Source: Patescibacteria group bacterium (lineage in GTDB: Bacteria; Patescibacteriota; Patescibacteriia; Patescibacteriales; JBAZCA01). Taken from it: 64,000 nucleotides of DNA. A program made the translations under genes and the position numbers. The stretch spans positions 8,120-72,119 of the forward strand of contig JBAZCA010000001.1 of assembly GCA_041671125.1 (NCBI GenBank). The letters run 5' to 3'. Under the pieces are notes generated by a model. The model did no database searches. It was not told the origin of the DNA and was given only the letters and a program-made list of their open reading frames with translations. Below, in pieces: positions 1-64,000 of this stretch (positions are counted from its first letter, which is position 1; each line of letters opens with the position of its first letter).

Positions 1-1
1 C

Positions 2-3000
2 ACTTATACCGAATTCAGCCTGGATAATTCAGCCGGCTTTGTCGGACTTTTATTTTCCGACGAAACTAATACCATGACGGCCGACAAAGTGGCGTATGGA
101 GCCGTTACCACGGCGTCTTTAGCCGAAGGAGGATCTCCGGCTCCGGCGCCTCCGGCCGGCGGTTCGCTTGAACGAAAAGCTTTTCCGGACTCAAGCCCCG
201 CCACTATGGTCGGAGGAATTCACGCGACTAAAGGTAATGCCGAAGATTCAAATAATAATTCAGCCGACTTTATTATCCGCTCGGCTACTGACCTGCCCGG
301 CCCCCAAAATTCGTCCGCCTCGGCCGAAACAAAAGAAATCAGTTCCGCCAGCCGGAGCGTAGTCATTAATGAAGTCCTTTATAACACGACGGCAACCGGC
401 GGCTGGATTGAACTCTTTAACGCTTCGGCCGATCCGATCAGCCTGCAAAACTGGAAAGTGGAAATCGCGACGACCACCGCGGCGCAGGTTTATACCATAA
501 CCGACGCGGTTACTCTCGCTTCCCAGAATTTTGCCGTGGTTTACTGGAACTTAGCCGGAACCAATGATACTGACACTTCTGACGGCAGAGCCGCGCTTTA
601 TACCGGAACCAAACCGGCTATGTCAACTCTAGGCGGCGACATTACTTTGAAAGACAATACTAACGCTATTAAGGATTATATCCAGTACGGCGGATCGGGA
701 AAAACCGGCCAGTCCGCGGCCGCCACCGCCGGGCAATGGTCAACCGGCGATTTTATCCAGGTCTGCAATTATAATGAATCCATAGCGAGAAGAAGCACTA
801 CCGGCGACGATTATAATAATTCCGGAGACTGGATGCATATGAGCGCCCCTTCAGCCGGTTATCCTAATACCGGCGGCGATACTACTTCTCCTTCTTCAAT
901 TACTAATGTTACTTTCAGCGACGCTGATACAACAAATTACGGGCTGGACGGCAACGATGTCCGGGTAGTTTTTACTCCGGCATCCAGTTTTGATTCGTCT
1001 TTTGACCGCTACGAGCTTTTTATCCTTCCCGAAGGCGTCGCCCTTGATCAGTCGCTCCATAAAAAATTCGCGGCGATTTACGGCCAGTACCAGTATGTCG
1101 GCTCTACTGTTCAGGCCAACTATACTTTTACCGGCTACGGGGACTTTAACATGAAATACGACAGCGCCAATAATCCGCTCGCTAACGGCAGTTACCGCGC
1201 TTATGTCGTCGCCGTGGATTTTGCCGGCAACCGGTCTTCGGCTGTTTCTTCTCCGGCCGCGACCATTACCGCCGAAGCCGGGGGCGACGATACTATTCCG
1301 CCGATGATTGACCACATGTCAGTCTGGCAGGCTAAGGCCGAAGCTAACCTTTCTTTTGTTGTCCGCGCCGGTGATGATCGCGGAATTGATACGGTTGAAT
1401 TACCTTATAAAATAAATAACGGCGCCTGGGGGACGGCGACTTCAACCTGCGCCGCGCCGGTGATGTCAGACAACACCGGCTTTTACGCCTGTTCCATTGC
1501 CTGGGACGCCGGCTGGGACGCCGCGACTGTTCTCTCTTATTATATAAAAGCCAAAGATACGGCCGCCAGCCCGAATTACCAGTACATGGGCGCCTATCCG
1601 ACTAACTCGGAAACTACGGCCAAAAGCAATCCCATAAATATTGATTTTGTCGCGGCCGCTGACTGGGAAGACGCCGGAACTGAAGCCGATTTGACCGGCC
1701 GGGTGAATGATACTTCGGGCGCGCCGATTCAGGACGCTTTTGTCTTTATAGAAGGAACTGCTACCGGTTTGGCGACTACGACCGCGGCCGGAGCTTATAC
1801 TATCGCCGATAATATAATACCGGCCGGCAGTCAAAACGTAAAAGCATTAAAAAGCGGCTACATGGACATGATGAAACTGGTCAACCGCGGCCAGACCGCC
1901 GATTTTTTCCTTAATACCGGATTCATGAACACTTCTTCCGGCGGATCCTCCGGCGGAAACGGTGTGGCCTGGTCCGCTCCGATGGACGGCATGATGTGGG
2001 CGCCTACTAATATTTCCTGCTCCGGAGATTGTATGACTGATACCATTCCTATGACTGAAATGCCAATCCTCATCACTTTCTTTAATAACATGAACGCGAC
2101 TACGATTGATGATTCGGATGCTTCTAATTCCGGCTCCAACATATACGTAACCGCCGACGGCCTTACTAAAGTCCCGGGCAAAGTAAAATACAATAATGCC
2201 GCCAAGCAGGCCCGATTTTATTCTTCAACCGCGCTTTCGGCTAACACTTTCTATACGGTCGTGATTACCCCGAACGCGAAAGACCAGGACGGCAATTCCG
2301 TCCAGTCAAACCGCCCCAGCGGCAACTACGAGTTCTCGTTTACTACTATGCCGGATAATACTGATATGTGGGGCGGCGGCGGAACTGACTTTTCCAGCTT
2401 CGGCGACGGCGGAAAATTCATGCCGCCCTACGTCAAAGGAACTAATCCGTCTCCGGGATCTTTTAACATTCCCCTGTCCGCGGTTTTGACGGTGGAATTT
2501 TCCGAGGCCATGGACGCGACTTCAGTTTCAACCGGCATTAAATTATACAAAATCACGAGCGAGTCAAGCTGGACCGTGACTGAGGTAACCGATAAAAGCG
2601 TTAGCGTCAGCCTGGACAGCGCGACTAAAAAACTCGCGACAATAACCCACACCGCCCTGGACACGAACGCCGCCAATAACGGCTGGTATGAACTTAGGGT
2701 AATGGGCTCGGTAAAGAGCCAGCTTGGCGTCTGGATGATTGATCCTGTTTCAGTCGGCTGTTCTGATCCAAATTCATGCGCGGCCATGTCAACGGCTTAT
2801 GTTTTTAATTCCAGTTTTCAGGTTGGAAGTTCGTCTGATACGACCCGGCCGACCGTAACCGGCACCTTTCCTAATAATAATGACGGCATAACCGCGGGAA
2901 CGGCTTCGGCTGACGTGGCCATGTCGGCGATTGAAATCGGCTTTTCCGAAGGCATGAATCCGTCTACGATCAACGCGCAGACCATCACCTTAAAAAACGG

Positions 3001-6000
3001 GACCGCGAGCGTTACCGGGATCCTAGGTTATGATCCGATGTCTAACAGCGCTAAATTCTCTCCGACTAACGCCTTAACGCCAAACACTGCTTACACTTTA
3101 ACCGTCCTTGGCAGTACCGGAGGCGTTGCTGATTTATCAGGCAATACCCTTTTAGCTGACCACATTATTACCTTTAAAACCGGATCAGCCGATACTGCCG
3201 CGCCAAAAGTCATGTTCGCGAACGGCGATGATTACCAGATCGCCCTGACTTTTTCCGAACCCATGAACGCCTCCTTGAAAACCGACACTGACAACTGGGC
3301 TTATTCGGTTTTAAATCCGGCTAATTTCTACGTTAACGCTTTAACTTCGGCTGACAATCCGGCTACCTGGGCCTCCACTCCGACCCTCACCGCCCCTTAT
3401 AATACCGGCACGGGAAATCAGGTCTCAGGACTATCAGGAGTTACGATTACTTATGATCAGACAACCCAGACCGCGATATTAAAAGGTTTTACTTTCCCGG
3501 CTTCAGGAGTTACCCATTTTCAGGTTTTCGCCGACAATGTTAAAGACAAATCCGGCAACGCGATCGGCGATTCCGGCGTCCGCGCTAAGCACTCGGGCGA
3601 TCCGACCTATGATGACGCGGTCGGCCATGACAACGGAGCCCGGGCGCCGATTCAATCCAGCTCCGGCACTTATGGCATGCTCGGACCGGGCGGCGGAGGC
3701 GGAATGATGATGTCCGGCGGCGGAGCTGGCGGAGCGGGAACAACATCAGGCGGCCCGAGCGGTATGGATATGGGAAAAATGGGTATGTTCAGCGCCGGAG
3801 CTTTTCCCATGAACGCCATGACCGGCCAGACTTCCAATTACTTTATTGATCTTCCGGTAACTAAGCCGCTCTCCGACGGCATGCTCATAACTATCACCTT
3901 CCCGACCGGATTTAATGTTTCGGCCGTTGCCAAAGATCCTTACTCGCCCGCCAATAATGACATGAATGATCGGGGCGCCGGAACAATCGGTTTTGACGCG
4001 GCATACGGGGTGGGCGGAGTCGCTTCCACCACACTGAATGTTGTCACCATGAAGCTTGATGTATCCGGAACCCCGAACGCGGCCGCCGGCCCGGATGGTT
4101 TTTATGATTTTCTTCATATTGATCTTAAAGGAGTAAAAAATTCCAATATTGCCAAAGATTTCGGCACTTCCGGCTATACGGCTGATATTAAAACCATGTC
4201 CGCCGACGGCTCGCTTTTGGAAAGTGTTACCACTATGCCCTTCTTTATCACCCAGGGCGGCTCTAATACGCTTACAGTCGTAGTAAACTGCGGCGACACT
4301 GATCAAGATACTGGAACAATGGCAACTTATCTTGGCTCGCCCATGACCGGACCGATGGAAGCGATTTCTTCCACTTTCACTAATGGTATTGCCACCTCCA
4401 CCTTTACCAATCTTTCGGCCGGCCAGTACATGCTCTTTACCGACCCGTTCCTTACTATCGGCGGCGCGAACTATTTAGGCAAACCCATGCCCGAAACCAT
4501 CCAAATTTCCGCGGCGACAGAGAAAAATATTACCATAGAAAAAGAAGGAGCCGGAGCCGGAAAAGCCGCGGTTACGGTTTATCTCTTCGGCGATTTTTCT
4601 ACTGATAGCGCGGCTGATGATGTAGATATATTTGCTAACTCGCCTTCAGGTTTCCGGGTAAAAACCCTTACTGATGTCGGCAGTACCAACCCGAATACCA
4701 CGCTTTACTTAACTGAAGGCGAATGGATGATGGGCGCCGGAATCGCCATGCCTAAAGGTCCGATGTCCGGGTCGCCTGCCAGCCCCGACTGGATGGAACC
4801 ACAAAAAGTCGGTGTTATAGTCGGGATTGAAACCGCGACCGGAAGAAATCTTGATCCTGACGGGGCGACTGACGCGGCCATTGGTAACACCCAGCCGGTG
4901 CTATTAACCGTCGCCAGCACCAATAACTTCAAAGTTGGGGATGTAATAACCTTCGCGACCGGAGCGGCCGCGGCCACCACTACGATTACATCTTTTGTCG
5001 CCAACACTTCCCTAACTTTTACTCCGCAAGGCAACTGGACGACCCTGCCGGCCGCTAACGACGTAATCACCTCAGTTCGCGAGCCTTCTAATGGCCCGAA
5101 TGACAAAAAAGTAAACTTTAATATTTCTACGCAGGCTACCAAGGAAATTAAAGGTTTTGTTTTAGATTCCGATGGCAGTGGAATCGGCAATGCCGAAATA
5201 TACGCTTATCAACCGCAAGGCTTTGGCGGCGGCAATACCACGGCTGATACTTCCGGTAAATTCACCTTAAAAATCGGGACTACCGGAGTCTGGACTATTG
5301 GCGCGTTTAAGCCGGGCATGCCGAGTTCCAAAGAAAAATCCGTTGAAGTAAAAGATAATACTATTGGAGGCGACGGCAATACCACGGCTGATATTTATCT
5401 TGATGGAACAATTATCCATGATGCTACAAATAATAATGCCGGAACAAATCCCTTAAGGCTTAAATTAAAACGGCCCGAATATACCATTTCCGGTAAAGTC
5501 CTTAATACCGGCGGCCAGTCAGTCCCCTACGCTCCGGTTTGGGCGTATCAGCCGACCGGGGGAGGACATTCCGATACTATGACTGACTCTTCCGGAAATT
5601 ACATATTGTACGTTGATGCCGGAACCTGGCGGATTGAAGCTGACGCGCCGAACGTCGGCTGGATGCAGTATTCGCCGGATGTTACTGTAAGCGCCGCTTC
5701 CCAATCCAATATTAATTTAAGGCCATCCGGTTCAGCCACTTATTACAGCGTATCCGGAACAATCACCATTGACGGCTCGGCTCAAAGTTATATTCCTCTT
5801 CGGGCCGCGCTCTACGACGCGAACGGCAATTACCAGGGCCGCGATTACGGCGCTTCAACCGATTCAAACGGCGGCTATACTCTGAGCCTGCCGGCGGGCT
5901 ATTACCGGATTGATACCTGGACCCAGAATTACGGCGAGGTGGAACTGGTTTATGATCAGGTGGCGAGTTCCCAGGCTAATATTAACGTCAACGCCGCGAC

Positions 6001-8767
6001 AACCACCGCCGACATACTAGTAGCGGCGGCGGATCTGCAGACTATTTCCCTCCAGTTTAATAATGGCGCGGCCGCCCAAACCGGATTCCTTAACGTGGAT
6101 GAAGTAACTTTCAACGGCGCTAACCCAATACCGACCGGTTACCATTTCTCAACCAAGATTGACGGTTTGAACGCCACTTCCACCATTAAAATTAAAGGCG
6201 CTTCGGCGGGAAAATATTATTTCTTTGGCCTGGATGTTCCGGGTTATGGCTTTTTCTCTCCGGATACTGCCAGCCGCCAGGCTCTCTCTAACGACAAAGA
6301 TTGCATTAAAGTAACTGACGCGGCCCGGGCGGTTTACTTTACTCTGCCGAACGCTTCTACGGAAATGATAACGGTTAGCGGCACGGTTACCGACGGCTCT
6401 GTCGGCCTCGCGAATGCCTGGGTTTGGATTGGCAGCCCGAATACCGGCTACCATACCGGCGCCGAAACCGGTTCAGCCGGAACTTTCTCTATAACCGTGC
6501 CCAAGCTCGAAAGCGGCACATATAATTTAGGCGCGGATAAGTCCGGCTATATGTCTTCGGCTCCGGCTTCGGTTTCCGCGACTACGGCCAGCGCGGATAA
6601 TACGGTCGCCCTGGGCGCAGCCGCCCGGACGATTGTCGGTTACGTGAAAAACGACTCAGGAACCAACATCCCGAACGCTTATGTCTGGGCTAAAGAAACA
6701 ACCACCGGCAATATGGCTCATACTCCGGCTGACGCCTCAGGCTACTATTCCCTGCCGGTTACTAACGGAACCTGGTCAATTATGGCCGGAGCCGACGGTT
6801 ACAAGGACGGCAATTATAAGGTCAACAACACTAAAACCAACGTTACGGTGGCGGGCGCGATCCAGACTCCGGCCGGCAGTATTGATATTGTCCTGGAAAC
6901 CAACGCGGACTGGACAATGAAAACCAAATCAAAATCCATTACCCCGTCATCCGGCGGAACGGTTGATGATACTGCCGCTTCGGCTACGGGAGTAAAAATT
7001 ACGGCTCCGCCGAACGCTTTAGGTTCCAGCCAGTCTTCCGGCAATCTTGGCATCCAGGAAACCTCGGCCGTTACCGAGACTACCAGTTTTGAGCCTTTGG
7101 GAGGAATCGGAAAAGTAATAACCGCGACGGATAATTCCGGACAGGCCATAACCAACTTAAGCGATTACCTTGATATTGAAATCGTTTATTACAAAGCCAA
7201 TATTGAGGCCATGAATTTAGTGGATTATTCAAAATTAAAGACCCAGACTCTGGGGTACTGGGATAATACCGCCAATAACTGGGTCAACCTGAATACCACG
7301 AGAAAGGCTTATTATAAGCTAGCCGCGGACGCGACCGAATGGACCATGAAATCGGATAGCGCGACGCAAACCGGTTATGAAGAATTTATTGATACTTTAG
7401 CGGCCGGCAGCCCGAGCTACTACGATTATAAGCTGGTATTTATCGGAAAGACTAATCACTTAACCGTATTTTCGGCTATCAACCCGCCTGACGCCCTGGC
7501 CCCGGCCGCTCCGGCCAGCCTCGCGCAGACTTCCGGCGGAGGAACGTCGGTCGGATTATCCTGGGCTGCCGTTACGACCAACGCGGACGCCACCAGTATA
7601 ACGGATTTGCTTGGCTACGAGCTCTATCGCTCTACTGACGGAACAACCTATACTCAGGTTAACACTTCCGATATTTCAGGAACCACCTATACCGATACCG
7701 GCCGGACCGCTTTTACCAGTTACTATTATAAAATTACCGCGGCTGACGACGGCGGCAATGAGTCGGCTTATTCTTCGGCGCTTCAGGTTTGCTCCACCAA
7801 CACGGTTTCAAACGGCCTTGTTGCCGCTGACTGCTCCATTTCCTGCAATACCGGTTACACGCGAAATGGCAACACCTGCGCCGCGAATGCCGGATCAGCC
7901 GCTCCCTCCGGGAATACTACGCATTGCTCTTCGGTCGTTTATGACGAATGGCAGGCATCCTGCGCCGCTGACGGATTTCAGTATCGCAACATCAAATCTT
8001 TTTCGCCTTCCGGCTGTTCCCTTTCTGCGAGCCAGGAGACGGAAAGAAAACGCGCTTGCCCATCATTAGCCGAAGAAGCCCCGGTAACCGAAAAAGCTAA
8101 GGAAATTATTAAAAACACCAAAGAGACAGTAGCTGAAGTCAAAGCTAAAACCGAGGAAACAGCCAAAGCTTTTACGGAAAAACTTACAGCCATAGCGTAT
8201 GACGCCGCGGAAATAATTAAAGCCTCGGTTTCAACGCTTCTGGAAAAACTCGGACTGAAGCGTAATATTACCGATGAGCAAAAGACTGCCGATAAGTTTA
8301 CTAAGATGCTCATTAAGAATCTTAAAGTTGCCGTGAAAGATCAGTCCGCCATTACCAACTTTATTTCTTACGGAACCGAAACAACGTTAAAGCTCGGCGC
8401 CGGAGAACGGGCCGGAGTGCTGAATTCCTATAAATCGGCTTTTGGCAGACTTCCGGCAAAGGAGACCGAATGGAGCGACGCGATAAAAATCGCCAATGGC
8501 CGGTGGCCTTCGGAGCTTAATAAAACCTCGGAAGCCAACGCCACTCTGGCTTTCAGAAAAATCTATAAACGCGCGCCGGACCGGAAAAATTCGAACGACG
8601 ACGCGGCCGTGACGGTTATCGCTTACGGACTCCGGCCAGCCCAAAGGAATGTAAATAGCGAAGCCGCGGCTATTAAATCCTTTAAGGCCATCTACGGTTA
8701 CCCGCCAGTTTCAGCTACTGCTTGGGATATTGTCAGAGCCATTGCCTATTCCGGGGCGAAACGGTAA
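2..8767 (+). CDS. Giant secreted/S-layer-like surface protein, 5'-partial (ORF open to window edge; >2,920 aa)
   Basis: The frame of ORF 74..8767 has no stop back to nt 2. The residues TYTEFSLDNSAGFVGLLFSDETNT precede the listed Met and read like the C-terminal half of a lamin-tail domain (LTD) (..GGSLERK..NNNSADF..PGPQNS). A complete LTD lies at ~355-870 (VVINEVLYN..GGWIELFN..ISLQNW..GGDITLKD..IQYG..ESIARR..NNSGDW). SbsA-type Ig-like modules lie at ~1980-3200 (LTVEFSEAMDATSV, IEIGFSEGMNPSTI, IALTFSEPMNASL). Carboxypeptidase-regulatory-like beta-sandwich repeats lie at ~1690-1870 and 5150-6830 (IKGFVLDSDGSGIGNAEIYAY..TSGKFTL and others). An FN3 domain lies at ~7490-7790 (LSWAAV..GYELYRS..YYYKITAADDGGNES). 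A Cys-rich block at 7790-8060 is followed by a duplicated C-terminal module. Confidence 0.85.
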   Translation, partial: TYTEFSLDNSAGFVGLLFSDETNTMTADKVAYGAVTTASLAEGGSPAPAPPAGGSLERKAFPDSSPATMVGGIHATKGNAEDSNNNSADFIIRSATDLPGPQNSSASAETKEISSASRSVVINEVLYNTTATGGWIELFNASADPISLQNWKVEIATTTAAQVYTITDAVTLASQNFAVVYWNLAGTNDTDTSDGRAALYTGTKPAMSTLGGDITLKDNTNAIKDYIQYGGSGKTGQSAAATAGQWSTGDFIQVCNYNESIARRSTTGDDYNNSGDWMHMSAPSAGYPNTGGDTTSPSSITNVTFSDADTTNYGLDGNDVRVVFTPASSFDSSFDRYELFILPEGVALDQSLHKKFAAIYGQYQYVGSTVQANYTFTGYGDFNMKYDSANNPLANGSYRAYVVAVDFAGNRSSAVSSPAATITAEAGGDDTIPPMIDHMSVWQAKAEANLSFVVRAGDDRGIDTVELPYKINNGAWGTATSTCAAPVMSDNTGFYACSIAWDAGWDAATVLSYYIKAKDTAASPNYQYMGAYPTNSETTAKSNPINIDFVAAADWEDAGTEADLTGRVNDTSGAPIQDAFVFIEGTATGLATTTAAGAYTIADNIIPAGSQNVKALKSGYMDMMKLVNRGQTADFFLNTGFMNTSSGGSSGGNGVAWSAPMDGMMWAPTNISCSGDCMTDTIPMTEMPILITFFNNMNATTIDDSDASNSGSNIYVTADGLTKVPGKVKYNNAAKQARFYSSTALSANTFYTVVITPNAKDQDGNSVQSNRPSGNYEFSFTTMPDNTDMWGGGGTDFSSFGDGGKFMPPYVKGTNPSPGSFNIPLSAVLTVEFSEAMDATSVSTGIKLYKITSESSWTVTEVTDKSVSVSLDSATKKLATITHTALDTNAANNGWYELRVMGSVKSQLGVWMIDPVSVGCSDPNSCAAMSTAYVFNSSFQVGSSSDTTRPTVTGTFPNNNDGITAGTASADVAMSAIEIGFSEGMNPSTINAQTITLKNGTASVTGILGYDPMSNSAKFSPTNALTPNTAYTLTVLGSTGGVADLSGNTLLADHIITFKTGSADTAAPKVMFANGDDYQIALTFSEPMNASLKTDTDNWAYSVLNPANFYVNALTSADNPATWASTPTLTAPYNTGTGNQVSGLSGVTITYDQTTQTAILKGFTFPASGVTHFQVFADNVKDKSGNAIGDSGVRAKHSGDPTYDDAVGHDNGARAPIQSSSGTYGMLGPGGGGGMMMSGGGAGGAGTTSGGPSGMDMGKMGMFSAGAFPMNAMTGQTSNYFIDLPVTKPLSDGMLITITFPTGFNVSAVAKDPYSPANNDMNDRGAGTIGFDAAYGVGGVASTTLNVVTMKLDVSGTPNAAAGPDGFYDFLHIDLKGVKNSNIAKDFGTSGYTADIKTMSADGSLLESVTTMPFFITQGGSNTLTVVVNCGDTDQDTGTMATYLGSPMTGPMEAISSTFTNGIATSTFTNLSAGQYMLFTDPFLTIGGANYLGKPMPETIQISAATEKNITIEKEGAGAGKAAVTVYLFGDFSTDSAADDVDIFANSPSGFRVKTLTDVGSTNPNTTLYLTEGEWMMGAGIAMPKGPMSGSPASPDWMEPQKVGVIVGIETATGRNLDPDGATDAAIGNTQPVLLTVASTNNFKVGDVITFATGAAAATTTITSFVANTSLTFTPQGNWTTLPAANDVITSVREPSNGPNDKKVNFNISTQATKEIKGFVLDSDGSGIGNAEIYAYQPQGFGGGNTTADTSGKFTLKIGTTGVWTIGAFKPGMPSSKEKSVEVKDNTIGGDGNTTADIYLDGTIIHDATNNNAGTNPLRLKLKRPEYTISGKVLNTGGQSVPYAPVWAYQPTGGGHSDTMTDSSGNYILYVDAGTWRIEADAPNVGWMQYSPDVTVSAASQSNINLRPSGSATYYSVSGTITIDGSAQSYIPLRAALYDANGNYQGRDYGASTDSNGGYTLSLPAGYYRIDTWTQNYGEVELVYDQVASSQANINVNAATTTADILVAAADLQTISLQFNNGAAAQTGFLNVDEVTFNGANPIPTGYHFSTKIDGLNATSTIKIKGASAGKYYFFGLDVPGYGFFSPDTASRQALSNDKDCIKVTDAARAVYFTLPNASTEMITVSGTVTDGSVGLANAWVWIGSPNTGYHTGAETGSAGTFSITVPKLESGTYNLGADKSGYMSSAPASVSATTASADNTVALGAAARTIVGYVKNDSGTNIPNAYVWAKETTTGNMAHTPADASGYYSLPVTNGTWSIMAGADGYKDGNYKVNNTKTNVTVAGAIQTPAGSIDIVLETNADWTMKTKSKSITPSSGGTVDDTAASATGVKITAPPNALGSSQSSGNLGIQETSAVTETTSFEPLGGIGKVITATDNSGQAITNLSDYLDIEIVYYKANIEAMNLVDYSKLKTQTLGYWDNTANNWVNLNTTRKAYYKLAADATEWTMKSDSATQTGYEEFIDTLAAGSPSYYDYKLVFIGKTNHLTVFSAINPPDALAPAAPASLAQTSGGGTSVGLSWAAVTTNADATSITDLLGYELYRSTDGTTYTQVNTSDISGTTYTDTGRTAFTSYYYKITAADDGGNESAYSSALQVCSTNTVSNGLVAADCSISCNTGYTRNGNTCAANAGSAAPSGNTTHCSSVVYDEWQASCAADGFQYRNIKSFSPSGCSLSASQETERKRACPSLAEEAPVTEKAKEIIKNTKETVAEVKAKTEETAKAFTEKLTAIAYDAAEIIKASVSTLLEKLGLKRNITDEQKTADKFTKMLIKNLKVAVKDQSAITNFISYGTETTLKLGAGERAGVLNSYKSAFGRLPAKETEWSDAIKIANGRWPSELNKTSEANATLAFRKIYKRAPDRKNSNDDAAVTVIAYGLRPAQRNVNSEAAAIKSFKAIYGYPPVSATAWDIVRAIAYSGAKR

Positions 8768-8776
8768 GGCGCATTC

Positions 8777-8816
8777 AAACCGCGTAGAGACGCATTGCAA
8801 TGCGTCTCTACGGTTT
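8777..8816 (+). terminator. Hairpin immediately downstream of the giant gene
   Basis: A perfect 15-bp palindrome cgtagagacgcattg/caatgcgtctctacg spans 8783-8812, extended by aaaccg/cggttt with a 2-nt bulge. It starts 10 nt after the TAA stop. The trailing T-run is weak (gttt). Confidence 0.45.
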
Positions 8817-8854
8817 GCGTGAAAAGATAAATTTTAACACCTGTTTTTTTAACT

Positions 8855-8905
8855 CCCCTCCCCCGCGTCATCAGGCGTCGGGGAGGGGTTAGGGGTGGGG
8901 TTTTT
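8855..8905 (+). terminator. C-rich/G-rich hairpin with T5 tail; the G-rich arm is also a G-quadruplex-type motif
   Basis: cccctcccc (8855-8863) pairs with ggggagggg (8880-8888). The G-rich tract GGGGAGGGGTTAGGGGTGGGG (8880-8900) is followed by ttttt. An alternative pairing exists between ggggtgggg (8892-8900) and ccccacccc (8920-8928). Confidence 0.45.
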
Positions 8906-8945
8906 CCGCGACGATAGCCCCCACCCCGCTCGGCTCCGCTCGCGA

Positions 8946-8974
8946 CCCTCCCCGACTTTGCGGGGAGGGTTTTT
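8946..8974 (+). terminator. Rho-independent terminator candidate
   Basis: Stem ccctcccc (8946-8953), loop gactttgc, stem ggggaggg (8962-8969), then ttttt (8970-8974). Confidence 0.6.
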
Positions 8975-9100
8975 GGAGGATTTGAGGTTAAGGGTTGGGG
9001 TAAGTGGAGAGTTACCGCAATCTTGCATAATTCATTAGCTTATGCTAATGTTATTTTAGTCAGAAAACTGGCCATTTTTTTAATTCATTTTAATTATCAC

Positions 9101-9460
9101 ATGAAAGACAAAATCCATCCGAAGTATAATGACAACGTAAAAGTCTCCTGCTCCTGCGGCAATACTTTTACTACCGGTTCAACCGCCTCTGAAATAAAAA
9201 CCGAGGTTTGTTCCGCCTGCCATCCTTTTTACACCGGCAAGCAGAAAATCGTAGATACCGCCCGCCGGGTAGAAAAATTCCATGCCCGCGTCGCGGCTAA
9301 GGAAAACGCTTCAGCCGGAAAGAAAGGAAAAAAAATTAAGCGCGCCGTCCGGTCAGCCGCTAAAAAGCCGGTAGCCGCCAAAGTATCAGCCGGAAAAATC
9401 GCCTCAGCAAAATCAGCTAAAACCGCGGTAAAATCGGCTGAAAAAAAATCCGAAAAGTAG
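9101..9460 (+). CDS. rpmE: 50S ribosomal protein L31 (zinc-ribbon form) with a Lys/Ala-rich C-terminal tail
   Basis: [53 protein letters not shown] is a classic L31 sequence with CxC..CxxC. I start it at the internal ATG 9101; the 26 upstream codons of ORF 9023 are non-homologous. About 50 extra C-terminal residues are rich in K and A. Confidence 0.9.
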
Positions 9461-9546
9461 CAAAGCCAAAAAAACTATCTTCTTAGTTTTATATTTGTTA
9501 AAATATAAATAGGAAGGTAGTTTTTTATTATATTAAAAGACAATTA

Positions 9547-9595
9547 CATAACGCGTAACAAGAGAAAAAAATCGTTACGAGTTACGAGTTATGAG
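9547..9595. repeat. Heptamer-unit imperfect inverted repeat upstream of prfA
   Basis: cataacgcgtaac (9547-9559) faces cgttacgagttacgagttatgag (9573-9595). The right arm is GTTACGA, GTTACGA, GTTATGA in tandem. Confidence 0.7.
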
Positions 9596-9601
9596 ATAAC
9601 T

Positions 9602-10633
9602 ATGTGCGAAGACATCTTAAAAAAATTCAAAGAACTTGAAACCGAACTTTCTGATCCATCCATAATTTCTAATCCGGAAAAACTTAAAGCCGTTTCAAGA
9701 GAACACGCCGATTTAAAAACCGCGGCCGCTTTAATCATGGAATTAAACGCCATAGCCGGACGAATAAAAGAAAACCGTGAAATCATAAATACCGAAACCG
9801 GAGAGCTGGCCGAAATGGCGCAGGCCGAGCTGGAAGGGCTGGAAGCGCGAAAAGCCGAGCTGGAAGAACTTATTAAATCCGAGCTAACTCCAACCCATCC
9901 TTTTGATAAAAAAAACATTATCATGGAAATCCGAGCCGGCACCGGCGGCGACGAGTCAGCTCTTTTCGCCGCCGATCTGTTCCGGATGTATTCGCGCTTT
10001 GCCGAAAGAAAAGGCTGGAAAATTAACATCCTTGATTCTTCGCAAATCGGACTCGGCGGATTTAAAGATATAACATTTTCCATTGAAGGGAAAAATGTTT
10101 ACAGCAGTTTAAAATATGAAGCCGGTACTCATAGAGTCCAGCGCGTGCCGGAAACCGAAAAAGCCGGCCGCATCCATACCTCGGCCGCGACGGTCGCTGT
10201 TCTCGCCGAAGCCGATGAAATTGACGTTCAGATTAAAGCGGAGGACTTAAGGATAGATACTTACGCGGCATCCGGTCCAGGCGGACAGAAAGTTAATACA
10301 ACCAATTCAGCCGTTCGGATTACCCATCTTCCGACCGGCGTTGTTGTGCAATGCCAGGATCAAAAATCCCAAAGGCAGAATAAAGATAAGGCTATGCTGG
10401 TTCTGCGCTCAAGAATTCTGCAGAAAATGGAAGAAGACCGGCACGCCCGCGAAGCCGCCGAAAGAAAAGGCCAGATCGGCTCGGGCGACCGTTCGGAAAA
10501 AATCCGCACCTATAATTTTCCGCAGGATCGGATAACCGATCATCGGATTAAAATATCCTGGCATTCAATAACCCGGATGATGGACGGGGATTTAGACGAG
10601 ATGATCGGAGAGCTTAAGAAAGGATTGATTTAA
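9602..10633 (+). CDS. prfA: Peptide chain release factor 1
   Basis: It has the GGQ motif (SGPGGQKVNTTNSAVRITHLPTG) and the RF1-type tripeptide region RVQRVPETEKAGRIHTSAATVAVL (PxT, not SPF). It is 343 aa and is followed by prmC. Confidence 0.92.
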   Translation: MCEDILKKFKELETELSDPSIISNPEKLKAVSREHADLKTAAALIMELNAIAGRIKENREIINTETGELAEMAQAELEGLEARKAELEELIKSELTPTHPFDKKNIIMEIRAGTGGDESALFAADLFRMYSRFAERKGWKINILDSSQIGLGGFKDITFSIEGKNVYSSLKYEAGTHRVQRVPETEKAGRIHTSAATVAVLAEADEIDVQIKAEDLRIDTYAASGPGGQKVNTTNSAVRITHLPTGVVVQCQDQKSQRQNKDKAMLVLRSRILQKMEEDRHAREAAERKGQIGSGDRSEKIRTYNFPQDRITDHRIKISWHSITRMMDGDLDEMIGELKKGLI

Positions 10634-10640
10634 ATTTCCT

Positions 10641-10676
10641 AAAAAGAAAAAACCGCCGGAGGGAGGGTTCCGGCGG
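10641..10676 (-). terminator. Hairpin with T-run on the minus strand
   Basis: ccgccgga (10653-10660) pairs with tccggcgg (10669-10676) across an 8-nt loop. It is preceded on the + strand by aaaaagaaaaaa, which is a T-run on the minus strand. It lies just past the end of minus ORF 10689..10994. Confidence 0.45.
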
Positions 10677-10688
10677 AGCTGAGCGTGT

Positions 10689-10994
10689 TTAAAATCCACA
10701 TTCGGGGATTAAAATCAACATCCACAAATCCCCTTCATCGCTGGAGCTTATATTAACGCTCCAGCTCGTTCCCTCAAAAATTTCGGAAAGACAATTTTTA
10801 AGGGAACTTACGAGTTGTTCTACAATATCTCCTCCAGGACACGCAAACACCAGGGCAAACCCTATGTTCGCCTTGCGTGCTTTTGGGCGCGTCATCCATT
10901 CTGGTGAAAAGGATGACGCGAACTCCTGGGCGATCAGGATTTCAATCGCCCCGCCGAGCTCAGAGGCCTTTATGGCCTCTAGTATTTTTTCCAT
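10689..10994 (-). CDS. Hypothetical small protein (about 101 aa from the internal Met MEKILEAIK)
   Basis: It is the only sizeable ORF in the 388-nt gap between prfA and prmC. I recognise no motif. A terminator-like hairpin lies downstream. It could be spurious. Confidence 0.3.
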   Translation of the reverse strand: MEKILEAIKASELGGAIEILIAQEFASSFSPEWMTRPKARKANIGFALVFACPGGDIVEQLVSSLKNCLSEIFEGTSWSVNISSSDEGDLWMLILIPECGF

Positions 10995-11020
10995 TAAAAC
11001 TCCTTCTCCCTCCCAAAAAA

Positions 11021-11995
11021 ATGAAAAGCCAAAAAAAAATTCAAAGGACAAAGATTCCTCCCTTTGAACATGAGCTTATATTAGCACACATTCTTAATAA
11101 ATCAAGAGAGTGGGTTTTAACGCATCCTGAAGTTAAACTTACCAGAAGCCAGGCAAGAAGCTATAGGTTATATGTCGCGAGGAGACAAAAAGGCGAACCG
11201 CTCGCTTATATCCTCGGCCATAAGGGTTTTTACGGCCTGGACTTCATAGTCAATAAAAACGTCCTGGTTCCCCGCCCGGAAACCGAATTAATAATAGATT
11301 ACGTAACACATAACATAAAACACGAAACATCAGACAATATAGTTATTATTGACATAGGCACAGGCTCAGGATGCATCATCATCACCCTGGCTAAATTATT
11401 AAATCGCAAATCGCAAATCGCACCCGCCCGAACGCTTCAGGCGGGCGGGAATCGCAAATTCATTGCCACCGACATCTCTAAACCGGCTTTATTCGTCGCC
11501 CGCAAAAACGCCAAACAGCACGGCGTTGATAAGCAAATAAAATTTCTTCACGGCAATCTGCTAGAACCCGCATTATCCGAAATTAAAAAAAATAAATTGG
11601 AAATTGGAAATTGGAAATTGGAAATTCTCTGCAATCTTCCCTACCTAACTCCAGCGCAAATAAAAAATTCCCCTTCAATAAAACATGAACCGAGGTTGGC
11701 ATTAGCGGCGGGTCGTGACGGCCTTAAATATTACCGAGAGCTGTTTAAACAGATTAAATCGTTACGCGTTACGCGTTACGCGTTACGCGTATTATGTGAA
11801 ATAGATCCGAGGCAAAAACAGAAAATAACAGCTCTCGCGAAAAAATTCTTTCCCCGCTCCCGTCTCCAAATAAAAAAAGACCTCCGGGGTCATAGCAGGC
11901 TGTTAGTTATTAACTTATCACCAGATAACAATGTAGATTGTAGATTGGTAATTAAATCAGTCGTACCCCTGGACAGTATAGCCGTACGGCGCTAA
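11021..11995 (+). CDS. prmC: Release factor glutamine N5-methyltransferase (HemK/PrmC) carrying several in-frame heptamer-repeat insertions
   Basis: RRQKGEPLAYILGHKGFYGLDFIVNKNVLVPRPETELI, IIDIGTGSGCI, CNLPYL (NPPY-type motif IV), HEPRLALAAGRDGLKYYRE and DLRGHSRLLV are all present. The start is taken at ATG 11021 (MKSQKK); the upstream 48 codons of ORF 10877 overlap the opposite-strand ORF and look non-coding. The C-terminal ~25 aa probably run through a repeat and are extended. Confidence 0.85.
   Translation: MKSQKKIQRTKIPPFEHELILAHILNKSREWVLTHPEVKLTRSQARSYRLYVARRQKGEPLAYILGHKGFYGLDFIVNKNVLVPRPETELIIDYVTHNIKHETSDNIVIIDIGTGSGCIIITLAKLLNRKSQIAPARTLQAGGNRKFIATDISKPALFVARKNAKQHGVDKQIKFLHGNLLEPALSEIKKNKLEIGNWKLEILCNLPYLTPAQIKNSPSIKHEPRLALAAGRDGLKYYRELFKQIKSLRVTRYALRVLCEIDPRQKQKITALAKKFFPRSRLQIKKDLRGHSRLLVINLSPDNNVDCRLVIKSVVPLDSIAVRR
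11401..11461. repeat. Intragenic element: (AAATCGC)x3, a GC hairpin, then AATCGCAAATT
   Basis: The sequence is aaatcgcaaatcgcaaatcgca + cccgcccg aacgcttcagg cgggcggg + aatcgcaaatt. It is ~60 nt, in-frame within prmC, and encodes NRKSQIAPARTLQAGGNRKF. Confidence 0.8.
11594..11626. repeat. (AAATTGG) x ~4.7 tandem array inside prmC
   Basis: aaattggaaattggaaattggaaattggaaatt encodes KLEIGNWKLEI directly N-terminal to the catalytic NLPY motif. Confidence 0.9.
11761..11788. repeat. (GTTACGC) x4 tandem array inside prmC
   Basis: gttacgcgttacgcgttacgcgttacgc encodes (S)LRVTRYALRV. A further (TGTAGAT)x2 array lies at 11932-11952. Confidence 0.9.
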
Positions 11996-12463
11996 TTTTG
12001 TCCAGTCGTAATCTTTGCATTTACCCATGCCTTTATCCGAAGCCTGAGCCTCAAAATTAATCACCTGAAGGATGTAAAAAGATTTGGAACAGCCATAACT
12101 CCCATCGCTGAATTTTTGGTAGCGGTAAAAAGCCTTATCGTTGTTCAACGGGTCAAAAATAACCCTGTCAACAAGGCCCTCTTTTATTAACACCGGTAAA
12201 AAAGCGCTTTCTTTACCCCCAACGCCGTAGCTAACGTCCCAGCCTTTATAGTCATCGTCCGATTTCGGATAAACGCCGTGCTTATCGTGGTAAATATCCA
12301 GAGCCGTCATAAGAATCTGGATATCGGCTTTTCTTTTTACGTCCCTGGCTTTAGAGCGGTAATCGGAAAAATACGAGAATAAAATCGCCGCCAGACAAAT
12401 TATCATGACTGCCACCATCATCTTCTGCAGGTTGAAATAATTCAGGTTTACTCTTTCAAGCAT
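11957..12463 (-). CDS. Pilin/pseudopilin-like protein lacking a recognisable prepilin cleavage motif
   Basis: A hydrophobic N-terminal helix (MMVAVMIICLAAILFSYF) is followed by SKARDVKRKADIQILMTALDIYHDKHGVYP, the signature stretch of type IV pilin / GspG-like proteins. No G|FTLIE site is present. The start is moved to ATG 12463 because the first 8 codons of the ORF are encoded by the 12468-12527 hairpin repeat. Confidence 0.55.
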   Translation of the reverse strand: MLERVNLNYFNLQKMMVAVMIICLAAILFSYFSDYRSKARDVKRKADIQILMTALDIYHDKHGVYPKSDDDYKGWDVSYGVGGKESAFLPVLIKEGLVDRVIFDPLNNDKAFYRYQKFSDGSYGCSKSFYILQVINFEAQASDKGMGKCKDYDWTKLAPYGYTVQGYD

Positions 12464-12467
12464 AATA

Positions 12468-12527
12468 AGTAAATAGTAAATAGACAAAAGTAAATAGAAT
12501 TTTTCTGTTGTCTATTTACTATTTACT
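12468..12527. repeat. Perfect 20-bp inverted repeat built of AGTAAAT units
   Basis: agtaaatagtaaatagacaa (12468-12487) pairs with ttgtctatttactatttact (12508-12527) across a 20-nt loop. It lies between GT4 gene 12565..13728 and the pilin-like gene. Confidence 0.9.
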
Positions 12528-12564
12528 ATTGTCTCCTGTCCAAATTTAATTATAACACATTTCG

Positions 12565-13728
12565 TTATTCTTCCCCAGCCTCTTTAAATAACCCGAGATA
12601 CTCCCGCGCGCACTTTTCCCAGCTGAAAAATTTCGCCCGATCAAGGCCGCGGGCGATAAGCTTTTCTCTTAGCCCCTGATCCGAGAGCGCGTCCCTGAGC
12701 CCGTTTTTAATGTCAGTGATATCATAAGGATCAACCATCAACGCCGCGTTGCCGGCTATTTCCGGCAGGCTGGAAGAAAACCCGGCTACTACCGGAACTC
12801 CCGACGCCATAGCTTCAAGCAAAGGAAAGCCGAAGCCCTCGTAAAACGAAGGAAAAGCAAAAACCTCGGCCAGGTTATAAAGGTAAACTTTTTCTTTTTC
12901 AGGAACATAACCGAGAAAGCGGATGCTCTTTTTATGCTTTGCCTGATTAAATTCTTCGCGGATTCCGGCGGCTTTCCAGCCTTCTCCACCGACGATTATG
13001 AGTTCGTAATCTGCCAAAAAATCGTTCACCGAGGCGGCATTTTTCATTAAGTCAAAAGCGCGGATTAATCCGGTTATGTTTTTTCTCGGCTCAAGCGTCG
13101 CGAGCGATAAAATAAATTTTTTTGGCAAGTTATATTTTTCCCTGATCCTGGCGAGCCGGGGATGGTTTTTAGGAAGCGACCGGTATTCGGATCCGACGCC
13201 GGGATAAATAACCTTTACTTTGGCGCCGTCCGCCCCGCAAAGGTCAATAATGTCGCTTTTAGTGCTTTCGCTCACGGCAATGATATGGTCAAAATTTTTA
13301 ACCAGCCCGCGGACGTTTACGAATTTATGCCAAAAATTTTTCCGGAAAGAAAAAAACTCCTTATGGCGGAGGAATGAAAGGTCGTGGATTACAAGGACGC
13401 TTTTCGCCCGGCCGGAAAGGGCGATAAAATTGATATGCGGCAGAAGATAAATATCGGCCTTAAGCAGGTTGTCAATTTTTGGACGCTTAAAAATTTTAAA
13501 AAAAACGTAATTCAGGAGTTTATTGGGATATTTTCCCCGGATTACCTCAACATTTTTTTTCCTTAAGCCGGCGATTTCCGGATTATCGCCTTTAAAGGTA
13601 TTATAATAAAGCTGATAATGGTTTTCATTATCCAACCTGATCATTTCCCTGATTAAATTAAAATTGTGGAGGGAAACGCCGCTGTAGTTTTGGTCCATTA
13701 AAGTCCGAACGTCTATGCCGACGCGCAT
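12565..13728 (-). CDS. Glycosyltransferase family 4
   Basis: C-terminal GT4 signature: FAFPSFYEGFGFPLLEAMASGVPVVAG..LPEIAGNAALMVDP. 387 aa. Confidence 0.85.
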   Translation of the reverse strand: MRVGIDVRTLMDQNYSGVSLHNFNLIREMIRLDNENHYQLYYNTFKGDNPEIAGLRKKNVEVIRGKYPNKLLNYVFFKIFKRPKIDNLLKADIYLLPHINFIALSGRAKSVLVIHDLSFLRHKEFFSFRKNFWHKFVNVRGLVKNFDHIIAVSESTKSDIIDLCGADGAKVKVIYPGVGSEYRSLPKNHPRLARIREKYNLPKKFILSLATLEPRKNITGLIRAFDLMKNAASVNDFLADYELIIVGGEGWKAAGIREEFNQAKHKKSIRFLGYVPEKEKVYLYNLAEVFAFPSFYEGFGFPLLEAMASGVPVVAGFSSSLPEIAGNAALMVDPYDITDIKNGLRDALSDQGLREKLIARGLDRAKFFSWEKCAREYLGLFKEAGEE

Positions 13729-13763
13729 ATTTTTTATGGTTAGCGATATTAATATCTTGCGGG

Positions 13764-13807
13764 TAAAAATTCCCCTCTTGAGAGGGGTGAGCCGGTTTTA
13801 CCGGCTC
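13764..13807 (-). terminator. Double-hairpin terminator after the WecG/TagA-like gene
   Basis: gagccgg/ccggctc (13789-13807) and cccctc/gagggg (13772-13787). On the minus strand the second hairpin is followed by aattttta. Confidence 0.6.
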
Positions 13808-13840
13808 GGGGTGTGTGGGATGGTGGATGTCCGCTATTAA

Positions 13841-14563
13841 TCACTTATCTTTAAAAAATCTCCAGGCGATAAACTTCGCCGGAAAAACTATCACCGCGTT
13901 TATGATTCTTTTATAGCGTTTTTTCGGCTCACGTAACAGCCGCCAGACCCATTCCAACCCGGCCGCGCGCATAAAACCGGGCGCCCGCTTTATTTTTCCG
14001 GTTAAAAAATCAAAAGCCCCGCCCACCCCGATGGCCAGCCTGGCGTTCGGCCATTTTATCAGGTTGTGATAAATGAATTTTTCCTGAAAAGTCGCTCCCT
14101 GGTCGCAAAAAATTATTTCGGCATTCGTAGTCGGCGCGCTTTTTACCGTCCGGCTGACTGCCAGAACTTCAAAAGACAATCCCGGATATTTTTTCTTAAG
14201 CGCCCCGGCAATATCCTCTTTTCGCGAAAGGGATTTTTCCCAGTTCATGACCGCGACTTTCATTTTCATTTTTCGCGCTAACTCAAAAATTTCGCCCGTT
14301 AAATCCGAGCCGGCGGTAATTTTCAAATTTTTTCCCATTGCCAAGGCCGCGAATTTAAGGCCGGTCCCGTCAGGAATGGCAATATCCGCTTTATTTAAAA
14401 TATGGAAAAACTCCTCGTCCTTTTCCGCGAGAAGAAGCATTTCCGGATTGGGCGTAACGAGGTAATGTTTCTTTCCGTCAATCAAAAAAGCCCCGATAGT
14501 TTTCAGAATCTCCGTTTTGCCGGCCTTAGCCAGGTTTATTCCGAGAATGTTAATCTTTTCCAT
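13841..14563 (-). CDS. WecB/TagA/CpsF family glycosyltransferase (GT26)
   Basis: INILGINL..HYLVTPNPEMLLLAEKDEEFFHILNKADIAIPDGTGLKFAA..LAIGVGGAFDFLTGKIKRAP..GLEWVWRLLREPKKRYKR is the typical WecG/TagA pattern. Confidence 0.85.
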   Translation of the reverse strand: MEKINILGINLAKAGKTEILKTIGAFLIDGKKHYLVTPNPEMLLLAEKDEEFFHILNKADIAIPDGTGLKFAALAMGKNLKITAGSDLTGEIFELARKMKMKVAVMNWEKSLSRKEDIAGALKKKYPGLSFEVLAVSRTVKSAPTTNAEIIFCDQGATFQEKFIYHNLIKWPNARLAIGVGGAFDFLTGKIKRAPGFMRAAGLEWVWRLLREPKKRYKRIINAVIVFPAKFIAWRFFKDK

Positions 14564-14668
14564 ATTATAAATTATAGTTGAATACCCTGAATTTTACAAT
14601 TTTTCTTCCAATTTTCCCGCTTTTCTGGTAAATTATAAGAAAGCCATGCGTCTTTATATTATCGGCTC

Positions 14669-14697
14669 TTGACATTTAAAAAGTTAAGCTATATATT
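14669..14697 (+). promoter_or_regulatory. Sigma70-type promoter of clpB
   Basis: TTGACA (14669-14674), a 17-nt spacer, then TATATT (14692-14697). Confidence 0.65.
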
Positions 14698-14699
14698 TA

Positions 14700-14726
14700 T
14701 TAGCAGTCTCTCTCTTAGAGTGCTAA
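14700..14726 (+). promoter_or_regulatory. CIRCE element (HrcA operator)
   Basis: TTAGCAGTC-N9-GAGTGCTAA compared with the consensus TTAGCACTC-N9-GAGTGCTAA (one mismatch). It lies directly downstream of the -10 box. Confidence 0.8.
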
Positions 14727-14728
14727 AA

Positions 14729-14789
14729 AATTCATAATTCATAATTCATAATTCATAATTCATAATTCATAATTCATAATTCATAATTC
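14729..14789. repeat. (AATTCAT) x ~8.7 tandem array in the clpB 5' leader
   Basis: Eight perfect 7-nt units plus a partial unit lie between CIRCE and the clpB ATG (14812). Confidence 0.95.
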
Positions 14790-14811
14790 TCTATTCTTAA
14801 TTCTATTATTT

Positions 14812-17439
14812 ATGTTTGATAAATTCACCCATAAATCGCAGGAAGCGATCGTAAACGCTCAGACTATCGCCCAGGAAAACGGCCAGCAGTATATTGAGGC
14901 CATCCACCTCCTAGACGCCCTTTTAGAGCAGACTGACAGTATAATTATTCCAATTCTGGAAAAACTCCAGGTTTCCGTTAAGGACGTCGCCGAAGACGTT
15001 AACCGCGAACTGCTCCGCCTGCCAAAAACCCGCGTGTCCGGTAAAATCGGCATGGTTCAGGGCACTTCGGAAGTGGCGGCCGTCCTTGACCGGGCGAAAA
15101 AGGAAGCTGACCAGATTAAGGACGGATACATTTCCACCGAACACCTTTTCCTTTCCTTAATCGGGGTTAAATCTTCAGCCCAGGATATTCTTCTCCGGCA
15201 CGGCATAGAATACGATAAAATCCTCAAAGTTTTATCCGAACTGCGCGGCTCCCAGCGCGTGAACGATCCGGAACCCGAATCAAAGTATCAGGTGCTGGAA
15301 AAATACACCAACAACCTCACTAAACTCGCCCGCGAAAAAAAGCTTGATCCGGTAATCGGCCGGGATAATGAGATAAGGCGGATTATGCAGGTTCTCTCGC
15401 GCCGGACCAAGAATAATCCGGTCTTAATCGGCGAGGCCGGCACCGGAAAAACCGCCATTGTTGAAGGCCTGGCTCAGCGGATCGTTGAAGGCGACGTTCC
15501 AGAAACCATTAAAAACAAAGAAATTTTAAGCCTTGATCTCGGTTCCCTTTTAGCCGGCTCAAAATTCCGCGGTGAATTTGAGGAGCGGCTGAAAGCGGTT
15601 TTAAAAGAAGTAAAATCCCAGGACGGAAAAGTAGTCTTATTTATTGACGAACTCCATACCCTCGTCGGCGCCGGCGCTTCGGAAGGAGCCATGGACGCTT
15701 CAAACATGCTTAAACCGGCGCTCGCCAGGGGTGAAATAAGGACAATCGGCGCCACGACAACCAAAGAATACCAAAAATACATTGAGCGAGATGCGGCTCT
15801 TGAGCGCCGTTTTCAGCCGATTTACATAACCGAACCTAGCGTTGAAGACACAATAGCCATCCTTCGCGGCATTAAAGAAAAATACGAAATCCACCACGGC
15901 GTAAAAATAACCGACGACGCCATCATCTCGGCGGCGACGCTTTCTTTCCGCTATATAAGCGACCGGTTCCTTCCGGACAAGGCAGTTGATCTAATTGACG
16001 AAGCGGCTTCGGCTTTAAGAATGGAAATTGATTCATCGCCGGCTGAACTTGACGACCTCAACCGGGAAATTAGGAGATTAGAAATTGAAAAAGCCGGCCT
16101 AACCCGAGAAAAACGAGCCGGACAAAAAATAAAAGAAATTAACCGCCAGCTCCAGGAACTCCGGGAGCGCGCCAATCATCTTGAACTGGCTTGGAAAAAC
16201 GAAAAGGAAATAATTTCCAATATCCGCTCCATAAAAAAAGACGCTGAAAACCTGCGCTCGCAGGCGGAAATAACCGAACGCCGGGGCGATAATCTCGCCC
16301 GGGTGGCGGAAATCCGTTACGCGGAAATTCCAGCCAAGGAAAATGAGCTTAAAAAACTGGAAAGCGATTTGGTGGAAATGCAGAAAAGCGGCCGCCGGCT
16401 TTTAAAGGAAGAAATAGACGACGAAGATATCGCTAAAATTATTTCCCGCTGGACCGGAATTCCGGCGATAAAAATGCTTGAAAGCGAAAAAGACAAACTC
16501 GTTAAAACGGAGGAGTCTTTAAAATCCAGGGTTATCGGCCAGGACGAGGCCATAACCGTTATCGCCAACGCCCTCCGGCGTTCGCGCGCCGGCATTTCCG
16601 AAGAAAAACGCCCGATCGGCTCTTACCTTTTTGTCGGGCCTACGGGAGTCGGTAAAACTGAGCTTGCTAAAGCCCTGGCTGAATTCATGTTTAACGATGA
16701 AAATTCCTTAATCCGCGTGGATATGAGCGAATTTATGGAAAAACACTCAGTCGCTAAATTCATCGGCTCGCCCCCGGGATATGTTGGTTATGAAGAAGGC
16801 GGACAGCTCACGGAAAAAATCCGGCGGCGGCCATACAGCGTCATTCTTTTTGACGAGATAGAAAAAGCCCACCCGGAAGTCTTTAACATTCTTCTGCAGG
16901 TTCTTGAAGACGGCCGCCTCACCGACGCTAAAGGCCGGGTAGTCAATTTTAAAAACACCATCATTATCATGACTTCCAACCTGGGCAACGAAGTAATTAA
17001 AGAGTACACTATCGGTTTTATTGACGAGTCGGACCGGGAAAGCGTAAAGGATATTCGGGAAAACGAGATGAAAGAAAAAATTGACGGCATCCTTCGGGAA
17101 AATTTCAAGCTGGAATTTTTAAACCGGATTGACGAAATAGTTATTTTCAAGAGCCTAAATAAGATTGATCTCATGAAAATCGTTGACCTGGAGTTAGCTA
17201 AAGTGGAAAAGCGCCTGAAGAACAAACTCATAACCGTTAAGGTCGGCGGTAAGGTTAAAAAAATGCTCGCTGACAAGGGCTTTGACATAACTTACGGCGC
17301 CCGGCCGTTAAAGCGGGTCATCCAGAACCAGATTTTAGACGAGCTGGCCATGCGAATCATTGAGGGTAAAATAAAAGAGGGCGATAAAGTAACGATTGAC
17401 CTCGGCGCCAAAGACGAAGTGCTGGTGAATGTGAAGTGA
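14812..17439 (+). CDS. clpB: ATP-dependent chaperone ClpB
   Basis: 875 aa. It has a Clp N domain, two AAA+ modules ([18 protein letters not shown]; [15 protein letters not shown]), a long coiled-coil middle domain, and the sensor-2 region [10 protein letters not shown]. Confidence 0.95.
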
Positions 17440-17442
17440 ATT

Positions 17443-17473
17443 AAAAAACCCGGGGTTTCCCCTGGGTTTTTTT
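17443..17473. terminator. Bidirectional terminator between convergent clpB and the 933-aa gene
   Basis: The sequence aaaaaacccggggtttcccctgggttttttt contains a GC stem (ccc-gggg ttt cccc-t-ggg) flanked by an A-run and a T-run. Confidence 0.7.
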
Positions 17474-20273
17474 AATTCACGGTAATTATCACCGGATCGG
17501 TCGGATCGCCGGTTATGTCGGGCAAAAGCCGCGATACGGCGCCTTCGGCAATGAGGCTGTTAAAATATGTCTGGAAACTGCCGGCTAAAACGCGGTTGTC
17601 AGTATCAACGTAAACGTCAAAGAATAATTCCTGGCCGGGCTTTATTGTTATATTTCCGAGGGAAAGGATATTAGCGCCGGCGACAGGACGGCTGATATTC
17701 CCAAGCTTTCTGCCCGACGCCCTTTCAGCAATCCTCAAGTTAAAGAATCCGAGGCTTGAGGTAAATCCGGCGGCGTCAGTCGTTATTTCAATTTGTTTTA
17801 ACCTAATATCTTCAATTCCTAAGTTGGCGATATTAAAGCTGGCAACAAGGTTATTATTCGCGTCAAGAATCGCTGTTCCGCCGTTGACTGAAATTATGTC
17901 TAGAGCGGTAATATCAAAGAAAACCGGAAGGCTTTGGCAAGGCAGTCCCTCGGCCTGAGCCGGAATGCCTGATTTATAACCAACGGCTACGATCTCACTT
18001 AAAACCATCCGGGTTTCCGACACCCTTAGGTCGCGGACCGTATCGGCAACGATGATAAGCTTAACCCGGCTGCCATTTTTCAAAACTTGGTTAAAACCGC
18101 TAATGGCGAAAGTGGCGCCCGTCGGCTCATAAATGACTTGGCTTGCCCGTTTGCCGTTAATATAAGCCCTGAGGTCGGAAAAGCCGTTATCGTAGGTTAT
18201 CGCCCCGGAACTATCGCCTTGCGCTACTGTCAGCCCGTTAATGACAATATCTTCGCCCGCCGAAGCTTCTAGGATAAAGTTAGCAACAGTCACTCCGCCT
18301 TCGCCCTTTATATAAGTAAGGCCTTCGGTCTCATGGTTCGGGTAAACGTAAAGGCCGGAGCTGGTAACGTTTAACTTCGCTCCCGGCGCCTTAATCGCGT
18401 CGCTGTAATGGGCGCCGTTTTCGGCCGAATAATTTATTTTGCTTAAAACCGCCATGTAATAATCGCCGGCCGAAGTGTCTTTGGGAATATCGGTAATCAG
18501 GGTTACGGTAAGGTTCTTTTTCGCTTCCAGCGCTGCCGGAACCATATTAATAACGGCCGGTCCGGCGCTTAACGCTATTCCTTCAACATGCCCATAAATT
18601 TCGCCGGTAGCGTAATTAACGAGATAGACTGTCGCTTCAATTCGCGGAGCCGAAGAATTTTTTTGCAGCTCAAATTCAAAGCTCTGCAAGGTAATTTTTT
18701 TGTTGTTATTCCTTATCTCAAAATTGCCGACAATCACTCCTTTCTGCCGTGAAAAAACTTTGGTATTGGTTTTTAAATCCTTGGCAACAACGCCGATATA
18801 TTCCCTTTTTATGGTCTGGCTTTCGTCAAGGCTATAAATATCGGCCGGGAGCCCGAGGCCGGTATTTTTTCCAATAACTTTTATTTCCAGTAAATTGAAG
18901 TTGAACGTTTTTTCTTCGCCGTCAATAATATCGGCAGTGGCTAAAAAAGTTTCCTTGGAGTCTTTTGCTATTGCGTAATTACTGACATTAAAATAAAGCT
19001 TGTTGTCGCCCGAAAGCGCCGCGGCCTGCGCGATAATTTTTCCGGAACTGTTTTTCAGTTTAAAATTTTTTATCATCTCCGGCCTGGTTGTTCCTTTAGT
19101 TGTTAAAGTTATTAACTTTACGGCCAGGTCTTCATTTTTCGTCAGTTCCGACAGGCTGAATTTAATTATTGGCTGTTCGGTTGAACCGATAATCGCCCGA
19201 TTGTTATAGCCGTTAAGGCTTAACTCATCAGCCCGAAGCTTCCCCAGGACTCCGTCGCCGACGAGGATTTTTTGGCGCGCGGAAATCAACGGAAACCCTC
19301 CGGCTACCGGGGAATCCGCGGAAACATAGCCGGTATTTTCCATTGATACCTGAAAGGCCTGGCCTTCGTTGGCTTTAGAGCCGCCGAGATTAATATAGAC
19401 TAATATTTTTTTTACTTCGCCCGGAGCAAGCGATAATCCGGCGGGCCTGAAATTAAAAGTAACTTTGCGGCCGCTCCGGTTAGCGACAGAATCTTCGTAT
19501 TTCACGCCGGCGGAGTTAGCGAGATAGATGTCTCTTATCAAGTCTTCCGAATAAACACCTTTAAGATCAAGGGCAATACTTTTAATGACAATCGTTTTTT
19601 CCGACCGGGAAATGAGATCAAAAACCGCCGCCAGATTATCTCTCGTGTTTACGACGGCGTAACCTTCTTTCGGGCTCGCGGAATCAAGATAAACTCCCAA
19701 CCCGGAATAATCCTTTTCGGATTTTCCATTAACGGTTATTTGCCCGGAAGAATTATAAAGCTCGGCCAGGCTGGTTTCTTTATAGGAATTAAAATCAGCT
19801 AAAGAAAGCGTAAGCACGTCTTTCCAATCAAAGCCTAATCCGATAAATTCGCTCTCAGACCGAATAAGCGCTTTTTTTCCGCCACTAATATAAAATACTC
19901 CGGCGTTATCGGTGGTTTTTATCAGCTCGGCGTCCTTCCATAAATCCAGCTCTTCCGAAGATACAATTATTATGTCTGACCAATGATTTCCGTATGACAG
20001 ATAAGCTGAGGCGGAAACATAAACTTTTTTCAGGCCGCGTTCATGATTAAGATAATAAACCGCCGCACTATCAGCGGTTTTTACCTGCCTGATACCCCTG
20101 CTAAGGCCATCGGCCGCTAGGGTATCATTGGAAATAGCATTAAAAACCAATCCTATGGCCAAAGTAAAGAAAGCGAGCTTAAAAAACATTGTCATGACTC
20201 CGCTATGCCATTCCAGTAGGATTGCGCTTCTTTTCTTTAAGTGATATTTAGCTAATTTTAAATAATTTTTCAT
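17472..20273 (-). CDS. Large secreted/anchored hypothetical protein (933 aa), beta-rich repeats
   Basis: It has a signal/anchor segment (MTMFFKLAFFTLAIGLVFNAISNDTLAA). Alternative starts exist at 20195 and 20189. The rest is a long beta-strand-rich sequence with no catalytic motif I recognise. The N-terminal module reads VKTADSAAVYYLNHERGLKKVYVSASAYLSYG. Confidence 0.6.
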   Translation of the reverse strand: MKNYLKLAKYHLKKRSAILLEWHSGVMTMFFKLAFFTLAIGLVFNAISNDTLAADGLSRGIRQVKTADSAAVYYLNHERGLKKVYVSASAYLSYGNHWSDIIIVSSEELDLWKDAELIKTTDNAGVFYISGGKKALIRSESEFIGLGFDWKDVLTLSLADFNSYKETSLAELYNSSGQITVNGKSEKDYSGLGVYLDSASPKEGYAVVNTRDNLAAVFDLISRSEKTIVIKSIALDLKGVYSEDLIRDIYLANSAGVKYEDSVANRSGRKVTFNFRPAGLSLAPGEVKKILVYINLGGSKANEGQAFQVSMENTGYVSADSPVAGGFPLISARQKILVGDGVLGKLRADELSLNGYNNRAIIGSTEQPIIKFSLSELTKNEDLAVKLITLTTKGTTRPEMIKNFKLKNSSGKIIAQAAALSGDNKLYFNVSNYAIAKDSKETFLATADIIDGEEKTFNFNLLEIKVIGKNTGLGLPADIYSLDESQTIKREYIGVVAKDLKTNTKVFSRQKGVIVGNFEIRNNNKKITLQSFEFELQKNSSAPRIEATVYLVNYATGEIYGHVEGIALSAGPAVINMVPAALEAKKNLTVTLITDIPKDTSAGDYYMAVLSKINYSAENGAHYSDAIKAPGAKLNVTSSGLYVYPNHETEGLTYIKGEGGVTVANFILEASAGEDIVINGLTVAQGDSSGAITYDNGFSDLRAYINGKRASQVIYEPTGATFAISGFNQVLKNGSRVKLIIVADTVRDLRVSETRMVLSEIVAVGYKSGIPAQAEGLPCQSLPVFFDITALDIISVNGGTAILDANNNLVASFNIANLGIEDIRLKQIEITTDAAGFTSSLGFFNLRIAERASGRKLGNISRPVAGANILSLGNITIKPGQELFFDVYVDTDNRVLAGSFQTYFNSLIAEGAVSRLLPDITGDPTDPVIITVN

Positions 20274-20387
20274 ACTTTTAGGTTTTTTAACACTAGACTA
20301 ATCATTCTAGCATAAATACATGAGTTTGTCAACCAAGGCGCCACGCGAGTTCTATTAGTTAGCGCAACACCTGTATAATATGGGTAT

Positions 20388-20640
20388 ATGCCAAAAAAAT
20401 ACAAACAATTAAGCGTTGAGGAGCGGGAAATAATACAATTGGGGCTCTTGAAACAGGGATTCCCTGCGGGCGATAGCCCGCGAACTAAATTCGTCCGGTT
20501 TCCACGGTCAGCCGGGAAGTGAAGCAAAACTGTGGTCATATAGAGGAAACGCTGCTACACTCCTCGGGTGGCCCAGGAAAAAGCCAGGGATAAAATCAGA
20601 ACCAGGGGTCAACGATTTCGATTGAAAGATCCATTCTGAA
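20388..20640 (+). pseudogene. IS30-family transposase N-terminal (HTH) remnant, multiply frameshifted, with no DDE domain
   Basis: Frame 1 reads MPKKYKQLSVEEREIIQLGLLKQG. A shifted frame reads SLRAIARELN, another RPVSTVSREVKQN, and frame 1 again YTPRVAQEKARDKIRTRGQRFRLKDPF. Together these match the IS30 pattern HLT.EER..I..L...G.S.R.IA..L.RS.STISREv.RN...Y.a..Aq. There are at least 3 frame disruptions, and the next gene starts at 20715, leaving no room for a catalytic domain. Confidence 0.7.
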
Positions 20641-20714
20641 AGGTACCAAAAAACAAATAGCGCTCAATAAAGATTTATAGTATAATTGAGTTATAAAAGA
20701 TAAGATAAAAATAA

Positions 20715-22118
20715 ATGAATGCAAAGACAAAAAAAATATTCATCTCGTCTTTGGCTGTAATCATCTTTTCGATTATTGCTGGTTTTTATTATCACAACAG
20801 CCGGCGAGTGAGCGTGGATCTGCCGCCGGATTCAAGCGCGGCGGAAGCTGAAATAGCCGGAAGCAATCTCGGATTTTTTTATTTAAAAAAATATAAAGAT
20901 CCTCAGTTTAATTTGAAAGCTTCTTATGTCAGGACAGCTATTTCCTGGGGTATTTTTCAGCCTGATGCTCCGACATACGACGGGGATGGAAATGTGAATA
21001 ATTTTAAATGGGATAATTCACAAGAGCAACTGATAACCAAACTTAATAATGACGGAAAAAAAATTATTCCTTCAATACGCACAGTTTCTCAAGGTGTGAA
21101 AACGGGGAAAAACAATTGGGCGCTTTATTCTCTTGTTGAAGGAGTGCGCAATAATCAAGGAAATCCCATAACGCCAAAAATTGAGTGTAAGAAAGATGGT
21201 GGTACTGATTATAAAGCCTCGGCTTTGCCCGTGGATTTGACGACAAATTCTGACGCCCAGTACGCTTACAGCAAAAATTATTATAATTTTGTAAAAGCAG
21301 CCATAAAATATTTCAAAGATAAGGGTATTAATTTTGAAATTGTAGTCATTGAAAATGAAATGAATTCCCCAAATTTTTGGTGCGGTACGCCGGATCAATA
21401 TATTCGTTTATATAAAACGGCAGTGAAGGCGGTGCGCGATGTTGATCCTAACATAAAGGTCGCGGACGGCGGTTTGCAAGGGTTTGCGCTGGATGCTCTA
21501 TCTCAAGACAAAAACGGTCAGGGCATAGCTTTTACCAATGGAGAGGCTATGATTAATGCCAATATGTTTGCTATTGGTGATTTAGCTAACTTTCATCACT
21601 ACCAAAGTTCGGAAAACATAACCAGAATAATCAGTTATTTGAAAGATAAAAATAAAGATACGAACGGCAAGGAAAAACCGATTTTTACCAACGAAATTGG
21701 GTCGCGGGAAGGGAGTGAAAGCGGTCAGGAAATGGTCAAAAAATTCGCGTACTTATTGATGCAAGATGTCCGGCCGATCGTTTGGTTCTCTCCTAATGGA
21801 GCCGGAGAAGGCAATAATGACGGCGCGCTTATTGATGATAATGGTGACCCGATAGGACAAAACCTTAAGGCTTTCATCACATCAACCAAGTTTCTCGACG
21901 GGTCTATTATTTCCAGAGAAGATCTTTCTGACGAAAACAGGAATGAATTTCATTTTAAACTTCAAGAGCAGGAAGTAACTATTATGTGGGTCAAGCAAAA
22001 ACCAATGAAGCTTGATAGCATCGGTTCAAATTGCGAAAGATATGACTATCAAGGAAATAAAATTACTTCAGATTCTTATACGCTTGACTCATCGCCGGTC
22101 TTGGTTGTATGCCCGTAA
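20715..22118 (+). CDS. Membrane-anchored clan GH-A (GH39-like) glycoside hydrolase candidate
   Basis: It has an N-terminal TM anchor. FEIVVIENEMNSPNFWCGTPDQYIRLYKTAVKAVRDVDPNIKVADGG matches the GH39/GH-A acid-base region (W-NEPN..FW.GT..EY..LY..T..AIK..DP..KVGG). A later FTNEIGS is a candidate nucleophile region. Confidence 0.6.
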   Translation: MNAKTKKIFISSLAVIIFSIIAGFYYHNSRRVSVDLPPDSSAAEAEIAGSNLGFFYLKKYKDPQFNLKASYVRTAISWGIFQPDAPTYDGDGNVNNFKWDNSQEQLITKLNNDGKKIIPSIRTVSQGVKTGKNNWALYSLVEGVRNNQGNPITPKIECKKDGGTDYKASALPVDLTTNSDAQYAYSKNYYNFVKAAIKYFKDKGINFEIVVIENEMNSPNFWCGTPDQYIRLYKTAVKAVRDVDPNIKVADGGLQGFALDALSQDKNGQGIAFTNGEAMINANMFAIGDLANFHHYQSSENITRIISYLKDKNKDTNGKEKPIFTNEIGSREGSESGQEMVKKFAYLLMQDVRPIVWFSPNGAGEGNNDGALIDDNGDPIGQNLKAFITSTKFLDGSIISREDLSDENRNEFHFKLQEQEVTIMWVKQKPMKLDSIGSNCERYDYQGNKITSDSYTLDSSPVLVVCP

Positions 22119-22174
22119 GTTTCCGGCGCCGTGGTGCAATAGGTAATAAAAATAAGTCAGGGACGATTAAAAAA

Positions 22175-23938
22175 ATGGACATGAAAACAAAAAAGATACT
22201 CGTAGTGGTTTTGGCAATAGTTACCCTTCTGATTTTTGTTGGTTTTTTTTACAACAATAACTGGCGAGTAGTGAAGGAACTGCCGCCGGATTCGAGCGTG
22301 AAAGAAAGAAGCATGACTGGTCGGGGAGTCGCCTGGTCCGGATATATGCTTCACCCAGGAAGACCTTGGTCGAAAATTACTCGAGCTCCGCAAATTCTAC
22401 AACTAAAGGATAAAAATGTTATCTATATATTGAACCAGGGTATTGGATTTCATATTTCCAGCGTCAACCTAAGAGCCTTTTTGGGAGGAACGAATGAACC
22501 GGTTATAAAGGGTCGGGGAGTTCCTGTTTACCCGGCTGTTGAAAGAGTTACCGAGTGCCCTGGGGGTGATGACGGAGAATCTGATGAGGGAGATCAGGAA
22601 GCTTGCTATAAGCCTGGTCCGGGCATTGAGGATGATAAGGTGGTATCATGGAAAAAATTTGTCGAGAAAAAAGCGCTTGATTATATCGCAGCCGAAAAAG
22701 ACACCAAGAACAATCCTAACGGAAACAAAATATCCTGGCAGATAGGAAATGAAATTAATAACCAAACCAACAGCCAGGGCTTGAGATCCTGGTTTGTTCA
22801 ATGGCGGAAAGTTCATAACAAAACGGATGATCCTAATTGGGGGTTGCTCGGAACTCCTTCTAGGTGGAAAGAATATAAAAACGCTTCTTGGCTGAACGAT
22901 GAATTTCATTGTGAAAAAGACAAAGATGGAAATGAAAAGAAAAAGTCCAGTTGGGCGTTGTGCACAACCAAACGAAATGACGAAACCCTCATTCCGTATT
23001 ATGTGGAATATGAGCTGGCGCCGACCATTGAGATTTTATTGGCAGTGAAGAAAGAAACTGGCCGCGATTTTGATGTTTCGCTGGGCTCGATTGCCACGGC
23101 AAGGTATGCCGACTCCAGGGACTGGTTGAATAAAATTATGAATTATTCCATAAAGGGAATTTATGCCCCATCTCTCAAAGGGAAAAAGGTTATTGATCTG
23201 TTTGGCTCGGATGGAGTGATGGATCACGTGTCTATCCAGTATCTGGCGACTTTTGACTATCATCAGTCCAGCGAGGTAATAAACCCCGCTTATGTGGATG
23301 GTAGCTGGGAAAGCGCCCTAAACGAGATATACGACAAGTGGATAAAGACGGGAAAAATAAAGGGAATCTGGGTGACTGAAGAAGTGGGCAATAAGGATAT
23401 CATTAGTTCCGGCCGGGCGCAGCCGGTGGCCATAAAAGTTTTTTCCCGCTATATGCATTGGTGGCTGGAAAAATCACTGCCGCCGAGAGACAACCTGGTG
23501 GCATTTTTCAGGCCTCCCGAGTTGGCTGATTCGGTAAAAGATCCTTCTCGGGCAATTGATGAAATATATGATTTTTTTGGCTCGGAAGCGAAAATATTCG
23601 AAAATGCCAAGGGTTACTTGTCCTTTTCCGGCAAAGAAGATAAAACGGAGGCTTATGCCTTTGGGTCAAATTCGAACGATGTCGAAAAAACGGCTATTAT
23701 CATCTTCCCAAAAACCATCCAGAAAGAGCATGACATAGAGTTGAAAGATATTTATATTCCTGAAGGAGGGAATATAAATATCAAAAAAACCTATCTGTTC
23801 GCGGAAGGTTCTCCGCAAGAATTATCCGGCACTAGCGCGACAAAAGATAAAAATAAATACAAAATATCTCTCGCGAGCAGTGTCAAGCTAACCAACCAAA
23901 GCGTATTAGTTATTTTTCTTGAGAAAAGTTTAGATTAA
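22175..23938 (+). CDS. Membrane-anchored GH-A-like protein, distant paralog of the upstream gene
   Basis: It shares its N-terminus with the upstream gene (KTKKI..FY.NN.R.V..LPPDSS). It has a candidate acid-base motif (ISWQIGNEINN) and a candidate nucleophile (IWVTEEVGN). The start is taken at ATG 22175 (MDMKTKK); ORF 22109 overlaps the upstream gene end. Confidence 0.55.
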   Translation: MDMKTKKILVVVLAIVTLLIFVGFFYNNNWRVVKELPPDSSVKERSMTGRGVAWSGYMLHPGRPWSKITRAPQILQLKDKNVIYILNQGIGFHISSVNLRAFLGGTNEPVIKGRGVPVYPAVERVTECPGGDDGESDEGDQEACYKPGPGIEDDKVVSWKKFVEKKALDYIAAEKDTKNNPNGNKISWQIGNEINNQTNSQGLRSWFVQWRKVHNKTDDPNWGLLGTPSRWKEYKNASWLNDEFHCEKDKDGNEKKKSSWALCTTKRNDETLIPYYVEYELAPTIEILLAVKKETGRDFDVSLGSIATARYADSRDWLNKIMNYSIKGIYAPSLKGKKVIDLFGSDGVMDHVSIQYLATFDYHQSSEVINPAYVDGSWESALNEIYDKWIKTGKIKGIWVTEEVGNKDIISSGRAQPVAIKVFSRYMHWWLEKSLPPRDNLVAFFRPPELADSVKDPSRAIDEIYDFFGSEAKIFENAKGYLSFSGKEDKTEAYAFGSNSNDVEKTAIIIFPKTIQKEHDIELKDIYIPEGGNINIKKTYLFAEGSPQELSGTSATKDKNKYKISLASSVKLTNQSVLVIFLEKSLD

Positions 23939-24095
23939 CTTGTTCCAGAAACTATAATGTACCTATAAATTCAGACAGGTATCTTTGGTGGAAAATTGTT
24001 ATATGTGCGGTTGTTCAGATGGAGCTTGCCAGGCTAATGGAACTTGTGCGGTTGTCTCGAGGCGTTATAATATTGGAGATTTTGAAAATTAAAGG

Positions 24096-24166
24096 TGGAC
24101 TCACCGGGAATCGGACCCGGACCTCGGCAATGCGAATGCCGCGTAATACCGTTTTACTATGAGCCC
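24096..24166 (-). tRNA. tRNA-Ala (anticodon CGC)
   Basis: The reverse complement is GGGCTCA TA GTAA AACGGTA TTAC G CGGCA TTCGCAT TGCCG AGGT CCGGG TCCGATT CCCGG TGAGTCC A. It folds into a cloverleaf with anticodon loop TT-CGC-AT and the G3:U70 alanine identity pair. Oddities are a T-loop of TCCGATT (C at position 55) and a 4-nt variable loop. CCA is not encoded. Confidence 0.75.
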
Positions 24167-24205
24167 AAATAATCAACCCCGGGGATCCGGGATTGATTGT
24201 TTTAT

Positions 24206-25420
24206 CTACTGGTTTTCACAATATTTCTCAATTCGGTCAAAGGCGTCATTGATATTTTCTTCGCTCTTGGCAAAATTCATCCTAAAGTGCCCTTCCCCTG
24301 AAGGACCGAAAGCAAACCCCGGAACCGAACCAACTTTGGCTTTCTCCAAAAGATCAACGCAAAATTCCCAGGAGTCAATAACTTCCGCGCCCTTTGAATT
24401 TATGGTCTTTTTCATTTTTGGGAAAGCTTCAGGCCTTATTTTCGGAAAAATATAATAAGCTCCCTGGGGCTTAGCGTAGCTGAAATACTTTGAGAGTTTG
24501 TCCAGTCGCGCGCAGATTAAGTCCCTGCGTTTCTGGAACTCAACATTAAAGTTAGTGATATTTTCTTCACAGCCTTCCAGGGCGCCCATGGCCGCCACCT
24601 GGGAGATGACCGGAGCGCAGGTAACGAGGCAGTCATGGACTTTTAATATTTCCTTGACGTTTTTAGCGTCGCTATGGAGGAAGCCGACCCGCCAGCCGGT
24701 CATGGCGAATAATTTTGAGAGGCTGAAAATCCTTATCACCTTTTCCCGGATCTCGGGAATCTCAGCGACTGAAAAGAGCCGGCCGTTTTCAAGGTAAGAA
24801 GGGTCAAAAACAAAATCTTTGTAAAGCTCGTCGGTAATAAGGAAAATGTCATGCTTTTTAACAAACTCAACCAGCTCTAAAAGCTGGGGTTTTGAAAAAA
24901 TCGTTCCGGTCGGATTGGAAGGGTTGGAATAAATTATGGCTTTGGTTTTAGGCGTTATGGCTTTTTCAATTTCCGCCATCTCAAGCCCCCAGTCTTTTTC
25001 CTCGTTTAGCGGAGCGTAAACCGGCCGGCAACCGGCGAGCGTAATAACTTCGCGGTAAGAAGTGTAAGCCGGCTCAGGCACGAGAATCTCATCGCCCGGC
25101 ATGGTAATAGCCAGGATGGTCGCGGTTAGCGCCTCAATCGCCCCGACAGTAACGAGAATTTCAGTTTCCCAATCATAGCGCATGTTTTCCTTGGCAAGGT
25201 GGGCTTCAAAAAGCTCCCGGAGCTCCATCATCCCGGGCGAGAGCGAATATTTTGAGATTACCTGGTTTTTCAATTCCCTTTCCACCCGCCTTTTTATAAA
25301 CTGCGGGGTGTCAAAACTCGGCACGCCTTGAGCCAATGATATCACGTCGGGAATTTTCGCCGCTTTTAGCTCCATCTGCTTGATTACCGAAAGTTTTAAA
25401 TCTTTTGTTCGTTCAAACAT
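24206..25420 (-). CDS. Class I/II pyridoxal-phosphate-dependent aminotransferase
   Basis: It has the NPSNPTG motif and the PLP-lysine region IFSLSKLFAMTGWRVGF. 404 aa. Confidence 0.85.
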   Translation of the reverse strand: MFERTKDLKLSVIKQMELKAAKIPDVISLAQGVPSFDTPQFIKRRVERELKNQVISKYSLSPGMMELRELFEAHLAKENMRYDWETEILVTVGAIEALTATILAITMPGDEILVPEPAYTSYREVITLAGCRPVYAPLNEEKDWGLEMAEIEKAITPKTKAIIYSNPSNPTGTIFSKPQLLELVEFVKKHDIFLITDELYKDFVFDPSYLENGRLFSVAEIPEIREKVIRIFSLSKLFAMTGWRVGFLHSDAKNVKEILKVHDCLVTCAPVISQVAAMGALEGCEENITNFNVEFQKRRDLICARLDKLSKYFSYAKPQGAYYIFPKIRPEAFPKMKKTINSKGAEVIDSWEFCVDLLEKAKVGSVPGFAFGPSGEGHFRMNFAKSEENINDAFDRIEKYCENQ

Positions 25421-25428
25421 GTTATTAG

Positions 25429-25499
25429 AATTAAAAATTACGAATTACAAATTAAGATTTTATTACGACTCTTAATTTTTAATTCTTAATTTTTAATTT
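25429..25499. repeat. AATTNNN-unit inverted repeat between the aminotransferase and FemAB genes
   Basis: aattaaaaattacgaattacaaattaag faces cttaatttttaattcttaatttttaattta. The arms are AT-rich and complementary, with AATT recurring every 7 nt. Confidence 0.8.
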
Positions 25500-25536
25500 A
25501 TGATTCATCACCTCCGGCCTTTGCCATCCTTTCAAC

Positions 25537-26556
25537 TCAATACCCCCTTTTTACCCTCCTTAATGTTTCCACTACATAATTTAACCAATATTTCGGCGAA
25601 ATTACAAGGTCTTGGGCATGGAGATAATTTTCCGCCCGGCCTCCGAAACCTTTTTTGAATATTGTCAACCCTCTCCAGGGGTGTTTCTTCGCGTTCTCAG
25701 GCGCGATGCCCCAAAAATTATAGTTTTTAAGTCCCCGACGCCGGGCTTCAAGAATAACATTCCATTGTAATAATTCGGACGCGGTAAGGCCGGAATTATC
25801 CGACCGGATTGACGCGCCGTGATGATAAAAAGCCATGCCGGAAGAAAAAATAATCACGGCCGCGGAAATTAGCTTTCCTTTAAAATACGCGAAAAACATC
25901 AGGGCTTTGTTGTTATTTTTAAATATCTCAAACTCGCGCCGGATATAGCTTTCCGAAAACGGGATGAATTTCTGCCGCTTCGCTGTTTCAAGATACATTC
26001 CGTAAAACAACTTAACATCCTCCGGGTTGGCTGAAGTCGTTATTTTTATCCCGTCTTTTTCCGCTTTGCGGATGGAATAGCGGGTTCTCTTTTTCATGGC
26101 GCCGAGTATTTCTTCTTCCGGCCGGTTTATATTAAGAATCCAGGCATTTTCCGGATGCATCATATGAACCGGCGCGGGAATAAACCCTTCCGTTTTAAAA
26201 AGCTTTCCCATTTCTTCCGTATCCGGAGCCAAAGAGCTTACGCGGATAAAACTGACTTTTTCTTTTTTCGCGAGCGCCCGAAGATGCCCGGCGAGCGCCC
26301 GAAAGTCTTCCGGATCTTGCCAACTGACTGACGGCCCGTGCGGACAAAATAAAAACGATCCCCGCCGGGCGTTTATTCTATAAACAAAAGCGGTTCCCCG
26401 GATATTGCCTTTTTCAAAAATTCCCAGCCTGAAAATTTTATGGCCAAGGAGTTCCTGCGCGGCTCCCCATTCCCAAGTCTGCAAAAAAGTATGCGGCGCG
26501 CAACTGCCCTCAAAATCCTGCCAGACTTTTTCGTCAATGATTTCTTTTATTTCCAT
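25537..26556 (-). CDS. FemAB-family peptidoglycan interpeptide-bridge aminoacyltransferase
   Basis: FLQTWEWGAAQELLGHKIFRLGIFEKGNIRG..MKKRTRYSIRKAEKDGI..AFYHHGAS..LLQWNVILEARRRGLKNYNFWG is the typical FemABX pattern. Confidence 0.8.
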   Translation of the reverse strand: MEIKEIIDEKVWQDFEGSCAPHTFLQTWEWGAAQELLGHKIFRLGIFEKGNIRGTAFVYRINARRGSFLFCPHGPSVSWQDPEDFRALAGHLRALAKKEKVSFIRVSSLAPDTEEMGKLFKTEGFIPAPVHMMHPENAWILNINRPEEEILGAMKKRTRYSIRKAEKDGIKITTSANPEDVKLFYGMYLETAKRQKFIPFSESYIRREFEIFKNNNKALMFFAYFKGKLISAAVIIFSSGMAFYHHGASIRSDNSGLTASELLQWNVILEARRRGLKNYNFWGIAPENAKKHPWRGLTIFKKGFGGRAENYLHAQDLVISPKYWLNYVVETLRRVKRGY

Positions 26557-26567
26557 GAATATGAATG

Positions 26568-26628
26568 ATAAGTAAGAAGTTAGAAGTTAGAAATTAGAAA
26601 TTTTTTCTTCTTACTTCTGACTTCTTAT
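26568..26628. repeat. AGAAGTN-unit hairpin overlapping the 3' end of the DegT-like gene
   Basis: aagtaagaag (26570-26579) pairs perfectly with cttcttactt (26607-16), flanked by agaagtt/agaaatt units. The last codons of ORF 26594..27871 (..KKSEVRRKNF*) are encoded by the right arm. Confidence 0.75.
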
Positions 26629-27871
26629 TAATCCACTGATTAACTACTTTTACCACCCGCCTTGCGTCACCTTCGCCCATATTTCTCCCGGTTGGCAAAT
26701 TAACGATCCGCGCGGCCAGCTTTTCGGCATTCGGACAGGCGCCGGGAGTATATCCGGATTTATCAATCGCCGAATCCCGCGGCGCGATTACGGCGTTATA
26801 CCAATCCCCTAAAATTATCTTATGCTTTTTCGCGTAATTCATCAATTCTTTCGGCTGGTCAATTAAAATCGGATAACGCAGATAAACGCATTCATCCTTA
26901 TTCGCGGCTTTAAGGAGCGGCTTTTTAATCTTTGCCGAAATTTCCGAGTCATACAAAGCAGCGATTTTTTTACGTTGTTCATTAACCGCGCCAACTTCCT
27001 TTAACTGTCCGAGTAAAATGTCGGCCAGGGCGTTCGGAAGGGTCCGGCTAAAAAGACTATCCCTTTCCCCCTGTTTTTCATTTCGGGTGATTATCCGGTT
27101 CACGAGATATATATTTTTCGCCAGCCATAAAATCGCTTTGCCAACAAAGACGCCGTATAAAGGTTTGCCGAGATAAAATACAGGAAAATGCAGGAGATGC
27201 CGGATTATATCTTTTACCGCGAGCGGTTTAAGGCCGGACTGATATTTTTCCAGCTTTTGGCCCAGTTCCGGATTGTCAGTTACGAGCGCCCCGCCCCGGA
27301 CGCAGGATAATATCTTATCGCTTCCGAAACTTAACATACCGATATCGCCGAATACGCCGGTCAATTTTTCGTTATGCCGCGCGCCGAATGAATGGGCGCA
27401 GTCTTCTATGATCTTTAAACCATGCTTTCGCGCGATGCCAATAATTTTTTCCAGTTCCGCCGGCAGTCCGTAAGTGTGCTGAATAATAACAACTTTCACT
27501 CTGGGAGTAATCTTTTTCTCCAAATCATTAACATCCATATTAAAATCATCACCCACGTCAACATACACCGGCATGGCTCCGGTCCACCGTATGGCGTTCG
27601 CCACAACCACGCAGGTATAAGCCTGGACTAAAACTTCATCTCCCTCTTTTATCTCCAGCGCTTTCAAAGCGAAATACAGGGCCGATCGTCCGCTGTCAAA
27701 AGTAACCGCCTGTTTAAGCCCAAAATATTTTTTCAGTTCCCTTTCCGCTTTTTCCACGTTTTCACCTTTCGCCAGATTTTTCCATTTCCACGGCAAACAA
27801 ATCCAGCCCAAAGCTTTTAGCGTATTCCGTCCCGTTAAATTCGGCGAGAAGCCGGTAAAGATGAATGACAT
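26594..27871 (-). CDS. DegT/DnrJ/EryC1/StrS-family sugar aminotransferase
   Basis: AVTFDSGRSALYFALKAL..GDEVLVQAYTCVVVANAI..IIEDCAHSFGA..MLSFGSDKILS contains the PLP-lysine motif. Confidence 0.85.
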   Translation of the reverse strand: MSFIFTGFSPNLTGRNTLKALGWICLPWKWKNLAKGENVEKAERELKKYFGLKQAVTFDSGRSALYFALKALEIKEGDEVLVQAYTCVVVANAIRWTGAMPVYVDVGDDFNMDVNDLEKKITPRVKVVIIQHTYGLPAELEKIIGIARKHGLKIIEDCAHSFGARHNEKLTGVFGDIGMLSFGSDKILSCVRGGALVTDNPELGQKLEKYQSGLKPLAVKDIIRHLLHFPVFYLGKPLYGVFVGKAILWLAKNIYLVNRIITRNEKQGERDSLFSRTLPNALADILLGQLKEVGAVNEQRKKIAALYDSEISAKIKKPLLKAANKDECVYLRYPILIDQPKELMNYAKKHKIILGDWYNAVIAPRDSAIDKSGYTPGACPNAEKLAARIVNLPTGRNMGEGDARRVVKVVNQWINKKSEVRRKNF

Positions 27872-27881
27872 TTAAATATGT

Positions 27882-28847
27882 TTAAGCGTTAAGTTCCCAT
27901 GAACATTCAAAAGAATCTTTTCCCTTTTCCGCGACCGCTATCGGATTCTGCAGGATATCCGTTTCTATCATCTTACCGCCGGGCGCGTTAATTTTCAAAT
28001 CACAGCCTTTAGATAAAATAATCCGGTCGCTCCCGATTTTTGCGAACCGGCCGAATTTTTTAGTCCGCCCCATCTTTCTTAGTTGTTCCGTAGCCGGGTC
28101 AGCCGGAATAAAGGTTCCGTCCGGAAGCAGGCTTTCGGCCCAGGCGTGCATGGTATTATCTTTATAGCCGACCCAGAATCCGGAGACTACGCGCGACGGG
28201 ATACCCGAAGCCATTGCTAATGACGCGTAAAGCGCGCTAAAACCGCCGCAATCCACTTCAGGTTTTTTTAGGGCGTCCAGATCAGAATACAATCCGTCAA
28301 TGGCCGCGCCGTATTTCAGATTGGACACGATATAGCTATTGATGGCTTTTAAAATTTTCAAGACATCTTTTTCCGCGCCGGATATTTTTTTAGCCAAGCT
28401 TTTTATTTTTTCATCTTCCGGATGGATTAGGTTGTTTGATCGCGTGTACAATTTATAAATTTCATCTTTCGCGTAATCATTAATTTCATGGCCTTTTTTT
28501 AACTCCGCCATCCGCGGCCGGACTTTAACCGAAAAATCCATCTTAACCTCTTTTTCTTCTCCGGCCTTCATCGCGAGCTTCCAAACCGCGTAATTATTGC
28601 CGTATTTTTCTTCCCTCCCGGCCATGTCCGGCTTTAAATTCAATTCTGGAACGCTTAATATTTCCTGCCCGCTTAAATTTTCCGGGGTCGGCAGAATAAG
28701 TATTATTTCATTCGGCTCGCCAAGCAAATTTTTCAGCTTCACCGCGTAACTAACCGCGTATTTCCGCGACTGAAGATAACGCGGGAATCCTATTTTTTCT
28801 TTTGCGGAAATAAAAAAACGTTTTAATAGATTTTTTATATTATTCAT
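27882..28847 (-). CDS. Transglutaminase-like (Cys-His-Asp) domain protein
   Basis: CGGFSALYASLAMASGIPSRVVSGFWV..HAWAESLLPDGTFIPADP is the canonical transglutaminase core. Confidence 0.8.
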   Translation of the reverse strand: MNNIKNLLKRFFISAKEKIGFPRYLQSRKYAVSYAVKLKNLLGEPNEIILILPTPENLSGQEILSVPELNLKPDMAGREEKYGNNYAVWKLAMKAGEEKEVKMDFSVKVRPRMAELKKGHEINDYAKDEIYKLYTRSNNLIHPEDEKIKSLAKKISGAEKDVLKILKAINSYIVSNLKYGAAIDGLYSDLDALKKPEVDCGGFSALYASLAMASGIPSRVVSGFWVGYKDNTMHAWAESLLPDGTFIPADPATEQLRKMGRTKKFGRFAKIGSDRIILSKGCDLKINAPGGKMIETDILQNPIAVAEKGKDSFECSWELNA

Positions 28848-28903
28848 ATTGACTTTTTGGAAATCATTTTCGTTAGAACAATGCTAAAGCCCGAGACTTA
28901 AAT

Positions 28904-28952
28904 AATTCATAATTCATAATTCATAATTCATAATTCATAATTCATAATTCAT
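28904..28952. repeat. (AATTCAT) x7 tandem array, same unit and strand as the clpB-leader array
   Basis: Seven perfect units. The array overlaps the stop codon region of ORF 28935..30800, whose C-terminus ..LELMNYEL* is repeat-encoded. Confidence 0.95.
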
Positions 28953-30800
28953 CAATTCCAACTTATACAAAGTAAAATCATCGGTAATCATCTTTACTTT
29001 TTCCATCCTCAGATTTACTTTTCCCAAAGGGCCGCGATTAAGATGGTTGACCGTCGCTTCGGAATAGGTAAAATTATAATAATACATGGGCAAACGTTCG
29101 GCGACGCGGGCGTATGCGGCGATCATACGCGGATCATCAAACAACCCGACAATGACTTTTCGTTCGGGAAAAAATATCTTGTCATGATAGCGGGTCAATA
29201 TTACCGCGTTTTCTTCGGTAAGACTGAGAACTTTTTCATACTCCAGCCGGGCGGCGACACCTCTGTGATAAGAGATTACCAACCCCTCTTCCGAGCCGAA
29301 AAGCGTAAAATTAACACTCACGTAAAACAGCCCTAAAACCGCCAGCCCCAGGAGAAAACCTTGAAATGTTTTTACCAGAAACCGCGCGTCTTTTGAAAAA
29401 GATTTAAAAATGTTAATTCTTCCCAGACAATCCGTCAACAGTGTCGGCAGGCCAATGACTTTAAAAATAAGGTAGGAAACGAAAGGAATAGCGCCGAGGT
29501 AAACCGGCAGCCAGTAGCGGGTGTAGGAATTGCCAATGGTCGCGGCCGATTTATCCGGATTGTCATAAAACTCCCAACTGCCGTAATATAAAACCAATAT
29601 GGCCGAGAAAAAAAGCCAGGTAAGAATATAGACAAAATGCTTTTTCTTTAGTTTCTTAAAATGCAGGATAAAAAGCGCGAGGCCAAAAAATGCCGGCCAA
29701 AAAATCCAGTAAAACATTTTTATGAAATAAAGCTGGAAAATTTTTATGGACCTCGGAACGTTAATCCCAAAACTAAAAATTGCTTTTTCAATTCCTATTG
29801 CCAATTCCTTAATCCGGCCTATTCCCCCGCTCGCGAGGCCAGGAATGGATTTCATAAGATCCTTGCCGCCTCCGGCGACAGTAGCGATTGATTCGTTCAT
29901 GGCCGGATAGCCGCCGATCGTCGGCGAACCGTAAAGGATGCTGTTCCAATAAAATACCGGCAGTAAGGCCAAGGCGAAAAAAGATATAAAAATAACCAGC
30001 CGCGCCAGGCCGAAACGCCAAAAATTTAAAGCCCAGGCGATGAATAACGCCGGACCGAGCCATAAAAGCTCCGAAGACCGGACGGCTGAAGCGAGGCCGA
30101 TAAACAGCCCGCCCAAAGCGGCAAAAACCATTCCCCGCGCCTTTGGCCAAATCTTTTTCTTATTTTCCGGCTCTTTGCCATTCACCCTATCAGTAATTTC
30201 CGATCCAACATCTTCACTTCCTTCATGTTCTATTACGTCCTTCGTATTTTTTTCTTTAAGCAAAGAGGCTGAAATTAAAGTATAATATAATCCAACAATC
30301 AGAAACACTGTAAAAAGCACATTATGAAACATACTCCGGGCGCTGTAATAAAAATACACCGGAAAAACAGAAAGGATAAACGCCGAAAACAGGGCAACCC
30401 GCCGGGAAAAAAATATTCTCATTAACAGGTAGTAATAAACAATACCGACAGCCGCGAAAAACGGGGTAAGATAGCCGATAATTTTCCCGGTTGTAAAGGA
30501 GCCGATTATGCCGTAAACTAAAGGCAGACCGAGAAAACTAACCGGTTTCAGCTCGCCCGAGTCGCTTCGGAAGCTCCGCGGATGGATGATTTCTCCGGCT
30601 CCGGGGTTGTATTTTTCAAAAACCGACAACTCTCCTTCCCTGGCGTAAAGGCCGGAAAAAAAATAATTGGCGGTTTCATCCGGCGACCCCCATTTTAAAA
30701 ATCCCCCTTTCTGGGAGAGGTAAATATAAGCGCCGGCGGAAAGAAAAAAACCGACTGCCAAAGTAAAAAGTATTATTCCAATACCAATCTTATATTTCAT
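28935..30800 (-). CDS. Polytopic membrane protein, GT-C-fold (ArnT/PMT-like) glycosyltransferase candidate
   Basis: 621 aa with many hydrophobic helices. An acidic motif lies in the first loop (WGSPDETANYFF), and there is a C-terminal soluble domain. Confidence 0.5.
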   Translation of the reverse strand: MKYKIGIGIILFTLAVGFFLSAGAYIYLSQKGGFLKWGSPDETANYFFSGLYAREGELSVFEKYNPGAGEIIHPRSFRSDSGELKPVSFLGLPLVYGIIGSFTTGKIIGYLTPFFAAVGIVYYYLLMRIFFSRRVALFSAFILSVFPVYFYYSARSMFHNVLFTVFLIVGLYYTLISASLLKEKNTKDVIEHEGSEDVGSEITDRVNGKEPENKKKIWPKARGMVFAALGGLFIGLASAVRSSELLWLGPALFIAWALNFWRFGLARLVIFISFFALALLPVFYWNSILYGSPTIGGYPAMNESIATVAGGGKDLMKSIPGLASGGIGRIKELAIGIEKAIFSFGINVPRSIKIFQLYFIKMFYWIFWPAFFGLALFILHFKKLKKKHFVYILTWLFFSAILVLYYGSWEFYDNPDKSAATIGNSYTRYWLPVYLGAIPFVSYLIFKVIGLPTLLTDCLGRINIFKSFSKDARFLVKTFQGFLLGLAVLGLFYVSVNFTLFGSEEGLVISYHRGVAARLEYEKVLSLTEENAVILTRYHDKIFFPERKVIVGLFDDPRMIAAYARVAERLPMYYYNFTYSEATVNHLNRGPLGKVNLRMEKVKMITDDFTLYKLELMNYEL

Positions 30801-30902
30801 AACGCTTAAAAATCACCAGTCTTAAAGAAAAAATCTAACCATATCCGCCAATCGGCGGACTGAAATTATTTTATCATTTTATTCTAATTTTAGCAATTCT
30901 TT

Positions 30903-32924
30903 ATGCCTTTTATCGTTGCCTTGCCGATTCTCGCCATCATCTCCCTTGCTTCGCTTTTTGGCGGCCTGGTTTACTATTTTTACAGCCTGAACACGGCCGG
31001 AATAGCCCTTGCGGCCGTCCTAACAGCCTTTTCCGGCTGGAAACTGGTTAACCGCCTGATTAAAAACAATAAAAATCATGCTCCGAAAAATTTTTCAGCC
31101 ATAATTTCTAATGGCCATGAAGCCGCCAGCCGGAAAAAAATAAGCTGGATAGGATGTCTTAAAATCATTATCCCGTCGGCGCTTTACGCGGTTTTTTTCG
31201 GACTGGCAATTTTTACTCTTTTCACCAATCAAACCGACCGGGCCATAATCTCACCCTGGCAGGCGGCGCCAGCTTATTTTCTTGTTTACTATTTCTTAGC
31301 TACTTTGCTAATATTGCTTTTTATTGTCAAATCTAAAAAATTAAGAATTACAAATTACGAATTACAAATTTTTATTTTACTTCACTATTTACTATCTTTT
31401 TCCGTTGCTCTCGTAATTTATAAAATCGGTTACGGGTTTGATCCCTTTATCCATGGGGCGGCGCTGAAAGTAATTGACGCCAAAGGAATAATCGCGCCGA
31501 AAACTTTTTACTACTCGGGCTTTTACGGGCTGATAATCATTTTACACAAACTGCTATTCATCCCGATTAGCTGGATTAATAAATTATTAGTCCCGATTCT
31601 TTCGGCTCTAATACTGCCGCCGGTTTTAATAAACTCTTTTAAGAAAACCGGACACGCTAGCCCCCTCTTATCAGCCGTCCTTCTTCTTGCCATGCCTTTT
31701 TCTTTTCTGATCCTTACCACCCCCCAAAACCTGGCTTTTCTTTTTGCGCTGATAATAATTCTTTTCAGTTTAACGGCAAAAAATATCCTGGAGCATCTAA
31801 CGCTTCTGCTTTTCTCTTCCGCCGCTTTCATGATCCATCCCCTGGCCGGCATACCTTTGATCTTTTTTTCTTTAATCCGTTTTGTTAATTTTTTCGCCCA
31901 AGGAGGATTATCGGCCGACAAAAAATTAGCAAAATTTATCCCGTACAAAAAATATCTCAACTTTATTTTTTATTTCCTTTCGGCCGCGGCTCTTCCCCTG
32001 GCTTTTTACGTTTTTGAAAAAGGCCTAAGCGCTCCGGATACTGCCCCGCCCCGGGGAATAAAAACAATTTTAAGCGTTCTGGCAAAAAGCCTGAAAATTA
32101 GTTTCCCGAACCAGGAAAATATATTCCTTAACTTTTCTTATTTTATCGCCCAAAACGGATTAAAAATTTTTCTTATCCTCGCCGCCGCCGGGATTATTTA
32201 TGCTATCGCCAGGAGCCGGTTTCGGGAACTAAGAGATTATTTTTTTATGTCCGCTGGCCTTATTTTTTCTTATTTCCTGACCGAGGCGCTCTCTTTCAGC
32301 TTCTTAATAGATTACGAACGCTCGGCTTACTCGGAAAGGATTTTATTTTTATCCATGATGTTTTTAATGCCGTTCATTTTTTTACTGATAAAATGGTATC
32401 TTTCGCGGCTTGCGCTTTCCCGCGGACTCGCGTTTTACTCCGGTCTGGTATTTTCAGCCGCGCTCATAACCGCCTCACTCTATAATTCTTACCCGCGCTA
32501 CGACGCCTACTTTAATTCCCGCGGCTATTCAACCGGAAAATACGACCTCGCGGCCGTCCACTGGATTGAAGAAGACGCCAAGGGTAAATTTATCGTGCTC
32601 GCCAACCAGCAGGTCTCGGCCGGCGCGCTCCGCGAATTCGGTTTTAGTCATTATTACCAGGCTAAAAGCGGAGAAGAAATTTTTAATTACCCCATCCCGA
32701 CCGGCGGGAAATTATACCAGTATTATTTAAGCATGGTTTACGATAAGCCAACGCGCGTCCGGATGTCTAAAGCCATGAACCTGGCCGACGTTCAAACCGG
32801 CTATTTTGTTTTAAACAAATACTGGAATAACTTCCCTAAAGTGCTTGACGAAGCTAAGCTCTCAGCCGATTCATGGCAGAGTTTTGGGGAGGGAGAGGTG
32901 TGGGTGTTTAAATATAAAAAATAA
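30903..32924 (+). CDS. Large polytopic membrane protein of unknown function with a C-terminal soluble domain
   Basis: 673 aa with more than 12 hydrophobic segments. It is divergent from the GT-C-like gene and contains an in-frame AATTNNN array. Confidence 0.55.
   Translation: MPFIVALPILAIISLASLFGGLVYYFYSLNTAGIALAAVLTAFSGWKLVNRLIKNNKNHAPKNFSAIISNGHEAASRKKISWIGCLKIIIPSALYAVFFGLAIFTLFTNQTDRAIISPWQAAPAYFLVYYFLATLLILLFIVKSKKLRITNYELQIFILLHYLLSFSVALVIYKIGYGFDPFIHGAALKVIDAKGIIAPKTFYYSGFYGLIIILHKLLFIPISWINKLLVPILSALILPPVLINSFKKTGHASPLLSAVLLLAMPFSFLILTTPQNLAFLFALIIILFSLTAKNILEHLTLLLFSSAAFMIHPLAGIPLIFFSLIRFVNFFAQGGLSADKKLAKFIPYKKYLNFIFYFLSAAALPLAFYVFEKGLSAPDTAPPRGIKTILSVLAKSLKISFPNQENIFLNFSYFIAQNGLKIFLILAAAGIIYAIARSRFRELRDYFFMSAGLIFSYFLTEALSFSFLIDYERSAYSERILFLSMMFLMPFIFLLIKWYLSRLALSRGLAFYSGLVFSAALITASLYNSYPRYDAYFNSRGYSTGKYDLAAVHWIEEDAKGKFIVLANQQVSAGALREFGFSHYYQAKSGEEIFNYPIPTGGKLYQYYLSMVYDKPTRVRMSKAMNLADVQTGYFVLNKYWNNFPKVLDEAKLSADSWQSFGEGEVWVFKYKK
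31339..31373. repeat. AATTNNN x5 array inside the membrane-protein CDS
   Basis: aattaag aattaca aattacg aattaca aattttt encodes KLRITNYELQIF. Confidence 0.85.
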
Positions 32925-33013
32925 CCGCTCGCAAAAACGCATGACAAAACATAAAAGGCGCACGGAAAACTATGCGCCTTTTATTGTATATGATTTCCTG
33001 AATTTAGAAACAA

Positions 33014-34675
33014 TTACTTCCCCTCCGAACACACCCGAACGAATTCAACAAACAAAGGATGCGGATCTAGGGGGCGGGAAATATATTCGGGATGGAACTG
33101 GGTGCCGATGAAAAACGGATGGTCTTTTATTTCCACCGCTTCAACGATCAGGCCGTCCGGCGAAGTGCCGGCGATTTTTAAGCCCTGCTTTTCCATTTCC
33201 TCGCGGTAAGCGTTATTAAACTCGTAGCGGTGGCGGTGGCGCTCGGAAATAACATCATCTTTGACGCCCGCCCGGCGGTAGGATTTTTCAAGATGCGTGC
33301 CGGGCATGATCTTGCATGGCCAGCCGCCTAACCTTATTGTTCCGCCATACTGCTTTTTCGCGATCAGTTCTTTTTGCTCCGGCATGATATGAATAACCGG
33401 ATGAGAGGTTTTCGGATTGACTTCTTCGGAGTTAGCGTCTTTATAGCCTAAAACATTCCTGGCGAATTCTATTACCGCCATCTGCATGCCGTAGCATAAG
33501 CCAAAATACGGGACTTTATTTTTCCGGCAATATTCTATGGTTTTTATTTTTCCTTCCGATCCGCGCGAACCCCAGCCCTGCGGGACAATTATGCCGTCAA
33601 ATTTCCTAAGCGATCCGATTCCGTGCTTTTCAATGTCATCGGTATTAATCCAATGCAGGCAAGGGCGGCAGCCGTTGGCAACTCCGGCGTGTTTTACGGC
33701 TTCAATCACGGAAATGTAAGAATCGGAAAGACAAAAATCGCCGGTGGAAAAATACTTACCCACGATGCCGATATCAACGCTTTTTTTCGCGCCCTTCATC
33801 CGGCTCACCATGGCCTGCCAGTCTTTCGCGTCCTTTTTTCTCGCCTTTAGCCCGAACTTATTTAAAATCCGGTCGCCTAAGCCTTCTTTTTCAAAATTAA
33901 GCGGTATTTCATAAATTGAATCCACGTCCGGCGCGGAAACCACATCGTCTTTGGAAATATTACAGAATATGCCGAGCTTTTCCCGGCGCTTTTCGTCCAG
34001 CGGTCGGGCGGCTCGGGCGATGATGAAGTCCGGCTGAATGCCGGCTGAATTCAGGGTTCGGACGGCATACTGGGTCGGCTTGGTTTTCATTTCGCCGATT
34101 TTTTCCGGAATCGGCAAATAGCTCACGATGGCAAACAAAACATCTTTCGGGGTTTCCAGCTTCATCATTCTCGCCGCTTCAAGGAATAGAAGAACCTGAT
34201 ACTCGCCGACCGTGCCGCCGAATTCAATCACCGTAATCTCCGCTTTGTCGGTTTTGGCGGCCAGCTTAATCCGCCTGATTATTTCATTCGGAATATCCGG
34301 CACTACTTCAACGTCCTCTCCGCCGTATTCAAGATTTCTTTCTTTCCTTATCACTTCCTGATAAACCTGGCCGGTGGTAATATAATTTACCCTGGTTACC
34401 GGATTACCGGTAAACCTTTCATAATTTCCCAAATCCTGATCAGCTTCAATCCCGTCCTCGCCGACAAAAACCTCGCCATGTTCGGTCGGCCGGATGGTTC
34501 CGGCATCAATGTTTATATACATGTCGCATTTGACGTTCGTCACCGCGTAGCCTTTGGACTTAAGGATGTTGGCAATTGACGCCGAAGCGACGCCTTTTCC
34601 GACCGAAGACATCACTCCGCCGACGACGAAAATGTATTTAGTCGGATTTTTCTTTTTCGCTTTTTGGTTGGCCAT
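33014..34675 (-). CDS. pyrG: CTP synthase
   Basis: KYIFVVGGVMSSVGKGVASASI, the glutamine amidotransferase domain GLCYGMQ, and HRHRYEFN are present. The start is taken at ATG 34675 (MANQKAKKK). The ORF-track start at 34714 is a TTG inside repeat-like sequence. Confidence 0.95.
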   Translation of the reverse strand: MANQKAKKKNPTKYIFVVGGVMSSVGKGVASASIANILKSKGYAVTNVKCDMYINIDAGTIRPTEHGEVFVGEDGIEADQDLGNYERFTGNPVTRVNYITTGQVYQEVIRKERNLEYGGEDVEVVPDIPNEIIRRIKLAAKTDKAEITVIEFGGTVGEYQVLLFLEAARMMKLETPKDVLFAIVSYLPIPEKIGEMKTKPTQYAVRTLNSAGIQPDFIIARAARPLDEKRREKLGIFCNISKDDVVSAPDVDSIYEIPLNFEKEGLGDRILNKFGLKARKKDAKDWQAMVSRMKGAKKSVDIGIVGKYFSTGDFCLSDSYISVIEAVKHAGVANGCRPCLHWINTDDIEKHGIGSLRKFDGIIVPQGWGSRGSEGKIKTIEYCRKNKVPYFGLCYGMQMAVIEFARNVLGYKDANSEEVNPKTSHPVIHIMPEQKELIAKKQYGGTIRLGGWPCKIMPGTHLEKSYRRAGVKDDVISERHRHRYEFNNAYREEMEKQGLKIAGTSPDGLIVEAVEIKDHPFFIGTQFHPEYISRPLDPHPLFVEFVRVCSEGK

Positions 34676-34769
34676 ATCTTTATTAAGTTCCAAATTACAA
34701 ATCCCAAGCTCCAAAAAAATTTAAATAATATTTTTTTGAAATTAAAACTTGGCGCTTGAAATTTATATT

Positions 34770-36104
34770 TTATTTTTTACTATTATCTTCGGAACCGGCC
34801 TTATTTTCATCGGCCGGGGGCTTTGCTTTCTCCGCCGCCACCGTGGTTTTTCCCGTCAATATATTAACCGCCATATCCATTTGCGGGTCTTTATCCTTTT
34901 CAAAATCTTCCGGCGTCAGATCAACTATGACGTCAGGGGTGATGCCCTTTTCGGTTATGTTATTGCCTTTGGGCGTAAGCCATTTAGCAACCGTAATCTT
35001 TACCGAAGAGCCGTCCGGCAGATCCTCAAGCGCCTGCACCGAACCTTTGCCAAAAGTTTCTTTGCCGATGATAATCGCTTCACCCGTGTCCTGCAAGGCG
35101 CCGGAAACGATTTCCGAAGCCGAGGCGCTTCCCTGGTTTACGAGCGCGACAGCCGGAAAATCTTTTAACCGGGCGCGGCCGCGCGAAAGGTATTCATTCT
35201 TTTTTTCTTCGGAAAACTTTTCCGTAACTACCACCCCTTCCTCAACCCATTCGCTCGCCATTTCAATGGCGGTTTCAAGATAGCCGCCCGGATTATTCCT
35301 TAAATCAAGTATTACGCCTTTGGGGTTTTTGCTTAAAGCGCTGGTAACCGCCTCATTAAAAAGGCCTTCAGTATCATCATTAAAATTACTCACTCGTATT
35401 ACAAAAATTCCGTCTTCGCGCGCTTCGGTCCGGACGCTCTTAACAACTATCTTGTCTCGTTTTAATTTATAGTCCTTGGTCTCGGAAAATCCTTCCCGAA
35501 AAATCGCCAGCGTAACTTCAGTCCCTTTTTCCCCGCGGATTTTAGCGACCGCCTCGTCAACGCTCATACCGGCGGTTGAGACGCCGTCAATGGAATAAAT
35601 TTTATCCCCGGCTTTAAGCCCGGCTTTTTCGGCGGGCATTTCCGGTAAAGGAGCCACGATAGTTATAATATCGTCTTTCATGCCGATCTCCGCGCCAATA
35701 CCCTCAAAAGTTCCGGCCAGGTCGTTGGAAAATTCTTCGGAAATTTTTGGATCCATAAAAACCGTATAAGGGTCTCCGGCGGCGGCCACGAGACCCTTTA
35801 AGGAGCCGTAGAAGAGTTCTTTTTCGTTAAGCTTATCGCGGTCAACGTATTGCTCGTGGAGGAGATCCCAAACTTTCCAGTATAAGTCAAAATCAACGTC
35901 CTGGGACAATTTTCCGTTCCCATTAGCCGAATACTTGCCGGTCAGCTTCCCGAGAAAAACCACCTCCTTCTTCGCCAAATCCTTTATCACCTCGTTCTTT
36001 TGCGAAAAATATCCGCCCGCCCCGAAAGACGCGGCCAGCAATATCAAAAATAAAATACTAAGTCCGATTCTTTTTAATTTCATTCCCTTATTATTCGCTT
36101 CCAT
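34770..36104 (-). CDS. S41-family carboxy-terminal processing peptidase
   Basis: It has an N-terminal TM segment, a PDZ region (GLKAGDKIYSIDG), the catalytic Ser region NQGSASASEIVSGALQD, and the Lys region GKETFGKGSVQ. Confidence 0.88.
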   Translation of the reverse strand: MEANNKGMKLKRIGLSILFLILLAASFGAGGYFSQKNEVIKDLAKKEVVFLGKLTGKYSANGNGKLSQDVDFDLYWKVWDLLHEQYVDRDKLNEKELFYGSLKGLVAAAGDPYTVFMDPKISEEFSNDLAGTFEGIGAEIGMKDDIITIVAPLPEMPAEKAGLKAGDKIYSIDGVSTAGMSVDEAVAKIRGEKGTEVTLAIFREGFSETKDYKLKRDKIVVKSVRTEAREDGIFVIRVSNFNDDTEGLFNEAVTSALSKNPKGVILDLRNNPGGYLETAIEMASEWVEEGVVVTEKFSEEKKNEYLSRGRARLKDFPAVALVNQGSASASEIVSGALQDTGEAIIIGKETFGKGSVQALEDLPDGSSVKITVAKWLTPKGNNITEKGITPDVIVDLTPEDFEKDKDPQMDMAVNILTGKTTVAAEKAKPPADENKAGSEDNSKK

Positions 36105-36247
36105 ATAAGTTAATCTATCTCGTTTTCAAACAAAGCCCGGAGACAAAAATTACTTCCTAATAATACCACGGATAAATACCTCCGTCAAAGTCATCCGGAA
36201 TTATCCGGAATTATAAAAAACACTCCCGAAAACCGGATTTATTATTT

Positions 36248-37354
36248 TTATTTCAGCGCTTCATAAAGCCTGATAACCCGCTTTTTAGCGTCAAATTCGG
36301 CGAATACCCGCTTTCTCCCGGCCTCGCCGAGCGTCCGCCTAAGCTCCGGATCTTTTGCCAGGGCGATTATCGCCTTGAGAATTTCATCTTTTTCCTCCGG
36401 GTTTACGAGTAGTCCGTTCACCCCGTTAACTACGGCATCCCGCACGCCGCCTGAATCACCGGCGATTACCGGCTTGCCCGCGAGATTCGCTTCAAGGTAA
36501 ACAATGCCGAATCCCTCGGCATCGCCTTTTATCCTTCTTGAGGGCATGATAAAAAAATCGCAAAGCGAAAGCCATGCCCATTTTTCTTCATCCGAAGGCT
36601 TGCCCGCGAATATGACCCGGGCTTTCGCCGTCGTAGGCAAATCCTGCCATTTTTCCTTTAAATAATTTTCGTCCGGCCCGGTTCCGGCGATAACATATAC
36701 GAGGTCCGGGGCTTTGGCAAGGGCTTTGGGAAAAATTTTTAAAACATAATCCGCCCCTTTTCTTTTTACCAGCCGCCCGAGCGAAAGCATAACCGTCTTC
36801 CCTTTAAGACCATATTTTTCTCGAATTTTTTCCGCGAGTTCATGCCCGGCCTTTTCCTTTGCTTCCTCGCCAAAAAGGTTTATTCCCGGGTTGGATATTA
36901 TGATTTTATCCTTAAGCGGTCCGCCATTTTCTTCCGCTACCAATCCGGCCACGTAGCTGTTGGCGCAAATTATCTTTTCCGCTCCAGCGAGAATCCTCCG
37001 GGTAATAAAAGATTTCCGCTCGGTCTTAAAAGCGAAATTGTAATCCAGCCCGTGGAGGATTACCGAATACTCAAGGGAAAAAAGTTTATGGAGGACGTAG
37101 GCCGGGATGCCGAGCGGCAGGATATTGCCGACCAGCACATGGTTGATCTTTTTCGCCTTGCAGAAAATTGCCAGCCGCCAAAGCGACGGAAGCCATTTGA
37201 AAAAAGGCAAAACCCGCGAGATGAGGCGTCCGCGATTGTTATGGAGGACAAAAATATTTTCCTTTTCCGGCCAGTGTTCCGCTATTTTTTCGTAATAATC
37301 GGCCACCCCGCCTTTGAACGGCGGGTATTCAAGGGTGAATAAAAGAAAGCGCAT
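36248..37354 (-). CDS. Glycosyltransferase family 4
   Basis: LFTLEYPPFKGGVADY and the C-terminal PSRRIKGDAEGFGIVYLEANLAGKPVIAGDSGGVRDAV are present. The start is at ATG 37354; the ORF-track start is a TTG inside the repeat. Confidence 0.85.
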   Translation of the reverse strand: MRFLLFTLEYPPFKGGVADYYEKIAEHWPEKENIFVLHNNRGRLISRVLPFFKWLPSLWRLAIFCKAKKINHVLVGNILPLGIPAYVLHKLFSLEYSVILHGLDYNFAFKTERKSFITRRILAGAEKIICANSYVAGLVAEENGGPLKDKIIISNPGINLFGEEAKEKAGHELAEKIREKYGLKGKTVMLSLGRLVKRKGADYVLKIFPKALAKAPDLVYVIAGTGPDENYLKEKWQDLPTTAKARVIFAGKPSDEEKWAWLSLCDFFIMPSRRIKGDAEGFGIVYLEANLAGKPVIAGDSGGVRDAVVNGVNGLLVNPEEKDEILKAIIALAKDPELRRTLGEAGRKRVFAEFDAKKRVIRLYEALK

Positions 37355-37362
37355 AAAGTAAT

Positions 37363-37439
37363 CAATTAGCAATTATCAATTACGAATTAAACCTTTTTTT
37401 TTAAAAAATTCGTAATTCGTAATTATTAATTTGTGATTG
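37363..37439. repeat. AATTNNN-unit inverted repeat between the flippase and GT4 genes
   Basis: caattagcaattatcaattacgaatt faces aattcgtaattcgtaattattaatttgtgattg across the centre aaaccttttttttttaaaaa. The right arm encodes the flippase C-terminus (..PITN*). Confidence 0.85.
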
Positions 37440-38907
37440 GCGTATCAACGGCGTCTTCCTTAATCTCCGGCTTTTTCTTAAATGATTCCATAATACTTAA
37501 AATGTCTTCCTTTTTTAATCCGCCGAGAAGAAAAAGGGCAGCAAAATAAATTGCCGCGCCCAGCGTCGTAACGATAAATATATTCAGGCTGGACTTAAAA
37601 TAATATACCGCGAAAGCCATCAGTCCGGCCGATAAAAGCGACTTCGCGAGAATAATTATATTTTTCTTTAGCCGGTAATCTATAATTTTTTTTACTATGA
37701 TTATTCCCAGCGCGACCTGCAGAACCCCGGAAACCGACGAAGCAATACTCGCGCCGATTACCCCGATCCGGGGGATTAAAATCAGGTTTAAAGCGGCGCT
37801 CGTCAAAGCGACAGCTCCCATGATATAGGTATTTTGTTTTTGCCGGTCGCAGGCGTTTAAAAGGGAGCCGATCGGAAAATTTACAAAAGTAAACAGCAAT
37901 TGGGCGATGGTAATTTGCAGGGGCAGGATCGCTTCCGAATAGCCGGATTTAAAAATCAAAACGATCTTGTCGGCGATCATGATAATACCAACGCTTATCG
38001 GTATGGAAATGACTATTAAATAATTCATCGCCCGCTCAAAAGTGACGGATAACTGCCCTTTATTTTTTATCCAATAGAGGGAAAGCGCCGGATAAAGCGA
38101 AGCGGCAAAAGCCATCGGCAAAAACTGCAGGGCGATGATCATTTTAAAGGCCACCTGATAAATTCCAACCGCCCGGTCGCCGGACAAAAGCGATAAAAGC
38201 ACCGAATCAAGAAAAGTATAAACCCGATTTAAGACACCGTACAAAGTAAAAGCGACGGAAATGCCGACTATATATTTTATGCGCGAAAAATCCCAGTCCG
38301 GCCTGATTTTTATCTTCCATTTAACCGCGACAAGATACATGGAATAAAAAAAGTTAAAGGCGCTCGCGGCGATTAACGGCAGGAACATCCACTTTAACCC
38401 GGCGCCGACTTTAACGAGCGCCACTCCCGCGCCGATTACGATCAGCTGAAAAATAATTGATCCAGCGCTTTCGTACGCGAGGTTATGGAAGCCGCGGATG
38501 GTGGAAAAAAATGACAAAGTGAATGAGTCCATTGCCATGCAGAGCATTGACAGGTAAACGAGATACCTGGTTAAGCCTGGGTAACCGAGCGCGTTTATTA
38601 AAACCGCCGCCGCTACGAAAGATACGGCCGTCAAAGGGATTTTCATGGCCAGAATGCTCCCTAAAAATTTTTCCGCTTTGGCGTTGTCTTTGGCCACCTC
38701 CCGAATTAAAACCCCGGCAAACCCAAGGTCAATAATTATGGAAAAAATCGTGGTAAACGAAATGGCGAAATAATATTTACCGAGATCTTCCGGGCCGAGG
38801 TAGCGCGCTAAAATTATGAAATAACTGAAAGAAATCACCTTCTGCAGTATCAGGGCGACGGTAAAATAAGAAGTGTTCTTGGCGATGTTGGCGATTTTTC
38901 CCGGCAT
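37426..38907 (-). CDS. Wzx/MOP-superfamily oligosaccharide flippase
   Basis: About 490 aa with 12-14 TM helices. The N-terminus IAKNTSYFTVALILQKVISFSYFIILARYLGPEDLGKY is typical of polysaccharide biosynthesis (Wzx-like) proteins. The start is taken at ATG 38907. Confidence 0.75.
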   Translation of the reverse strand: MPGKIANIAKNTSYFTVALILQKVISFSYFIILARYLGPEDLGKYYFAISFTTIFSIIIDLGFAGVLIREVAKDNAKAEKFLGSILAMKIPLTAVSFVAAAVLINALGYPGLTRYLVYLSMLCMAMDSFTLSFFSTIRGFHNLAYESAGSIIFQLIVIGAGVALVKVGAGLKWMFLPLIAASAFNFFYSMYLVAVKWKIKIRPDWDFSRIKYIVGISVAFTLYGVLNRVYTFLDSVLLSLLSGDRAVGIYQVAFKMIIALQFLPMAFAASLYPALSLYWIKNKGQLSVTFERAMNYLIVISIPISVGIIMIADKIVLIFKSGYSEAILPLQITIAQLLFTFVNFPIGSLLNACDRQKQNTYIMGAVALTSAALNLILIPRIGVIGASIASSVSGVLQVALGIIIVKKIIDYRLKKNIIILAKSLLSAGLMAFAVYYFKSSLNIFIVTTLGAAIYFAALFLLGGLKKEDILSIMESFKKKPEIKEDAVDTPITN

Positions 38908-39010
38908 AATTGTTATTGTGTTCAACTTTCGTAACACGGACACGAAACCGCAATATAAAATAAAGGCGCGTAAGTCCTTTATAGCATTATACTACAAGCC
39001 GCTGAAAAGC

Positions 39011-39037
39011 AAAAATCCCGAATTGTTCGGGATTTTT
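39011..39037. terminator. Terminator after rpsI (bidirectional shape)
   Basis: aaaaatcccgaa ttg ttcgggattttt forms an 8-bp stem. The T-run on the minus strand is followed by gctttt. Confidence 0.7.
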
Positions 39038-39054
39038 GGTATCTGATATTTTGT

Positions 39055-39510
39055 TTAACGTTTACTCCACTGCGGAGCCCGTCTGGCTTTTTTCAAGCCC
39101 GGTTTTTTCCGCTCCACTTCCCTCGCGTCGCGGGTTAAGTAGCCTTTGGCTTTTAACGCCGGCCGGAGCTCCGGGTCAAATTTAATCAAAGCCCGGGAAA
39201 TTCCGAGGCGAACCGCTTCGGACTGGCCGGATTTTCCTCCGCCAGACGTTAAAATTGAAAAGTCAAAATCTTTGTTTCTGCCAGTCAATTTTAAGGGCTG
39301 GTTAACGGTCATCATAAGTCCGGCCGGAAAATAATCGGTCGCTTTCATCCCGTTGACCATGATAATGCCTTTGCCTTTTTCATAAAGCCGGGTCTGGGCG
39401 ATGGCTCTTTTCCGTCTGCCGATCGCGGCGATATAACGACCCTTGAAAATGTCGTTTTTAACTTTTTCCTCGGCCGCGACGATTTTAGTTGTAGCTTTTG
39501 TTTCTGCCAT
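39055..39510 (-). CDS. rpsI: 30S ribosomal protein S9
   Basis: GRRKRAIAQTRL..GKGIIMVNG..GGGKSGQSEAVRLGISRAL..LTRDAREVERKKPGLKKARRAPQWSKR. The start is at ATG 39510; the TTG at 39528 lies in the repeat. Confidence 0.93.
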   Translation of the reverse strand: MAETKATTKIVAAEEKVKNDIFKGRYIAAIGRRKRAIAQTRLYEKGKGIIMVNGMKATDYFPAGLMMTVNQPLKLTGRNKDFDFSILTSGGGKSGQSEAVRLGISRALIKFDPELRPALKAKGYLTRDAREVERKKPGLKKARRAPQWSKR

Positions 39511-39528
39511 AATATATTTAATCTTCAA

Positions 39529-39601
39529 TCATTCAATCTACAATCAATAAATTAAGAATTGAAATCGCGGATTGAAGATTAAATGATTACAGATTGATAA
39601 T
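39529..39601. repeat. Heptamer-unit imperfect inverted repeat in the rplM-rpsI gap
   Basis: aatcttcaatcattcaatctacaatcaat faces attgaagattaaatgattacagattgataat. Confidence 0.75.
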
Positions 39602-39958
39602 TTATTTCACTATCAGTCTTTTCATCATCCCGTTCCGGAGCCGGTTAGGGGGAAGCATTTCCCGCACCGCCCGGATTAAAATATCAGCCGGTTTTTTCTG
39701 CATCATGTCCTTCATTTTTACGGTTTTCAGGCCGCCCGGATAACCAGAATAACGGAAATATTTTTTCTGTTCCAGTTTTTTTCCGGTAAATTTCAGTTTG
39801 GCAATATTACTCACTTCAACAATATCCCCGGAATCAATGTTTGGGGTGTATTCAGGCTTGTTTTTACCGCGCAAAACCAGGGCAATCTGGGTCGCCAGCC
39901 GGCCGACGGACTTTTCGGCGGCGTCAATTTTAATATGTTTTCTTTCTATTTTAATCAT
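39602..39958 (-). CDS. rplM: 50S ribosomal protein L13
   Basis: GRLATQIALVLRGKNKPEYTPNIDSGD..VEVSNIAK..YFRYSGYPGGLK..AVREMLP. Confidence 0.92.
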   Translation of the reverse strand: MIKIERKHIKIDAAEKSVGRLATQIALVLRGKNKPEYTPNIDSGDIVEVSNIAKLKFTGKKLEQKKYFRYSGYPGGLKTVKMKDMMQKKPADILIRAVREMLPPNRLRNGMMKRLIVK

Positions 39959-39988
39959 ATCGTTTTAAAATCACCTCTATCAAATACT

Positions 39989-40339
39989 CTATACCAGCTC
40001 TATCCGCACAATTTCCGCCCCGTCGCCCTGGCGCTCCCCAAGCTTAACGATCCGGGAATAACCGCCTTTCAGGCCGGCGTAACGGCCACCAATAACTTCA
40101 ACCAGTTTTTTTGCCGCCATCTTCTGGGGCAAAATTGACATAATGCGTTTTTTTGAAGCCAGGTCGTTCTTCTTGGCGTAAGTAATCACCCTTTCTAAAA
40201 GCGACCGGACGGCTTTGGCTTTGGCTTTGGTGGTTTTTACTTTTTCATAAATCAAAATACTTGAAGCCAAATTCCGAAGCATGAGCTCTCTTGGTGCCTT
40301 TTTTCTGTCCAGTATTTTGTTTTTGTTCCTGTGTCTCAT
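39989..40339 (-). CDS. rplQ: 50S ribosomal protein L17
   Basis: MRHRNKNKILDRKKAPRELMLRNLASSILIYEKVKTTKAKAKAVRSLLERVIT..GGYSRIVKLGERQGDGAEIVRIELV. The start is at ATG 40339. Confidence 0.92.
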   Translation of the reverse strand: MRHRNKNKILDRKKAPRELMLRNLASSILIYEKVKTTKAKAKAVRSLLERVITYAKKNDLASKKRIMSILPQKMAAKKLVEVIGGRYAGLKGGYSRIVKLGERQGDGAEIVRIELV

Positions 40340-40393
40340 ATTTAACTCAATTTTCAATTATTCATTAATTGATCATTGAAGATTGATAATTGA

Positions 40394-41212
40394 TTAATTT
40401 TTCTTCGGCCTTCCCCTTTTCTTCGATGATTCCTTAGCTTCCATTTCAACCGGGGCTTCTGATTCTTCTCCGCCGACTTCTTTTTCTGAAACGCCTTCAG
40501 TTTCCCCGATTTCGGCTATCACCGCTTCTTTGCCGATTAAAGCGTTAAATTGTTCGATTAATATTTTGGCTGATTGGGAAAAAGCTTCTTCCGGCTCTAT
40601 CGTTCCGTCGGTTTTTATGTCCAGTTTTAATTTTTCCCAGTTAGTCATCTTTCCGACGCGGATACTTTCAATGTCAATTCCGACCTTAACCACCGGAGTG
40701 AAAATTGAATCAATTTCAATGTAGCCAATTTCGGAATTTTTATTTTCTCTCACTTCAACCGGTTCATAGCCTTTGCCCTGGGCGACGTGGATTTCCATTT
40801 CCAGATTGCCGGCCATATCGGTAATATTGGCGATAACCATTTCCGGATTCATTATTTCAACCTGGCTGGATTTCGTTATGTCGCCGGCTTTGACTTTTTT
40901 CTCCCCGTGGACAGCGAGCTCAAGCTTAACCGGTTCTTCGGAAAATACCTTTAACCTTAATTTTTTTAAATTCAGGATGATTTCCAAGACATCCTCTTTA
41001 ACGTGCGGAAGCGGCATGAATTCGTGATCCGCCCCTTTTATTTTTACCCCGACAACAGCCGCGCCCGGCAAGCTGGAAAGAAGCACCCGGCGAAGCGAAT
41101 TGCCGATAGTAATTCCGAATCCCGGATAGCAAGGATAAATTGACGCCAATGATTCATGGGCTTCGGCGCCTTTGATAAATTTCACATTCTGGGGTAAAGC
41201 AATGGTTTCCAT
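40394..41212 (-). CDS. rpoA: DNA-directed RNA polymerase alpha subunit: NTD only, with a C-terminal acidic linker plus AT-hook instead of the alpha-CTD
   Basis: The NTD is present (GFGITIGNSLRRVLLSSLPGAAVVGVKI..VEH EF pattern, here GADHEF). The protein is only 272 aa and ends ..EAVIAEIGETEGVSEKEVGGEESEAPVEMEAKESSKKRGRPKKN*. No LELSVRS/helix-hairpin-helix CTD sequence is present, and rplQ follows after 54 nt. Confidence 0.9.
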   Translation of the reverse strand: METIALPQNVKFIKGAEAHESLASIYPCYPGFGITIGNSLRRVLLSSLPGAAVVGVKIKGADHEFMPLPHVKEDVLEIILNLKKLRLKVFSEEPVKLELAVHGEKKVKAGDITKSSQVEIMNPEMVIANITDMAGNLEMEIHVAQGKGYEPVEVRENKNSEIGYIEIDSIFTPVVKVGIDIESIRVGKMTNWEKLKLDIKTDGTIEPEEAFSQSAKILIEQFNALIGKEAVIAEIGETEGVSEKEVGGEESEAPVEMEAKESSKKRGRPKKN

Positions 41213-41301
41213 AGATATAAGTCCAAAAGTCCAAAGTCCAAAAGTCTAATATAATTCACCTGACTTTCTGACTTTATGACTATCTGACTGATTGGCTTAT
41301 G
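41213..41301. repeat. AGTCCAA / TGACTNT periodic complementary repeats in the rpoA-rpsD gap
   Basis: agtccaaaagtccaaagtccaaaagtc is followed by cctgactttctgactttatgactatctgactg. AGTC and GACT recur with a 7-8 nt period on opposite arms. Confidence 0.75.
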
Positions 41302-41934
41302 CTATCTTGAATAAAATTCTACTATCATGGCAGTGTTGATGTTGGCCGGGATATCATCGTCGGACGGAGCAGACACAATTTTAGCTTCAAGAGATTTCCG
41401 GTCAACATTAAGCCAACTCGGCTTATTCCCTTCGTCTTTCTTTTCCAAAAGCTCGCGAAAATATTTTTGGCGTCTGGAAGATTCTTTTACTTTAACCACA
41501 TCGCCGGATTTAAGATTGAACGAAGCGATGTTGACTTCTTTCCCGTTAACAATAAAATGACCGTGATTTACCAGCTGGCGAGACAAATCTCTTGAGGGCG
41601 CGAACCCCATCCGATAAACCGCATTATCCAGCCGGGTTTCAAGTAATTTGATGAAATTTTTTCCCTTATCGCCTTTTTCTTTTTCAGCTTTTTCAAAAGT
41701 AAGGACAAACTGCTTTTCCAGCAAATGATAAGTCTTTCTGGCTTTCTGTTTTTCTTTAAGTTGTATTCCGTATTCGCTTATCCTTGGCGGCCGGCCTTTC
41801 GCGCTATGGGGTCCAGGAGGAAAATTCCTCTTTACGATACCGCAACGCGGCGTACTGCAACGTTCGCCTTTTAAAAACAATTTTTCGCCGGCTCTCCGGC
41901 ATTGCTTGCATTTTGGATCTAAGTTTCTTGCCAT
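41302..41934 (-). CDS. rpsD: 30S ribosomal protein S4
   Basis: MARNLDPKCKQCRRAGEKLFLKGERC..YGIQLKEKQKARKTY..RLDNAVYRMGFAPSRDLSRQLVNHGHFIVNGKEVNIASF. Confidence 0.93.
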   Translation of the reverse strand: MARNLDPKCKQCRRAGEKLFLKGERCSTPRCGIVKRNFPPGPHSAKGRPPRISEYGIQLKEKQKARKTYHLLEKQFVLTFEKAEKEKGDKGKNFIKLLETRLDNAVYRMGFAPSRDLSRQLVNHGHFIVNGKEVNIASFNLKSGDVVKVKESSRRQKYFRELLEKKDEGNKPSWLNVDRKSLEAKIVSAPSDDDIPANINTAMIVEFYSR

Positions 41935-42016
41935 AGTTATTCAATCTTCAATTAATTCTGTTCATCTCCAATAGTTCTATTAATATGTTTTTTATGTTTT
42001 TTCGGATTATTGTAGA

Positions 42017-42610
42017 TTATACTCTTCTCGGTTTTTTCGGACGACAACCGTTGTGCGGTATCGGGGTAATATCTTTTATTGAAGTTATTAATAACCCGTT
42101 GGCGTTCAAAGCGCGAACTGCGGCGTCGCGACCGATTCCCACTCCCCGGACAAACACGCTCACTTCTTTCAAGCCACAATCCTCTTTCGCTTTTGTGCAG
42201 GCGATGCGGGTGATGATCTGCGCCGCGTAAGGAGTAGCCTTTTTCGGCCCCTTAAACCCGGCTATTCCGGCTGAAGCCCAGGAAATTACGTTACCCCCCA
42301 AATCAGTCAAAGTTACAATCGTGTTATTGTAGGTGGATTTTATAAATACTTTGCCCGTCGGCACTCTCCGGTCTTTTTTCTTGCCTTTCTTTTTCTTTGA
42401 ACGGCTAGGACCTTTTTCTTTCCTTTTTTCCAATTTTTCTTTCACGCTGTCGGGCAGTTCAACAAGACCGCTTACGGGGCGGCGGCTCTCTTTTTCTTCT
42501 TCCGGATCAGACAAAAAAGACGCGGCACCGTTTGCCGTCGCGGCAACCGCATCGGCAGATGTTTCTTCGGTCTTTTTATTGTCAGTTTTTATGTTTTTTT
42601 CTTCAGTCAT
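42017..42610 (-). CDS. rpsK: 30S ribosomal protein S11 with a ~70-aa N-terminal extension
   Basis: The core is [80 protein letters not shown]. It is preceded by an acidic then poly-Lys extension (..[14 protein letters not shown]). Confidence 0.9.
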
Positions 42611-42703
42611 ATTTCATTCTCATAACCCGTAACTCATAACCCATAACTCGTTAGCATTTTACAAAAATTTGCGTTACGGGTTATGTATTGCGGGTTTTGG
42701 GTC
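42611..42703. repeat. CATAACC/CGTAACT-unit inverted repeat in the rpsM-rpsK gap
   Basis: cataacccgtaac (left) pairs with gttacgggttatg (right) in a perfect 13-bp match. The left arm continues as tandem cataacc cgtaact cataacc cataact. Confidence 0.85.
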
Positions 42704-43096
42704 TTATGTTTTTTGTCCGGCCGGTTTTCTTCCTGAACCCATGGTCTTCCTTACGTTGCCGCGAACTGTTCGGGTATTAGTCTTCGTATGCTGACCCCTT
42801 GATGGCAACCCTTTGATATGACGGATGCCCCGATAGCTACTTATTTCTTTAAGCCTTTTGATATTACTCATAATATCCCGCCTCAACTCTCCTTCAACTT
42901 TGTTGTCCTTTTCAACAATTTCGCGGATCCGATTGGCGTCTTCTTCGCTTACGTCTTTAACTCTGGTGTTATAATTTATTTTGGCCGTGGCTAAAATATT
43001 GATGGATTTTTTATTTCCAATACCAAAAATATAGGTCAAAGCGACTTCTATTCTTTTGTCGTTGGGGAGCGTAACTCCCGCTATTCTTAATGCCAT
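42704..43096 (-). CDS. rpsM: 30S ribosomal protein S13
   Basis: MALRIAGVTLPNDKRIEVALTYIFGIG..YRGIRHIKGLPSRGQHTKTNTRT. Confidence 0.93.
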   Translation of the reverse strand: MALRIAGVTLPNDKRIEVALTYIFGIGNKKSINILATAKINYNTRVKDVSEEDANRIREIVEKDNKVEGELRRDIMSNIKRLKEISSYRGIRHIKGLPSRGQHTKTNTRTVRGNVRKTMGSGRKPAGQKT

Positions 43097-43214
43097 ATGT
43101 ATTTTAGTCTGATAGTCTAAGTAGTCCGAAGTCTGGAAGTCTCTGAGTCCGCTGGTTCAAAATCTGAAAAATATGACTTTTGACTTCATGACTCATGGAC
43201 TTAATTAACTTGCT
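43097..43214. repeat. AGTCNNN / NNNGACT periodic complementary repeats in the rpmJ-rpsM gap
   Basis: agtctgatagtctaagtagtccgaagtctggaagtctctgagtc faces atgacttttgacttcatgactcatggact. Confidence 0.75.
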
Positions 43215-43328
43215 TTATCCTTGCCTTTGTTTATGTTTCGGATTTTTGCAGGTTACCCAAAGTCGGCCTTTGCGCCGAACGATCTTGCAATCCTTACATA
43301 CTATTTTTACCGATGACCTCACTTTCAT
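43215..43328 (-). CDS. rpmJ: 50S ribosomal protein L36 (not in the ORF track because it is under 60 aa)
   Basis: The reverse-complement translation is [37 protein letters not shown] (37 aa), sitting in the canonical position between infA and rpsM. Confidence 0.9.
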
Positions 43329-43421
43329 ATATTTTAACTCCGCTTTTGCAAAACGGTTTTGGGGATTTTTCTAAATATCTTACTTACAGATTTTTTAAAA
43401 CCTAATCCAGCCTCAGCTCCG

Positions 43422-43658
43422 TCAGAGCCGGTAAGTGATTCTGCCTTTAGTCAGATCATAAGGGCTGATTTGCACCTTAACCCGGTCGCCGGGCAGAAGC
43501 CTTATTTTATGCATTCTCATCCTGCCGGAGAGGTAAGCCATTATTTCGTGGCCGTTTTCCAAAATAACTTTAAAAGTGGCCGAAGGCATGGCCTCAACCA
43601 CTTCACCTCTCATCTCAATAAATTCTTTTGAATCCAATGGTTTATTTTCGTCTGACAT
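43422..43658 (-). CDS. infA: Translation initiation factor IF-1
   Basis: [64 protein letters not shown]. Confidence 0.93.
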
Positions 43659-43675
43659 TAATGCTAGGGAAACGC

Positions 43676-43707
43676 AAAAATTCTGTCCCGATCACGCGGG
43701 ACAAAAT
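43676..43707 (-). terminator. Hairpin plus T-run between the infA promoter and the infA ATG (attenuator, or alaS terminator)
   Basis: The minus strand reads tgtcccg cgtgat cgggaca gaattttt, with the stem at 43684-43690/43697-43703. It lies downstream of the consensus promoter at 43744-43772. Confidence 0.5.
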
Positions 43708-43743
43708 CATATTTTTTATTAATGCTTTTTTCAACTTGTGGTA

Positions 43744-43772
43744 ATTATATAGAAAAACTTAAAACCTGTCAA
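43744..43772 (-). promoter_or_regulatory. Perfect consensus sigma70 promoter for the infA-rpmJ-rpsM... operon
   Basis: The minus strand reads TTGACA (43772-43767), a 17-nt spacer (ggttttaagtttttcta), then TATAAT (43749-43744). Confidence 0.7.
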
Positions 43773-43786
43773 CACCTTTACTCTGG

Positions 43787-45709
43787 TTAGTCCAAAATCG
43801 CCTTAATCCTCCGCACTCCGGCCGAGGAGCTTTCTTCTTTTTGGATTTTAAAATGGCCTAATTCGCCGGTATTTTCGGCGTGCGGGCCACCGCAGATTTC
43901 GTAAGAAAAAACGTCAGCTCCTTCGCCAACCTTGTAGACTTTTACCTTTTCCCCGTATTTTGACTCAAAAACCCCCATGGCGCCTTTCTGCTTTGCTTCT
44001 TCCAGTAGTATCTCTTCAAAAGTAACCGGGAGCTTTTTTAAAATGGCGCTGTTCACTAATTTTTCCACTTCCTGCTTCTGCTCATCGGTCATCTTTTCCG
44101 GATGGGAAAAATCAAATCGCATCCTTTCGCCGGTAATATTACTTCCCTTCTGAGTTACATGATCGCCCAAAACTTTCCGCAAGGCGGCGAGAAGAAGATG
44201 GGCGGCCGTATGGAGCTTTTTTGTTTCTTCGCTCACGTCAGCCAAACCGCCTTTAAACATCCCGGCTGAAGCGGTCCGGGAAAGCGCCTGGTGTTTTTCC
44301 AGCTCTTTATTAAATTCTGCTATTAAATTTTTTGAAGTTTTTATTCCTCTTTCCTCGGTTAACTCAATGGTCATTTCAACAGGAAAACCGTAAGTCTGAA
44401 ACAAATTAAAAGCAAATTTTCCGTTTATCTCTGTAATTTTTAACATTTCATTTGAAATACTCTCATCCTCTGACATTGACGGAGATACTGATGCGCTTAT
44501 AATTTTTTCGCCCTTCTCTAATGTCTTGGCAAATTTCTCTTCTTCTTCCTTTAACTGACTTACCACAAAATCAATATTCCGCCGGAGTTCCGGATAGGCT
44601 TCGCCATAATCATGGGCGACAATCTTGGCGATTTCTTTGGTCCATAATTCTTCGCCGATGCCTAAGAGGCGGCCGTAGCGGATAGCCCTTCTTATAAGCC
44701 GGCGGACAATGTAGCCTTGACCAGTATTAGACGGCCCGACGCCTTTGTCGTCGCCAATAATAAAAGTAGCGGCCCGAAGGTGCTCGGCAATCACTTCAAA
44801 TTCTTTCATATTCTCCCGATATTTTTTTCCGCCCGAGAGCTCGCTGATTTTATTCAAAATATTGCTAAAGAGGTCTGTTTCAAAAATATTGTCCAGGCCC
44901 TGGACGACCATGGTCGTCCGTTCCAGTCCGCCGCCGAAGTCAACATTCTGCTGGGCGAGTTTTTCAAAACCGTTTTCCGTCCTTTTAAATTCCATGAAAA
45001 CGCTGTTGCCGATTTCAATAAACCGGCCGCAGTCGCAGTTTACGTGGCAGGGCTTTTCCGCCCAGGGGGAATTTTCGTGATGCCTTAGGTCAGCGCCCAG
45101 GTCGTAAAAAAGTTCCGAATCCGGCCCGCCCGGCTCGCCGACCGGCATGTTGGCCGGGATTCCCGATCTTGACCACCAATTCTTCCGCTCGTCGTAATAA
45201 AAAATCCGGCCGCCCCGCATTCCGTCCCTTTCGGCAAAATCAACGTCTTCAGCCTCAATGCCTTTTTCCTTAAAAAGCTCTTTCCAGATCGCGACCGCCT
45301 CGCTGTCCTTATTAATGCCGATTTCTTTATTGCCGCGGAACACGGTTGAGTAAAGCCGGCCGGGGTCAATCCCCAGTTCTTCGGTAATAAAAGTAAAGTA
45401 CCAGCGCAACTGTTCTTTTTTAAAATAATCGCCCAAAGACCAGTTGCCAAGCATCTCAAAAAAAGTCGTATGCCGGTTGTCGCCGACTTCCTCAATATCT
45501 TCGGCCCGGAATGACTTTTGCGAATTGGTGAGCCTTTTTCCTTCCGGATGTTTTTCGCCGAGGAGATACGGGACGAGCGGCTGCATACCTGAGCTGGTAA
45601 AAAGAGTGGTCGGGTCGTTGTCCGGCATAATAGAAGCCGAAGGTATTACCGCGTGGTCGTTAGCTTTAAAAAAATCCAGATATTTCTGGCGTATTTCTTT
45701 AGAAGTCAT
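43787..45709 (-). CDS. alaS: Alanine--tRNA ligase, short form (640 aa, ends after the editing domain; no C-Ala domain)
   Basis: The N-terminus is MTSKEIRQKYLDFFKANDHAVIPSASIMPDNDPTTLFTSSGMQPLVPYL, followed by FEMLGNWSLGDYFK. The editing-domain motifs HTAAHLL and CGGPH are present. The protein stops about 25 aa after CGGPH. Confidence 0.9.
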   Translation of the reverse strand: MTSKEIRQKYLDFFKANDHAVIPSASIMPDNDPTTLFTSSGMQPLVPYLLGEKHPEGKRLTNSQKSFRAEDIEEVGDNRHTTFFEMLGNWSLGDYFKKEQLRWYFTFITEELGIDPGRLYSTVFRGNKEIGINKDSEAVAIWKELFKEKGIEAEDVDFAERDGMRGGRIFYYDERKNWWSRSGIPANMPVGEPGGPDSELFYDLGADLRHHENSPWAEKPCHVNCDCGRFIEIGNSVFMEFKRTENGFEKLAQQNVDFGGGLERTTMVVQGLDNIFETDLFSNILNKISELSGGKKYRENMKEFEVIAEHLRAATFIIGDDKGVGPSNTGQGYIVRRLIRRAIRYGRLLGIGEELWTKEIAKIVAHDYGEAYPELRRNIDFVVSQLKEEEEKFAKTLEKGEKIISASVSPSMSEDESISNEMLKITEINGKFAFNLFQTYGFPVEMTIELTEERGIKTSKNLIAEFNKELEKHQALSRTASAGMFKGGLADVSEETKKLHTAAHLLLAALRKVLGDHVTQKGSNITGERMRFDFSHPEKMTDEQKQEVEKLVNSAILKKLPVTFEEILLEEAKQKGAMGVFESKYGEKVKVYKVGEGADVFSYEICGGPHAENTGELGHFKIQKEESSSAGVRRIKAILD

Positions 45710-45759
45710 AGAAGTAAGAATTAAATGAATTTATTTAACTGTAGCCGATAACCAGGTTT

Positions 45760-45788
45760 TTGACAAGGTTTTAGGTTATTGATATAAT
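45760..45788 (+). promoter_or_regulatory. Perfect consensus sigma70 promoter
   Basis: TTGACA (45760-45765), a 17-nt spacer (aggttttaggttattga), then TATAAT (45783-45788), 30 nt upstream of ATG 45819. Confidence 0.7.
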
Positions 45789-45818
45789 AAGTGCATTATT
45801 TTTAATCTCCCATCTTCC

Positions 45819-46217
45819 ATGGATAATAATATTCAAAACAACGAAAACGATATTGACATCAACGCGCCTCTAACTTTTAAAAACCTGGTTGATTATACCG
45901 AGCAAATCCTTTTGCTGGCTGTAAATACGGTAATAAAGGAGGCGATAAAAGAAGTTAGAGAAGAAATGGCGACTAAGGAAGAGTTGAAAAAAATGAGAAC
46001 CGAGATGGCGACTAAGGAAGATATAAAAGGACTAAGGGAAGAGATGGTAACCAAAGAATACGTAGATAAACTCATTATCAAGGAAGATCAAATAACCGGA
46101 TTACTGAAAAATAACGAAGCCGAGCTTGCCGCTTCCCGCGGCGCGCGCCTAAGACAGCAGGATGAAATTGACGACCATGAAATCAGAATAAAAACGCTGG
46201 AAAGAGCTCCGGCTTAA
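45819..46217 (+). CDS. Small coiled-coil protein with three 13-aa tandem repeats
   Basis: REEMATKEELKKM / RTEMATKEDIKGL / REEMVTKEYVDKL (45957-46073), with a charged helical remainder. It has a consensus promoter upstream and a terminator downstream. Confidence 0.7.
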   Translation: MDNNIQNNENDIDINAPLTFKNLVDYTEQILLLAVNTVIKEAIKEVREEMATKEELKKMRTEMATKEDIKGLREEMVTKEYVDKLIIKEDQITGLLKNNEAELAASRGARLRQQDEIDDHEIRIKTLERAPA

Positions 46218-46236
46218 ACGACAATTTTCATAAACC

Positions 46237-46268
46237 AAAACACCGCTCAAGATGGGCGGTGTTTTTTC
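46237..46268. terminator. Bidirectional terminator (coiled-coil gene / mnmA)
   Basis: aaaacaccgc tcaagatgg gcggtgtttttt forms an 8-bp stem flanked by an A-run and a T-run. Confidence 0.75.
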
Positions 46269-46280
46269 ATGGAACAATAT

Positions 46281-47405
46281 TTAAGAAATCTCCCCGCCGC
46301 CCAAAACCTCCCGACCTTTATAAAAAACAATGCTCTGACCCGGCGTTATGGCGCGCTGGGGTTTTTTAAATTTTACAATGTACGAGTTGCCTTTTCTTAT
46401 GACCTCGCATTTTATAGGCGCGTGGCGGTAGCGGATTACAACTTCGCATTTAAGCGGCATTTTCGGCGCGATACCCGTAATCCAGCTTACGCCTTTGGCG
46501 ATCAATCCATCCTGGAATAAAACCGGGTCGTCAAAATTTTTCACAACGTATAATATATTTTTTTTCATATCAAACCGGGCGGCGTAGTAAGGTCCTGTTC
46601 CGCCGATTCTTATTTCCCGGCGCTGGCCGATAGTATAGAGCGGCAGGCCCTGATGCTCCACTAAATTCTTACCGGACGTGAGCCGGACAGCTTTCCGTTC
46701 TCCTGTTTTTTCGTCAATCTCCTTTTCCAAAAGCATGATCGGCCCGGATTTTAGTTTCAGGTTTTTTCTTAAAAAATCGTTATGCTGAACCGCCTTGCCG
46801 TCGCAATATAAAAAACAAATATCCTGGCTTTCATTTTTCATATTCGGCAATCCGGCTTCTTCGGCGATTTTTTTTACTTCTTCCTTTAACATCCCGCCCA
46901 AAGGAAATATAACTTTAGCCAATTGATTTTGGGACAAGGTATATAAAAAATAACTTTGATCCTTTAAAACATCTTTCGCTTTTAACAGCTTAATCGGCTT
47001 CTTCAGCCTTACTTTTGATTTATTAATTGGCAATTGAATATAGTGTCCGGTGGCTAAAAAATCCCCGCCCAGTTTTTTTGCCGTCTTTAACAGCTCGCCG
47101 AATTTAATCCGCTGGTTGCATCGGACGCACGGGTTTGGAGTAATGCCGCGCTTATAGCTTTTAAGAAAATATCCGATAATCTCTTTCCTAAATTTTTTTT
47201 CCATGTCAATGGCATGGAATTTTATGCCCAGTTTTTTTGCCACTTCTTCGGCCGCCAGGAGCGAGCCCGAATCAGCGCCCGGCAGTTTCATGTAAAGCCC
47301 CTCCACGTTAAAGCCGGCCTTTTTTAAAAAAAGAGCGGAAACCGATGAGTCCACTCCTCCTGACATAGCGACAATAATTTTCTTTGCTTTTTTATTTTTA
47401 TCCAT
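46281..47405 (-). CDS. mnmA: tRNA 2-thiouridine(34) synthase MnmA
   Basis: It has the PP-loop IVAMSGGVDSSVSA, plus NPCVRCNQRIKF, ATGHY and DQSYFLY. Confidence 0.92.
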   Translation of the reverse strand: MDKNKKAKKIIVAMSGGVDSSVSALFLKKAGFNVEGLYMKLPGADSGSLLAAEEVAKKLGIKFHAIDMEKKFRKEIIGYFLKSYKRGITPNPCVRCNQRIKFGELLKTAKKLGGDFLATGHYIQLPINKSKVRLKKPIKLLKAKDVLKDQSYFLYTLSQNQLAKVIFPLGGMLKEEVKKIAEEAGLPNMKNESQDICFLYCDGKAVQHNDFLRKNLKLKSGPIMLLEKEIDEKTGERKAVRLTSGKNLVEHQGLPLYTIGQRREIRIGGTGPYYAARFDMKKNILYVVKNFDDPVLFQDGLIAKGVSWITGIAPKMPLKCEVVIRYRHAPIKCEVIRKGNSYIVKFKKPQRAITPGQSIVFYKGREVLGGGEIS

Positions 47406-47445
47406 AGAATAAGTAAACCGAGATTGGCGTAAACTAATTGATAAT

Positions 47446-48726
47446 TTAATCCCACTCCCCTCCCTGCCTGACTAAAAGTTCTTCGGCGCGCAACGGATCG
47501 GCCATTATCTCTTTGACGATTTTTTCCATCCTCGCGCCCTGCGACCCTTTTATAAGAATTATGTCTCCTTTTTTAATCCGATCTTCAATAAATTTTCCGG
47601 CGGCTGAATTTTCATCAAAATTATAAATCCGGTCTTCGTCCAGGCCCGCTTCCTTCGCGCCGCGCGCGATTTCCCGCGCCCTTTCGCCAACGGTAACGAG
47701 ATGGTCAATATCCAATTCCGCCGCCCGCGCCCCGACTTCCCTGTGTCCGGCGGAAGTATAACTGCCAAGCTCAAGCATCTCGCCGAAAACCGCCCATTTT
47801 CCGCCTCCGGCCGCCTCAAGGTTTTTTAATACATCCAGCGCGTTTAGGCAAGCCTGCGGGGACGCGTTATAGCTGTCGTCAATAATTAAAGTCCCTTTGA
47901 CGCCGGGAATAAGGTTTAGCCTCCCTTTGGGGTTTTTAAAATTTTTCAAAGCGCCGGAAATCTCTATGAGATTCATCCCGTAAATTATCCCGACTGCCGC
48001 TCCGGCCAGGCTCGCGTAAACCGAAGATAAGCTCACCACTCCGGGCAGGGTTACCGGAACAACCGCGCCTTTATAGCGCATCTTAAAACTTACGCCCCAG
48101 CCGCTATCCATTTTAATAATCCCGGCCTCCGAAGCTTCCAGGTCGGCTTTTTGGCCATCATGCCCGAGGCTGTAAGAAATATAATTTATTTTTAAATCTT
48201 TCGCTATATCCCTGATCCGCTCATCATCGTAATTCAGGACTGCCCAGCCGGACTTTTTCAATTCTTTTACCAGCAAGGCTTTTTCTTTTTTTATTTTTTC
48301 CACGGTTTTAAAAGCCGCCAGGTGCGCTTCGCCGACGCGGGTGATTATCCCAATCTTGCATTGGACAATTTTAAGGAGATACCCGATGTCGCCCGGTTTG
48401 TCGGCGCCCATTTCCAGGATGAGGATTTTCGGATAATTCGGATCATGTTTAAAAACAAGCCCAAGGCCTTTAATAAACGTTTGCATCCAGCCGAATAAAT
48501 TCTTCCCTCGCGCCTCTTCGCCTATGATGGTAAGCGGCAGGCCGATCTCATTATTATAATTTTTTATGCTTTGCCGGACATCGTGCTTTTCTTTCAAAAC
48601 CGCGTAAACCGCCTCCCGGGCGCTCGTCTTCCCGACGCTCCCGGTAATCCCAATCACCTCGGGACGGTATTTTTGGTAAATACTGCGAGCGATTATTTTA
48701 AGAATATACTGAATTATAGCCTTCAT
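47446..48726 (-). CDS. murF: UDP-N-acetylmuramoyl-tripeptide--D-alanyl-D-alanine ligase
   Basis: It has the GITGSVGKTS P-loop, LEMGA, the IIDDSYNASP-type motif (LIIDDSYNASP), and a Mur ligase C-terminal domain. Confidence 0.88.
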   Translation of the reverse strand: MKAIIQYILKIIARSIYQKYRPEVIGITGSVGKTSAREAVYAVLKEKHDVRQSIKNYNNEIGLPLTIIGEEARGKNLFGWMQTFIKGLGLVFKHDPNYPKILILEMGADKPGDIGYLLKIVQCKIGIITRVGEAHLAAFKTVEKIKKEKALLVKELKKSGWAVLNYDDERIRDIAKDLKINYISYSLGHDGQKADLEASEAGIIKMDSGWGVSFKMRYKGAVVPVTLPGVVSLSSVYASLAGAAVGIIYGMNLIEISGALKNFKNPKGRLNLIPGVKGTLIIDDSYNASPQACLNALDVLKNLEAAGGGKWAVFGEMLELGSYTSAGHREVGARAAELDIDHLVTVGERAREIARGAKEAGLDEDRIYNFDENSAAGKFIEDRIKKGDIILIKGSQGARMEKIVKEIMADPLRAEELLVRQGGEWD

Positions 48727-48754
48727 AATAAATAAAAGTTAAGTTGTGAATTAC

Positions 48755-48859
48755 CAATGATCAATGATCAATTTTCAATGAATTTTCAATGATTCAATGA
48801 TAAAATTTTCAAACGTTTGGAAATTGAAAATTGATTAATTGAAAATTCATTGATCATTG
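48755..48859. repeat. About 105-nt imperfect palindrome of CAATGAT/AATTTTC units in the ftsI-murF gap
   Basis: caatgatcaatga (48755-48767) pairs perfectly with tcattgatcattg (48847-48859). Internally, aattttcaat pairs with attgaaaatt. The centre is aaacgttt. Confidence 0.85.
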
Positions 48860-48879
48860 TAAATTGATAATTGATAATT

Positions 48880-50904
48880 TTATTTAACTTCTCTTACTGT
48901 CGGCACTTTATAATAATGTAAAATATACTCGGCAATCTCCCCGAATAAGGGCGCGGCCGACGACTCGGCCCATTCTACGTCTCGCGGATGATCTATCTTA
49001 ACTATCATGACGAATTTCGGCTCATCAGCCGGAGCATAACCCGCAAAAGAGCCTACATGCGAATTGGCTTCATACCCGCGCCCGTCGCTTCTCGGAACCT
49101 GGGCGGTTCCTGTTTTACCGGCCACCCAGTAGCCCTTTACCCCGGCCTGTTTACCGTGGCCGTTTTCCACAACATTCACCATCATCCCGCCAAGAAGAGC
49201 CGCCGCCCGTTCAGAAATAACCCGGCGGATTTCTTTGGCTCCGGCGGCTATTCTTTCCCCATTTGGCCGGATTACTTCTTCAACAATGTAAGGCTTCATT
49301 AAGACGCCCCCGTTGGCGATCGCGGCGTATGCCGCGACCATCTGAAGAGGAGTAACGCTTATTCCCTGGCCAAAAGAGGCGGTAGCCGCGTAGAGCTCTT
49401 TGTTTTCTTTTAAGACCAGATTACCGATTTCGCCTTTTCCTTCCGCCGACAGCTCAATGCCGGTCCGCTCGCCAAAACCAAAATTTTTAACATAATCGGC
49501 AAAAACCCCAGGCCCGGTTTTTCTCATAACAAATATTACGCCGGTGTTTAATGATTGTTCAAGCACTGTATTCATGGTACATTCTCCATGGGCTTTCAAA
49601 TCCGAATTTTTTATTTCATAATTAGCAATTTTTACCACTCCCGAGTCAATATAAGTCGTCTCCGGAGTTATTTTTTTCTGATCCAGACCGGCAGCCATAG
49701 TAATTACCTTAAAAATTGAACCCGGCTCATAAAGGCCAAAAACACCGGAATTGTTATAATATTTTATGTCGCTTATTTCTTTATAGTTGTTAGGATCAAA
49801 ATCCGGGGAAGAACACATAGCGATTACCCGGCCGGTTTCCGGCTCAATAATTATCACCGAGCCTCCGTCGGCACCGTGGCGCGCCACTGCGGCGTTTAAT
49901 TTATCGCAGGCGGCAAACTGGATATTACGGTCAATAGTTAAAACCAAGTCGGCCCCCGGTTCCGGGCGGGTGAATTCCCGGTCATTAATGATTATAAGGT
50001 CGCCTGAAGCGTCCCGTTCCGTTTTTAGCGATCCTGGCTTTCCGGAAAGCTCTTCGTTAAAAAACTCCTCTAGCCCGTAACGGCCTTCTTTTTTTTTCCC
50101 TTCATAACCGACAAAGCCGAGAATATTCGCGCCCGTGTTTCCTTCCGGGTAATAACGGAATGTTTCCATTGCATGCCCGAATCCCGGAAGAGAAAATTCC
50201 GACTCCTTTTTATCGACGGCGATATAAACCTTATTATTTTTTATTTTAAGCTTGTCATCGCCCATATCCAACCCATCGCTCCGCGCCAGAGCGAGGTAAA
50301 TCTTTATAAGATCTTCTTCTTCTACTTTGTTTTTAATCGGTTCATAAGGATCATTTTCTTTTTCAAGAATTTTAGCGTAACTGGCGATCCCTTTTTTTGC
50401 GCGCTCTTCAAGTTCAAGGTCCCTTTTGATTCTTAAAAATTCCTCTTCGATTTTTTCTCCCGATTCTTCTTTCTCTTTTTTAAATTTTTTCGTAAGCTGG
50501 TCAGTTTTCTCTTCATCTTTTGCCCGGTCAAAATAATCATAAATTACTTTAGCTTTTTCCTCAACCTTATTCGCGGGGATTTCCGCCGGTTTGGCGTAAA
50601 AAAGGGCGAACTCCTTGTTAGTCGCCACCGGGTAAAGCTCTTTATTCCCGCCCTCTCCGCTGTCTTCTATAAAAATCCTTCCCCTATCCGGCTCCAGCTC
50701 GCGAAAAACTTCATGCTGACCGGCCGCCAAAGCCGAGTAATAATCTTTTTGTAAAACCTGGAGATAAAAAATTTTGTAGAGCAGGCCGCCGGCCAATAAA
50801 AAAATAATCGCCAGGAGAAAATTCGCGCGATTATTTTTTTCCGCCGTTCCTTTCCTGCACGAACGGATCATCCGTGAATTTTTGTTTTTCTTCCAGGGCT
50901 TCAT
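48880..50904 (-). CDS. ftsI: Class B penicillin-binding protein (FtsI/PBP2-type transpeptidase)
   Basis: It has an N-terminal TM anchor and the motifs SxxK (PGSIFKV), SxN (EQSLNTG) and KTGT (AGKTGTAQV). A Lys/Glu-rich insertion lies in the N-terminal domain. Confidence 0.88.
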   Translation of the reverse strand: MKPWKKNKNSRMIRSCRKGTAEKNNRANFLLAIIFLLAGGLLYKIFYLQVLQKDYYSALAAGQHEVFRELEPDRGRIFIEDSGEGGNKELYPVATNKEFALFYAKPAEIPANKVEEKAKVIYDYFDRAKDEEKTDQLTKKFKKEKEESGEKIEEEFLRIKRDLELEERAKKGIASYAKILEKENDPYEPIKNKVEEEDLIKIYLALARSDGLDMGDDKLKIKNNKVYIAVDKKESEFSLPGFGHAMETFRYYPEGNTGANILGFVGYEGKKKEGRYGLEEFFNEELSGKPGSLKTERDASGDLIIINDREFTRPEPGADLVLTIDRNIQFAACDKLNAAVARHGADGGSVIIIEPETGRVIAMCSSPDFDPNNYKEISDIKYYNNSGVFGLYEPGSIFKVITMAAGLDQKKITPETTYIDSGVVKIANYEIKNSDLKAHGECTMNTVLEQSLNTGVIFVMRKTGPGVFADYVKNFGFGERTGIELSAEGKGEIGNLVLKENKELYAATASFGQGISVTPLQMVAAYAAIANGGVLMKPYIVEEVIRPNGERIAAGAKEIRRVISERAAALLGGMMVNVVENGHGKQAGVKGYWVAGKTGTAQVPRSDGRGYEANSHVGSFAGYAPADEPKFVMIVKIDHPRDVEWAESSAAPLFGEIAEYILHYYKVPTVREVK

Positions 50905-51008
50905 GTTTTCATTTTGTTTTATTTTTTTATGTTAGCACGACAAGCGCAATATAAGTCAAAAGTTAAAAGTGCAAAGTTTAAAATTATTTTTGATACTTCA
51001 ACTTTTAA

Positions 51009-51338
51009 CTATCTCTTCGCCACTCCCATGGATGGGGCAATATAATCAATTTTATTAACCTTCACCAATCCCAGCCTCTTTACTTTTTCGTCAATTTTCG
51101 AATATGCCTGGAGTTTCATAATTTTTAATTCCAAGTCCGCGTTCTCGGCGCTAAGATCATTAATCTTCTTGTTTATTTCTCCGAGCTCAAAGCCTTTAAC
51201 TGAAAGCGAATTTACACCGAAAAGGAAAACTCCGAAACCCATAAAAATAAGAAAGAAGATAATCCTGTTTATAATCCGGAGGCTTAGGCCTTCTTTCATT
51301 TTCATGAACAGATCTTTTTTTTCTTTGAATGAAGACAT
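51009..51338 (-). CDS. ftsL: FtsL-like cell-division protein
   Basis: 109 aa with a single TM segment (IIFFLIFMGFGVFLFGV) followed by a coiled coil (INDLSAENADLELKIMKLQ). It sits between rsmH and ftsI. Confidence 0.6.
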   Translation of the reverse strand: MSSFKEKKDLFMKMKEGLSLRIINRIIFFLIFMGFGVFLFGVNSLSVKGFELGEINKKINDLSAENADLELKIMKLQAYSKIDEKVKRLGLVKVNKIDYIAPSMGVAKR

Positions 51339-51358
51339 AAAATAAAAATTTCCAATTT

Positions 51359-52318
51359 TTAATTTTTAATTTTTAATTTTTCCGCCGCTCTTAGCTTAGC
51401 GCTTCGGGCGCGCGGATTATTTTTAATCTCTTCGTTCGACGGGACAATGACTTTTTTAGTAAGTATTTTTAAATCGGCTTTTTCGTTATCCTCTTTTTCG
51501 CCGTATTTTGACCGTTTTGAAACCTTTCCCGCGTTTTCCTTAAAAAACCTTTTTACTATCCGGTCTTCAAGGCTATGGTAGGAAATAACCACCAGCCTGC
51601 CGCCTTCCTTTAAAAGCGAAATTGCCTCGGGCAGGGCTTCGCTTAAAGCCCCCAGTTCATCATTTGTCGCGATGCGCAAAGCCTGAAAAGTTTTTGTCGC
51701 CGGATGAATTTTTCCTCTCCGGTAAAAGGCCGGCACTGCCGCGTTTATTATCTCAACCAATGCGCCGACGGTTTTTATTTTTTCTTTTTTTCTTTTCTCA
51801 GTAATCTTTTCGACAATCCGCCAGGCAAACCTTTCTTCGCCATATTCTTTAAATATCCGCGCCAGCTCATCCTTTGGCCGACTGTTGACTATGTTCTCCG
51901 CTGTCTCAAGCGTTTTGCCAAAAGCCATGTCTAGTCCAGCTTCAGCCATTTTAAAAGAAAAACCTCCGGTTTCACGCGCGAGCTGAGCGCTTGATAGACC
52001 AAGATCAAATACAATGCCGTCAAACTTAACGCCTGGCTCAGGGAAATTCTTTTTAATAATAATCGGTAAATTCCTGAAATTCGCATGAGATAAGAATGAA
52101 TTTTTAATTTTTAATTTTTCAATTTTTAATTTGGCGTTCTCTATGGCCAGCTCATCAGCGTCAATGGCCAGAACTTTTCCTTTTTCGCCAACCTTATCCG
52201 CGATAGCCCCCGTATATCCTCCTCCCCCCAAAGTGCAATCAATATAGTAACCGCCTTTTTTTATATTCAGGTATTCCAGCGCTTCGCTTAACATTACCGG
52301 CGTGTGATGATATTCCAT
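51359..52318 (-). CDS. rsmH: 16S rRNA (cytosine1402-N4)-methyltransferase RsmH/MraW
   Basis: HTPVMLSEALEYL..YIDCTLGGGGY..DLGLSSAQL..GFSF..LDMA..SYHSLEDRIVKRFF. It contains an in-frame AATTTTT array (52099-52134, LKIEKLKIKN) and a repeat-encoded C-terminus (KLKIKN*). Confidence 0.92.
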   Translation of the reverse strand: MEYHHTPVMLSEALEYLNIKKGGYYIDCTLGGGGYTGAIADKVGEKGKVLAIDADELAIENAKLKIEKLKIKNSFLSHANFRNLPIIIKKNFPEPGVKFDGIVFDLGLSSAQLARETGGFSFKMAEAGLDMAFGKTLETAENIVNSRPKDELARIFKEYGEERFAWRIVEKITEKRKKEKIKTVGALVEIINAAVPAFYRRGKIHPATKTFQALRIATNDELGALSEALPEAISLLKEGGRLVVISYHSLEDRIVKRFFKENAGKVSKRSKYGEKEDNEKADLKILTKKVIVPSNEEIKNNPRARSAKLRAAEKLKIKN

Positions 52319-52382
52319 TTAATTTTTAATTTTTAATTTTGTAATTTTTAAAAATTCAAAAATTATAAAATTAAAAATTCTC
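52319..52382. repeat. AATTTTT/AAAAATT-unit inverted repeat in the mraZ-rsmH gap
   Basis: aatttttaatttttaattttgtaattttt faces aaaaattcaaaaattataaaattaaaaatt. Confidence 0.85.
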
Positions 52383-52814
52383 TCATACTCCCAATTCTCC
52401 CATCGCCTCCGCGATATCGTTACTCGCCGCTTCAGTTCCCTTTTTAAATTTCTCCCAGGCTTCTTCATCCCAGATTTCCAGCCGGTCGTATAATCCGGCA
52501 ACTATGGCTTTCTTTTTCAGGCTCGCGTATTTTCTTAAGTATTCCGGCAGGACGATCCGGCCCTGCGAATCAAAATCAACATCCATGGCGCCGGCGAGCA
52601 TAAGGCGGGCAAAGGCTCTGGCTTTGGCCTGCGAAATCGGCAGAGCCGCCAATTTTTTCGCCAGTTCGGCCCAGGCGTCTTTCGGATAAAGGGAAAGCGA
52701 ATTATCCAGCCCCCGGGTAACGACCGCGCCTTTTTTCAATAGCGCCCTGAACTTAGCCGGTATGGCCATCCGTCCTTTGTCGTCTATGTTGTGGCTGTAT
52801 TCACCTATGAACAT
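52383..52814 (-). CDS. mraZ: Transcriptional regulator MraZ
   Basis: MFIGEYSHNIDDKGRMAIPAKFR.. and a second SpoVT-AbrB-like half, VDFDSQGRIVLPEYLR. The start is taken at ATG 52814; the 30 upstream codons of ORF 52904 are non-homologous. Confidence 0.9.
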   Translation of the reverse strand: MFIGEYSHNIDDKGRMAIPAKFRALLKKGAVVTRGLDNSLSLYPKDAWAELAKKLAALPISQAKARAFARLMLAGAMDVDFDSQGRIVLPEYLRKYASLKKKAIVAGLYDRLEIWDEEAWEKFKKGTEAASNDIAEAMGELGV

Positions 52815-52924
52815 AATTTGCGGGAGCCTGTCCCGAATCCGCCTTGGGCGGAGAGGGAAGCAAATTATCCCGAGCCGCAAGGCGAGGGATCTCTGCTTTC
52901 TCATCTTCCAATTTCACCTCAATT

Positions 52925-52996
52925 CCCCACTTTTCACCAACATGATTTTACTATACACCATAAAATGCCCCCGGTCAATCGTCTTGCCCCACTTTT
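52925..52996 (-). promoter_or_regulatory. Two identical AAAAGTGGGG boxes bracketing the mraZ promoter (candidate MraZ operators)
   Basis: On the minus strand, AAAAGTGGGG occurs at 52996-52987 (just upstream of the -35) and at 52934-52925 (downstream of the -10), 62 nt apart. Confidence 0.45.
52950..52978 (-). promoter_or_regulatory. Promoter of the mraZ/dcw operon
   Basis: The minus strand reads TTGACC (52978-52973), a 17-nt spacer ending in tg, then TATAGT (52955-52950). Confidence 0.65.
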
Positions 52997-53059
52997 TTTT
53001 CGTAACGATATTACGCTAATATTAATACAAATCCTTCAAATAAAAAAATTCCCTCCATA

Positions 53060-53146
53060 TTGTCCACAGAAGAAATTTTTTGTTTATTCAAATTTCCATT
53101 AATAACTGACGAGTTTATCCACAGAGTTATCAACAGTTGATACACA
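53060..53146 (+). promoter_or_regulatory. Cluster of four co-oriented DnaA-box-like 9-mers
   Basis: TTGTCCACA (53060), TTATCCACA (53115, perfect), TTATCAACA (53127) and TGATACACA (53138). The last three are spaced 12 and 11 nt apart. AT-rich sequence lies between the first and second boxes. Confidence 0.4.
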
Positions 53147-53151
53147 TAGCG

Positions 53152-53205
53152 CGTAACATAGAACATGAAACAAAATTTGTTATGCGTTTCATGTTATGTG
53201 TTACG
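53152..53205. repeat. GTTAYGT-family 20-bp inverted repeat overlapping the tsaB stop codon
   Basis: cgtaacatagaacatgaaac (53152-53171) pairs with gtttcatgttatgtgttacg (53186-53205), with 1 mismatch and 1 G:T pair. Confidence 0.8.
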
Positions 53206-53697
53206 TATCGTAATATTAGGTTCTTTATCATATTCTGGAGCAACAATATCAAAGTCAAATTTGGAATTTAGAATTTGCTTGCCCCTCGGAGCCTTGGCGA
53301 AGTGGGGGAATTTGGAATTTTTGCTTCCCGTCAGAACATTAATCATGCCATCTTCACTTATCCCCACGACAGGCACATTCAAAGCATATCCCAAAGCGTT
53401 CGCGGTCGCCACCCCAATCCGGAGCGAAGTAAATGTCCCGCCGCGATTTACGACTTCAATCATGGTTATAAAGCCGTAATTCTTAATTCTTAATTCATAA
53501 TTCTTCTTCTTTTTCGCGATTTCCGTTATTTTGCGCTTATAACTGTTTAAAACAGAATCAATGAGCGGTAACAACTTCTCCGCCTGCTGATATCGCGCTT
53601 TAATTATTTTTTTTACAATCACCTTCCCTACCGCGTCCAACAAAGCCGCTTCAATTTCGGTGGAATTATTTTTAATGGTGTTGATGCGGAGGATCAT
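53194..53697 (-). CDS. tsaB: tRNA threonylcarbamoyladenosine biosynthesis protein TsaB-like (short, N-terminal domain only)
   Basis: It begins MILRINT, contains QQAEKLLPLIDSVL, and has GGTFTSLRIGVATANALGYALNVPVVGIS (compare GPGSFTGLRIG..A.gLa..l.iP..gvs). An in-frame AATTCTT/AATTCAT array at 53478-53505 encodes KNYELRIKNYG. Confidence 0.7.
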   Translation of the reverse strand: MILRINTIKNNSTEIEAALLDAVGKVIVKKIIKARYQQAEKLLPLIDSVLNSYKRKITEIAKKKKNYELRIKNYGFITMIEVVNRGGTFTSLRIGVATANALGYALNVPVVGISEDGMINVLTGSKNSKFPHFAKAPRGKQILNSKFDFDIVAPEYDKEPNITIRNT

Positions 53698-53787
53698 ATA
53701 TTCTTTATATTTATTTTACGCTCATTCTACTAATTATGGTATATTTATTTTCTAAATTATACAAGCTATTTTTTCCCAAAAAAAACG

Positions 53788-53859
53788 ACCCTCCTGAGTT
53801 GTAAAGATGTCTTTGAATCCGGGGCTCCAGGATTCTCTGACTCTCAACTCAAGGAGGGT
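53788..53859 (-). terminator. 14-bp stem with a long loop and a T8 run on the minus strand; left boundary of the GC-rich island
   Basis: accctcctgagttg (53788-53801) pairs with caactcaaggagggt (53845-53859), with one bulge. On the minus strand it is followed by cgtttttttt (53787-53778). On the + strand the right arm contains an AAGGAGG sequence. Confidence 0.5.
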
Positions 53860-53864
53860 TTAAC

Positions 53865-53957
53865 ATGCCCTGTCCCTTTGGCTGGGGCTTGGCTCAAGGG
53901 CATCCACGCCGGACACCGCGGCCGCCAAAACGGACGAGGGCAACTGAAAAACTGTAA
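53865..53957 (+). CDS. Candidate 30-aa ORF with a strong Shine-Dalgarno sequence (MPCPFGWGLAQGHPRRTPRPPKRTRATEKL)
   Basis: AAGGAGGG lies 6 nt upstream of the ATG. The region is GC-rich and the ORF is convergent with the island gene. The SD may simply be the terminator stem, so support is low. Confidence 0.25.
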   Translation: MPCPFGWGLAQGHPRRTPRPPKRTRATEKL

Positions 53958-54062
53958 AAATGAACATTTCCGCCCCGACGGCAAGTCGGGTTGAGCCGCG
54001 GCCGGGTGGCCGGGCGTCAGCGTGGCAACATGCGGACGTTGCCGGCGGGGCGGGTGGGGGGG

Positions 54063-54914
54063 CTACTCGGAGATTTGGACTGTAAAGTCCTTGTCTCCTT
54101 TCAGCCGTCGCCACTTGCAGGCGGGGTCGTATTTGATAAAAACCCGCCTGGTATATTTCCCGGCCGACAAGTGGCCGACCTCCACGGGAGGCAAGCTCCC
54201 GTCAAATGGCTGGTAATTCACCTCTTTCCAGTCCAAAAACTTCCGGACTGGGTTTCCGGATTCAGGTGTGAAAACCACTTGAACACAGAATTTTTGGGCC
54301 CCGGCGACCCAGAGCCGGGGAATGGCGAACAGGAAGTGCCCGGTCGTGAGATCGGTCGCCTTTCCCACTGCCCACTCCCCGGGCTTTTGGGTGGTAGTCA
54401 AGCCGGCGCCGGTGGCCGTCCAGATCAACCGAGAGGCGGGTCCGTCGGTGATAGCAACGGTCCGCTCCCAGCAAGCGGACTCAACCCCGTCGTCATAGAC
54501 GACGACAGAAAGGGTGTAATCGCCGGGAGCCAGTGCAGGAAAATCGTTAAGTGTGAATGTCAAAAAAAATCCCGACCAGTTGGCGCCAGCCGGACTAACT
54601 GACTGACATCTCTCCTGATCCCCTCCCAAACTCGCGCAAACCTTTACGGTCTGCGCATTGCTAGTGGATCCAAAGGTCGCCTTTACGGCAACCTTCTCCG
54701 AGGACTTAAATTTGTAGGGGGCCGACTTCACCCCTTTCAGTACGACACTCTCCCACCCGGAGGTGATTGAGTTCGCTAAACCGGTTCCGAGCTCCACCGA
54801 AGAAATTACGGTGGCGGAAACCGGGTTAGGGGTGCAGAAAAAAATTCCGCTCAAGCCGAAGAAACAGACAACGGCAAGCAGGGTCAAAAGGCCAAAACTT
54901 TTCTTCGCGAACAT
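54063..54914 (-). CDS. Secreted hypothetical protein encoded in a GC-rich island
   Basis: It has a signal peptide MFAKKSFGLLTLLAVVCFFGLSGIFFCTPNPVSA|T. The start at ATG 54914 is preceded by GGAGGA (spacer agaa). Codons are G/C-ending, unlike neighbouring genes. The beta-rich sequence has no motif I recognise. Confidence 0.7.
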   Translation of the reverse strand: MFAKKSFGLLTLLAVVCFFGLSGIFFCTPNPVSATVISSVELGTGLANSITSGWESVVLKGVKSAPYKFKSSEKVAVKATFGSTSNAQTVKVCASLGGDQERCQSVSPAGANWSGFFLTFTLNDFPALAPGDYTLSVVVYDDGVESACWERTVAITDGPASRLIWTATGAGLTTTQKPGEWAVGKATDLTTGHFLFAIPRLWVAGAQKFCVQVVFTPESGNPVRKFLDWKEVNYQPFDGSLPPVEVGHLSAGKYTRRVFIKYDPACKWRRLKGDKDFTVQISE

Positions 54915-55014
54915 TTCTTCCTCCATATTCTTATTGTTCGCATTTTTTTCAGGCCTGCCTGGCAACAGCGCCGGGCTCCCTCGGTCTCACCATGAGACAG
55001 ACGGACATGAGGGT

Positions 55015-55165
55015 AAAAGGACCTGCGGAAGGGATATATTTTGTCATTCTGAACGGAGCAAAGCGTAGTGAAGAATCTCGTGATTATTGCTACTACGACG
55101 AGATCCTTCGCTTCGTTTCACTGCGCTCAGGATGACGGAAAATGTTTCCCTTCCGCAGGCCTTTT
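55015..55165. repeat. About 150-nt inverted pair of a ~70-nt element (core gtcatYctgaRcg.ag..aa.cg.ag.gaagRatctcgt)
   Basis: The left arm is aaaaggacctgcggaagggatatattttgtcattctgaacggagcaaagcgtagtgaagaatctcgt. The reverse complement of the right arm is aaaaggcctgcggaagggaaacattttccgtcatcctgagcgcagtgaaacgaagcgaaggatctcgt. By eye the two are about 80% identical. Confidence 0.85.
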
Positions 55166-55213
55166 AATGTTTTAATTTTAAAGAACGAATTAATTGCGTA
55201 ATCATATCCACTC

Positions 55214-56503
55214 TTATTCAATCGTAAATCCGATGCTGTATTTTAATCCGCTGTACTGGCTTTCAACTTTAACATCGGACGGTAATGGGAATTGCGCGCC
55301 GGATATTTTCTCCGGAATGGTAAATATCTGGCTAAAACGACCATTCGCATCGGCGCGGACAATGTACTTAGTATCGCCGATCATAACATCCACCGGCTCG
55401 GATTGCATAAAGCCTCTTCCGGTTAAAAGGAAATTAGCTCCGCGGGGAGCGCGGTTTTTATCAACCGAAAGCGCGAGCGGCTCAAAGGGTCCGATATTAT
55501 CCTCGGTTGATTTAATATAGCCGATCCTATTTAATTTTGCGTCCAGGGCGACGATGGCCGAATCAGTAAAAGTTATGATTACGTCTCCAGACGGCCTGGA
55601 AACGACTTTGAGTCCCATCATCCAGGCCGATTCACCGCCGAAAAGGTCTTTCGCGTATTTCCAGGCCAAGGGTTTTAGGGTTGCTTTGTCAAATTTCACT
55701 AATCCCAGTCCATCGGAAAAATACAGATAGCTTTTATTGTCCGAACCGGCGACGTCATAGCCGAGATTGGAGATGTGGCGGACGAATTTCTTTCCCGTGC
55801 CATCAAAATTCATACTTAAAAGATTTTCATCATCAGCAATAATCAGCCTGCCGGAAACGGCATCATTATAAATTTTGCGGTTATGTTTTTCATTAACCGT
55901 GATCGCGACTTCGCTAACGTACTTTCTTGCCCGGGCGTCGTAAATTTTCAATTTGCCTTCCTCCAGGTTAAAAATAAAGTTTCCGTTCCCGCTAAAAGTC
56001 ATATTATACGCTGACTCATTGGTAAGGCCGTTAAAAGCGTTAATCGCCTCTAAATCATTATTCCAGACTTTTACGCCATGTTTGCCAATCGTATAAATAT
56101 TATCTCCCGCGACCCTAACATCCATAAACCAGTCCCACTGGCTGTCTTTAACTTTTTTCGCGAGCACCGGCAGGTAAGGGTCTGAAAGATCGTATTTATA
56201 GATATAGCGGCCGTCCACGAGATAGGCGAATATTTTTCCGTTCTCGTTCGCGAACGCCGCGCCGAGAAAATTCTTATTTCCGACGTAAAATTCTTCGGCC
56301 GGACGGATAACCGCCAGCCGACTAATCCCGTTTTTATCCAGTCCGAAAAGCTCGTAAAATCCCATGTTGACCGTGCCGACCAGGGTAATATCGCCCGCGG
56401 CAATCGCGTCACCCGAGTAGTAGGGCTTAGTTTTAGCCTCTGTTTTCGCGGCGCCGAACAATAATACCATAAGAATTGAAATCGCGAGAATTTTTGTTTT
56501 CAT
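55214..56503 (-). CDS. Secreted repeat protein (beta-propeller-like) with a C-terminal Ig-like domain
   Basis: It has a signal peptide MKTKILAISILMVLLFGAAKTEA. Recurring strand-rich segments end in hydrophobic-Y/F-x-x-D (IYKYDLSD, LKIYDARA, VKFDKAT). The C-terminal LLTGRGFMQSEPVDVMIGDTKYIVRADANGRFS is IPT/Ig-like. Its start abuts the upstream GT4 stop. Confidence 0.55.
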   Translation of the reverse strand: MKTKILAISILMVLLFGAAKTEAKTKPYYSGDAIAAGDITLVGTVNMGFYELFGLDKNGISRLAVIRPAEEFYVGNKNFLGAAFANENGKIFAYLVDGRYIYKYDLSDPYLPVLAKKVKDSQWDWFMDVRVAGDNIYTIGKHGVKVWNNDLEAINAFNGLTNESAYNMTFSGNGNFIFNLEEGKLKIYDARARKYVSEVAITVNEKHNRKIYNDAVSGRLIIADDENLLSMNFDGTGKKFVRHISNLGYDVAGSDNKSYLYFSDGLGLVKFDKATLKPLAWKYAKDLFGGESAWMMGLKVVSRPSGDVIITFTDSAIVALDAKLNRIGYIKSTEDNIGPFEPLALSVDKNRAPRGANFLLTGRGFMQSEPVDVMIGDTKYIVRADANGRFSQIFTIPEKISGAQFPLPSDVKVESQYSGLKYSIGFTIE

Positions 56504-56504
56504 A

Positions 56505-57695
56505 CTAGTTGAAATTTATGTATTTAAAAAACCTTAATAACATGCCTGGCCTTCTTTTATTTTCTATCGTTCTTTCGTATGTATTTTCAATTTTTTTCCA
56601 AAGATCATCCCAGTTATAAGCGGTAAAAACCCTTGATTCGGCTTTTATGCCCGCCGCGGCCATTTCATCAGGATGATCCGATAAATACTTAAGCCTCGCG
56701 GCCAGATCAAAAACGTTTCCGCCCTTGAAAGTAAAACCCGTATCGCCGATGGCTTCAAGATTTTCTTTGATATCGCTTACTAGCACCGGCCGTCCGTAAG
56801 ACATGGCTTCCAAAAGCGCCAGGGATAATCCTTCGCTCTCCGAAGGCTGGACAAAAAGAAAAGCGTTGGAAAAAATTTCAGCGAGTATTTTTCCCGACAA
56901 AGCGCCGGTAAAAATTATTTTTTTGTTCGGATTTTTTTCTTCGCGTCCGTAATCTTCGGCCGTCTTTTTTAATTCCCTTACGTAATTATCGGTAAAAAAT
57001 CCGTCTCCGGCGATAACCAGCTTTTTATCGGTGTTAAGGTTTTTATAGGCTTCCGTAAGATACTGGATGCCTTTATGTTTAACCAGCCTTGATACGCTTA
57101 AAAAATAACCGTCTTTTTCCAAACCCCATTTTTCTCGGATCAGCTTAGCCGACGCTATTTCCGGAATGACTACCCCGTTCGGAACGCAGACTACTTCTCT
57201 TCCATATTTTTCTTTGGAATATTGTTTTAAGGTCTTTGAAATGGCGATAACCTCGTCGGCCAGCTTGTGCATTACAAATTCGCCGAATTTTAGATACCAT
57301 TTGGCAAAACTACCCCATTTTTTATGAAAATAGCACCGGGTATGAAAAGTCGCTATGACCGGGGTCCGGGGTTTAAGAAGTTTAACGAGCCAGATTAACG
57401 AAGACGGTCCGATTGAGTGGAAATGGATTATATCAACCTTTCTCCTGAATATCACGTCCAAAGAAGCTAGAAAAGTATGGCTTATCGCGTCCAAATTTTT
57501 TGTCGGAATACTCGGCAGGCTTACGAGCCGCGCGCCTTTATACTCTTTTAGAGCCTTATCCGTGTAATTGGGCCGGGTATAAACAATGACCTCATGCCCG
57601 ACCTTAACTAAGCGGACAGAAAGATCCTCAACGTGCTTTTCAACGCCTCCGGAAACAGCCGGTATTCCTTTTTGTCCAATTATTGCTATTTTCAT
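56505..57695 (-). CDS. Glycosyltransferase family 4
   Basis: MKIAIIGQKGIPAVSGGVEKHVEDLS and the C-terminal FVQPSESEGLSLALLEAMSYGRPVLVSD. Confidence 0.85.
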   Translation of the reverse strand: MKIAIIGQKGIPAVSGGVEKHVEDLSVRLVKVGHEVIVYTRPNYTDKALKEYKGARLVSLPSIPTKNLDAISHTFLASLDVIFRRKVDIIHFHSIGPSSLIWLVKLLKPRTPVIATFHTRCYFHKKWGSFAKWYLKFGEFVMHKLADEVIAISKTLKQYSKEKYGREVVCVPNGVVIPEIASAKLIREKWGLEKDGYFLSVSRLVKHKGIQYLTEAYKNLNTDKKLVIAGDGFFTDNYVRELKKTAEDYGREEKNPNKKIIFTGALSGKILAEIFSNAFLFVQPSESEGLSLALLEAMSYGRPVLVSDIKENLEAIGDTGFTFKGGNVFDLAARLKYLSDHPDEMAAAGIKAESRVFTAYNWDDLWKKIENTYERTIENKRRPGMLLRFFKYINFN

Positions 57696-57820
57696 AAACT
57701 GTATAATTTATCCGACCTTAGCATAAAAAACCTTAAAAGTCAATGGCTTTTGGTATAATCTAGATATAAATTTTTTTCTAATATTAGCCTCGCTTAAGTC
57801 TAATCTTTAATCCAGCAACA

Positions 57821-59056
57821 TTAACTATTCATTAAGCCGGAATAAACAGCTGAAATTTCACTCATATAGTTCTCCGCGTTCATGCCTTTCACGGTCTTCG
57901 CGGCGTTAGTCTCTATTTTTAAATTTTCGCCAGCGTCCAATTCAGTAAGCTTGGCGGCCAGATCATCCGCGCTACCGGTTTTAAACAAAAGGCCGTTCTG
58001 GCCGTGTTTTATAATTTCGGCTATTCCGCCGATATTGGAAGCAATAACTATTTTTCCGGCCGCTAAGGACTCAAGCAGGGCAAACGGCATGTTCTCCGGC
58101 CAAAGAGACGGAATGATTACGGCCTTAGCGCCAATGATTAATCGCTTTAATTCATCGCCATATTTCGGACCAAGCAGTTCCGCGCTGTCATTTAATTCTA
58201 AATTCTTAATTCTTAATTCTAAATTCTCTTTATCCGGCCCGCTTCCGGCGATTTTTAACTTTAAATTCAGGCCTCTTGTTTTAGCAATTACTAAAGCTTC
58301 CATAAGCGTGTCAATTCCCTTTTCTTTTGAGAGCCGTCCAAAATACAAGAGGTAATCTTTTTTTTCATTTCCCGCGGGCGCTTTCCAGCTTTCCTGATTA
58401 ACAAAATTGTTTATGACTTTTACTTTTTCTTCTTTAATCCCCGATGAAACAATTATATTTTTTATAAACCGGCTCGGAGCTATGAAAAGATCAATTTTAG
58501 AATAGGATTTTAATACGTGGCGTTGAAAATACGCCTCAAACGCCGCCAAAAAACTTTTTACGTAAGAATTTTTTACGCATTTGCCAAAAAAACAATTATA
58601 ATATTTTCCGCCGACGCATTTATCGCAATACTTATTTTTATTAAACAGCTTGTAGTTCGGGCAGGTGAGCTTATAGTCATGCAAAGTCATCACCGTAGGG
58701 ATCCCCCGCTTTTTTAATTCATGGATTATTGACGGGCTTAAGTGATGATAAATATTATGGAGATGGGCGATGTCGGGATTAAATTCTTTTAACAGCTCTT
58801 TTAATTTTTTCCGCGCCTGACAATTATAGAAAATATTTAAAGCCGCGCTGATTTTGCCGGCCGGAGCCAGCCGACCGTCAGTCTCAGAGTCTTTCGCGAA
58901 AAACCGGGACCAGCCGGAAAATATGTTTCTCGCACTAAACATGGAAAAATACGCGACTTCATGGCCATTTTTTTCAAGAATTTTTCCGGTATCAAGGTAA
59001 GACCTTTCCGCGCCGCCCCTTAAATAATGATAATTGTTTATTAAAAGAATTTTCAT
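57821..59056 (-). CDS. Glycosyltransferase family 4
   Basis: MKILLINNYHYLRGGAERSY and the C-terminal PSLWPENMPFALLESLAAGKIVIASNIGGIAEII. An in-frame AATTCTN array at 58194-58230 encodes LELRIKNLELN. Confidence 0.85.
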   Translation of the reverse strand: MKILLINNYHYLRGGAERSYLDTGKILEKNGHEVAYFSMFSARNIFSGWSRFFAKDSETDGRLAPAGKISAALNIFYNCQARKKLKELLKEFNPDIAHLHNIYHHLSPSIIHELKKRGIPTVMTLHDYKLTCPNYKLFNKNKYCDKCVGGKYYNCFFGKCVKNSYVKSFLAAFEAYFQRHVLKSYSKIDLFIAPSRFIKNIIVSSGIKEEKVKVINNFVNQESWKAPAGNEKKDYLLYFGRLSKEKGIDTLMEALVIAKTRGLNLKLKIAGSGPDKENLELRIKNLELNDSAELLGPKYGDELKRLIIGAKAVIIPSLWPENMPFALLESLAAGKIVIASNIGGIAEIIKHGQNGLLFKTGSADDLAAKLTELDAGENLKIETNAAKTVKGMNAENYMSEISAVYSGLMNS

Positions 59057-59057
59057 T

Positions 59058-60164
59058 TTATTTTGCCATCAGCTTAAAGACCCTTTTTGCCCCATTAATA
59101 AAGAGCTCGCCAGCGCCCGGCCGGAACATACAACCTAATAGGCAGCTTTCTTCGCAGGCAAGGCTCGCTTGGACGATATTTTTTCTTTTTTCGCTTTTTA
59201 AATAATTAGCCAGGCTGATGTTTTTTAAATCCGCTATTTCGCCGAATTTGCAAAATATTACCTTGCCGAAAGGATTGATCGCGATCTGATCCATTCCGGC
59301 ATAACAGGTTTTATGAAATTTATTGTCAGTAAAATAATCATAAAAAGAATTCAGATGCTCTAGATCATTTAATATAACCCCGGGATTTTTTTTCTTCAGT
59401 TCCATTAAACCATCCATGGCCACCCTGAGTTTCCCGTAATTTTCTTTTTTTACCCATAACGCGTGGCTGGTTTCTTTTTTTTCAATATCCCGGTTGCCAA
59501 AATCATAGGGATCATATGGCTGGAAAAAAATCAAAGCGCTGTTTTTTATCGCCAACCCGGCCACCAGTAAAGCCTCATCAAGGTTTTCTCCAGAAAGAAC
59601 AAAGTTTATTTTCAAAGCGATATTAGAATAGTTATTTTCGCGAAAAAGCTTTAGCGCCCGCTCTACCGAAACATAAGCGCCCGAAAAACCCCTAAGCGCG
59701 TCGTGCTTCTCCCCCATACCGTCAACGGACAGGGAAATGTGCCCGCCTCCGGCCCGGTTATACTCAGCTAAAATTTCTTCGTCCAAAAGGCTGCCGTTAG
59801 TGGCGAAGTGGGTATAAATCCCATTTTTATTGGCATAACCGAGAAGCTCCAGCGTCTTTTCCTTATAAATCAAAGGCTCCCCGCCCGAAATTCCCAGTTC
59901 GCCGATTCCCAACTTTTTCATCTCGTCAATAATCCCTTTCACCCGACCGATGGGAATATATTCATCAGCATTCTCGCTTATCCCCTGTTTCCACTGCGGG
60001 CACATTTTGCATTGGTAATTGCATTTGTTGCTTAAAAGAAAATAAACCTTTTCCGGAGGCGGCAAGAACCATCCGGTTTTCATGTAAAACCAGGTTTTAA
60101 AGTTATGTTTCAGTTTCCTCAATCCGAGTAAACCATATTTTTTTAATTTTTTCGCGTTAAACAT
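59058..60164 (-). CDS. Radical SAM / SPASM-domain protein (1 of 3)
   Basis: It has the CxxxCxxC motif in LLSNKCNYQCKMCPQW, a glycine-rich SAM motif ISGGEPL, and a C-terminal Cys cluster CYAGMDQIAINPFGKVIFC..ACEESCLLGC. Its stop abuts the GT4 start (59056/59058). Confidence 0.85.
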   Translation of the reverse strand: MFNAKKLKKYGLLGLRKLKHNFKTWFYMKTGWFLPPPEKVYFLLSNKCNYQCKMCPQWKQGISENADEYIPIGRVKGIIDEMKKLGIGELGISGGEPLIYKEKTLELLGYANKNGIYTHFATNGSLLDEEILAEYNRAGGGHISLSVDGMGEKHDALRGFSGAYVSVERALKLFRENNYSNIALKINFVLSGENLDEALLVAGLAIKNSALIFFQPYDPYDFGNRDIEKKETSHALWVKKENYGKLRVAMDGLMELKKKNPGVILNDLEHLNSFYDYFTDNKFHKTCYAGMDQIAINPFGKVIFCKFGEIADLKNISLANYLKSEKRKNIVQASLACEESCLLGCMFRPGAGELFINGAKRVFKLMAK

Positions 60165-60196
60165 TTCTTACCAGATATGGTTATTAACCAGACCCT

Positions 60197-60224
60197 GTTA
60201 TGTGTTATGTATTATGTGTTATGT
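60197..60224. repeat. (GTTATGT) x4 array overlapping the 3' end of radical SAM gene 2
   Basis: gttatgt gttatgt attatgt gttatgt encodes the C-terminal ..HITHNT* on the minus strand. Confidence 0.85.
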
Positions 60225-61203
60225 GTTTTATTTTTTCTTTCGCAATCCACATCCCCGCCCGGAACCAATGTTTCTTAATCGCCGGTTTGGCAGTACAGAC
60301 CATCCAGCAGGGCGTCGGGCATTTTTTAACTTTCATCCGAATTTTCTTTGCTTTTTCTCCTTCCCATATTTCCTGAAAACTTTGTCCGCTTAAATTGCCG
60401 GCCTTATCGCTTAAAATATTGCAGGGATAAATATTTCCTTCCGGATCCATGAAAAACGAGCCGCAAAGCGCGTCGCAAGGGAGAAGCGCCCGGCCGATAT
60501 TGACATAATAGACCATGCCGCGCATGTAATAGCATTTTCCCAATTCGGCCGGTTTGAATGATTTTATTTTCCGGCTTATTTCTCCTTTGAGCTGCTTCTC
60601 GATTTCGGCTTTTTCCGTTCCCTGATTGCTGTCGGTGGAAAAATAATTATCGCTGTTATGAGCGACGGTAATGCCTAGGTTCACGCCTTCCGCGCGACAG
60701 AATTCCGCTACTTTCTCGTATTGGCTTTCATTACCGGCCATGAATGTGAACCCGGCGCCGATATTTTTAAAACCGATCTTTTTTAAGCGCGACACGGTGT
60801 CTTTAACCATGCCGAAAGCGCCAGGTATTCCTCTTATTTCATCATGAATTTTCCCGATCCCGTCAATGGATACGGCAATGGTTACACGATCAGAATAATT
60901 TTTCTTCAAAATCTCTTTGGTGATTCTTTCAATCAAATCCGAAAGATAACCGTTAGTGGAAATAACCACGCGGCTCGGTTTTACTTCCCTAAAAATCACG
61001 TCTAAAATTTTCAGGATATCATTCCTTAAAAATGGCTCACCGCCGGTAATATTAATATCATCAAGGCTTTTTGGCAGTCGTCCGTAAACTTCCGGACTAA
61101 GCTCTTTACCGGGCGTCATCTTCCAGATATTACACATCCTGCAGCGGGAATTGCATTTATAGGTTATGGCAATTACCGCTGATTTAGGATCATTTAAAAA
61201 CAT
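60205..61203 (-). CDS. Radical SAM / SPASM-domain protein (2 of 3)
   Basis: ITYKCNSRCRMCNIW, ITGGEPFL, and the C-terminal CDALCGSFFMDPEGNIYPC..KKCPTPCWMVC. Confidence 0.85.
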   Translation of the reverse strand: MFLNDPKSAVIAITYKCNSRCRMCNIWKMTPGKELSPEVYGRLPKSLDDINITGGEPFLRNDILKILDVIFREVKPSRVVISTNGYLSDLIERITKEILKKNYSDRVTIAVSIDGIGKIHDEIRGIPGAFGMVKDTVSRLKKIGFKNIGAGFTFMAGNESQYEKVAEFCRAEGVNLGITVAHNSDNYFSTDSNQGTEKAEIEKQLKGEISRKIKSFKPAELGKCYYMRGMVYYVNIGRALLPCDALCGSFFMDPEGNIYPCNILSDKAGNLSGQSFQEIWEGEKAKKIRMKVKKCPTPCWMVCTAKPAIKKHWFRAGMWIAKEKIKHITHNT

Positions 61204-61229
61204 ATTATTTACTATTCACTTATTTTAAT

Positions 61230-62225
61230 TCACTTTTTTGGTTTAAAAAAAATGCACTTATGGCAACTCAAGTATGGATCGCTTTTCTTCCCGTCTTTAA
61301 AGTATTTTCGTGCCGCCCGAAATTTTTCATTATTCCAAATTTCTTCCATATTCCCATCATTCACGCTGCCGAAATTATTTAATTCGTCATTGTAATAAAA
61401 ACAACACGGCTGGACCGTTCCGTCAAATTTAATTTGCGGATGGCCGTAAAGCCAGAAGCAGGTTTTTTGCTTTGGCTGAGGATTTCCGTATTCCTCGCGC
61501 AAATCTTTTTTAACGGAAAAATAATCTATTCCAAGCTTTTCGGCGATGGCCATTATTTTTTCAATTTTTTTTCGGTCATTTTTTTCCGGGGCAATGGTCT
61601 GGATTTCTATTAAAGGATATTTTGAATTTTGCCTTTTCTTTTCCGCGATCAAAATTTTTAAATTTTCCATTACTTTCCCAAAATCGCCGCCCTGCCTATA
61701 CTCGGCGTAGGATTCGTCATCACAGCCGTCCATAGCGACGATCAGGTGCGACAGCCGGTTTTTTACGAGGCCGCGCGCTAATTCCGGCGATAAGATATTT
61801 AAGTTTGAACTGATAACGCTCCCGATATTATTGTCGCTTAGTATTTTTACTATTTCGGCAATCCGCGGATAAATAAGCGGCTCGCCCATAGAATAAAGCG
61901 ATACTTTTACGAGGTATTGTTTTAGCTCATTAACAACCTTTTTAAACAAGCCTATGTCTATGCTCCCGGTTTTTCCGCTCCCGGAAAGCGCGTTGTTTTC
62001 CGCCGCGTGAAGACAGCCTCTGCATTTTAAATTACAGAGGTTGGTCGGTTCAATCTTGATAAAATAAGGCTTTGACCTTAAAACTTCCGCGCCCGCGGCT
62101 TTTTCCAGCCGGGACAAAAGCACATTTACGGTCTTTTTTAGATTCAAATGCGGCAGAGCGGTTTTAAAATGCCTTTTTATTATTGGCCAGGATGAAGAAT
62201 ATCTGTTGTGACTGATTATTGTCAT
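61230..62225 (-). CDS. Radical SAM / SPASM-domain protein (3 of 3)
   Basis: IEPTNLCNLKCRGCLH, SMGEPLI, and the C-terminal CFWLYGHPQIKFDGTVQPCC..LSCHKCIFF. Confidence 0.85.
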   Translation of the reverse strand: MTIISHNRYSSSWPIIKRHFKTALPHLNLKKTVNVLLSRLEKAAGAEVLRSKPYFIKIEPTNLCNLKCRGCLHAAENNALSGSGKTGSIDIGLFKKVVNELKQYLVKVSLYSMGEPLIYPRIAEIVKILSDNNIGSVISSNLNILSPELARGLVKNRLSHLIVAMDGCDDESYAEYRQGGDFGKVMENLKILIAEKKRQNSKYPLIEIQTIAPEKNDRKKIEKIMAIAEKLGIDYFSVKKDLREEYGNPQPKQKTCFWLYGHPQIKFDGTVQPCCFYYNDELNNFGSVNDGNMEEIWNNEKFRAARKYFKDGKKSDPYLSCHKCIFFKPKK

Positions 62226-62303
62226 ACCCTTGAATTAATATCAATTTTATGCTAATTTAAACTATATTTTACTTGTCTTAAAAACCCATGAATATAATAA
62301 TTT

Positions 62304-63668
62304 ATGACTTTTCATTCTAATACATTTTTGAAGAATTGTCAAATAACCGCCCTTATATCAGCCTCGGCCTTACTTCTGGTTCTTATTTTCCTCAACCTCC
62401 CCGTAATAATAAGCTTTATACTGGCTTTTTTTATCGGCCTAATTCCCTTTTTTCTTTTCCGGCCAATAAGTTTTCTTTACTTCCTTTTTCTCGTTACGCC
62501 GAGTTTAAGAATAATCTCAACCAACGAAATAATATTCAAAAATGATTATTTGGCTATTAATTTTAACGCGATTATTAACTTCTCCATTCTCTTTTTTGGC
62601 TTGGCGCTGTTATTGACAAAATGGAAGGAAGCGGTCTTATTCATAAAAAAATATAAATTCGTTGCCCTGTTCTTCGCTTTTATCGCCCTAGCCTTTCTGA
62701 GCGCGGCTTATTCGGTTGACAGAAATTCCACCCTGGAAGAAATTATCAGAATAACCGGGACGTTTCTCTTACTTCTCTACGGCTATTTAACAGTTAAGGA
62801 TAAAAAAACTTTTAATTTTCTTATTTTCGCCATGCTCGCCGGAGCGGCCATTCCGTCGCTCGCGGGGATTTTCCAGCATATAAACGGGATTGGCTGGTGG
62901 GATAAAACTATCGCGGTTTACCGGATTCAGGGAACATTCCTCCATCCGGCGACTTTTTCCTTTTATCTTCTTTTTCTCCTGCCGGTTATTTACGCGCTTT
63001 TTCAAAATGAAAAAAACCGTTTTAAAAAAGTCGCGTTCTCTGGCCTGGCCGCCGTTTTTATCTTTCTTATCGTCGCTTCCCTTACCCGCGGAGCCTGGGT
63101 CGGGCTTTTAGCCATGATTATAGCTTTCGGAATTTTTATCAACCGTAAAGTCCTTATCGCCTCGGCCGCGATTCTTTTTCTCGCTTATTTATCAGTACCC
63201 GCAATCCAGAGCCGGGTGAATGATGTTTTTGACCCTAAGTATAACAGCTCTTTTTCCATCCGCCGGAAGATTGTTGAAACCACACTGCCGGCTTTTTATA
63301 ATTCCCCGGTTTACGGCTACGGCTTTGGCTCTTTCAGCGTTATCCATGACAGCTATAACGAAGAAGCCCATACCTACGAATCGCTCCAGGCTCATAACGA
63401 CTATTTAAGGGTTTTAATAGAACTAGGCGCCCTCGGTCTCGCCATCTTCCTTAGCCTTTATTTTTTCTTATACAAAACCATCCGCCGCGAGCTCAGTTCA
63501 ACTAATAATCCGGTTATAAAGAATTATTTATTGAGCCTCATCATCCTCTGGGCCGGAGTTCTGGCCGTGTCTTTTGGCGACAACGTCCTCCGGACAATGG
63601 AAGTCCAGTATCTTCTCTGGGTCTATACGGGGGCGGTGCTGGGACTTAAAAAAATCAGCTCAAAATAA
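62304..63668 (+). CDS. O-antigen ligase / Wzy_C-domain membrane protein
   Basis: 454 aa with about 11 TM helices. A periplasmic-loop motif (SLTRGAWVGL) is followed by LQAHNDYLRVLIELGALGLAIFL (H.HN.YL..L.E.G..G). Confidence 0.8.
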   Translation: MTFHSNTFLKNCQITALISASALLLVLIFLNLPVIISFILAFFIGLIPFFLFRPISFLYFLFLVTPSLRIISTNEIIFKNDYLAINFNAIINFSILFFGLALLLTKWKEAVLFIKKYKFVALFFAFIALAFLSAAYSVDRNSTLEEIIRITGTFLLLLYGYLTVKDKKTFNFLIFAMLAGAAIPSLAGIFQHINGIGWWDKTIAVYRIQGTFLHPATFSFYLLFLLPVIYALFQNEKNRFKKVAFSGLAAVFIFLIVASLTRGAWVGLLAMIIAFGIFINRKVLIASAAILFLAYLSVPAIQSRVNDVFDPKYNSSFSIRRKIVETTLPAFYNSPVYGYGFGSFSVIHDSYNEEAHTYESLQAHNDYLRVLIELGALGLAIFLSLYFFLYKTIRRELSSTNNPVIKNYLLSLIILWAGVLAVSFGDNVLRTMEVQYLLWVYTGAVLGLKKISSK

Positions 63669-63702
63669 CGGCGAACTCATCACTTTTAAAACCGGCTAAA
63701 AC

Positions 63703-63725
63703 AAAAAAGCGCCGGTTAAGGCGCT
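63703..63725 (-). terminator. Terminator after the HEPN gene
   Basis: agcgcc ggttaa ggcgct forms the stem-loop. On the minus strand it is followed by ttttttgtttt. Confidence 0.55.
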
Positions 63726-63748
63726 GGTTCAAGCTATAAATTCATACT

Positions 63749-64000
63749 CTAAGACTTTAATTTACTCAATACGAATTCTTTAATTTTTATAGCCGCGCTA
63801 TAAGCATCTTCGGCGTCTTTCCAGGAAAAATCGGGAAAATCGCCTACGTAACGGGTCGCGATGTAATACTGATTTAGCATTGCGGCTTCTTTGCCGATTT
63901 CCTTTACCTGAGGCGCGTCTTTTTCTAAAAACAAAGACAGCTTTATGAGATCGTAAATTTTAACCAATTCCAGATCGAAAAATATGAGTAGCGCTTTTAA
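63749..64000 (-). CDS. HEPN-domain protein, 5'-partial (continues beyond the window)
   Basis: The C-terminal half of a HEPN fold is present: IYDLIKL..EAAMLNQYYIATRYVGDFPDFSWKDAEDAYSAAIKIKEFV (..L..yYi.tRYp..). The frame stays open from the listed TTG (63967) to nt 64000 (LKALLIFFDLEL..). Confidence 0.7.
   Translation of the reverse strand, partial: LKALLIFFDLELVKIYDLIKLSLFLEKDAPQVKEIGKEAAMLNQYYIATRYVGDFPDFSWKDAEDAYSAAIKIKEFVLSKLKS

Follow-up and report, generated by a model that had tools for sequence, protein, structure and literature searches.

[quoted passage not shown] The alpha-CTD and AT-hooks have a target in common, as both read the minor groove of A/T tracts. Loss of the alpha-CTD was reported for extreme endosymbionts with reduced genomes (Hodgkinia, Tremblaya) and, in one passing sentence, for Parcubacteria (PMC8321222); RpoA is absent from the main text of the source cited there for the Parcubacteria (PMC4508563). 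The RNAP-binding protein CarD of M. xanthus contains an acidic region and four AT-hooks, which make up an HMGA-like domain, and this domain is exchangeable for a histone-H1-like, Lys-rich domain, which takes its place in a relative with function kept (PMC2919716). The WhiB-like (Wbl) proteins of Actinobacteria are bound to sigma-A and have a DNA-binding motif of the AT-hook type at the C-terminus (PMC6954389). A search of the full-text literature found no description of an AT-hook on RpoA.

Here, the rpoA locus of a 64-kb stretch of DNA (the window) was analyzed and compared with homologous proteins and related loci. The alpha subunit encoded at this locus, like that of more than a hundred relatives, has lost the folded CTD, which is replaced by an HMGA-like module, predicted to be disordered and composed of an acidic linker of about 35 residues and one AT-hook, KKRGRPKK. 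The features discussed below are listed in Table 1.

Table 1. Features of the rpoA region and of the promoter of its operon (window positions)
Feature	Position	Strand	Description
rpoA CDS	40394..41212	(-)	272 aa; TAA stop at 40394..40396
Alpha NTD (dimerization and insert domains), residues 1-228	40529..41212	(-)	PF01193 and PF01000, AlphaFold2, PDB match
Predicted disordered acidic linker, residues 229-263	40424..40528	(-)	12 Glu and 2 Lys in 35 residues; pLDDT 42-58
C-terminal AT-hook KKRGRPKKN (putative DNA-binding motif), residues 264-272	40397..40423	(-)	Pfam AT_hook is the sole motif match here
rpoA-rplQ spacer, AT-rich, period-7 repeat	40358..40393	(-)	36 nt
rplQ (ribosomal protein L17), next gene downstream	39989..40357	(-)	PF01196, E = 2e-29
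Predicted operon promoter, perfect sigma-70 consensus, 5' of infA-rpmJ-rpsM-rpsK-rpsD-rpoA-rplQ	43744..43772	(-)	TTGACA 43772..43767, 17-nt spacer, TATAAT 43749..43744
60 nt 5' of the -35 hexamer, candidate UP-like element	43773..43832	(-)	Overlaps the alaS 3' end in this genome

Identity of the alpha subunit and its gene context

The N-terminal domain (NTD) of the protein was recognized by its sequence and in a structure model. The Pfam search detected PF01000 (E = 1.2e-29) and PF01193 (E = 5.4e-20), and the NCBIfam search gave 251.3 bits for TIGR02027 (rpoA), above the cut-off of 227.8, with the alignment to the rpoA models restricted to profile positions ~5-240 of 300-340. RpoA chains in the PDB were matched with E = 3.6e-54, residues 19-228 of the query aligning with residues 23-234 of the E. 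coli protein, and no PDB alpha subunit aligned past query residue 230. The AlphaFold2 model, for which the alignment input was 78 homologues, had pLDDT values greater than 90 up to about residue 228. A protein identical to the query (P0001) is annotated as RpoA in a Patescibacteria MAG, and the named relatives were from Patescibacteria, Parcubacteria-group and Falkowbacteria MAGs. The genes infA, rpmJ, rpsM, rpsK and rpsD are located upstream of rpoA and rplQ, rplM and rpsI downstream; Pfam matches to S13, S11, S4, L17, L13, S9, L36 and IF-1 among the neighboring gene products showed that the conserved gene order rpsM-rpsK-rpsD-rpoA-rplQ is present. Judged by its sequence, the open reading frame encodes a genuine, functional RNAP alpha subunit of a Patescibacteria lineage (Parcubacteria group, near Falkowbacteria).

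The C-terminus of RpoA reads ...AKILIEQFNALIGK-EAVIAEIGETEGVSEKEVGGEESEAPVEMEAKESS-KKRGRPKKN-stop, where the end of the NTD, the linker and the hook are ...ILIEQFNALIGK, EAVIAEIGETEGVSEKEVGGEESEAPVEMEAKESS and KKRGRPKKN, respectively. Linker and hook together make up alpha residues 229-272, and a peptide of this tail is EAKESSKKRGRPKKN. The protein length of 272 aa and the identity of the last nine residues, both given in the first-pass annotation of this DNA, were thus read directly from the open reading frame. Recoding of UGA is not an issue because the stop codon is TAA.

Absence of the C-terminal domain

The alpha-CTD family, PF03118, had no match in RpoA in the Pfam search even at E <= 10. 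This outcome had been expected by the first-pass annotation, which described the protein as an alpha subunit without a CTD. The 44 residues that follow the NTD were predicted by AlphaFold2 to be disordered throughout. A custom CTD HMM, built from 16 alpha subunits of full length that came from the same homologue search, was run on stop-to-stop, six-frame translations of the 64-kb window, which is part of a contig of at least 275 kb, and 66 fetched loci. All 23 of the non-Patescibacteria (non-CPR) loci were detected at E < 1e-27, and no match in any frame of the window and 41 Patescibacteria/CPR loci was better than E = 1.5.

The gap between rpoA and rplQ is 36 nt if the first TTG of rplQ (position 40357) is used as the start and 54 nt if the first ATG (position 40339) is used. 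The distance of 54 nt reported earlier is therefore true to the first ATG, and a gap of 36-54 nt leaves, as was also claimed, no space for a split CTD gene before rplQ. The rpoA-rplQ spacers of relatives varied from 4 to ~130 nt and likewise did not contain an open reading frame. A split CTD gene and a frameshift were both considered and ruled out by the TAA stop, the short spacer, the absence of a CTD match in six frames and the presence of the same architecture in relatives. Specifically, a frameshift that conceals a longer open reading frame is excluded because more than 100 independent assemblies share the architecture.

The AT-hook and its conservation

The C-terminal residues of RpoA have a G-R-P core that follows an Arg and is flanked by Lys and Arg; KKRGRPKK was read from the sequence, and the consensus of 126 homologues is K-K-R-G-R-P-K-K. 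The core RGRPKK is that of the third hook of human HMGA1. The Pfam AT_hook model (PF02178) gave 10.5 bits when the whole protein was searched and 14.3 bits when the tail alone was searched, with a gathering threshold of 17.4; eight homologues had AT_hook scores of 8.5-14.3 bits and two more were without an AT_hook match. Single human HMGA1 hooks gave 12.7 and 12.9 bits or were unreported and whole HMGA1a gave 16.2 bits, in a control search. The Pfam threshold is uninformative for one hook because genuine single HMGA1 hooks score below 17.4 bits, and it was discarded as a test of hook membership after this control. By direct reading, the tail is an AT-hook with a putative role in DNA binding. 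A highly acidic region, as in HMGA-like modules, is found beside the hook; the several hooks of such modules are not, as GRP occurs once per alpha chain, at residue 267.

Among the best 120 homologue matches listed, all proteins were 241-304 aa in length and without a CTD; 103 had the hook at their end, and the other 17 had a Lys-rich tail. The G, R and P residues were invariant in 126 of 126 distinct hook-bearing homologues, whose NTD identity to the query was as low as 49%. In this set, the Arg that precedes the core was present in 125 sequences, the two Lys before this Arg in 117 and 112, the Lys directly after Pro in 116 and the next Lys in all 126. The position of the hook was also maintained: of 132 hook-class sequences, 129 had 3-5 residues between hook and C-terminus, and the remaining three had 7 or 9.

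Comparison of 26 species-level genomes (25 related loci and the window) showed that KKRGRPKK was constant save for two conservative Lys-to-Arg changes. The codons used at the invariant positions varied, with 5-6 kinds for Arg, four for Gly and four for Pro. Because the peptide is constant while its codons vary synonymously, selection acts on the hook peptide, and the eight-residue hook is under strong purifying selection. The pattern [KR]GRP[KR][KR] occurred 27 times in the 328,033 residues of six-frame open reading frames from the window and 66 loci, each time at the C-terminus of RpoA, which is far beyond chance. Conservation of the RGRP tail in relatives, a check proposed in the first-pass annotation, was thus observed both in 103 of the 120 closest listed homologues and, with synonymous codon turnover, in the 26 species-level genomes. 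Within the window and the related loci, none of the refuting conditions named in that annotation was observed.

The acidic linker

The linker of the query RpoA has a net charge of -10. The AlphaFold2 model had pLDDT values of 42-58 and no secondary structure for residues 233-272, which places the hook inside the predicted disordered segment. The first-pass annotation had described about 40 acidic residues between NTD and hook; an acidic tract is indeed present, but it comprises 35 residues, of which 12 are Glu and two are Lys. The linkers of homologues could not be aligned and kept their acidic composition (medians of 34 aa, 38% Asp/Glu and a net charge of about -8), and the distance from NTD to hook was 21-61 residues. 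The median net charge of the region after the NTD was -8.5 in the hook class, -6 in the Lys-rich class and -2.5 in the class with purely acidic endings.

Distribution of tail types

CTD-less alpha subunits of 233-300 aa were detected throughout the related loci and ended in a hook, a Lys-rich tail or a short acidic stub. The Lys-rich tails, such as KPKKGKTKKS and KKKIKSKKKS, varied freely in sequence. Four loci (L030, L038, L040 and the Magasanikbacteria locus L041) encoded CTD-less alpha subunits of 233-237 aa with an acidic stub and no basic tail, and an acidic tail alone was detected in, e.g., P0124, P0130 and P0149. The tail is not needed by a CTD-less polymerase, because some sister lineages are without a basic tail. 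Base composition was rejected as the cause of the tail type, as the GC content of hook loci (29-52%) did not differ from that of Lys-rich or acidic loci.

When homologues were clustered at 50% identity, about half of the 150 representatives closest to the query kept the CTD. Two of the CTD-bearing representatives (P0134 and P0136) are annotated as Patescibacteria, and the loss of the CTD is lineage-specific within Patescibacteria because some members keep the domain. In a neighbor-joining tree of the NTD, which is rough and was made from a sampling biased towards the query, the hook sequences formed one coherent block with Lys-rich subclades nested inside; Lys-rich and acidic forms adjoined the hook block and the CTD-bearing forms were outside.

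The infA operon promoter and A/T phasing

The perfect promoter 5' of infA (Table 1) was not peculiar to this genome, as the same 12/12 match was detected 5' of infA in 26 of 33 related loci examined in addition to the window. For orthologous infA promoters, the stretches of 60 nt that lie directly 5' of the -35 hexamer were aligned without gaps. The AT content peaked near -41, -50, -58, -68, -78 and -89, with G/C-richer troughs between the peaks, and the power of the dominant AT period (~9.5 nt) was reached by none of 2000 within-sequence shuffles. The phasing held in the non-redundant set (n = 21) and also after loci with an alaS overlap were dropped (n = 14; mean pairwise identity of 32%). 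The window's own copy of the upstream region was moderately AT-rich only. Phased A/T tracts are the usual look of UP elements in most bacteria (PMC12641261), and their persistence without an alpha-CTD fits a minor-groove reader tethered to RNAP. The phasing is not tied to the hook, however, because it was equally clear in eight non-hook relatives, whose alpha subunits have Lys-rich or acidic ends, and it could stem from DNA curvature alone.

A scan of the window for promoters detected 31 sites that matched 10 or more of the 12 consensus positions vs. ~20 expected from shuffles. The AT profiles of ten other predicted intergenic promoters of the window were not significantly related to the infA pattern (r = 0.18, p = 0.09), which was too weak to use as a test of a genome-wide UP element. 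The GC content was 33.7% in intergenic and 45.7% in coding DNA (44.9% in the whole window), so the earlier description of the intergenic DNA as very AT-rich was overstated. Tandem arrays with a period of 7 were real in intergenic DNA, and TRF placed one at 40366-40399 in the region of the rpoA-rplQ spacer. These arrays also occurred in relatives with Lys-rich and acidic tails and most were located just 5' of start codons; with no specific link to the hook established, they were set aside as hook-specific landing pads.

Possible functions of the tail

The best-supported reading of these observations, to which we assign an even chance, is that the hook and linker are a minimal substitute for the contacts between alpha-CTD and UP element. 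With two alpha subunits per RNAP, the enzyme would have two flexibly tethered hooks. The hooks would insert in the minor groove of A/T tracts 5' of the -35 hexamer, on the DNA face normally taken by the alpha-CTD, and the contacts would add promoter affinity, akin to the alpha-CTD at UP elements, and would come without the protein surface used by classical activators. The acidic linker would probably limit non-specific DNA binding, as is thought for the acidic regions of HMGA and CarD. Replacement of alpha-CTD/UP-element contacts had already been suggested in the first-pass annotation. The predicted disordered tether and the UP-like phasing of AT tracts agree with the suggestion; the occurrence of the phasing with Lys-rich and acidic tails and the sister lineages without a basic tail weaken it. 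A lone AT-hook binds DNA weakly, as known for HMGA peptides, which also counts against the replacement model.

More tentatively, and with somewhat less than even confidence, we propose that a large clade of Patescibacteria rebuilt promoter-upstream recognition in the core enzyme by substituting an acidic tract and AT-hook, a module of the eukaryotic HMGA style, for the folded alpha-CTD, the hub for UP elements and most classical activators. Two disordered hooks would read phased A/T minor grooves, regulation by activators that depend on the alpha-CTD would not be possible, and the three tail types of sister lineages (hook, Lys-rich and acidic-only) would be different answers to one problem.

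In the main rival explanation, the tail serves as a generic, polycationic tether to DNA, which would provide only non-specific affinity for the nucleoid (facilitated search, retention) with no specificity for A/T tracts or UP position and in which RGRP would be one of several interchangeable basic ends. Lys-rich tails stand in for the hook in subclades nested among hook sequences, as well as in CTD-less lineages that branch deeper, and the AT phasing is independent of tail type, both of which favor a tether of this kind; the nesting of Lys-rich tails in the hook clade suggests that electrostatics may be enough. However, G, R and P are fixed in all of 126 homologues while codons turn over synonymously, which is much stricter than charge alone needs, whereas Lys-rich tails vary freely, and we consider a generic tether unlikely.

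The acidic tract rather than the hook may be the main functional element, acting as a nucleic-acid mimic that sharpens promoter selectivity or aids recycling, with the basic tip folding back or balancing charge. In this role the acidic tract may be likened to region 1.1 of sigma-70 or to the acidic C-terminal tail of delta, a subunit of Firmicute RNAP. Both the hook and the Lys-rich class have an acidic stretch after the NTD (-8.5 and -6), which is less marked in the class with acidic endings (-2.5), and some lineages (e.g., P0124, P0130 and P0149) have the acidic tail only. As this explanation leaves unaccounted for both the exact AT-hook consensus at the tip and its constant place near the C-terminus (3-5 residues away in 129 of 132 sequences, 3-9 in all), we assign it a low probability.

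A lower probability is given to the hook binding RNA (nascent or ribosomal) or a protein partner, e.g., an elongation or termination factor, instead of promoter DNA; in the latter case the hook would assume functions of the alpha-CTD other than DNA contact. The alpha-CTD contacts factors such as NusA, some eukaryotic AT-hooks ('extended AT-hooks') bind RNA, and the predicted disorder of the tail would be typical of linear interaction motifs. The motif is, however, a short, canonical DNA-type core, the same as the RGRPKK of the third HMGA1 hook.

It is scarcely credible that the short alpha subunit results from a frameshift in the assembly or from truncation of the gene call, or that it is a decaying remnant with no function, as the identical architecture was detected in more than 100 independent assemblies (NCBI, JGI, ENA and Logan) and in 41 species loci from GTDB, all of which have an intact rplQ downstream, the stop is TAA, the CTD is absent from every frame and the tail is under purifying selection.

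The architecture itself is solid and general to a large clade, and should be of interest to transcription specialists. A major uncultured radiation has dispensed with the alpha-CTD, and in one large clade the domain gave way to an AT-hook that is strictly conserved. This amounts to a natural experiment on the minimum that upstream promoter contacts require. Gene regulation without class I activation is suggested for these organisms. If substitution of the hook for the alpha-CTD is true, the principle of CarD and WhiB7, an AT-hook held on RNAP, extends from accessory factors to the core enzyme.

Comparison with known systems

The alpha subunit described here shares with canonical RNAP alpha an orthologous NTD, the position of its gene in rpsD-rpoA-rplQ and a flexible tether with the same point of exit from the NTD; its proposed target, A/T-tract minor grooves 5' of the -35 hexamer, would be the same as well. 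It differs in that the folded CTD of ~70-85 aa (PF03118) is absent, with a nine-residue hook in place, there is no activator-contact surface, and the linker, which is strongly acidic, has about double the length. As in the CTD-less alpha subunits of Hodgkinia and Tremblaya, the CTD was lost and the NTD kept in a small genome. Those cases were described as erosion, whereas here a strictly conserved new motif replaces the CTD.

Eukaryotic HMGA has the RGRPKK core, in the third HMGA1 hook, intrinsic disorder, an adjacent acidic region and similar PF02178 scores, but each of its chains has three hooks and the protein acts as a free architectural factor. No evidence points to common descent of the HMGA and RpoA hooks, and the motif is short enough that an independent origin would be plausible.

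CarD is the nearest functional counterpart of the hook-bearing alpha subunit, with Wbl proteins second. CarD is likewise an RNAP-bound protein in which an acidic region adjoins AT-hooks, and the exchange of HMGA-like and H1-like domains parallels the alternation of hook and Lys-rich tails in the alpha tree. In contrast to the single hook on a core subunit described here, the accessory regulator CarD has four hooks and an unrelated N-terminal domain that binds RNAP beta. Wbl proteins (e.g., WhiB7 and WhiB1) similarly have a C-terminal, basic, hook-type motif that is held on RNAP, via sigma-A region 4, near DNA 5' of the -35 hexamer, but they are Fe-S proteins and separate, regulated factors, not a core subunit, and are without an acidic linker. 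The location of the AT-hook on a core RNAP subunit, as a single copy per chain and in place of a folded domain, sets the alpha subunit of this clade apart from both CarD and Wbl proteins.

Transcription and translation signals

A predicted sigma-70 promoter with the perfect consensus TTGACA-N17-TATAAT lies upstream of infA. Of 33 related Patescibacteria loci that were compared (range L001-L037), 26 have this promoter without a single base change, usually 80-180 nt ahead of the infA start. The conserved infA promoter would provide a handy anchor for comparing promoters across uncultured Patescibacteria.

The rpoA-rplQ spacers were compared among 41 Patescibacteria loci with a related rpoA (L001-L041). 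In every spacer but that of L007 (40 of 41), no GGAG/GAGG Shine-Dalgarno core occurred within the 10 nt directly preceding the rplQ start codon; L001 and L008 contained such a motif, but further upstream. The usual sequence at the rplQ start was ...TTATATG or ...AATATG, and the rpoA stop codon was TAA or TAG in every locus.

Charged extensions and alpha subunit tails

Two ribosomal proteins encoded in the same operon as rpoA carry charged additions. The N-terminal extension of S11 begins with an acidic part, which is followed by a strongly basic part, and both this extension and that of S9 are probably disordered.

Some alpha subunits of other bacteria have an Arg-rich C-terminal extension beyond the CTD, with endings such as ...RRGRRKDD, ...HARGRRRR and ...RSRGRARRGG (RpoA homologues P0174, P0183, and P0237). 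Therefore, basic alpha tails may not be confined to CTD-less forms.

Patescibacteria-type, CTD-less rpoA genes were also found in public sequences whose record title reads either 'uncultured Gammaproteobacteria bacterium' or else 'Planctomycetota bacterium' (L005, L010, L014, L018, L024, L028, L029, L031, L037, L038, and L040), with 52-72% identity to the RpoA of the window. The labels of the metagenome-assembled genomes holding these 11 loci are probably wrong.

Features located in the window
Feature	Position	Strand	Remark
Single ORF, 2897 aa	74-8767	+	Fills first 8.7 kb of window
Ribosomal protein S9	39055-39528	-	Extension of ~36 residues
Ribosomal protein S11	42017-42610	-	N-terminal extension of ~85 residues ahead of Pfam domain
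Predicted sigma-70 promoter	43744-43772	-	Upstream of infA
Period-7/14/21 tandem arrays	14729-14789; 28902-28958; 40366-40399; 42619-42649		
Period-7/14/21 tandem arrays (continued)	48747-48879; 50953-50986; 52318-52351; 60196-60227		~20 others besides

Period-7 tandem arrays

The window contains numerous short tandem arrays of 3-9 copies: 21 with a period of 7, vs. 0-4 in shuffled sequence, and eight with a period of 14 or 21 (overlaps merged). About half of the arrays are in intergenic spacers, including those of rpoA-rplQ and rpsM-rpsK, and a start codon typically follows within 0-55 nt. Array density per 10 kb was 3.9 in relatives whose RpoA ends in the AT-hook, 2.2 in those with Lys-rich tails, 1.95 in those with acidic tails and 0.5 in non-Patescibacteria loci. 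An AATT core was common among the units (AATTCAT, ATAATTC, TAATTGA, TTGAAAA, and others). Similar intergenic heptamer repeats, with the unit TAACTGA, occur in Beggiatoaceae and Cyanobacteria (PMC4679880); unlike in those repeats, however, the unit sequence of the arrays is not fixed and varies among the sites in the window.
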